From Candidatus Rifleibacteriota bacterium (GTDB lineage Bacteria; Muiribacteriota; Ozemobacteria; Ozemobacterales; Ozemobacteraceae): a stretch of DNA of 32,879 nucleotides. The translations under genes were made by a program, and so were the position numbers. The stretch spans positions 1 through 32,879 of the forward strand of contig JBNJGH010000027.1 in NCBI GenBank assembly GCA_051747585.1, given 5' to 3'. How positions within the stretch are numbered: the first letter of the stretch is position 1; each line of letters opens with the position of its first letter. Shown here in pieces: positions 1-32,879 of this stretch. The notes under the pieces were generated by a model. That model had not been told where the DNA came from. It did not search any database and worked only from the letters and a program-made list of their open reading frames with translations.

Positions 1-1
1 T

Positions 2-29
2 TTGACTTTTGTGGGTTTGGTATTATAAT
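2..29 (+). promoter_or_regulatory. sigma70-type promoter for the nucleotide transporter gene
   Basis: TTGACT (2-7), 16-bp spacer, TATAAT (24-29). It overlaps the ORF-track GTG start at 9, so the true start is probably downstream. Confidence 0.55.
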
Positions 30-65
30 AATCGGCAGTCAAAGTTTTATGAAAGCCCTCTGAAA

Positions 66-1568
66 TTGAGTATTAGAAACAGAATAAAAAATGAAGGTTT
101 GCTTGGTGTAGCACCAGAGGAACTCAAAACCACGCTGGTTTCTTTTTCCTATATTTTTTGCATTATCTGCTCTTATTATGTGTTGAAGCCTATAAGGGGC
201 AGCCTCGGAATCGAACTTGGGAAAAACAATCTTCCCATTATGAATTTTCTTTCCATGTTTGTTCTGATTCTGAGTAATGCTGTTTACAGCATGCTGGCAG
301 GGCTGTACCGCAGAGACGTTTTCATACCATTTATCACCAGATTTTTTGCCGGCTGTATTGTTGTTTTCTGGTTTGTTTTTTCCTTTATTTTTCCGGCTGA
401 TCTCAATAAAAACAATGAGGCTGAACTTAAGCCCGAAGTTGCCGCTGAGGAAGGAGTTGCTGCAGAATCTACCGAGCAAAATGACAATCAGAAAAGCGCA
501 AAAGTTCAAAAGGAAAAAAAGAAAGAAGTTAACCTGTTTAAAACAAATTTGCCCCGTGCTATAGCTATTTCGGTCTATTATTTATGGGTCGGGGTTTTTA
601 TTCTCTTTGCCGTAAGTATGTTCTGGTCGTTTATGAACGATATTTTTACTGTGTCTCAAAGTAAAAGGCTGTACGCCATAATTGGTTACGGCGGTCTTAT
701 CGGAGGGGTTGCCGGCAGTTTTATCACTTCAACAATGGTTGATGTAATGGGAACTGCAAATCTTTTACTGCTTGGCCTGGTGCTTCTTTATCCTTCTGTA
801 TGGTGCATGAAGTATGTGCATAACCGTGTTTCAGCTGATAACGAGGGCGCTGATGAAAACTTAGACGAATCCGATGAAATAAAAGATATTGATTCAGAAA
901 AACCTCGAGACACAGTTAGCCCGGCAGATGGATTTTTAGTGACATACCGTACCCCGATTCTGGTTTTTATGGCATTTGAAATGTTCTTTTTTACCTTTAC
1001 CAGCACATTGTTTTACCAGCAGCTCTACGAAATGGTTAACCAGGTCTTTTCAAAGAATACTGACGGGGCAACCGAGTTCTTTGCAGGTTTTTACGGCAAA
1101 ATCACGGTGTTATCTCTGTTCTCCCAGTTTTTCTTAACCAAGCTTGCAATGAAATTGCCTAACCCGGTATGGGGGCTTTTTATTTTTCCGGTTATTCAGG
1201 TTACAGCTACCGGCTTAATGCTTTATGACCCATCTTTGAGCTATGTTTCCTGGGGATTGATTCTTGGAAGTGCGATAAGTTATTCAACCGGTCGCGCTAT
1301 AAAAGAACTTGTTTATATTCCTCTTAATCGAGATCAGAAATATCAGGGTAAAGGTTTTATCGATACGGTAGTTTTCCGTATCGGCGATGGAATATCGGCG
1401 GTAATTCTTATAGGCGGCTTAAATACTCTTGGTTACGGGCAATGGATTGATTTCACCATTCTGGCGGCTATGGCAATTCAGGCTTATGTAATTATGAATA
1501 TTGCCAGGCGTTATGCTGAAAGAGTCAGGGAAAATAGCTTGGAAAAGGCTATTGATAATGCTTCTTGA
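66..1568 (+). CDS. NTP/NDP exchange transporter (TLC / ATP:ADP antiporter family, MFS fold)
   Basis: About 12 hydrophobic segments; family-like motifs 'YYVLKPIR', 'FWSFMNDIF..Q.KRLY..IG.GG..G' and 'KELVYIPL....KY.GKGFIDTVVFRIGD'. Start taken as the in-frame TTG at 66 (ORF open from 9). Confidence 0.8.
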   Translation: MSIRNRIKNEGLLGVAPEELKTTLVSFSYIFCIICSYYVLKPIRGSLGIELGKNNLPIMNFLSMFVLILSNAVYSMLAGLYRRDVFIPFITRFFAGCIVVFWFVFSFIFPADLNKNNEAELKPEVAAEEGVAAESTEQNDNQKSAKVQKEKKKEVNLFKTNLPRAIAISVYYLWVGVFILFAVSMFWSFMNDIFTVSQSKRLYAIIGYGGLIGGVAGSFITSTMVDVMGTANLLLLGLVLLYPSVWCMKYVHNRVSADNEGADENLDESDEIKDIDSEKPRDTVSPADGFLVTYRTPILVFMAFEMFFFTFTSTLFYQQLYEMVNQVFSKNTDGATEFFAGFYGKITVLSLFSQFFLTKLAMKLPNPVWGLFIFPVIQVTATGLMLYDPSLSYVSWGLILGSAISYSTGRAIKELVYIPLNRDQKYQGKGFIDTVVFRIGDGISAVILIGGLNTLGYGQWIDFTILAAMAIQAYVIMNIARRYAERVRENSLEKAIDNAS

Positions 1569-1586
1569 CCTTGTCGAATAAAGTAT

Positions 1587-1628
1587 AAAAAAATAACCGG
1601 CACCGCTATTTGCAGGCCGGTCTTTTTT
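1587..1628. terminator. probable bidirectional intrinsic terminator between convergent genes
   Basis: ACCGGC...GCCGGT stem flanked by an A-tract and a T-tract. Confidence 0.5.
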
Positions 1629-1630
1629 AT

Positions 1631-2440
1631 TTAGCAGAAATAGGCTTCGTCAACCTTTTGCAGGCAACGGCAGTTTTGTTTGCTCTCAGGTATGGTTTTA
1701 ACCAGTCTGACAAGAATTTTTTGCAGAATACCTATGTTGTTTTGAAACATTTTCATTACTTCTTTTGTTGACACTTCTTCGACATCGCCTACCAGCCCTG
1801 CATCATAGTCGGTTATCATTGCTATATTAACAATACAGATGCCAAGCTCCTGAGCTAGAACAACTTCCGGATACTGAGTCATATTGACCGTATCCCAACC
1901 CATCTGGGTGAACCATTTGCTTTCTGCTTTGGTAGAGAATCTTGGCCCATTGATTATTACCATTGTACCTTCTCTGTGTGCAACCGCATTTTCGGCTTCT
2001 ATTGCTTTAAATGCAAGCTTTCTGAGCTCGGGACAGTATGGATCTGCCGAAGCTATATGCATAACTTCAGGACCATCGTTAAAGGTGTCTTTCCTATTTT
2101 TAGTGCGATCTACAAACTGGTCGGTAACAACAAAATCTCCGGGTTTAATGTGTTCTTGAAGAGAGCCACAGGCACAGGGCGAAATAATCCTTTTAACGCC
2201 CAGTTCTTTCATTGCCCAGAGATTAGCCTGAAAATTAATTTTATGAGGCGGTATGCTGTGATTGCGTCCATGTCGAGGTAGAAACGCTACTTTTTTGTTT
2301 TCGATTGTACATATATCGATTAAATCGCTTGGCTGGCCGTAAGGAGTATTTATTTTAACTGATTCAATATTTTCGGCAGCAAACTTATACATGCCACTTC
2401 CGCTGAAAATGCCGATATCAGCCTGATATTTTTTGGTCAT
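1631..2440 (-). CDS. mtnP: S-methyl-5'-thioadenosine phosphorylase (PNP/MTAP family 2)
   Basis: 'GIFSGSG', 'TPYG.PS', 'FLPRHG..H.IPPH.IN', 'GPRFSTKAES', 'NMT..PE..LA.E', 'TDYD'. ATG at 2440 follows an AAAGGA SD (ORF open from 2458). Confidence 0.92.
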   Translation of the reverse strand: MTKKYQADIGIFSGSGMYKFAAENIESVKINTPYGQPSDLIDICTIENKKVAFLPRHGRNHSIPPHKINFQANLWAMKELGVKRIISPCACGSLQEHIKPGDFVVTDQFVDRTKNRKDTFNDGPEVMHIASADPYCPELRKLAFKAIEAENAVAHREGTMVIINGPRFSTKAESKWFTQMGWDTVNMTQYPEVVLAQELGICIVNIAMITDYDAGLVGDVEEVSTKEVMKMFQNNIGILQKILVRLVKTIPESKQNCRCLQKVDEAYFC

Positions 2441-2524
2441 TAATTTGTTTCCTTTCAAATCAAAAGAATTAACTGAATTCTAACATAACAAAAAATCTTT
2501 TGTCTTATCTCAAAAAACGGCCAT

Positions 2525-2554
2525 AAAAAAAGCCGCCTTCAAGGCGGCTTTTTT
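2525..2554. terminator. intrinsic terminator of tig-clpP-clpX (bidirectional form)
   Basis: AAAAAAAGCCGCCTTCAAGGCGGCTTTTTT perfect inverted repeat. Confidence 0.9.
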
Positions 2555-2576
2555 GTTTGTTTTTTATATGCTTAAG

Positions 2577-3821
2577 TCAAGCTGTTTGAGTTGCTTCTAC
2601 TTTGTAGATAATCTGGTAGGGCTCTTTCTTTTCAACACAACGCTCATGTATGATGACTTTGCCTATATTGCCGTCTGAAGGAATATCATACATCAGATCG
2701 AGCATAAGCTCTTCTATAATTCTTCTAAGACCTCTTGCGCCGGTATTCTGCTTAATTGCATTTCTAGCAATTGCATGCATGGCTTTGGGCGTTATTTCAA
2801 GCTCGACTCCTTCCATGTTCAAAAGCCTGGAAAATTGTTTTACCAGAGCGTCTTTGGGCTCTACCAATATCTTAACCAGATCTTCTGCCTGAAGGTTATT
2901 GAAAGTTGCAAGAATCGGAACCCTGCCGATAAACTCCGGAATCATTCCGAACTTGAGCAGATCTTCGGGCATCACCTCTTTTAGAAGATTCCCTATGCGT
3001 CTTTCGTTGCGGGTGATTGGAATTGAACCGAATCCCATTGTTTTGCTGATAGTTCTTGATTCGATTAGTTTTTCCAGGCCTTCAAATGAGCCGCCTAAGA
3101 GGAAAAGAACATTCTTGGTGTTGATCTGAATGAAATCCTGGTGCGGATGCTTACGGCCACCCTGAGGTGGGACATGCGCAATTTTTCCTTCCAGAAGTTT
3201 TAACAGAGCCTGCTGAACCCCTTCCCCGGAAACGTCTCTTGTTATCGAAACATTTTCGCTTTTGCGGGCAATTTTATCAATTTCATCAATATAAACAATG
3301 CCGCGCTCTGCTTTTTGAACATCATAATCTGCTGCTCTGAGAAGGTTTAGCAGGATGCTTTCAACATCTTCACCGACATAGCCTGCCTCGGTAAGGGTCG
3401 TTGCATCTGCAATACAGAATGGAACATTCAACAGACGGGCCAGGGTTTGAGCGATGTGCGTTTTTCCTGAGCCTGTGGGGCCAATAAGAAGAACATTGGA
3501 CTTTTGAACTTCTACGTCATCCTTTTGTGATTCTTCCAGGGTAATTCTTTTGTAATGGTTGTAGACAGCCACTGATAATACTTTCTTGGCTCTTTCCTGT
3601 CCTACAACATACTGATTGAGAAATTTGACAATTTCCTGAGGCTTGAGGATGTTCTGCATCTCAAGTGGAGCATCATCTTCAAGCTCTTCCAGGATTATTT
3701 CATTACAAAGGCCAATACATTCATCGCAAATGTAAACTTCGGGCCCGGCTATAAGCTTTTTAACCTGATCCTGACTCTTTCCACAGAAAGAGCAACGGAA
3801 TTGAGGGGTCTTAGATAGCAT
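2577..3821 (-). CDS. clpX: ATP-dependent Clp protease ATP-binding subunit ClpX
   Basis: N-terminal C4 zinc finger (CSFCGK...ICDEC), Walker A GPTGSGKT, Walker [13 protein letters not shown] loop, MGF (IGF-type) loop, GARGLR. Confidence 0.99.
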
Positions 3822-3823
3822 GC

Positions 3824-4432
3824 TTACTCCTCGTTGGATTTTGCATCAACAGCTTTTCGCTGAACTACCTCGTCAATAAGGCCGTAATCTTTTGCTTCTT
3901 TGGAAGACATGAAGAAATCGCGGTCTGTATCTTTTTTGATGCGTTTGGAGGACTGATTTGTGTGATGAATTAGAATATCATTGAGCATCTCTTTAATTCT
4001 TATAATTTCCTGAGCCTGAATCTCAATATCACTTGCCTGCCCCTGAGCACCGCCTAACGGTTGATGTATCATAATTCTGGAATTAGGAAGGGCGTATCTC
4101 TTACCCTTAGCTCCTGCGGCCAGTAATACTGCACCCATGCTGGCGGCCTGACCAATGCAGATTGTGCTTACATCGGGTTTGATATACTGCATTGTATCAT
4201 AGATCGCCATTCCAGCAGTTACAACACCGCCCGGGCTGTTAATGTAAATTGAGATGTCCTTTTCGGGATCTTCAGATTCCAGGAAAAGAAGCTGAGCAAT
4301 AACGACATCCGCAAGCGAATCGTCTATTCCGCCACCAATAAAAATAATTCTGTCTTTAAGTAGGCGAGAATATATATCGAAAGCTCGTTCGCCACGGCTG
4401 CTTTGTTCAATAACTATTGGTACAAGTGTCAC
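3824..4432 (-). CDS. clpP: ATP-dependent Clp protease proteolytic subunit ClpP
   Basis: '[13 protein letters not shown]', 'YINSPGG', catalytic 'AASMG' Ser, 'MIHQP' His, 'DRD'; GTG start overlaps the tig stop. Confidence 0.99.
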
Positions 4433-5766
4433 GCTTCAGTTTCCCCCTTGTTTAATTCGGCTTCTTTCACCATATCGTAATTAACTTGATTATTTTTTAG
4501 TAAAAAATCACGAATTTTTTGACTGCGCAAAGATAATTTTACATTTTCTTCGCCTTCGCCGCCGGAAAGAGTGCTGAGAAGCTTTTCTACAGGCATGCCA
4601 TACTCTTTTGCTCTTTTTTCGATTTCTTCGCGATAATCAGCGTCGGTTACTTCAATATTTTCACGATCGCCAATTGTATCGAGAATAAGCATAATTTTGG
4701 TCTGGCGAGTTGCTTTATCTCTAAAAGTTTCGCGGAATTCATTTACGTCTTTGCCGGAATTTCTCAGATAATCCTGGATGGTTGTGCCATATTGGCGCCA
4801 TCTGCGATCCAGGCTCTGAATGAAAAAGTCTATGGTATTTTGAATCATGGCTTCAGGAACTTCAAACTGATATTCTTCCATGATTTGATCTATGATAGAG
4901 TCGAAAGCTCTTTCTTCTGCATCATACTTAGCTCGCTCTTCGAGATCTTCTTTAATCTTATTTTTCATTTCATCAAATGAATTGAATTCTTCACTGATTT
5001 TTTTGGCGAACTCATCATTGAGATCGGGAAGGGTCGGGCGGGAGATTCTCTTTAAAGTAACTTTGTAATCGAGAGCTTTCCCGGCATATTTAGAATTCTT
5101 GTCTTCTTCGCTGTCGATGTCAACTTTAAATTCTCTGGTTTCACCAACCTTCATCCCTTTGCAATGACCAAAAACCTTGTCATTTTCCTCAAACTTATGG
5201 GTAGCTTTGTCATCGGAAAGCTCAGAATCAACATTGCCTTCGCAAGAAACTTCAACTTCAGCCACCATAAAGTCGCCATTCTGAAGAACGCCGTCTTCAA
5301 CAGGTTCGGTTTTACTATACTGTTCCTGAAGCTGGTTTAAAACCTTTTCGACGCTTTCATCGTCTACAACTTCATGCTGAACCTGAGTAGTGAAATCGGA
5401 ATATTTAAATTCACCAAGCTGTGGTTTTACTTCGAATATTGCTTTGAAAGTAAATGGTTCGTTTTCTTTAAGATTAGATTCTTCTAATTCAAATTTGCTG
5501 ACAGGCTGGAGCTCAGTTTCCTTAATTGCCTGTGGGTAGGCTTCCTGAACCAGTTCTTCTTCTACCTGGTCTCGAACTGAATCCGGACCGATATACTTTG
5601 CCAGAACAGATTTTGGGGCTTTACCCTGACGGAAACCCGGAATTCTGATTGAGCGCGCAGCTCTGCGATAAAAGCTGTTGTAAGCGGCATTAACTTTTTC
5701 TGTTTCTACTTCGACAGTTAATGCTACCTTGTTGGCATCCAGCTCTTGTACCTGTGTTTTTAACAT
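4429..5766 (-). CDS. tig: trigger factor
   Basis: Ribosome-binding signature PGFRQGKAP, typical length, canonical tig-clpP-clpX order, AAGGAG SD. Confidence 0.97.
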
Positions 5767-5881
5767 TTGTTACAGCTCCTTCTTGGAGAAAATTACTTTA
5801 TAAAATTCTTTAACAGCTTATAAACCGAGTTAAAGCTGAAAAATAAACAAATCCTCGAAAAGGTATCAAGGTGAATAAGGA

Positions 5882-5910
5882 ATTATAGATTATTAGCCTC
5901 TAAATGTAAA
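5882..5910 (-). promoter_or_regulatory. sigma70-type promoter of the tig operon
   Basis: Minus strand TTTACA-17 bp-TATAAT. Confidence 0.65.
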
Positions 5911-5994
5911 GACCCGGGTAAGTGGCTCAGGGCAATCGCATTAAAATCCTCAACCCCTCATTAATTCATGAGGACAGGTTTTTTCATCGAAATT

Positions 5995-6016
5995 TCGGTA
6001 TCGCTATCGGGATCGC
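5995..6016. repeat. short 6-bp-periodic TCG-nnn repeat (REP-like)
   Basis: TCGGTA TCGCTA TCGGGA TCGC; its reverse complement resembles 6957-6976. Confidence 0.55.
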
Positions 6017-6087
6017 TTCTCAATATCGAAAAATTAAAATCATTTAAACAAAACAATTTTGTCGTTTGCCAATATGATAAATAGGGT

Positions 6088-6116
6088 TTGCTTTAAAGCC
6101 GGCTAAGTTTTAATAT
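6088..6116 (+). promoter_or_regulatory. sigma70-type promoter of the TerB-like gene
   Basis: TTGCTT-17 bp-TAATAT. Confidence 0.55.
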
Positions 6117-6162
6117 GTTGATAGTGTAAAAAACTGATTGATAATTCCGGGAGGTTGTAAAT

Positions 6163-6573
6163 ATGTTTTTAAGAGATCTGAACGAGCATCAGCAGAAGCT
6201 TTTTCTCGGGGTAGCCAGAGAGCTTATTGAAGCCGATAATGAGATCAGTGACCAGGAATCAGCTATGATTGCCTCTTTAAGTGCTGAAATGGGCCAGCAG
6301 GAGCTCATTAGAAACCCATCTGACGAAGTTCTGCAGCAATTTTTTCCTGACAAAAATAGTCGGGTCGCTATAATGCTTGAGCTTGTTGCTCTTTCGGGTT
6401 GTGATGATAAAATTTCTGAAGAAGAAAATGAAATTATTAAAAGATTGCAAAAATTATTTGATATTTCTGATGATGAAATAGAGAGTTATAAGAACTGGGT
6501 CAAAAAACTATACGCTACCTATGGCGAGGCAGCTAAATTTTTTGAAACAAGCAGCCAGCCACCAGCTGCATAG
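6163..6573 (+). CDS. TerB-like / DjlA N-terminal-like helical protein
   Basis: Duplicated TerB-type motif 'ADNEISDQE' and 'CDDKISEEE'; GGGAGG SD. Confidence 0.75.
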   Translation: MFLRDLNEHQQKLFLGVARELIEADNEISDQESAMIASLSAEMGQQELIRNPSDEVLQQFFPDKNSRVAIMLELVALSGCDDKISEEENEIIKRLQKLFDISDDEIESYKNWVKKLYATYGEAAKFFETSSQPPAA

Positions 6574-6599
6574 TTCTTATTTATAAAATTCAGCTTAAT

Positions 6600-6635
6600 A
6601 AAAAAGACCCTTCGGTTGTGCCGAAGGGTCTTTTT
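6600..6635. terminator. intrinsic terminator after the TerB-like gene
   Basis: AAAAAGACCCTTCGG-TTGTG-CCGAAGGGTCTTTTT. Confidence 0.9.
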
Positions 6636-6656
6636 ATAAATGTATATTTTAACACG

Positions 6657-6693
6657 AAAAAAAAGCTGCTCCCGTTATGGGACCAGCTTTTTT
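6657..6693. terminator. intrinsic terminator, probably of the tRNA-Leu/tRNA-Gly transcript
   Basis: A-tract-GCTGCTCCC-GTTAT-GGGACCAGC-T-tract just 3' of tRNA-Gly on the minus strand. Confidence 0.75.
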
Positions 6694-6703
6694 GTTATAT
6701 CGG

Positions 6704-6776
6704 AGCGAGAGACGGGACTCGAACCCGCGACCATCTGCTTGGAAGGCAGAGACTCTACCAATTGAGTTACTCTCGC
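6704..6776 (-). tRNA. tRNA-Gly (TCC)
   Basis: GCGAGAG acceptor stem, anticodon loop CTTCCAA, GTTCGAG T-loop; followed by CCG, not CCA. Confidence 0.97.
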
Positions 6777-6796
6777 ATTTATTTCCAGCTACCGGG

Positions 6797-6878
6797 TGCG
6801 AAGGGCGGGACTCGAACCCGCACGGTAATCACCACTAGATCCTAAGTCTAGCGCGTCTGCCAATTTCGCCACCCTCGC
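6797..6878 (-). tRNA. tRNA-Leu (TAG)
   Basis: GCGAGGG acceptor stem, anticodon loop CTTAGGA, long variable arm, GTTCGAG; followed by CCC. Confidence 0.97.
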
Positions 6879-6897
6879 GAAATATCATTACCAAATG

Positions 6898-6926
6898 ATC
6901 CTAACAGAAATCGGCCGAAAACTCAA
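6898..6926 (-). promoter_or_regulatory. sigma70-type promoter of tRNA-Leu/tRNA-Gly
   Basis: Minus strand TTGAGT-17 bp-TAGGAT with extended TGn. Confidence 0.65.
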
Positions 6927-6955
6927 GAAAAAATTGTCAGTGGATTTGTTTCAAT

Positions 6956-7041
6956 TCGATCCCGATACCGATAGCGATAGCGAACCCGAGACTCGAATTA
7001 ACATCGCAATTCGATATCGGCGTCGGGACTCGCTTTTCGAT
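6956..7041. repeat. imperfect palindromic 6-bp-periodic CGA/TCG repeat (REP/MITE-like)
   Basis: CGATCC CGATAC CGATAG CGATAG CGAACC CGAGAC, followed by TCG-periodic units in the opposite orientation. Confidence 0.6.
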
Positions 7042-7098
7042 CTTTTAATTTACTTAGATAAGAAAAAAAAAAATCAGAATTTGTTATACTCATCATCT

Positions 7099-7605
7099 AT
7101 GAACAGAGATGATATTTTTGTTTCCGATATGGATTTCGATCATTTTGACGAAATTTTTCGTCAAGAACTGTCCCGTATCCCGGATAAATTCAGAGAGGGA
7201 GTTTCGCAGTTCATTATCGAAGAAAAAGAATATCGCTACAGCAAATATATGCCGGGGCTGTATACCCTGGGCCAGTATATGCCCAGAGGTTATCTGGGGC
7301 ACCCTGTCGTCGTTTTGTATTTTGGCTCGTTTAAGCGTGCTTTCCCCCATGCGAAACCCGCAAAACTCAAAAAAGAAGTGGCAAAAACTATTGCCCATGA
7401 ATTATTGCATCATTGGGAATTAAAATCTGGCTATGACAAACTTGGCGAAGAAGATAAAAAAAGTCTTGAAGAATATCGTGCGAAAACCGGTTACAACAAA
7501 AACAAGCCCTCAATTGGGCAGAATTTAACCGAGGTAGCCCTTTATATTTATCTCGTATTTATTTCTATTGCCGTTTTTGCCCGCTGGGTCGGCCTTAACT
7601 TTTAA
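7099..7605 (+). CDS. minimal zincin-like metallopeptidase (Zincin_1/DUF1025-like) with C-terminal TM helix
   Basis: 'L..IP..F', 'LG.Y', 'VLY...F', HExxH in 'TIAHELLHH', C-terminal hydrophobic helix. The ORF-track start at 6895 reads through a promoter and repeat; ATG 7099 follows TGnTATACT. Confidence 0.75.
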   Translation: MNRDDIFVSDMDFDHFDEIFRQELSRIPDKFREGVSQFIIEEKEYRYSKYMPGLYTLGQYMPRGYLGHPVVVLYFGSFKRAFPHAKPAKLKKEVAKTIAHELLHHWELKSGYDKLGEEDKKSLEEYRAKTGYNKNKPSIGQNLTEVALYIYLVFISIAVFARWVGLNF

Positions 7606-7643
7606 TTGCCAGTCTCTTAGTGGCTGTGGGGATTTGAAAGATC

Positions 7644-7672
7644 TTGCTGTAGTTTTTGAAAATCGTTATAAT
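7644..7672 (+). promoter_or_regulatory. sigma70-type promoter
   Basis: TTGCTG-17 bp-TATAAT. Confidence 0.6.
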
Positions 7673-7715
7673 AAAAGGGTATGGCTGTAATTTTTGTTTC
7701 AGAAATGAGGTACTG

Positions 7716-8759
7716 ATGAAAAAAATTGTATTGTTATTGGCCCTTGTCGTTGCTTTGCCTTCATTCGTCGGCGCCGGAGTTTTTTATAGGGTTAACGGTA
7801 TTATCGATATTCAGGAAAACTTTGTGGTTTTAACCACTGATGATTGCAGAGTTTTCCAACTTGATATGTCGCGTTCAAAAGCAGCACAATTTGACGGTAA
7901 AATTGTTCAAGTAGATGCTGTAGCAAAAGATTCCACTAAATTAAGAAAATTGAAGGTTAAAAAAATAAGGCCCTTTAAAAAAAGAATTCTGATTAAAGAC
8001 AATCGAGATTATAAAAATCATCAGAAATCGGCTAACTTTGTTAAAGCGACAAAATCGGAAATAATAATTGGCAATGTACGCTGGGCAAGAAAAAATCCCG
8101 ACAAAAAAGATTTGCCCAGAAGTCAGGCCGAATTTCACTGGCGAAAAGTAAAAATCAAACCCGAACTTATAGATGAAATTTATTTTGTTAAATTACCATT
8201 CCCGCCCGAGTGGATCGCCGCGCACTGTCTAATGCTCTATACTTTTAAAGATGGCGGGCTTGTCGATAACCAGGGAAACAAATCAACCGGCCTGGTTTTA
8301 AGTATTGAGGCTTACCAGACAAAAGATCAGAAGTATTCGCTGACCGAAGGTCTCAAGAAAGCATTTGGTATTGTATGGATTCTTGCCACCTGGGAGAACT
8401 ATGCGGCAGAAACCTGCTATTATGACAATAAAAAAATGGTACCTTATCCGGTTAAATTTAATCACAGACAAAAAGTTGCTTTGCTCAAAGAAACTTTAAA
8501 GCAGTCTTTGGTTAATCGTAAGGGCGAATATTATCACACCACTAGAAATAATTGTACCAACAATCTGGTTATACTCTTAGACAAGATTTCGAAAACCAAA
8601 ATCAGATACTGGACAATTCCAAGCATGATTTACAACGTCAGAGCCACAATGCCTACTATGGTTCCCCGTTATCTGCAAAAGAAAGGCCTTATTGAAAAAG
8701 AAAAGCAGGAAATCAATGAAAAGAATTTCTTTGTCGATCCCCGTAAATTGCTGAAGTAA
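7716..8759 (+). CDS. secreted DUF4105 (Lnb N-terminal-like) domain protein
   Basis: Signal peptide MKKIVLLLAL...VGA; 'AHCLMLY.F', 'LSIEA', 'YHTTRNNCTNN'; GAGG SD before ATG 7716. Confidence 0.7.
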   Translation: MKKIVLLLALVVALPSFVGAGVFYRVNGIIDIQENFVVLTTDDCRVFQLDMSRSKAAQFDGKIVQVDAVAKDSTKLRKLKVKKIRPFKKRILIKDNRDYKNHQKSANFVKATKSEIIIGNVRWARKNPDKKDLPRSQAEFHWRKVKIKPELIDEIYFVKLPFPPEWIAAHCLMLYTFKDGGLVDNQGNKSTGLVLSIEAYQTKDQKYSLTEGLKKAFGIVWILATWENYAAETCYYDNKKMVPYPVKFNHRQKVALLKETLKQSLVNRKGEYYHTTRNNCTNNLVILLDKISKTKIRYWTIPSMIYNVRATMPTMVPRYLQKKGLIEKEKQEINEKNFFVDPRKLLK

Positions 8760-8779
8760 ATAACAGATTAAAAATCCTG

Positions 8780-8810
8780 AAAAAGAGGCCGTTTCGGTCT
8801 CTTTTTTTTT
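8780..8810 (+). terminator. intrinsic terminator
   Basis: AAAAAGAGGCCG-TTT-CGGTCTCTTTTTTTTT. Confidence 0.85.
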
Positions 8811-8921
8811 GCGATTATCGCAACCTGCCATTTAAATAAATGCTTCGACAAGGCAAAAAAACGTAAAAATCGCAAAATCAACCAATGAATACAAATGGAG
8901 AATTACTGTTATAATAATGAC

Positions 8922-10169
8922 ATGAAAAAACAATTAACTGCAGAAATAATAACAATAGGAACCGAGCTTTTGCTTGGTGAAATTATAGATACCAATGCAT
9001 CTTTTATTGCCGAACAATTAAACAGGCAGGGTATTGGAGTTTTTCGTCGGGTTACGGTCGGCGACAACTTTAAGCGCTTAACCCGGGCTTTGCAGGAAGG
9101 TTTGCAAAGAGCCGATATTTTAATTACAACCGGCGGGCTGGGGCCTACTGATGATGATATAACGCGTGAAGCTATAGCCTGTGTTTGTAATGAACAGCTT
9201 CATGAAGATCATAAACTTCTTGAAGATTTAAAAGCATTATTTGCCCGGCGAAACCGCTCGATGACAGCCAATAATAAAAAGCAGGCAATGATAATAAAAA
9301 GTGCTGAGGCTCTTAACAACTCTTATGGCACAGCTTGCGGGTGGCTGGTCAGGTCAAAAGATAAAATAATTATTGCATTGCCGGGTCCACCTGAAGAAAT
9401 GAGGCAGATGTGGTTAAAGCAGGTTTTAAAAAAGTTGCCTGAAGCAGAAGGGCATTTTTACTTTACTACCATACATACTATCGGAACAGGTGAATCGACT
9501 CTGGCGGAAAAAATAGCAGATTTTACCACTGCAGCCAGTCCGGGTGTGGGAATCTACGCCAGAGGAATGGGAGTAGATGTGAGAGTCGGGGTTGTTAGCG
9601 ATTCAGCCGAAAAAGCGCAAAAGATTGTAGAGCCTGTGGCGAAAGAAATAGAGCTTCGTTTGGCAGAAAATATTTTTGGCAGAGATGAAGAAACAATTGT
9701 AAGCGCAATTAGAAAATTTCTTGATAATTTTAATCAATCTGTATCCTGTATGGAATCGGTAACAGGCGGAATGCTTGCTGCCTTTTTTACTGATTGCCCG
9801 GGTATAAGTTCCTGTTTTCATGGCTCGGTTACTGCTTATAATGAAAAAATAAAAGCCGACTTCGGTGTCAGCGCGGATATAATTAGTGAATATGGTGTAG
9901 TTTCAGAGCAGGTAGCAATTGAAATGGCCCGGGCCGCAAAAAAACAGTTCGCCACTGACTGGGCAGTAAGCACCACCGGGGTGGCAGGCCCGAACCCCCA
10001 TGACGGCAAAAAGCCCGGAACCGCATATATAGGAATATCAGGTCCGGATATCAGCGAAGCTTTTTTTGTTGACTGGCCCGGCAGTAGAATGATGGTAAGG
10101 CAGCGTATTTGTAAAGCTGCTTTGTATAGATTGTGGGGCTGCTTGAAGAAGGTGCAGAATGAACGCTGA
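8922..10169 (+). CDS. cinA: CinA protein (MoCF-like ADP-ribose pyrophosphatase domain fused to PncC NMN deamidase)
   Basis: 'IGTELLLGEIIDTN', 'GGLGPTDDDITRE', 'LPGPP.EM', 'ESVTGG', 'G.VS..VA.EMA', 'TGVAGP'; start at MKKQL (ORF open from 8895). Confidence 0.95.
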   Translation: MKKQLTAEIITIGTELLLGEIIDTNASFIAEQLNRQGIGVFRRVTVGDNFKRLTRALQEGLQRADILITTGGLGPTDDDITREAIACVCNEQLHEDHKLLEDLKALFARRNRSMTANNKKQAMIIKSAEALNNSYGTACGWLVRSKDKIIIALPGPPEEMRQMWLKQVLKKLPEAEGHFYFTTIHTIGTGESTLAEKIADFTTAASPGVGIYARGMGVDVRVGVVSDSAEKAQKIVEPVAKEIELRLAENIFGRDEETIVSAIRKFLDNFNQSVSCMESVTGGMLAAFFTDCPGISSCFHGSVTAYNEKIKADFGVSADIISEYGVVSEQVAIEMARAAKKQFATDWAVSTTGVAGPNPHDGKKPGTAYIGISGPDISEAFFVDWPGSRMMVRQRICKAALYRLWGCLKKVQNER

Positions 10170-10683
10170 CCTGAGGCTTTTTTATGCCCTTGAAATTCCC
10201 GAATCTTTAAGAGACAAGCTTGAACAACTTTCATTTGCAGCTGATAAAAAAAAGTGGAAACCGGTCAAAAGACATCAATTGCACATTACTCTTGCTTTTA
10301 TGGGCTCGGTTAAAGATTCGGATATAGATCAGGTGATAGAAGCAGGAAATCTAACCGCTGAGTTGTTTTCACCGGTACCGATAAAAATTGAAGATACCGG
10401 TAAGTTCCCATTCAGAGGCGATCCGCGGGTCTGGTTTGCCCGGGTTGTTTCGCCGGAGCTGTGTAAACTTGCAGTATATCTGCAAAAGCAACTGATGCCT
10501 TTGGTTGATAATCGCCAATTCAGGCCTCATATTACATTGGCAAGAAAAAAGTCCGGTTATTCAAGACCAAAACAAAAAAAGATTCGCGCCGACTGGTTAG
10601 CCGACTCTTTTGTTTTATTCAAGAGTATTTTAACGGATAAAGGGCCAATTTATGAAGCCCTCGAACGTTTCGAACTCGTATAA
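10159..10683 (+). CDS. thpR: RNA 2',3'-cyclic phosphodiesterase (2H phosphoesterase)
   Basis: 'RLFYAL', two HxT motifs (LHITLAF, PHITLAR); overlaps cinA as in the common cinA-thpR pair. Confidence 0.9.
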   Translation: MNADLRLFYALEIPESLRDKLEQLSFAADKKKWKPVKRHQLHITLAFMGSVKDSDIDQVIEAGNLTAELFSPVPIKIEDTGKFPFRGDPRVWFARVVSPELCKLAVYLQKQLMPLVDNRQFRPHITLARKKSGYSRPKQKKIRADWLADSFVLFKSILTDKGPIYEALERFELV

Positions 10684-10685
10684 AC

Positions 10686-10725
10686 AAAAACAGGCTGCCT
10701 CATTTTTATGAGACAACCTGTTTTT
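10686..10725. terminator. bidirectional intrinsic terminator
   Basis: AAAAACAGG..CTCA-loop-TGAG..CCTGTTTTT between convergent genes. Confidence 0.75.
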
Positions 10726-10736
10726 ACTGAGCTTTA

Positions 10737-12071
10737 TCAGTAATTGAAGTTTGCTTCGTGTAAAGCTCTGATTCTTTCGTAAGCAACCTGTGCCTGTTGA
10801 GCTTTCTTTTTGTAGGGTGCGATATACTGAGCAATTATCTCGTTTCTGCGGTCGAGAAGGTCATCATACTCTTCTTCTGCTTCCCGAACGTCTTCCTGAT
10901 AAGGCCTTAAATATTCTCGTATGATTCTGTATTTGTTGTCCTGAATGTAGCGGTAATCGCGTTCGGCTCGATCCAAATTTCTTTTGGCATTATCGATGTC
11001 AAATTCAGTGGCGGTTTCAGAGTTTTGCACTTCTTTTAATTTTTCCCGGGCTCTTTCCAGGCGGCGGCGCGAGTTGTCTAGTTTATAATTGTAATGGCGG
11101 TCTGCGTCTCTTTTTGCTCTTCTTAAATCACGCTCTGCGTCGTCTATTTCTTCTCTGGCTCGGCGTAGTTTGTCTTCAAAATTGCGTTCTGCTGCTTCTC
11201 TTTGTCTTTGTAATATCTTTAATGCGGCATTGTAATCATTCTGGCTTCTATCAAGAATGCTGAAGCTGACTTTGGCAGGTGAAGCGCCCATATCTTCTGC
11301 AAGAAGATTTACAGCTTTTTTGTAGTCTTCGGTTGCTTGAACGAAGTTGTTTTGATAAGCCTGGGTTGCTTTAACGAGATATACATCAGATAATCTGCGG
11401 GCAAAATCGGGAAAATCTGCTTGTTTTTGCGGATAATCATATTCTTCTATCAGTTTTAAAGCAGTCAACTCGGCTGAATTGGCTGAGTAAGGTTCGAGAA
11501 TTTCAAAAAGCCAGTAAATTGAGTCTTTCATTCTACCGTCAAGTCTGTAACAATCAACTACTTCGAGCAGGGTAGCGTCAGATCGTCGCATTTCGAACAG
11601 CCATTTAATTGCTTGTTGATATTGTTTGAGTGCTTTATGGCAGCCGGCGACTCTGAATCTGATTTTATCAGTGCGGTTTTCTACTTTAAGGTAATATTCG
11701 ATGGCTTTTTTATAGTTGCCATGTTTTTCATAGCTGTAGGCAACCGAATAAACCATTTTCTGAACCTGATCAGATACAGATTTTACTTCTCTGTATGCCT
11801 TGTCAGTCAGTTTGTTTTGCTTCTCGATCTGAGCATCGAGGGCTTTCTTTTTACTACCCTGGAACCAGCCGCTGAAACCGTCATATTTTGATCGTTCCTT
11901 TTGCAGCTGGTCAAGCCTTAATTCAGGCTCAAGCATTTTTAATTCTTTTTGAATAAGTTCTTTTTCGAGAGCCTCTATATCATTTTCGTCTGCAGAGAAA
12001 GCGGGCAGACAAATCATTGCTAATCCAGCTGAAAAGAAGCCGGCAAAAATAATGTTTTTAGTTAATTTCAT
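10737..12071 (-). CDS. secreted TPR-containing coiled-coil protein, function unknown
   Basis: Signal peptide ending AFS-A; TPR-like 'VAYSYEKHGNYKKAIEYY' and 'VAGCHKALKQYQQAIKW'; long C-terminal coiled coil; AAAGGAG SD. Confidence 0.7.
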   Translation of the reverse strand: MKLTKNIIFAGFFSAGLAMICLPAFSADENDIEALEKELIQKELKMLEPELRLDQLQKERSKYDGFSGWFQGSKKKALDAQIEKQNKLTDKAYREVKSVSDQVQKMVYSVAYSYEKHGNYKKAIEYYLKVENRTDKIRFRVAGCHKALKQYQQAIKWLFEMRRSDATLLEVVDCYRLDGRMKDSIYWLFEILEPYSANSAELTALKLIEEYDYPQKQADFPDFARRLSDVYLVKATQAYQNNFVQATEDYKKAVNLLAEDMGASPAKVSFSILDRSQNDYNAALKILQRQREAAERNFEDKLRRAREEIDDAERDLRRAKRDADRHYNYKLDNSRRRLERAREKLKEVQNSETATEFDIDNAKRNLDRAERDYRYIQDNKYRIIREYLRPYQEDVREAEEEYDDLLDRRNEIIAQYIAPYKKKAQQAQVAYERIRALHEANFNY

Positions 12072-12089
12072 AATTGTCTCCTTTCAGCT

Positions 12090-13115
12090 TTATTGGTTTA
12101 AGTCCAGATAAATGTCGCCAAAATCAGTTTCGCTTTTGTAAACAGCGTTTCTTTTTGTCCCGTTTTGTCCGGTTACCCAGATTTTAACGACAGCGTTGTT
12201 GAAATGAAGTTTTTTAACGCCGGCTACATCTTTGTAAGTGCCAATTTTTTCAAGTCGGTTAAGGTGACCATTAGCAGCAAGATATTTAAATGGGTCTTTT
12301 TCGACGGTAGATTTGAAAAATCCTAGTTCGCCCATAACTGAATTACTGCGAGTGCGGTTCAATGTAACTTCAATACTGTTTTTACCTGACCAGAATCCGC
12401 CACAGGTTATTTCAACCATTGCTTTAAGGTCACTGTTGACCAGATCGCCGCCAAAATGATCGAGCAGAGCGTCAACGAGATATTTCTTTCCGGAAAAATA
12501 GAAATTATTTATTTTTTTGTCGTTGCCTTCTTCCTGGTTTTCGGCCAGAATTCTGCATTCATGTCTTTTAAAAATTGCTCTGAGATTATCTCTTCTTCGA
12601 TTCTTTTTGGTATCTGAAAGGGATATTATGGCTTCAACAATCGGTGTTTCGATGGTTATTAGTCGCTGTCTGCGACGGTTCATTAAAAGTTCGGGTGAAG
12701 TTGCCATTTCAAGATTACGATTAACTGTAATCTTTTTTTCTGCTTCGCTACTGTTGGAATTAATGAACTGTGCTCTTTGGGCCAGAAGCTTCTGGGCGTA
12801 GGCCGCTGTGTGTGAATTAGAGGCACTTTTGCTGCTGAATTCCGCCAGCAGGTCTTGAGCGGCTGAAAAATCCTCAGGCTTTTCAATTTCACTTATTAGT
12901 TCTTTAAGCCTGGTTTCTTTTCGGTCTGTTTGGTTGGCGATAGTTTCGTAGGCTTCTCTTTCGTCGCTTTCGGAGTTTTCGCTCAAAACGTAGGCAGTTT
13001 GGGCAATTCCTTTTGATAAATCTTCAAGAACGTTGTTAAAATCAGATTTGTCAAAAGCAAAACCGGTTACTGCAATAGCTGAAAAAATAAGCAGAAATGC
13101 AATTTTTCGAATCAT
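12090..13115 (-). CDS. secreted hypothetical protein
   Basis: 341-aa ORF with signal peptide MIRKIAFLLIFSAIAVTGFA; 18 bp from the next gene. Confidence 0.75.
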   Translation of the reverse strand: MIRKIAFLLIFSAIAVTGFAFDKSDFNNVLEDLSKGIAQTAYVLSENSESDEREAYETIANQTDRKETRLKELISEIEKPEDFSAAQDLLAEFSSKSASNSHTAAYAQKLLAQRAQFINSNSSEAEKKITVNRNLEMATSPELLMNRRRQRLITIETPIVEAIISLSDTKKNRRRDNLRAIFKRHECRILAENQEEGNDKKINNFYFSGKKYLVDALLDHFGGDLVNSDLKAMVEITCGGFWSGKNSIEVTLNRTRSNSVMGELGFFKSTVEKDPFKYLAANGHLNRLEKIGTYKDVAGVKKLHFNNAVVKIWVTGQNGTKRNAVYKSETDFGDIYLDLNQ

Positions 13116-13164
13116 ACTTGCAAAACCTTTCTCGTGTGGATTTAATTTATTTGTGTATATTTAA

Positions 13165-13180
13165 AGCAAAATTTATGCCA
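13165..13180 (-). promoter_or_regulatory. sigma54 (-24/-12) promoter
   Basis: Minus strand TGGCATAAATTTTGCT, GG-N10-GC spacing, about 50 bp upstream of ATG 13115. Confidence 0.7.
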
Positions 13181-13429
13181 TTTGTGTGGGCTCAGTCAGA
13201 GCAGTTGAAGGCCTGATGGTTGCTAAAACTGCTGAAAATTTGCCAATTAATGGCGAAGAATTAACATTGATTAAATTAAGCATCACACAAAGGCAATAAG
13301 CCAAAAAAAAGACAAAAATATAAAACGAAACCTTTGAAAAAACACTAAATAAACCCAGATGGTAAATTACTGATCTTACGATAAATACAGGGTAAGGTGC
13401 GTGTTTACATTGCATCGTTTAATGTGGCG

Positions 13430-13458
13430 TTGAAAATTAAGGGTGCAGAGGTTATATT
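13430..13458 (+). promoter_or_regulatory. sigma70-type promoter
   Basis: TTGAAA-17 bp-TATATT. Confidence 0.5.
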
Positions 13459-13492
13459 GGCTTAAAGATTTCAGCAAAGGATAAATTCTATT

Positions 13493-14425
13493 ATGTTTAA
13501 AAAATTAATGGTTAAGGCCCTGTTGCTTAACCTTTTCGTTGTTTCTGTCGCTTTTTCGATTCCCGAAGACAAGGCCGCAAAAACAACCAGTACTAAAAAT
13601 CCAATTCTAATGACTAACCAGATGATGCTCGTTTTTATGGAACGAATGAAAAACGCGGATTATGAAGAAGCCAGAGAAATCGCCAGTGAAATGACTTATG
13701 GTCACGAAAAATACAGGGATACTGCAAAGGTAGTTCATAAATCTTTTCATTCAATAATGGAAAAAGAGCTTTATGAAATGAAGCTGAAGCAGCAGGGTGA
13801 AAACAAAACTGTAAAATGGGTGCAGCAACCTTTGTCTGACGGCTTTTATTTGCTTGCCATGGTTGACTTTCAGCAGGGAAAACATGAAAGCGCTCTTAAG
13901 AATCTTCAAGAAGCAATCTCATGGAATCCGGTAAGATCAGCTTTTTATAACGAGCGCGGTTATATGTTGTTACGTAAAAAATCTGGCCCGGACCTTATTA
14001 TGGCCCAAATTGCCTATGAAAAAGCTTTGGAACTTGCCGACACCCCTGAAGATTTTGCAGCGGCTTTGCGCGGGCTGGCTTATGTTCTGGTAGAAAGAAG
14101 GCAACTGGCTAGAGCTCTTGCATGTTTGAAGCTTTCAAAAAAATACGATGAAACCAATCTCGATGCGGAAGAAGAAATGCTTTTTATTCGCCGGGCAGAT
14201 CCTGATCTTTTTGCTTCGATGTCAGAATCTGATGCCATAGAACTGCTTAAATCTACCGGTATTCAGGTAGAGTATTCTCCGCAACATTTAAAGGTCCTAT
14301 TGAAGCTGTGCAAACGGTTTAAGCGTGAAAATAATTTGGAAAGGGCCAGAGCGTTTTTGGAAAAAGCTGATCTTTTGTTTCCTGACAATGCTGAAGTAAA
14401 AAAGATGCTAAGTAATATCAAATAA
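13493..14425 (+). CDS. secreted tetratricopeptide repeat protein
   Basis: Signal peptide; TPR patterns 'FYLLAMVDFQQGKHESALKNLQEAISWNP', 'ALRGLAYVLVE', 'A...LEKA..L.PDN'. Confidence 0.8.
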   Translation: MFKKLMVKALLLNLFVVSVAFSIPEDKAAKTTSTKNPILMTNQMMLVFMERMKNADYEEAREIASEMTYGHEKYRDTAKVVHKSFHSIMEKELYEMKLKQQGENKTVKWVQQPLSDGFYLLAMVDFQQGKHESALKNLQEAISWNPVRSAFYNERGYMLLRKKSGPDLIMAQIAYEKALELADTPEDFAAALRGLAYVLVERRQLARALACLKLSKKYDETNLDAEEEMLFIRRADPDLFASMSESDAIELLKSTGIQVEYSPQHLKVLLKLCKRFKRENNLERARAFLEKADLLFPDNAEVKKMLSNIK

Positions 14426-14448
14426 GTTAATAATATTTTCCAAAACCC

Positions 14449-14481
14449 AGCGCCTGGTATAATTGATCAGGCGCTATTTTT
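14449..14481. terminator. terminator-like hairpin between convergent genes
   Basis: AGCGCCTG(G)T...A(T)CAGGCGCT followed by a T-rich tail. Confidence 0.6.
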
Positions 14482-15925
14482 ATTTGCCGACATGCGAAAA
14501 TTTATAGGGAAGATTACGGTATATTTTCCATAATCCGTCTTCTTTTCGCCAGACAACCTTAGCTTTAACAATTCCACTACTGATATCGACACCTGGTATC
14601 AGGTTGATAACCGTAACTTCGGCTTTGCATTCTACCGTAGCCAGGTCGGGCCCGTTAAATTCTATATTATCTATGCTGTAGCTTGCGATTTTAACATCCA
14701 TCGAATCGAATCTGGAATCTGCTACAGAGATAATGTCTGTATGAGTGCTGGTTGAATCAAAATCATTACCAAAAATAGAGGAAATTCGTTCTTCGAAAAC
14801 ATTGAGGTCTTCGATTGCCAGAGCTGCTTTTAACTGGGCATGTGCGTCTGCAATTTGTCCCCAGCGCAAATCCGCTCCGACTTGAGTCGGGTGTGTCTGG
14901 CGGTAAGGCAGATTTCGGTAAACTTTCCAAAAAGTCCCTTCTTTGCGCCAGATTGCATCGAAACAATAATCTTGATTAAACAAAATTTCTTCCGTTGGCA
15001 AATATTTTACTTCTACTTTTACACTTGTTCTTACCCTGGCTTTTTTGTCGGGTAGAAATTCAAGATCGTCTATTTTCCAGTCAATCTCTGTGTAGGCTTT
15101 TTTATCGAAAAATTCGTTATAATAAGAGAAAAAATCGTCCCAGTTAGATGTTGAATCCCAGTCATTGGAAAATGATGGTGATATATAGGCTTGAAGCAAA
15201 TCTGTGTCTTTTCTGAAAAAAGCGTTGGCTAGAATATCGTTGGCATCCCGTAGCAGGGTTTCTCGTTCAATTATTGTCTGGGCCGCAGTATTAGCCGGGT
15301 TTCTTACGGCAGGCAGCTCGTCGACATAGCCTGCAATTGCATCGGAATTCAATTGAAGAGCAAGCTTCAAAGCACTGGTAACACTTGCTACCATATCTTC
15401 ATACTCTCTGGCTCTGATATCTGCAGCAGTAAGATTTTTATCATAGTCCAGCGCCAGCTTCCAAATTAAAGCTTCGACAGTAGATTCAAGGTCGATCTGA
15501 GTGTCTGACAAGTCAGTATAATACAGTTCGTTAAGAGAAAGGCGCTTCATAAGGCGAACCTTCCCGGAAATGGCCTCAACAAGCATTTTATCGCTGACAG
15601 GCACACCGGTAAGTTGGTAACTTCCGTCTTCGGAAGCGTTGACACTAACTTCATTGGCAGCAACTTCAAATGTATTGTAGTTGGAAATATTGGTTAAGCT
15701 GTTTCTGATTGAACTAGTTAAATCGGTTTCTATTATTTCGTCGAGTACGATGCTGCCGGAAATTGAAAAGGTTTCATCATCATCTGGATCATTAAAAGTC
15801 AGGTCGCCTTTGCCGGTACAACCGTTCAAAACCAATAGAGAGACCAGCAGAACAAAGAATACAATAATTGTTGTAAACTTTGCTTTCTTAAAATAATCTG
15901 GAAATTTTGGAGAATAATTAGACAT
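14480..15925 (-). CDS. lipoprotein with two tandem NTF2/SnoaL-like domains
   Basis: Lipobox LNGC; two about 120-aa repeats sharing 'IS..F.ND.DSTS' and 'WRKE...WK.YRNLPY...H'; GGAGG SD. Confidence 0.7.
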   Translation of the reverse strand: MSNYSPKFPDYFKKAKFTTIIVFFVLLVSLLVLNGCTGKGDLTFNDPDDDETFSISGSIVLDEIIETDLTSSIRNSLTNISNYNTFEVAANEVSVNASEDGSYQLTGVPVSDKMLVEAISGKVRLMKRLSLNELYYTDLSDTQIDLESTVEALIWKLALDYDKNLTAADIRAREYEDMVASVTSALKLALQLNSDAIAGYVDELPAVRNPANTAAQTIIERETLLRDANDILANAFFRKDTDLLQAYISPSFSNDWDSTSNWDDFFSYYNEFFDKKAYTEIDWKIDDLEFLPDKKARVRTSVKVEVKYLPTEEILFNQDYCFDAIWRKEGTFWKVYRNLPYRQTHPTQVGADLRWGQIADAHAQLKAALAIEDLNVFEERISSIFGNDFDSTSTHTDIISVADSRFDSMDVKIASYSIDNIEFNGPDLATVECKAEVTVINLIPGVDISSGIVKAKVVWRKEDGLWKIYRNLPYKFSHVGK

Positions 15926-16093
15926 TTGTGCCTCCGCCTTGTTTCTCTAATCTTATATTTCGGCTTAAAAACGAACTTACCGAAGCTTTCAAATTTTGCC
16001 AGACAAAATAAAAAAATCTGTATAGAAGCAAACGGTACTATGTGCTACCCTCAGTCATATAGAGAGAACTTTTGTTTTACCTGGAGGTAATAG

Positions 16094-19000
16094 ATGGATT
16101 CGTCTTCTGAAAATAGCAATATGCAAACTAAAAAGCGCGGGGTCAGATTTTATTTAAAAATTTTTGTAACACTTTTTCTTCTAGTTGCGTTGACAATGGG
16201 AATCAGCGTTTATTATGTTTTTCATCAACTAACAACCGGGGATAAATTCGACGGTATGTTAATGGAAAAAATAAGCAAAACGACAAAATTAGATGTAAGT
16301 TTTGCCAGCCTTGATGTCTCTTTTCCTGATATAAGTCTTAAAGATGTAAGAATAGCTACTGATTCGAAAAATTTGAAACTTACATCGTTGGTGAAACAAC
16401 TCGATGTTACCCCCGACTTCTGGGCTGCGCTTCAGGGCAAACTGGTGCTCGATTCATTCAGCCTCAGTTCAACTACAGCCGAGTTAACTTTACCGGAAAA
16501 GGTCGAAGAAACCCCGAAAGACAAAGATGCGCAAAAAGGGAAAAAGGTCGATTTAAGTAATTTCAAGTTCCCTTTGAACAGCTTTTTTGCCGACTCGGTA
16601 ACGGTTATCTACAAACGTCAGGGTTGGGCAAAAACCTCTACATTTGTTTTAAAAAATGCGCGTCTTGAAAAATCTATTCTTTCGGCATCTTTACCCTTCG
16701 GTTTTGATTTAAATGCCGAAAATTATGGCCATGTTAAAGCAGAAGGTTCATTGAACTGGCCTGAAACTATAAAAGTTCAAATAATTGTAGATAATGTTAA
16801 TGAAGCTGAATTACTTAAGCTGATCCCTGGCGAATATCAAAATGAAGTGGCAAAGATTTCAAAACCGCAGCTCATGGCTGAGGCAAATTTTAATATTACG
16901 ACCCAAAAACTTGATTTTACCGAATTTAATCTTTCAGCTGAACCGGGAATAGTTATTAATGGCGATACAAGCATTACTTCTTTTTCACCTTTAAATGCCA
17001 AAGGGAAATTTGTTATGCAGGCAATGGGCGTGAAAACTCTTCATCAAATGGTTAAAGGTTATCTACCAAAAAATATTGTTGCAGAGTTCGAAAAAGGGAC
17101 AATCATACCATCTATTGAGTTCGAAGTTGCAGGCAATAGCCTCAAGACTTTGAACGCAGAATGCCAACTGGATAACATTGTAGCAACTGCTTTAGCTTTA
17201 AAGGAAAAGATTACTGTCGATAGGGGAACCATTGTTTATAAAGATAATAAGATTGAGATCCCTGTTTTAATGGCTGAAATTGCCGATTCCAGATTCTCCT
17301 TGAAAAACGGGCAAATCGGAATTTTACCTGTAAAATTTGTGTCTGAACTGAATGCCGATATAAATTTTACAAGGCTTTGGGGCCTGGCGAAAACTTATTT
17401 GCCTGAAGCCGCGGCGAGCTTTACTCCTGGGGGGCGGGCAGAATTCGATGGTAAAATTGTTTACCAACAGCAGAATTTTTCGGTAGACGGAAAATTAAAG
17501 TCCGACCACATTAGTTTGCAGGAAAAACAATATGAAGCCAAAGCCGATATTAACCAGCTTGACATTCTGTTTAAAGGGCTTGGTAAGCAAAGCGGAGAGT
17601 TAAAGGTTAGCAATCTTGCTCTTGATATTCTGGGTAGTCAGCTAAAAGTTTCAGGCTCTGTAAAGAACTCAAAAGATCCCGGATTTGATCTAAATGCAAA
17701 AGGGCAAATTGATCTTGGTAATTTTTCAAAGTTTGCCTCAGCCTTATTTAAATTGCCGGTTAAAGAAGACCAGTTTTCGGGCAATATAAATGTCGACCTT
17801 GCACTGGGAGGAACTCTAGCCGAACTAAAACCTGACGGCAAACTGGAGTTTAATAATGTTCGTTCAAGTTTGCCCGACCAGGGACTATTGATCGAGAATT
17901 TCAATGGCATAGCAAAAGCAGATGCAAATCAGCTGGTTGTCGAAGGTCTCAAGGCAAATTTGGCCGGTGGAAAGCTGGAATTATCGGGTAGTTTAAAAGA
18001 CTTTAAAAAACCGGTTGTCAAGGCAGATGCTGCTTTAAAAAACGCGGATATAAGTAGTATTCGTAATTTTCTCCAGAAAAACTTTGAAGAGTTTCCGAAT
18101 GAAATTGAAATGTCTGGCCGGACAGATGTCAGCTTGAAGCTCGGCGGGCAAATCTCTCAGCCTGAGATTAACGGACAGGCAGATGTAAAAGACGGTCGTT
18201 TCTTTCATCCGGCGATTTTCAGGCCTCTCGAAAAAATCAATGGCCCTGTGTCGTTTGATAATAAAGGCATGACCACCCAACGAGTTGCCGCCAACTGGGG
18301 CGAGTCGGCAGTTGTTGTGAAAGGGGCGGTTAAAGACTGGGGAAAACTTGAAACAGACCTCAGTTATGATGTTGATCCTCTGGCTGCAACAGATGCTTCC
18401 GGCTTTTTCCTCAAAGAGACCGGTTACAAACTCGAAGCTGCCGGAACAGGTAAAGGTAATGTGGTTGGGCCGGTTGAAAAGATTAAGGTAACAGGCAAGG
18501 CTGATTTGCCGAAAGGTGTCTTTTCTGCGCCGGTTTCAGAAGATAATAAAGATCATTTCAAGTTTCCGTTTACAGATTTGACTGCTTCTTTTTCTTATCA
18601 GGATAAAATACTTAATATTTTAAAAGCGAATGCAAAAATCTTTACAGGCACTGTTAACGCATCCGGAAAAGTCTATCTCGCCCGGGAACCAATAAAATTC
18701 AGTTTTGATACGAAGCTCGATCAGCTTGAAACCAGTGAATTTTTAAGAGCGAACACGAAATTTAAAGACGCTGTTCGTGGTGGTTTGGACGGTACGGCAG
18801 AAATTACAGGTAACACAACCGGATTAAATTCTTTAAATGGGAAGGCTTCTCTGCTTATGAAAAAAGGTTCTTATTCTTCTCCACCTGTGCTTCAGAAAAT
18901 TTTCAAGCAACTAAAGGCTGATCATCTTGCTTCGGGGCCAATTGATAATGTGTCTGGTGATTACAAGATTGCAAATGGGCGTATATCTTCAAATAATACT

Positions 19001-19447
19001 ATGGCGACCTCTGTTCACGGCAAAATGATTTACAAAGGCTCGGTTGGTCTGGATGCGACTGTCGATGGCGAGCTTAGTCTGGAAATTGTCAGGGAGTCTT
19101 GTCAGAATAGTCCGGTATTAAAACAGCTTGTTGGTAATAGAAGCAGTTTAAATGTGCCGGTTAGCGTTAAGGGTTCTTTTCTTTCACCCTCAATAGGGAT
19201 TCCTCTTGACAGAATGCTGAAAGATGCAGCACAAAATAGAGTTAAAGAAGAGATTGAAGATAGAGCCAAAGATGCACTCGGAAATATTTTCAAGAGCAAA
19301 AAAACAGATGAAGATAAGGCAAAAGACTCGGCTGTAACCGAACAACAGTCTGATACAACTAAACAGGAGAAAAAATCAACTTCGGAAGAGTTGGAAGACA
19401 AAGTAAAGGATCTGGGTAAGAATCTGAATAAAATTTTCGAGTTTTGA
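16094..19447 (+). CDS. AsmA-family protein (repeating beta-groove, putative lipid-transfer bridge)
   Basis: N-terminal TM anchor, about 1100 aa of beta-rich G-x-hydrophobic repeats, AsmA-like C-terminus 'LNGKASL..K.G' and 'VPVSVKGSFLSP'; GGAGG SD. Confidence 0.85.
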   Translation: MDSSSENSNMQTKKRGVRFYLKIFVTLFLLVALTMGISVYYVFHQLTTGDKFDGMLMEKISKTTKLDVSFASLDVSFPDISLKDVRIATDSKNLKLTSLVKQLDVTPDFWAALQGKLVLDSFSLSSTTAELTLPEKVEETPKDKDAQKGKKVDLSNFKFPLNSFFADSVTVIYKRQGWAKTSTFVLKNARLEKSILSASLPFGFDLNAENYGHVKAEGSLNWPETIKVQIIVDNVNEAELLKLIPGEYQNEVAKISKPQLMAEANFNITTQKLDFTEFNLSAEPGIVINGDTSITSFSPLNAKGKFVMQAMGVKTLHQMVKGYLPKNIVAEFEKGTIIPSIEFEVAGNSLKTLNAECQLDNIVATALALKEKITVDRGTIVYKDNKIEIPVLMAEIADSRFSLKNGQIGILPVKFVSELNADINFTRLWGLAKTYLPEAAASFTPGGRAEFDGKIVYQQQNFSVDGKLKSDHISLQEKQYEAKADINQLDILFKGLGKQSGELKVSNLALDILGSQLKVSGSVKNSKDPGFDLNAKGQIDLGNFSKFASALFKLPVKEDQFSGNINVDLALGGTLAELKPDGKLEFNNVRSSLPDQGLLIENFNGIAKADANQLVVEGLKANLAGGKLELSGSLKDFKKPVVKADAALKNADISSIRNFLQKNFEEFPNEIEMSGRTDVSLKLGGQISQPEINGQADVKDGRFFHPAIFRPLEKINGPVSFDNKGMTTQRVAANWGESAVVVKGAVKDWGKLETDLSYDVDPLAATDASGFFLKETGYKLEAAGTGKGNVVGPVEKIKVTGKADLPKGVFSAPVSEDNKDHFKFPFTDLTASFSYQDKILNILKANAKIFTGTVNASGKVYLAREPIKFSFDTKLDQLETSEFLRANTKFKDAVRGGLDGTAEITGNTTGLNSLNGKASLLMKKGSYSSPPVLQKIFKQLKADHLASGPIDNVSGDYKIANGRISSNNTMATSVHGKMIYKGSVGLDATVDGELSLEIVRESCQNSPVLKQLVGNRSSLNVPVSVKGSFLSPSIGIPLDRMLKDAAQNRVKEEIEDRAKDALGNIFKSKKTDEDKAKDSAVTEQQSDTTKQEKKSTSEELEDKVKDLGKNLNKIFEF

Positions 19448-19552
19448 GCTGGTTTTGGCAAAGGAGCTTAATTTCTGTCAATTCATTGCTGAAAATTTTA
19501 CTAAATTTTAGCAGGGGGCTTCCGAATTCTTATCTGATCAGTATAATGAAAT

Positions 19553-19568
19553 TGGTACACATTTTGCG
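19553..19568 (+). promoter_or_regulatory. sigma54 (-24/-12) promoter
   Basis: TGGTACACATTTTGCG, GG-N10-GC spacing, about 70 bp upstream of ATG 19640. Confidence 0.6.
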
Positions 19569-19639
19569 CCAAGTAAAAAGTGTCTTGAATATTATTGTTT
19601 ATTTTTATTCTAAAATTTATGTTTGGAGGGCAAAACCAG

Positions 19640-21163
19640 ATGTCTAGAAGTTTAACAAGAATTATTGCTCTGGTAGCGATCTTTTGTATGTTATTTTCTG
19701 TTGAGGCCTTTGCTGGTAAAGGTTCTGGCCACAGCGGACAAGGATTCTTCGCAAAAATAGGGGCCAAAGTAAAAGAGGCAACCCAGAAAGTAGGCAAAGC
19801 AGTAAAAACTGCAGCCAAGAAAACTGGCGCAGCAATTAAGAAGTCTGCCAAAAAGACGGGTGAAGCAGTAAAAGCTGCGGCTAAAAAGACCGGTGAAGCA
19901 GTAAAAGCTGCGGCTAAAAAGACCGGTGAAGCAGTAAAAGCTGCGGCTAAAAAGACTGGTCAGGCTGTTAAAAAAGCAGCAATCAAAACCGGCCAGAAAA
20001 TAAAAGTTGGCGGTGCAAAAGTTAATAATGCTTTTAAAGATTCCGGTGTGTGGATCAAATGGAAACTTACCGGTAAGAAAAAACGTGTATGGGTCGTTGG
20101 ACACTATGATAAAAACGGTAGATGGACCAAAGGTCACTGGAGAAAACTTACTCCTAAAGAAGCAGCACAAATGGGCGGTGGAAACTCTCCAGTTCAGGGT
20201 AATCATCCTGGTCAGGGCGATTCCCCGGGACAGTCCGGTCCAATCGCAAGTCCATTGCCACCTGCAGACGTTCCCGACGTTCCATCTCAGGATGCCGGAC
20301 AGGCTGGTCAGGCGGGACAGGCTGGTCAGACCTTACCACCTGCCGATGACGTAGGCCAGACTCCAGAAGCGCCTCCGGCAGATACGCCTGAAGATGACGC
20401 AGGCGAAGCTCCAGAAGCACCTCCGGCAGATGCGCCTGAAGATGACGCAGGCGAAGCTCCAGAAGCACCTCCTGCTGATATGCCTGAAGATGAGGGTGAA
20501 GCACCTGAAGATCCAGTTCTTCCTGAACTTCCCGATGAACCGGGTGATGTTCCAGAAGCACCTGAGCTACCACCAGAAGACGACGATGTTGCTCAGACAC
20601 CGGATGCTCCAGAAGCTGATGTTCCTTCACAGGATGCCGGACAGGCTGGTCAGAGCGAACAGTCTGGTCAGAGTGAACAAGCAGGTCAGACTGAGCAGTC
20701 TGGTGAATCAGAACAGGGCTCTCAGAGCGGCGAGGCAGAACAGGAACAGAAATTTGTCCATCAGGAAGTATCTCTCAGAACTCTGGGTATGTTAATGGAT
20801 GAACTGGTAGAAGATTCAAATTCAATTACCGATTATAAGCGTAGCTTCAATGAAACTCCTGGTATGAGCTTCTCTATGGATACCCAGGCTGATATTAACA
20901 GTCTTTATAAATCAAGAGAAAACAATGCTGATCTCCTGGCTAGAGTTATAGTTTATGATCTAGACAAAAATGAAGGCAGTGCTGGTAAATACTTCTCATA
21001 TTTCACCCACAAAATGAACAAGCTTGATGCAAATTCAAGAAAACTTATCAATGATGTCATCGAAGAAGTAAAAGAAGGTATTAAGCACAATTCTAACCAC
21101 GTTGTCGAAGAAGATGTTAAGGAAGCATTTGAAAAAAGACTTCAGGATATCAGTAACTACTGA
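19640..21163 (+). CDS. secreted low-complexity repeat protein (basic 11-mer repeats, YXWGXW-like motif, acidic Pro-rich linker, helical C-terminus)
   Basis: Signal peptide ending AFA; GGAGG SD before ATG 19640; K-rich, then P/E/D/A-rich, then GQx segments. Confidence 0.8.
   Translation: MSRSLTRIIALVAIFCMLFSVEAFAGKGSGHSGQGFFAKIGAKVKEATQKVGKAVKTAAKKTGAAIKKSAKKTGEAVKAAAKKTGEAVKAAAKKTGEAVKAAAKKTGQAVKKAAIKTGQKIKVGGAKVNNAFKDSGVWIKWKLTGKKKRVWVVGHYDKNGRWTKGHWRKLTPKEAAQMGGGNSPVQGNHPGQGDSPGQSGPIASPLPPADVPDVPSQDAGQAGQAGQAGQTLPPADDVGQTPEAPPADTPEDDAGEAPEAPPADAPEDDAGEAPEAPPADMPEDEGEAPEDPVLPELPDEPGDVPEAPELPPEDDDVAQTPDAPEADVPSQDAGQAGQSEQSGQSEQAGQTEQSGESEQGSQSGEAEQEQKFVHQEVSLRTLGMLMDELVEDSNSITDYKRSFNETPGMSFSMDTQADINSLYKSRENNADLLARVIVYDLDKNEGSAGKYFSYFTHKMNKLDANSRKLINDVIEEVKEGIKHNSNHVVEEDVKEAFEKRLQDISNY
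19793..19990 (+). repeat. six 33-bp tandem repeats (GEAVKAAAKKT)
   Basis: Units start at 19793, 19826, 19859, 19892, 19925 and 19958; units 3-5 are nearly identical. Confidence 0.95.
20363..20510 (+). repeat. three about 48-bp tandem repeats (PEAPPADxPEDDAGEA)
   Basis: Units start at 20363, 20411 and 20459. Confidence 0.9.
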
Positions 21164-21180
21164 TAACATTTAATAAAATG

Positions 21181-21212
21181 AGAGCCACATTTTTATGTGG
21201 CTCTTTTTTTTT
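21181..21212 (+). terminator. intrinsic terminator
   Basis: AGAGCCACAT-TTTT-ATGTGGCTCT followed by a T-tract. Confidence 0.9.
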
Positions 21213-21234
21213 GCCTGTAAAAACGAAAAAATAG

Positions 21235-21263
21235 TTGATTACTTTGTTTTACAGCTCTAAACT
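21235..21263 (+). promoter_or_regulatory. sigma70-type promoter
   Basis: TTGATT-17 bp-TAAACT. Confidence 0.55.
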
Positions 21264-21281
21264 GAATTCTGGAGAAACTTA

Positions 21282-22832
21282 ATGAATTCGAAACTTGGAA
21301 AAATTTTTCTTGTTCTTTCGCTTATATTATTGGCTGCAGTTGTTTTAAGGCTTGCCGGCCCCGAAGAAACAAAACATTATCACCTGATTTTAACCGGTGT
21401 AAGCAAGGGGCGATTACACCCGTATCGAGCAAGGTTTAAACCACATAAAGGTCAGCTGGTTGGAGGGGCTGCCGGTCTGTCGGCTTTGATAAAGAACAGA
21501 GTCGCTTCTTTTGGCCGTGATCCATATAATCTTGTATCTGTTGGCAGCGAACTTTCTGGTACAGCTGATGCATATTTTACCAGAGGAGCAGCAATAGTAT
21601 CTGCTCTTAACGGAATCGGTGTCGAAGCGATGCTTGTTGGTAATATAGAGTTTACCTTTGGTCAGAAACGGTTGTCAGAGCTATCTGAGCAGGCAGAGTT
21701 TCCGTTTCTCAGTTCTAACGTCACAGAAACAGGACCCGGGCAGATTCCCGCATATTTAACTCCCGAGGTAATTCTCTATCCTGGTCAGAGTATTAAAGTC
21801 GGTTTTGTCGGTCTTACACCGCCACAGACTCCTGATTTAACTTTTGCTCCTAATGTTGTCGGGCTTGAATTTGCCAAAGTTGAAACCGCCCTTGAAAATA
21901 GAATTCTTTCATTAAGAAAAGCAGGGGTCGATATTATAGTCTTGTTAACCTTGTTAAACAGCAAAAAAATAAATTCCAGGCAATGGAAATCAATTGTAAA
22001 TGTAAGGCCCGATGTATGTATAATGCTTGATTATGAAATAGAAGCTCCGAGAGTGGTTAGGAAAGATGGTATAATTATCAAAACTATTAGTGGATATAAC
22101 AAGACTAAAGAAATAGACACTCTTGATTTAGCTCTAAGAGGGAATCCGGCTAAAATTGTCGCTTTTTCGGGATCGCGACATGTGGTAAATCATGCCGAAC
22201 TTATTCCGGATAAAGAAGTTGCTGAAATAGTCGAAGAAACAACCAGAAAAGTGCGAGAATTAAAAAAAGAAAAGATTGCCGAGTTTGCCCGCGATTATCA
22301 GCGCAAATATTATCGAGAAGGGCCTATAGGGAACATGGTTGCCGATGCCATGAAAGCTGAAACCGGAGCAGAAGTCGCTTTGCAGAACGCAGGTGGTATT
22401 CAAAACAATATTAGCTCTGGAACATTTACTGTCGGCGATTTATTTAACGTACTGCCCTTTGATAATCAGCTTGTTACAATGCAGATTTCAGGAAGTGCCC
22501 TGCTTGAAATCCTTTCTCAGTCTGCCAGCCTGTATCGTGGTGTTATGCAAGTGTCTGGCATGTCATATGCCTTTGCCAATCGTGAAGAGGATGATTATGA
22601 GTTAAAGTGGGCAAAAATTAATGGTGAGCCTGTAGTGGCAACCAGAACTTACTCTATTTGTACTAATAGTTTTCTTGCGTCGGGTGGCGATAATTTTCTC
22701 GGTTTCAAACAGGGCAGAAATCTGGAATATGGAAGAATTCAAAGAGATGTCGTTAAAGACTATCTTGCTCAATTCCAAGATGAATGGCCTGTTGAACTAA
22801 TGGTGGAAGATAGAATAAAAATTGTAGATTGA
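21282..22832 (+). CDS. exported 5'-nucleotidase (UshA/CpdB-like) homolog with degenerate metallophosphoesterase site
   Basis: Signal/anchor helix; 'GNIEF.FG', 'FPFLSSNV', 'KVGFVGLT'; clear 5'-nucleotidase C-domain 'GNMVADAM', 'N.GGI', 'VLPFDN', 'QVSG', 'FLASGGDNF'; metal ligands substituted. Confidence 0.85.
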   Translation: MNSKLGKIFLVLSLILLAAVVLRLAGPEETKHYHLILTGVSKGRLHPYRARFKPHKGQLVGGAAGLSALIKNRVASFGRDPYNLVSVGSELSGTADAYFTRGAAIVSALNGIGVEAMLVGNIEFTFGQKRLSELSEQAEFPFLSSNVTETGPGQIPAYLTPEVILYPGQSIKVGFVGLTPPQTPDLTFAPNVVGLEFAKVETALENRILSLRKAGVDIIVLLTLLNSKKINSRQWKSIVNVRPDVCIMLDYEIEAPRVVRKDGIIIKTISGYNKTKEIDTLDLALRGNPAKIVAFSGSRHVVNHAELIPDKEVAEIVEETTRKVRELKKEKIAEFARDYQRKYYREGPIGNMVADAMKAETGAEVALQNAGGIQNNISSGTFTVGDLFNVLPFDNQLVTMQISGSALLEILSQSASLYRGVMQVSGMSYAFANREEDDYELKWAKINGEPVVATRTYSICTNSFLASGGDNFLGFKQGRNLEYGRIQRDVVKDYLAQFQDEWPVELMVEDRIKIVD

Positions 22833-22872
22833 GTTTATTTTTTAGTTAAGTTTGGCTGCAAAAGGCTTTAAA

Positions 22873-22901
22873 TTGTTTTTTTATTCTGGAAGTGGTAGAA
22901 T
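22873..22901 (+). promoter_or_regulatory. sigma70-type promoter, nearly leaderless, for the HD-GYP gene
   Basis: TTGTTT-17 bp-TAGAAT with TGn, ending 9 nt before ATG 22911; no SD. Confidence 0.5.
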
Positions 22902-22910
22902 CCTAAAGTA

Positions 22911-24494
22911 ATGTTTGATATATCCTGGTTAAATCAGACTGGCGGCAAAGTCAGCAAAGAAGCCTTGATTCGTGAAAACGAAGTTCTGAAAAAACAAATT
23001 CATGAACTTCTGAATCTCGATGAAACCGGCTTCTTTATTGAGTTAAACTCACTTTTAAAGGCGATTTTAAAAAAAGCTCTGGTTTTGTGCAAAGCAGAGT
23101 CCTCTTTTTTCTCTCTTGCCGGCAAAGACCCTGCAGAGCTAGATGTCAGAATCAGTAACATGATTCTTGAAGAAAAAATGGAAAACATTCGCCGCAAATT
23201 CAAACAAGAATATATTCGCTGGCAGGAATCCGAAACTCCTATTATAAGTATAGACGATTTTATACTTTTGCCTCTGGTTAGAAGGCATCGAATGTTGGGA
23301 GTAATAGGCTTGAAGCTCACCGCTGAAGCTCCCGAAAATATTTGCGAAATACTGCCGATTCTTGCTTCACAGGCAGCCGCCTCGCTTGAAAGTGCAATTC
23401 TTTACGAAAGAATGTTTAAAAGGCTTCTTGTTTTGAGCAATGTTTTTATTCTCGGTAAAGAGATTGTAACCAACATCGACCTTGAACCGCTGGTAGAGAA
23501 ATTCCTCTCCATTGCCCGCGATGGCACCGATAGTGAAGTTGCCTGTATTTTTCTGGTCAGAGAAGGCGATGCAAAACCCTACTTTACTCAGGTTCAGCTT
23601 GCCGAAGGAACTACAACTTTTTCCAAAGAATCCTGTGCAGGTTATACAGAGTTCATAAAAGCTATCAGACAGGAAGAAAAACACAAGCTGATTACCGATC
23701 TTGAAAAAAGTGAATTTTGTCAGGTCGAGAAAAATAAAGTCGTGGGTATTGAATTAAGAGACACAATTGCTTTGCCAATGAAGCCCAGGGATAAATTCCT
23801 CGGGGTAATTCAGGTGGCCAACAAAAAAGGCAATTCTTTGTACCGCCCCGAAGATCTTGATTTGTTAAAAATTCTTGGCAACCAGATTGCATTTGTCATT
23901 CAGAATGCTGATCTCTTCAATAATCTTCAGAATGCTTATATCGATACTTTGTCTGCGCTTACCAGTGCAATCGATGCCAAAGACAGCTATACCCGCGGCC
24001 ACTCAGAGAGAGTCACCGAGCTATCTATTCAGCTTGGTAACGAGCTTGGGTTAGCTCAGGAAGAAATAGAAAAAATTAAACTTGGAGGCCTTTTACATGA
24101 TATCGGTAAAATCGGTATTCCTGAAGGCATCCTCAATAAGCCCGGAAGACTCGATGACGAAGAATTTAAAACCATCAGATCGCACCCTGAACTTGGAATT
24201 CGAATTCTTGGTAAAGTTGAATTCCTTTCTGGAATTGTTGATGTCATTAAACATCATCATGAGCGCTATGACGGCAAAGGCTATCCGGAAGGGCTTGTCG
24301 GCGACAAAATCCCTCTGCTTGCAAGAATTATTGCAGTTGCAGATACTTTTGATGCAATGACGACGGATCGACCTTACAGAAAGGCTTTAACTGTAGATGA
24401 AGCTTTAAAAGAAATAAGACATTGTTCGGGGTCGCAATTCGATCCTGAGATTGCTCCGGTATTTATAAAAATGATTCGCAAAAGCAAAAATTAA
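22911..24494 (+). CDS. GAF-GAF-HD-GYP cyclic di-nucleotide phosphodiesterase
   Basis: GAF signatures 'LPL......LGVI' and 'LPM......LGVIQVANK'; HD-GYP motifs 'AIDAKDSYTRGHSERV', 'LLHDIGK', 'HHERYDGKGYP', 'IAVADTFDAMT..RPYR', 'QFDP'. Confidence 0.95.
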   Translation: MFDISWLNQTGGKVSKEALIRENEVLKKQIHELLNLDETGFFIELNSLLKAILKKALVLCKAESSFFSLAGKDPAELDVRISNMILEEKMENIRRKFKQEYIRWQESETPIISIDDFILLPLVRRHRMLGVIGLKLTAEAPENICEILPILASQAAASLESAILYERMFKRLLVLSNVFILGKEIVTNIDLEPLVEKFLSIARDGTDSEVACIFLVREGDAKPYFTQVQLAEGTTTFSKESCAGYTEFIKAIRQEEKHKLITDLEKSEFCQVEKNKVVGIELRDTIALPMKPRDKFLGVIQVANKKGNSLYRPEDLDLLKILGNQIAFVIQNADLFNNLQNAYIDTLSALTSAIDAKDSYTRGHSERVTELSIQLGNELGLAQEEIEKIKLGGLLHDIGKIGIPEGILNKPGRLDDEEFKTIRSHPELGIRILGKVEFLSGIVDVIKHHHERYDGKGYPEGLVGDKIPLLARIIAVADTFDAMTTDRPYRKALTVDEALKEIRHCSGSQFDPEIAPVFIKMIRKSKN

Positions 24495-24495
24495 A

Positions 24496-27054
24496 ATGAA
24501 ATTTATTCGCAATTCTCGTTTTATTGAACGTTTATTACTCTCAGTTATTGTAATATCTCTGGCTTGTTTCGCCTATTATTTTTCACTGGCAGATCTTCAA
24601 GAGCAATCAAGAATTTTTAAGAAACAGCGTATTATGCTGGTGAAGCTTTTGGCAGATGAAATAATTGAGCTTGCCGATCGCAAACTTGATTTAACTCCAA
24701 GATTGAAAAATCTGCTTGCCGAAGAAGCTGTTGCCTATGCTCTGGTTCAGCAATCAGACGGTGCAGTGATTGCCAGGGCCGAAAACCAGTCTTTACCCAT
24801 TGGAATTCTTCGCAAGGTTGAAGAAAAGGCTTTAAAGGCAACACATCTTACTCTGATTCCATTCAAAGATACATCCGATACTTTTTCTCTTATTGAAGTG
24901 GCAATGCCGGTGATTATTTCAAATGGAAACAAGCTTATACTCAGAGTTGGTTTTTTTCGTAATCAAGAGCTGGCAAAGCGAGATCATATAAGATTCAGAA
25001 ACATTCTTTTCTTTTCTCTTATTTTGCTGGCAATGTTTCTTTACTGGTTTGTAAGAAAACATCATGCTTCGAGTTTGCAACACACATTGCTTGGTGGTAG
25101 CGCCCTGTTGATTTTAATTCTGTTTCTTGCCACCAGAGTAACAGTTCAGAACTGGTATGATAAAAATTGGCGCGAAACTTCTGTCCGACATGGTTTGTAT
25201 CTGAGCAAGGTATTTACCCCCGCTGCTATGAGATTTATAGAAACCGGCGAAGACAAAGACCTCAAGAATGCTTATGAGCTCGTTGCCTCCGATGAAAATC
25301 TTGCCTATATAAGCTTGATTAAAGATGATCAAATAATTTTTCATTCCGACCCAACTCAAATAGGTAATTCTGTAGCCGAAGAAGCAGGTTATCAGATGAG
25401 CCTGAACTATGACAGGCCAAGAATTTTAAAGCTTGAAGAGCCTGATATGTACGAAGCTTATGTGCCCATCATGAAGGGAATGCATCGCCTGGGAACCCTT
25501 AAAACTGGTCTAAGAGATAATTCAGGCTATGAGCATCTTTCAATTTTACGTGATCGCCTGATTTTAATTTTTATCGTCGGTCTTGTTTTAATGCTGTTTT
25601 TTATGCATCTTCTGTCACGCCGGGTATCAAAAGAAATTAACTGGTTTATAAAAGCCATGGATCAGATAACTGCCGGTGATTTACGCCAGAATATTTACAT
25701 AGAAAGAAACGATGAGTTTGGACAGCTTGCTCATGCTTTTAATTTCATGCTTATGAGCATGAAAGAAAGAGATCTGATTGGTAGAGGCTTGCAGCAATAT
25801 GTTAGCCGAAGTATTGTCGAAAGAACCCTTAAGGCGGTCGCTGGCCACGAAAAAAATGGCGAAAAATTGTTTGCCGTTTCTTTTTTCCTTTATTTCAGTG
25901 GTATAGATGAAGCTATTTCAAGGGTCGAAGGGGGACGAGTTTTTTCAGCGGTTCAGGAGTGTTACACAGTTGTAAGAAAACTGTGTCAATCATTCAATCA
26001 CGCACATCTGCAAATGTTTCCCTCGGGAATTCTTGTGTTGTTTACCTACCAGAACAAACATGATTCTTTATTGAAAGCTTTAAATCTTGCTAAGCTCACT
26101 GCCCGCGACCTGGGGCGTCGTCCCGAGATGCCCTTTGCTCCAAAAGTTACCATGCATGCCATGGATATGATTCGGGGCCGGGTTGTTGGCAACGAAAAAG
26201 ATTCTGCTTTTATTGGTGATGGTTTTGCTGATTTTAGAACTTTAAGCAAGATTCAAGACAGCGATGAAATTATTGCCAGCCGCGAACTTCATGTTTTACT
26301 CAAAGATGTAATTAATTTTGAAGAACTTGAAGTGCTATCGGGTGAACAGGGGCGTTTTAATGCATTTGTAATTAGAAACTTCAAAGATCATCAAGAACTG
26401 TTAGAAAGCTATTCAGAAGCCACTGCCTGGTCCAGAATAATGGTTCTTCGTATTATTAAAACCTCTGATGAGCTTGAAACTCCTGAGCTGCTTTATAAAT
26501 GGTATGAAGACGAAAATAGTGAAGTAAGATATCAGGTTCTGGATGCTCTCGAAAAAATTCGGCCCGAAGGCCTGTGTGATTTTGTTGTTGAAGTTCTTAA
26601 AAAAGAAAAAGACCCCAAAGTTCTTTCCCGAGCGATTAGATTGCTTGGTCATATCGGCAACGAGGAGCATGTGTCTGTTATTTCAGAGCAGTTGCGTTCA
26701 GAAGATCGCAGGGTAAAGGCCAATGCGGTAGAAGCTCTTGAGGCTATAGGCGGCAAAAGAGTTTATGAATTTCTTAACCTGCTGGTTGATGAAAAAGATA
26801 ACAGAGTTAAGGCAAATATTCTCATAGCTCTTGGCAAATATGGTGATTTAAAGGTTTTCGACCTTTTGTCGCGAATGATTCAGGATTCTGACAGTCACAT
26901 GAGGGCTTCGGCTGCTTATGCACTTGGACGCCTGGGCATGGCTCAAGGGGTTGAGCCTCTGGTGGCTGCGCTCTCAGATAAAGATCCGATGGTGCGCAGG
27001 CAGGTCGTAGCTTCGCTTACATCGCTGAGAGCCGATCTGGATATCGAGATTTAA
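24496..27054 (+). CDS. membrane sensor protein: two PDC/Cache-like extracytoplasmic domains, HAMP, degenerate class III nucleotide cyclase-like domain, HEAT repeats
   Basis: Four TM segments; HAMP 'ITAGDL...I.IERNDEFGQLAHAFN.M'; post-HAMP 'QYVSRSIVE'; cyclase-like 'AFIGDG' and 'EIIASRE'; HEAT repeats 'RVKANAVEAL', 'MRASAAYALGRLG', 'ALSDKDPMVR'. Confidence 0.75.
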   Translation: MKFIRNSRFIERLLLSVIVISLACFAYYFSLADLQEQSRIFKKQRIMLVKLLADEIIELADRKLDLTPRLKNLLAEEAVAYALVQQSDGAVIARAENQSLPIGILRKVEEKALKATHLTLIPFKDTSDTFSLIEVAMPVIISNGNKLILRVGFFRNQELAKRDHIRFRNILFFSLILLAMFLYWFVRKHHASSLQHTLLGGSALLILILFLATRVTVQNWYDKNWRETSVRHGLYLSKVFTPAAMRFIETGEDKDLKNAYELVASDENLAYISLIKDDQIIFHSDPTQIGNSVAEEAGYQMSLNYDRPRILKLEEPDMYEAYVPIMKGMHRLGTLKTGLRDNSGYEHLSILRDRLILIFIVGLVLMLFFMHLLSRRVSKEINWFIKAMDQITAGDLRQNIYIERNDEFGQLAHAFNFMLMSMKERDLIGRGLQQYVSRSIVERTLKAVAGHEKNGEKLFAVSFFLYFSGIDEAISRVEGGRVFSAVQECYTVVRKLCQSFNHAHLQMFPSGILVLFTYQNKHDSLLKALNLAKLTARDLGRRPEMPFAPKVTMHAMDMIRGRVVGNEKDSAFIGDGFADFRTLSKIQDSDEIIASRELHVLLKDVINFEELEVLSGEQGRFNAFVIRNFKDHQELLESYSEATAWSRIMVLRIIKTSDELETPELLYKWYEDENSEVRYQVLDALEKIRPEGLCDFVVEVLKKEKDPKVLSRAIRLLGHIGNEEHVSVISEQLRSEDRRVKANAVEALEAIGGKRVYEFLNLLVDEKDNRVKANILIALGKYGDLKVFDLLSRMIQDSDSHMRASAAYALGRLGMAQGVEPLVAALSDKDPMVRRQVVASLTSLRADLDIEI

Positions 27055-27123
27055 ACCTTTAGAGGTTAATTAATAAAGTTTATTAAATTACAAGGCAAGT
27101 GTTTCACAAGAAAGGAGGCTGTC

Positions 27124-28413
27124 ATGACTTTTCAGGAAGCTTATGAAAAAGGAAATGAGGCTTTAAAACAACAGGATCTCACCCAGGCCCGCAAATACTT
27201 TGAAGAGGCTTTGAGAATTAAACCCAACGATGTTTATACCATGAACAAACTGGCCATGGTTTTAAAAGAAAAAGGGGAATTTGACGACGCCATGGGGCTT
27301 CTAGATGATTCGCTAAAACTTAAAAAAGAAGACCTTTATACTAATTATCTTCTCGGAAACACTTATCTTGAAGCAGGCAACATAGATAAGGCAATAGAAA
27401 CCCTTGAAAAAACCGTTAAGCAGAACCCATCAGATAGATATGCCAGAAACTCCCTGGCTCTGGCATATAGAATGAATGGTGATTATCACCAATGCATCGA
27501 AATACTCAAAAAAGCTCTTGAAGTTAATGATTCTGATCTTTATAACAAGCTCAGCCTTGCTACTGTTATGTTTGAAATAGGTGACTCAGAAGAAGCAGAG
27601 AACCTTGCCAATAATATCTTGAAGTTTGATTCTCAGAATCTTTCTGCAATGGTTCTTCTTGGTCGAATTGCTATCGATAGAGGTGATTTTCCTGCCGCGC
27701 AAGGCTACTTTAACAAAGTTCTTTCTATCGATGCCAGCAACAGTGAGGCACATTATTATATAGGCAGAATTTGCCTTGAAACCTCTTCTATTGAAGAAGC
27801 TACCACTCATTTTAATGCTGCTCTGCAGTCAGACAGCGAGAAACTTTCGATTTCCAAAAATCTTGGCCTTATTTTTATGGATAAGGGGATGTACAAAGAA
27901 GCCGAAGAGCAATTTGCTACCGCGATTAATCTCGATGGTGAAGATGCTTTTACCCTTAGTAACATGGGAAAATTACTGGTTTTGCAGGGAAAATTTGATG
28001 AAGGTATAGGTTATTTGAAAAAGGCAATCGAATGTCAGCCTGACTATGCTTTTGCTTACTATAATCTGGGGAAGGCTTATCAGGAAAAGAAAGATTTTCC
28101 CAATGCCATTTATAATCTCATGTTTGCTCTTAATTATGAGCCGGATGATGTTTATGCAGTGAATGTTCTTGGTAGAATGTTTCTTGACGTCGGCCTGAAT
28201 GACAGAGCTTATAGAACATTTGATCAGGTTCTTCAGGAATTTGATGCCGAAGATAAATTTGCCCTGCTTGGCAAGGCTGAGGCTCTTGAAGCAATGGGAG
28301 AATACGAAGAAGCTTTGACTTTACTCGAACAAACTAAAAAGTTTGAAGATATTGATAAAATAATGCTCGAAAAAATTGAGTCTTCAATCAAGCGTATAAA
28401 GAACAGGAGTTAA
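27124..28413 (+). CDS. cytoplasmic tetratricopeptide repeat protein (about 12 TPRs)
   Basis: Regular 34-aa periodicity throughout; AAAGGAGG SD. Confidence 0.92.
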   Translation: MTFQEAYEKGNEALKQQDLTQARKYFEEALRIKPNDVYTMNKLAMVLKEKGEFDDAMGLLDDSLKLKKEDLYTNYLLGNTYLEAGNIDKAIETLEKTVKQNPSDRYARNSLALAYRMNGDYHQCIEILKKALEVNDSDLYNKLSLATVMFEIGDSEEAENLANNILKFDSQNLSAMVLLGRIAIDRGDFPAAQGYFNKVLSIDASNSEAHYYIGRICLETSSIEEATTHFNAALQSDSEKLSISKNLGLIFMDKGMYKEAEEQFATAINLDGEDAFTLSNMGKLLVLQGKFDEGIGYLKKAIECQPDYAFAYYNLGKAYQEKKDFPNAIYNLMFALNYEPDDVYAVNVLGRMFLDVGLNDRAYRTFDQVLQEFDAEDKFALLGKAEALEAMGEYEEALTLLEQTKKFEDIDKIMLEKIESSIKRIKNRS

Positions 28414-28415
28414 AA

Positions 28416-29312
28416 TTGCTCAAAAGATTCAATATTAAAGTTCCAACAGAGTTTGAAGAACCTCTGATCGGTCTTGCCGAGCGCTTTGGGGTGAACGTTT
28501 TTTCCAGTCCGGTTATTAAAGAAACTGATCGGGGAGAAACCGATTACGACTTTACCGGCGAGACAACTGTATCTTTTATTGTTTCCGATACTGAGCAGAA
28601 TCCGGAAGATATTTATACCCACATTTGTAATTGGCTTAAAGAAACCGGTTTAAAAAATGTTAAACCACAGGTTGAAGAGTATAGTGACAACCAAGACTGG
28701 ATGGCTGGCTTCAGAGAGCATTTTAAAACTTTGCATGTTGGTAAAAATATTGTTATAAGGCCTCCCTGGGATCACCTGACAGCAGAAGAAAACAATATTG
28801 TTGAACTCATAATTGATCCGGGAATGGCTTTTGGTACAGGAACTCATGAAACTACCCGGCTTTGTCTTGAACTTTTAGAAGAAATAGATGTTGCGGGAAA
28901 TTATTTCCTTGATATGGGTGCCGGCAGCGGTATTCTTTCTTTTTATCTTATGAAAAGAGGGGCAGCCGCCGGTATGGCAGTTGAACTCGAAGGCGCAGCC
29001 GTAGAGAATATGAAAAAAAATGCTTCGGCCAACGGTATGTCTGATCGCCTTAAAATGATCTGCTCCGATATTCAGTCTTTCGAGCCTTCCATTCCTGCTG
29101 ATGGGCTTGTTGCAAACATTACCTCACCTGTTATCTTAGATAATATTGCTATCTTGTCGAAAATGGTAAAATCTGGTGCCTGGGGTGTTTTTTCCGGTGT
29201 AAACAGCACCAATGCTCAGAAGGTAAGAGATGCCTTCTGGCAAAATAACTGGGAAGAGGTCAAGGAAACCCGGGAAGGTGATTGGCACGGTTTTTATCTC
29301 ATAAAAAAATAA
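28416..29312 (+). CDS. prmA: 50S ribosomal protein L11 methyltransferase
   Basis: 'DW...FREHF', 'IRPPW', 'IDPGMAFGTGTHETT', SAM motif 'LDMGAGSGILS', 'VANI'; TTG start after AGGAG. Confidence 0.93.
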   Translation: MLKRFNIKVPTEFEEPLIGLAERFGVNVFSSPVIKETDRGETDYDFTGETTVSFIVSDTEQNPEDIYTHICNWLKETGLKNVKPQVEEYSDNQDWMAGFREHFKTLHVGKNIVIRPPWDHLTAEENNIVELIIDPGMAFGTGTHETTRLCLELLEEIDVAGNYFLDMGAGSGILSFYLMKRGAAAGMAVELEGAAVENMKKNASANGMSDRLKMICSDIQSFEPSIPADGLVANITSPVILDNIAILSKMVKSGAWGVFSGVNSTNAQKVRDAFWQNNWEEVKETREGDWHGFYLIKK

Positions 29313-29328
29313 AGTTGATTTGCTAAAT

Positions 29329-29367
29329 AAAAAAGAACCCGAACTTTCGTCCGGGTTCTTTTTTTTT
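29329..29367. terminator. bidirectional intrinsic terminator
   Basis: AAAAAAGAACCCG...CGGGTTCTTTTTTTTT. Confidence 0.9.
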
Positions 29368-29374
29368 ACATCAG

Positions 29375-30292
29375 CTACTTCGAATTACTCTGTCGTAAGA
29401 GAGTGATGTAGCGATTGTATGCTTCACGATAGTTGTTCAGAGCTTTCTGAGTATCTGAGCGAAGCAGATTAGATCTAAGTTCCTCGTCGGGGTTTTCAGA
29501 ACCACCGATGTTGGTAACCATGTTGATGTATTTGTTGTATGCCTTAATATACTCGGAATGAGCACTTTTAAGAGCGGTAGATGCGTTAGCTGATGGAGCT
29601 GGTTCTGCAACTCCTTCGGTAACAGGGGCATTAGCTTCAGTGTCGCCGCTAACCGGTATTTCATTGTTAACCGGGGTAGTCGGTTCGTTCTGAACTGGTG
29701 CGCCCACATCGGGACTTACAACAACCTCAGGACCTGGATTGGTAACAACAGGAGCTGAACTTGGAAGATCGCTGCCATTGTCTACTGTTTGTCTCTGGCG
29801 TTTGTATTTTTTCCAAAGGAAATAGCCTGCTACTGCTGCACCAACAAGACAAAGTGCTGGTATGAACAGAGGACTTCCGATGATACCGCCAATAAATCCG
29901 GCGATGCCAGAGAATACGCTTCCGATAGCTCCACCGATAGCTCCTAGAGCTCCGGTTACAAAACCACCAGCTGCACTGATGCCACCCCATATGGTAGATC
30001 CGATTCCGGCTAATCCGGCTCCGGCTCCAGCTACTGCGGCTGTAGCACCGCCTGCTACTCCGGCGACTGTTCCTGATGCAAATCCTAGTGCGCTTGCAAT
30101 GTAAGGGGCGCCAATTACGGCTCCACCAACTGCTGCAACACCGGCAAGTGCTGATTTAACAGGATTGTTCTTGACCGAGTCTTTGATTTTGGAGAACAGG
30201 CCGGCATGGGCACTATTTCCAAACGCTGTGAACAGCATGATCACGGCAAGGGTTGTCGCCAGCGTTTTCATGAAACTGCGTTTCAACCTCAT
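29375..30292 (-). CDS. exported/membrane protein with long Gly/Ala-rich hydrophobic region
   Basis: Signal peptide ending AHA; about 110 aa of uncharged G/A-rich glycine-zipper sequence; TM followed by KKYKRQR; Pro-rich linker; AAGGAGG SD before ATG 30292. Confidence 0.8.
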   Translation of the reverse strand: MRLKRSFMKTLATTLAVIMLFTAFGNSAHAGLFSKIKDSVKNNPVKSALAGVAAVGGAVIGAPYIASALGFASGTVAGVAGGATAAVAGAGAGLAGIGSTIWGGISAAGGFVTGALGAIGGAIGSVFSGIAGFIGGIIGSPLFIPALCLVGAAVAGYFLWKKYKRQRQTVDNGSDLPSSAPVVTNPGPEVVVSPDVGAPVQNEPTTPVNNEIPVSGDTEANAPVTEGVAEPAPSANASTALKSAHSEYIKAYNKYINMVTNIGGSENPDEELRSNLLRSDTQKALNNYREAYNRYITLLRQSNSK

Positions 30293-30310
30293 AATGTTCC
30301 TCCTTAAAGG

Positions 30311-30448
30311 ATCTGGGACACAAAGTTTTCCTCGTCGATCCTTCCTCCTTTCCAAAGAGAATTTTGATAAAGGGTAGGGTAATATCGATACCGGGTAAGT
30401 ATCGGGTATATAAGAAGCTCCGCCTCGGGTAAAAGCGGAGCCCCAGAT
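30311..30448 (-). promoter_or_regulatory. putative structured 5' leader
   Basis: Closing stem ATCTGGGG/TCCCAGAT encloses hairpins with TTACCC loops and a GGA-rich tract. Confidence 0.4.
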
Positions 30449-30517
30449 AACTAATTATTTATAATTCTTAAGTTTCTTAAGCGCTCTATCGCTGATTATC
30501 ATTTTATTTTCAAAGAT

Positions 30518-30533
30518 CAAGATTTACATCTTG
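30518..30533. promoter_or_regulatory. palindromic putative transcription-factor site
   Basis: CAAGAT-TTAC-ATCTTG perfect inverted repeat in the intergenic region. Confidence 0.3.
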
Positions 30534-30579
30534 CTTTAAATTATAAGAATCGAATCAGGATGCGTCAAGGTACAGTTGA

Positions 30580-31344
30580 TTATTTTGTCAGGCCCATTTT
30601 CAAGCTCAGGTTCATACGGGTTTCGATTTTTTCTTTCTTACCGCCACCAAGGTCGTTTTCCATGATCATAACCATATTTGAAACGACTTCATTCTGTACC
30701 ATAATGCCTTTTTTGTAGGCAAACCAGATGTTACCATTGGCTTTAACATCGAGATTGATGCTTCCAGCATTGCCCTGTGAGCTGGATACTTCTGATTTCA
30801 ACTTAACTGTATCCATACCGGAAACTTTTTCAAAGCCCATAACAGTGTATTTTACATTCATGGGAATAGGTAGCTGAGGATTTGGCTTTATGGTAGAAGT
30901 CCATGAATCACCAACACCTACAGGTCGATCAGGGAATTTAATCTGCATCTGATTAAAATTGCCCTGCTGATCCATTCCTGAAGAAGAAAGGATTTCGCCG
31001 TCTTTAGCCATTTTCACATTAATAACCTGACCGACGTTAGGAAGCTGGGTCGGGGTATTATTTACAGTGATTGTACCATCGAGAATAGTTGTGGCCATAT
31101 CAACGTTGCCCTTGTCGTCAACGCCGGTAACCTTTTGCTGAATGGTCATGGCTGTTTCTAGAGCAGTCTTCTGAGCTCTTTTGTAAGCAGTTACGATGGT
31201 GTTGCCGCGAATGTGCATTTTATATTTAGCAGTGGTTCCGGGAGCGGGGTTATACTGCAGAAGCACCTTATCAGCAGCAGTAGCTGTGAAAGCTACAGAA
31301 ACAAGAACAAGAACGCTCAAAAAAATAGAAAAACGTTTTAACAT
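30580..31344 (-). CDS. secreted beta-rich protein (DUF6263-like)
   Basis: Signal peptide ending ATA-A; 'LQYNP.PG....Y', 'FPDRPVGVGDSW', 'G.IWF....G'; AAAGGAG SD. Confidence 0.65.
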   Translation of the reverse strand: MLKRFSIFLSVLVLVSVAFTATAADKVLLQYNPAPGTTAKYKMHIRGNTIVTAYKRAQKTALETAMTIQQKVTGVDDKGNVDMATTILDGTITVNNTPTQLPNVGQVINVKMAKDGEILSSSGMDQQGNFNQMQIKFPDRPVGVGDSWTSTIKPNPQLPIPMNVKYTVMGFEKVSGMDTVKLKSEVSSSQGNAGSINLDVKANGNIWFAYKKGIMVQNEVVSNMVMIMENDLGGGKKEKIETRMNLSLKMGLTK

Positions 31345-31438
31345 CGTACCCAAGTCTCCTTTCGCGAATCCATAAAGGGTATTTCATTCTAAAATCATAA
31401 AGGGTAGCTCCACGGTAATTATGGAGAGACCTATAAAA

Positions 31439-31467
31439 AAGCTATCATAGGGTAATAGTGGTGTCAA
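31439..31467 (-). promoter_or_regulatory. sigma70-type promoter
   Basis: Minus strand TTGACA-17 bp-TAGCTT with TGn. Confidence 0.5.
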
Positions 31468-31613
31468 GCCGAAAAAAAATTGTACAGACCTCTTGGCCTT
31501 TAAAAGCTGCGGGCTGACAGCGGTTGTTGCAAAGAAACTAGTTGTTATCCATTTAGTAATATTAGCAGGTTTCAAAATATTTTTTTGTTATTTACTGAAA
31601 TTTAGCATATCAA

Positions 31614-31724
31614 AGATTACTTCTTTGCTATGCTTCGCCATTCTACTTCGCTAAAGCTACGCAGAACTCGACGCAATAACAGCTCCAAATTGTCATTGCG
31701 AGGAGCATAGCGACGAAGCAATCT
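31614..31724. repeat. REP/RPE-like inverted repeat pair with a nested second palindrome
   Basis: Right arm TGTCATTGCGAGGAGCATAGCGACGAAGCAATCT (31691-31724); degenerate reverse-complement left arm (31614-31681) interrupted by about 34 bp containing CTTCGCTAAAGCTACG. Confidence 0.75.
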
Positions 31725-31839
31725 AAATTACTTGAGACTTTTATTGTAAATAAATGGAGAATTACCGGCAAATAAACAGTACTTGCTACAATTTTGTTGA
31801 TATCTCAGGACAAAGGTTGCTCAACAACTAAGGTGATTT

Positions 31840-32310
31840 GTGTTATACTATAAATCAGTTGTTCGCAAAATCATACTTACCGGGGTTATTGCTCTGAGCC
31901 AGAGACAGGGATTAGATCACACATATTTCGAGGGCGTGTATTTTGAAAAGCGCGTCTGGGTGCCTTCAGCCAAAATATCCAATTATTTGATGATGTTTAC
32001 AAAGCTGTATATTGGTGAAAACGATGAACTTGGTAAAGCATCCTTCAGAGATATTTTGATTACCCTTTCCGAGAGCGAACTAGTACCCCGCACTCTGGTT
32101 TTCTGGAATAATGCGGTTAAGGCTTGTGTCGAGGGCAGCCCTCTTGTTCCGACTCTAAATAAAATCGAGCGACTGGGCGTTAGAATTCTGGTTGCAGGTC
32201 ATGCGCTTGAGCAACTTGAATTAAAAAGCGAAATGCGTGCCGGAAAACTTGCTAATCATTTTGATCTGATCGAGGCTCTAAGTAAGGTTCAGAAGGTTGT
32301 GAGCCTGTAG
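31840..32310 (+). CDS. DsrE-like domain protein related to selenium-metabolism YedF, lacking the CxxC motif
   Basis: 'G..DELG', 'P..LVFWNNAVK...EGS', 'GVRIL.AGHAL', 'G...N...L.E.L....KVV'. Start uncertain (31840, 31936 or 31990). Confidence 0.7.
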   Translation: MLYYKSVVRKIILTGVIALSQRQGLDHTYFEGVYFEKRVWVPSAKISNYLMMFTKLYIGENDELGKASFRDILITLSESELVPRTLVFWNNAVKACVEGSPLVPTLNKIERLGVRILVAGHALEQLELKSEMRAGKLANHFDLIEALSKVQKVVSL

Positions 32311-32333
32311 TAAAAAAAATGTAATTATTTAAG

Positions 32334-32362
32334 TTGACAGAGGGTTGTGTACGTGGTAATAT
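32334..32362 (+). promoter_or_regulatory. strong sigma70-type promoter of the tRNA operon
   Basis: TTGACA-17 bp-TAATAT with TGn and an AT-rich upstream element. Confidence 0.85.
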
Positions 32363-32382
32363 ACCCTTCGTCATCATGACAA

Positions 32383-32455
32383 GGGCGGTTAGCTCAGTTG
32401 GAAGAGCTCCTGGTTTACACCCAGGTGGTCGGCGGTTCGAGCCCGTCACCGCCCA
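32383..32455 (+). tRNA. tRNA-Val (TAC)
   Basis: GGGCGGT acceptor stem, loop TTTACAC, GTTCGAG; followed by CCG. Confidence 0.97.
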
Positions 32456-32464
32456 CCGAAACTA

Positions 32465-32539
<75 letters not shown>

Positions 32540-32551
32540 TTCTAGTTTTAA

Positions 32552-32624
<73 letters not shown>

Positions 32625-32636
32625 TTTGTTTTATCT

Positions 32637-32708
32637 GGCGGCATAGCCAAGTGGTAAGGCGATGGTCTGCAAAACCATTATTCATCGGTTCGAATCCGAT
32701 TGCCGCCT
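32637..32708 (+). tRNA. tRNA-Cys (GCA)
   Basis: GGCGGCA acceptor stem, loop CTGCAAA, U73 discriminator; followed by CCG. Confidence 0.96.
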
Positions 32709-32788
32709 CCGTTGAAGGCTCTGCACCAGCTGTAGATGTCTTCCCCGACAGGGTTACTTTACTGAGTAGCCCTTTCACATATAAACCT

Positions 32789-32863
<75 letters not shown>

Positions 32864-32879
32864 CCCATCAAACCCTCGA

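Follow-up and report, generated by a model that had tools for sequence, protein, structure and literature searches.

Few extracellular inputs to c-di-GMP signaling are known, and the accessory binders recognized so far are either ABC-type proteins or PruR. The latter belongs to the PruR-DcpA pterin sensor of Agrobacterium tumefaciens and, as described (PMC11194511), is an enzyme-derived periplasmic protein of the SUOX fold that lacks a key catalytic/metal residue and keeps its ligand cleft; pruR lies a few bases upstream of the gene for the two-TM c-di-GMP enzyme DcpA, whose periplasmic domain PruR binds. In NspS-MbaA and ScrB-ScrC, the GGDEF/EAL receptors are stimulated by solute-binding proteins, and the available portion of the review covering them (PMC8050422) mentions neither nucleotidase nor nucleoside. 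We found no paper describing a dead-nucleotidase/c-di-GMP arrangement.

The locus considered here comes from an uncultured Riflebacteria genome (GCA_051747585.1, contig JBNJGH010000027.1, positions 1 to 32,879; this whole stretch of 32,879 nucleotides is hereafter the window). It contains five genes, all on the + strand (21282-22832, 22911-24494, 24496-27054, 27124-28413, and 28416-29312), with gaps of 78, 1, 69, and 2 bp, in agreement with a preliminary description that had read them as a single relay from an exported dead nucleotidase via a membrane receptor to an HD-GYP phosphodiesterase. The stretch comprises three units within a larger conserved block rather than one relay operon, and the dead nucleotidase family is likely a ligand-binding partner of membrane c-di-GMP synthases, usually encoded in tandem with them.

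A 5'-nucleotidase homolog without its catalytic residues

The first gene (21282..22832, +) codes for a membrane-anchored/exported 5'-nucleotidase homolog of clade A. Its product is matched in Pfam by 5_nucleotid_C and not by Metallophos, and both domains of the UshA/CD73 fold (metallophosphatase + 5_nucleotid_C) are present (Foldseek E 4.5e-45 to 3ivd). On alignment to UshA/3ivd, the residues D41, H43, D84, H217, and GHxH are replaced by V40, K42, S89, L224, and LDYE (D250/E252), leaving N116 (N121) as the sole retained metal ligand; the positions are taken from the alignments, and we take these six elements to be the dimetal ligands. The catalytic His of UshA is also replaced (H117 by I122). 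Two features, the two-domain fold and an aromatic base clamp, are shared with UshA, CD73, and CpdB, whereas in clade A the dimetal ligands except the Asn are absent (35/35 sequences), the catalytic His117 position is Ile/Leu (35/35), the H43 position is Lys/Arg (34/34), and the phosphate-binding R410 of UshA is Q (33/35). The initial reading of a dead exported nucleotidase is thereby borne out in all 35 orthologs, none of which retains the catalytic His, and the homolog is under purifying selection (dN/dS 0.071 over 8 pairs). Annotations that list such genes as active nucleotidases are wrong.

The base/ribose pocket is kept: F393, N395, F464, and D470 (UshA F429, N431, F498, and D504) are invariant in 35/35 clade-A sequences, the two Phe among them corresponding to the base-stacking pair. 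In 5'-nucleotidases, according to PMC7922932, His117 is catalytic and F429/F498 stack on the base, and CpdB H117A retains adenosine binding, the binding site residing in the C domain. The closest solved relative is a crystal structure with uridine/cytidine. The clamp residues also occur in active nucleotidases and belong to 24 invariant C-domain positions, so that their conservation may partly be structural; the D504 equivalent is not retained in clade B, nor in 8/12 sequences of families f3, f5, and f7. We propose that the C-terminal pocket would bind a nucleoside or base without hydrolysis and that the hinge would close as in UshA; the closed or open form could then dock on a Cache domain and set c-di-GMP synthesis, following the logic of PruR-DcpA.

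Tandem diguanylate cyclases across the phylum

Throughout the phylum, dead nucleotidases group together as a single clade in a FastTree phylogeny (SH 0.987), a tree that has long branches and on which their monophyly depends. Paralogue B stands directly before a dCache-HAMP-GAF-GGDEF gene (GGEE motif) in 20/20 fetched loci and in genomes G000 and G007 (22/22 together), the junctions being overlaps, mostly of -14 bp. Orthologs from other families likewise directly precede such a cyclase (f3, 8/8; f7, 1/1 evaluable; together 9/9), and in G007, a member of the window's family, 37 bp separate the clade-A gene from a following cyclase, which clusters with those of f3/f7 (UFboot 97). As these genomes are kin, the tandems may go back to just two or three independent origins. 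No promoter was found in front of the tandem cyclases (0/29), and no GGDEF or HD-GYP gene downstream of 53 control loci with other, active nucleotidases (0/53; 29 of these have at least 2 kb downstream). Seen across the phylum, the dead nucleotidase has a diguanylate cyclase as its demonstrable operon partner and not the adjacent receptor with which the window copy had been paired; the broader suggestion of a ligand binder connected to c-di-GMP signaling is likely, with the retained clamp and the cyclase tandems elsewhere in the phylum pointing to it.

By analogy, the dead nucleotidase most likely works in the manner of PruR-DcpA, as a periplasmic protein of enzyme ancestry that binds a ligand on behalf of a c-di-GMP receptor. 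Both are exported enzyme derivatives with catalytic residues gone and ligand cleft kept, and paralogue B, the f3/f7 orthologs, and the G007 gene also share the bicistronic arrangement with a membrane c-di-GMP enzyme. The window gene differs in having no tandem enzyme and, as its neighbor, a cytoplasmic HD-GYP gene with its own promoter. Further differences are the full two-domain UshA/CD73 scaffold in place of the small SUOX fold, a predicted ligand that is a nucleoside and not pterin, and a dCache-HAMP-GAF-GGDEF receptor, to which binding is predicted. Since the fold is that of a 5'-nucleotidase and not SUOX, the protein would work like PruR without being PruR. NspS-MbaA and ScrB-ScrC are alike in that an accessory periplasmic binder gene adjoins the gene of a dCache-like c-di-GMP receptor, but there the binder is an ABC-type SBP. 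If true, a dead UshA/CD73 homolog would be a new receptor scaffold for c-di-GMP, with a likely nucleoside signal, released, e.g., when cells lyse or extracellular DNA is degraded; the tandem nucleotidase/cyclase pairs constitute a small, directly testable two-gene system.

It is doubtful that the nucleotidase is instead a stand-alone binding or structural protein outside signaling (for nucleoside scavenging, or as an envelope scaffold with an acidic protein), with cyclase adjacency as mere inherited gene order. Such a role would fit the upstream gene for an exported acidic low-complexity protein (19595..21163, +; no Pfam match; outside the proposed relay), which adjoins the nucleotidase gene in 35/35 evaluable genomes, including both that break the nucleotidase-HD-GYP adjacency. 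It would also fit the nucleotidase's own predicted promoter, the strong block-level synteny in the window's family, and the lack of a cyclase link in f5, f9, f11, and G013. Against it stand the overlapping stop/start with the cyclase, preserved at 22-27% identity between the clades, the promoterless cyclase junctions, and the control loci above.

Some findings weigh against the proposed role: the f5 relative of the cyclase is unlinked to the dead nucleotidase, and in three further families dead orthologs are followed by PlsY (2 genomes), Gcw_chp (1), or an unknown protein (1) in place of a cyclase. No fusion of the nucleotidase with a sensor was seen, nor was one with a signaling domain noticed among the 150 best representatives, where the long matches are His-motif proteins with other domains unscanned. 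An apparent 1408-aa paralogue B/cyclase fusion in G007 is an artefact caused by N gaps at the junction, and a 1394-aa frame in G022 is spuriously long and contains an active nucleotidase.

The HD-GYP protein and the dead-cyclase receptor

The second gene (22911..24494, +) codes for a cytoplasmic GAF-GAF-HD-GYP phosphodiesterase, whose motifs are intact, as first described: DAKDSYTRGHS, HDIGK, HHERYDGKGYP, and RPYRK agree with the HD, HHExh(D/N)GxGYP, and RxY[K/R] signatures, the last being the c-di-GMP motif, and c-di-GMP hydrolysis is predicted from them. All these motifs are shared with PmGH-type GAF-HD-GYP proteins as given in bioRxiv 10.1101/2021.11.05.467447, from which the window protein differs in its two GAFs, its apparent co-transcription with a dead-cyclase/HEAT receptor, and its predicted leaderless promoter.

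That receptor (24496..27054, +) has four TM segments and the architecture TM-PDC-TM-TM-PDC-TM-HAMP-dead class III cyclase-HEAT. PDC1 aligns with the WalK ectodomain (Z 13.5, rmsd 2.5, 129 aligned) and PDC2 with CitA (Z 12.7, rmsd 3.1, 121 aligned); the cyclase domain has the class III fold (Z 15.2, rmsd 3.4, 172 aligned), and a sequence search with it against the PDB gave no match. All its catalytic positions are replaced (Asp1 by Y466, Lys by Q506, Asp2 by S510, Asn by A578, and Arg by T582), likewise in the orthologs, and the receptor is conserved under purifying selection, so the dead cyclase of the preliminary description stands; we take the class III positions to be two metal Asp, a substrate Lys, and a transition-state Asn/Arg. 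Cache-HAMP class III cyclases, including cyclase-HEAT fusions (an Atlas cluster commonest in Spirochaetota; score 0.85), share the membrane sensor, HAMP, cyclase fold, and HEAT tail, whereas the window receptor lacks catalytic residues and has two single PDC domains separated by a TM hairpin. A related-locus search among genome contigs with the receptor as query gave no match. Contig C75 carries a second degenerate Cache-HAMP-cyclase-HEAT gene.

The receptor is family-restricted (45/50 genomes in the family, 0/36 outside). The HD-GYP and receptor genes are adjacent in 43/44 cases with gaps of -4 to 48 bp, and no promoter was found in front of the receptor gene (0/35); they are a tight, separate two-gene unit, as the link originally drawn between them had it. 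The HD-GYP is degenerate in G013 and G024 only and frameshifted in G015; the receptor is retained in two genomes with a degenerate HD-GYP, and the HD-GYP is intact in 6 genomes with the receptor degenerate or absent. The receptor likely controls the intact phosphodiesterase by contact, making the pair a candidate for a membrane receptor that controls a cytoplasmic HD-GYP in trans.

Alternatively, the dead cyclase might be a decoy or scaffold in cAMP signaling, heterodimerizing with a native cyclase domain, with the HD-GYP answering via cNMP bound to its GAF and not via contact. The genome has 32 class III domains, a cAMP-dependent GAF-HD-GYP, Tlr0485, is known from bioRxiv 2021.11.05.467447, and GAF2 of the window HD-GYP protein has an NK..Y...D stretch. 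However, this motif is common among the genome's other GAFs, the receptor cyclase has lost both half-site residue sets and so cannot complement another cyclase, and HEAT and HAMP are the most conserved parts of the receptor, pointing to a protein partner; we regard this explanation as very unlikely.

Transcription units and the partner of the window copy

Upstream of the nucleotidase gene, a predicted intrinsic terminator of the acidic gene (21180..21205, +; an RNA contig of one run stops, weakly, at 21179) is followed by a predicted sigma70-type promoter (TTGATT-17-TAAACT; 21235..21263, +), and the pattern TTG-N-TAnnnT recurs in 29/34 upstream regions versus 3.5 in shuffles. The promoter-like element noted earlier before the HD-GYP gene is real and conserved (TTGTTT-17-TAGAAT with a TG extension; 22873..22901, +), occurring in 37/37 genomes versus 4.6 shuffled, with the extended -10 located 6-11 nt from the ATG in 34/37. 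In the window it ends 9 nt before the ATG and no Shine-Dalgarno is present, which predicts a leaderless transcript. A generic promoter scan returned 25 sites against an expectation of 21 and picked up neither of the conserved promoters. A bidirectional terminator-like hairpin with a T run (29329..29366, unstranded; -17.5 kcal/mol) lies between prmA and a convergent gene. In four salt-lake runs from two studies, RNA contigs cover the upstream acidic gene and, of the five genes, only scattered short pieces, and none of these contigs bridges a junction.

The expectation that gene order be conserved holds, but adjacency of the nucleotidase to the HD-GYP (within 900 bp in 38/41) and of the receptor to the TPR gene (33/39) is about equal to that of a convergent, non-operonic control, the PrmA/next-gene junction (29/33), and the order belongs to the larger block. 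The nucleotidase persists in G019, where the receptor is absent, and in 5 genomes from a single genus, where the receptor lacks HAMP and HEAT; its dN/dS is 0.06-0.10 in the latter. This loss or truncation in six genomes, together with the larger block and the separate HD-GYP transcript, argues against the single relay. We give roughly even chances to a reading in which the nucleotidase is a binder for a membrane c-di-GMP receptor, the dead-cyclase receptor controls the HD-GYP, and TPR-prmA are passengers.

The ancestral cyclase occurs in f3, f7, and, within the window's family, in G007 only; it was not found in the window genome, and the window copy has lost it. Today the copy most likely partners in trans with a Cache receptor, e.g., the paralogous cyclase on contig C55, and less likely with the adjacent receptor. 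A swap in this family from the ancestral cyclase to that adjacent receptor, acting positively or negatively on the HD-GYP by contact, which would keep the relay as first described minus TPR and PrmA, is improbable in our estimation. The complementary distribution of receptor and ancestral cyclase favors it, as do the proximity to the HD-GYP gene, where the gap in the window has no clear terminator and read-through is possible, and a rate correlation between nucleotidase and receptor ectodomain (0.72-0.80) that is the highest among nucleotidase pairs. Yet an unrelated pair reaches 0.87 in the same test, the ectodomain has no profile match to the dCache of the cyclases beyond TM/HAMP, and the HD-GYP promoter, the control junction, and the constraint on the nucleotidase without an intact receptor all speak against such a swap. 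A wider version, in which dead 5'-nucleotidases are periplasmic nucleoside receptors for c-di-GMP throughout the phylum and one copy was rewired to a pseudocyclase-HEAT receptor driving an HD-GYP, so that one input would yield the opposite output via two pseudoenzymes, is similarly unlikely.

The last two genes, included in the relay as first described, show no link to the signaling pair and are likely passengers. The all-TPR protein (27124..28413, +) is adjacent to prmA in 34/34 cases, while the receptor-TPR junction is broken in 3 genomes and interrupted by gatCAB in 3; product names such as MamA and PilW were rejected for it as generic TPR matches below cut-offs. Its neighbor (28416..29312, +) is the only copy found in the genome of the ribosomal protein L11 methyltransferase PrmA, with the DPGxAFGTGxHxTT motif, a Pfam PrmA score of 173 bits (cut-off 22), and a TIGR00406 score of 169.6, slightly under the cut-off of 183.15.

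A maintained 5'-nucleotidase pseudoenzyme

The gene at 21282-22832 (+ strand) codes for a 5'-nucleotidase homolog with a single hydrophobic segment near its N-terminus (residues 8-26), whose model (pLDDT 90) has 3ivd, a 5'-nucleotidase with uridine, as its top fold match. On alignment to 3ivd, 2z1a, and UshA, the UshA residues D41, H43, D84, H117, H217 and the GHxH histidines are substituted in this protein and present in 0/35 sequences of clade A (i.e., the window protein and its close orthologs), with Lys/Arg at the H43 position (34/34) and Gln at that of R410 (33/35). We take D41, H43, D84, N116, H217, and GHxH to be the metal ligands of UshA. The preliminary description of a catalytically dead homolog is thus borne out by the absence of metal and catalytic residues in 35/35 clade-A sequences, of which all 35 retain N116 and an invariant F429, N431, F498, and D504 (UshA numbering). 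The H117, F429, and F498 assignments follow PMC7922932, which also describes a CpdB His117Ala mutant retaining adenosine inhibition. The summed dN/dS of 0.071 (8/13 pairs, those with dS < 1.5) argues against neutral evolution and lies near the values for the HD-GYP (0.054), TPR (0.058), and PrmA (0.078) genes. Since the catalytic residues are lost, the four other positions are invariant, and dN/dS is low, the protein is a maintained pseudoenzyme with a pocket suited to a nucleoside, which it may bind.

A profile of the dead protein has matches in 62/87 phylum genomes at 1e-60, part of them active paralogs. The dead sequences, namely clade A, those of families f3/f5/f7 and f9/f11, paralog B (another dead nucleotidase, of 694 aa, whose C domain is duplicated), and additional clusters, form one clade (SH support 0.987; 66 rows, FastTree only, long branches). 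Organism names, known for 3/10 looked-up dead-sequence clusters, are Riflebacteria or Wallbacteria, with one f3-type sequence bearing the latter. Organism labels of homologs put the window genome itself in Candidatus Riflebacteria.

Gene order, promoters, and the HD-GYP-receptor pair

The nucleotidase had been placed in a five-gene relay with the downstream HD-GYP (22911-24494), receptor (24496-27054), TPR (27124-28413), and PrmA (28416-29312) genes. The ORFs and their gaps of 78, 1, 69, and 2 bp were confirmed and their order is conserved in relatives, but the conserved order takes in a larger stretch, running from yhdP as far as DUF6263. Among evaluable relatives, the junctions are kept as follows: acidic gene-nucleotidase, 35/35; nucleotidase-HD-GYP, 38/41 within 900 bp (one with two inserted genes, two broken); HD-GYP-receptor, 43/44; receptor-TPR, 33/39 (three gatCAB insertions, three broken); TPR-PrmA, 34/34; and, as a control, the convergent PrmA/next-gene junction, 29/33. 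The acidic gene (19595-21163), always adjoining the dead nucleotidase and well covered by RNA contigs of all four runs, codes for an exported protein with a Lys/Ala-rich repeat N-terminal part and Pro/Asp/Glu/Gln-rich repeats but no Pfam match. In most relatives, yhdP and the acidic gene are separated by a small STAS gene, of which the corresponding window interval (19450-19594) shows no sign among ORFs of at least 100 aa. Orthologs of two further window genes (10737-13115; 444 and 341 aa) sit between nucleotidase and HD-GYP in G012, G023, and L127.

The promoter pattern TTG-N16-18-TAnnnT occurs upstream of the nucleotidase in 29/34 cases (3.5 in shuffled sequence), of HD-GYP in 37/37 (4.6), and of TPR in 8/30 (2.2), the window not being among the last; it was found in 0/35 regions upstream of the receptor and 0/29 upstream of PrmA. 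The separate HD-GYP element already suspected is thus real, and is retained even where the nucleotidase is not upstream. Since it is an extended -10 box whose distance to the ATG is 6-11 nt in 34/37, and no Shine-Dalgarno is present, a leaderless transcript start is predicted. Given this separate promoter, the well-kept convergent control junction, and a TPR-prmA pair showing no tie to the nucleotidase or to HD-GYP/receptor, the five-gene relay is not supported: the unit kept together in evolution is HD-GYP plus receptor. Read-through from the nucleotidase, and onward into TPR-prmA, is possible.

By TM prediction, profiles, and fold, the receptor (+ strand) combines four TM helices, two single PDC domains, HAMP, a class III cyclase fold, and a HEAT-repeat tail, the final repeats being its most conserved region. 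When its cyclase domain is profile-aligned (probability 97%) with 32 cyclase domains from the window genome, the five catalytic positions read Tyr, Gln, Ser, Ala, and Thr, in agreement with the inactivity first proposed. The dN/dS of this domain, 0.12 over 8 pairs, also indicates selection; a single pair, in which the genes are truncated, raises it with a value of 0.43, the remainder spanning 0.00-0.10. The receptor is present in 45/50 other family genomes versus 0/36 outside the family. Five genomes of one genus (L045, L104-L107) have versions of 609-649 aa in which the two PDC domains and the dead cyclase remain but HAMP and most of HEAT are missing; in G019 (96% complete) it is absent and HD-GYP directly joins TPR. 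The window HD-GYP, described as intact, indeed carries every motif catalogued in bioRxiv 10.1101/2021.11.05.467447, and its RxY[K/R] motif would favor c-di-GMP as substrate; it is degenerate in G013 and G024. One genus (L047:6610-8208, L053:6399-7961) combines a degenerate HD-GYP (HDLGK/HETGK, RPYRP/RPHRT) with a full-length receptor. A paralogous 749-aa sCache-HAMP-degenerate cyclase-HEAT protein of the window genome (L065:6186-8435, contig C75) also appears to miss the cyclase catalytic motifs.

Dead nucleotidases in tandem with diguanylate cyclases

Paralog B lies upstream of a two-TM dCache-like-HAMP-GAF-GGDEF gene (GGEE motif) in 20/20 fetched loci, one cyclase being frameshifted, as well as in the window genome (after uvrD; C94:11881-13068 and C55:2-3104; compare L067:1355-5495) and in G007, the neighborhood being counted in 22/51 family genomes. 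Such a cyclase likewise follows the f3 orthologs (8/8), the one evaluable f7 ortholog, and the clade-A gene of G007. Most of these gene pairs overlap, by 4 or 14 bp, and the promoter pattern precedes 0/29 of these cyclases. A GGDEF/HD-GYP gene occurs within 3 kb downstream of 0/53 loci outside the dead clade (from 79 metagenome loci; 29 with at least 2 kb of downstream sequence). The genomes being kin, the tandem reflects few origins long maintained, not 32 events.

The G007 cyclase clusters with those of f3/f7 (UFboot 97; 21 rows, four GGDEFs of the window genome being left out as they have no anchor motif), and therefore the ancestral partner of clade A was a cyclase of this type. Neither the window genome nor the other 49 family genomes yielded a close match to it, their best matches being the B cyclase or others. 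Against the tandem link, the dead orthologs of f5 (two genomes), f9, and f11 are followed by other genes, and the f5 relative of the cyclase is unlinked.

Beyond the pseudoenzymes, selection, promoters, and linkage established here, we propose that the dead nucleotidase would use its C domain to bind a nucleoside and would dock on a Cache domain, thereby tuning c-di-GMP synthesis, much as PruR acts on DcpA (PMC11194511) and NspS on MbaA (PMC8050422). Our best guess for the window protein is a Cache receptor in trans; the adjacent PDC-HAMP-pseudocyclase-HEAT receptor seems a less likely partner. That receptor likely passes an extracellular signal via HAMP to a pseudocyclase-HEAT output that would bind the co-transcribed HD-GYP. 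A literature search of main texts outside subscription brought up no description of c-di-GMP enzymes working with a dead 5'-nucleotidase, nor one of a PDC-HAMP-dead cyclase-HEAT receptor. The system is best read as probable c-di-GMP sensing through an accessory binder whose scaffold is new to that role, rather than as a demonstrated five-gene relay, and paralog B with its overlapping dCache-HAMP-GAF-GGDEF gene offers the best experimental system for the dead-nucleotidase family. By local profiles, the signaling set of the window genome is very large, with 32 class III cyclase domains, 17 GGDEF, 9 HD-GYP, and 29 HEAT-repeat ORFs.
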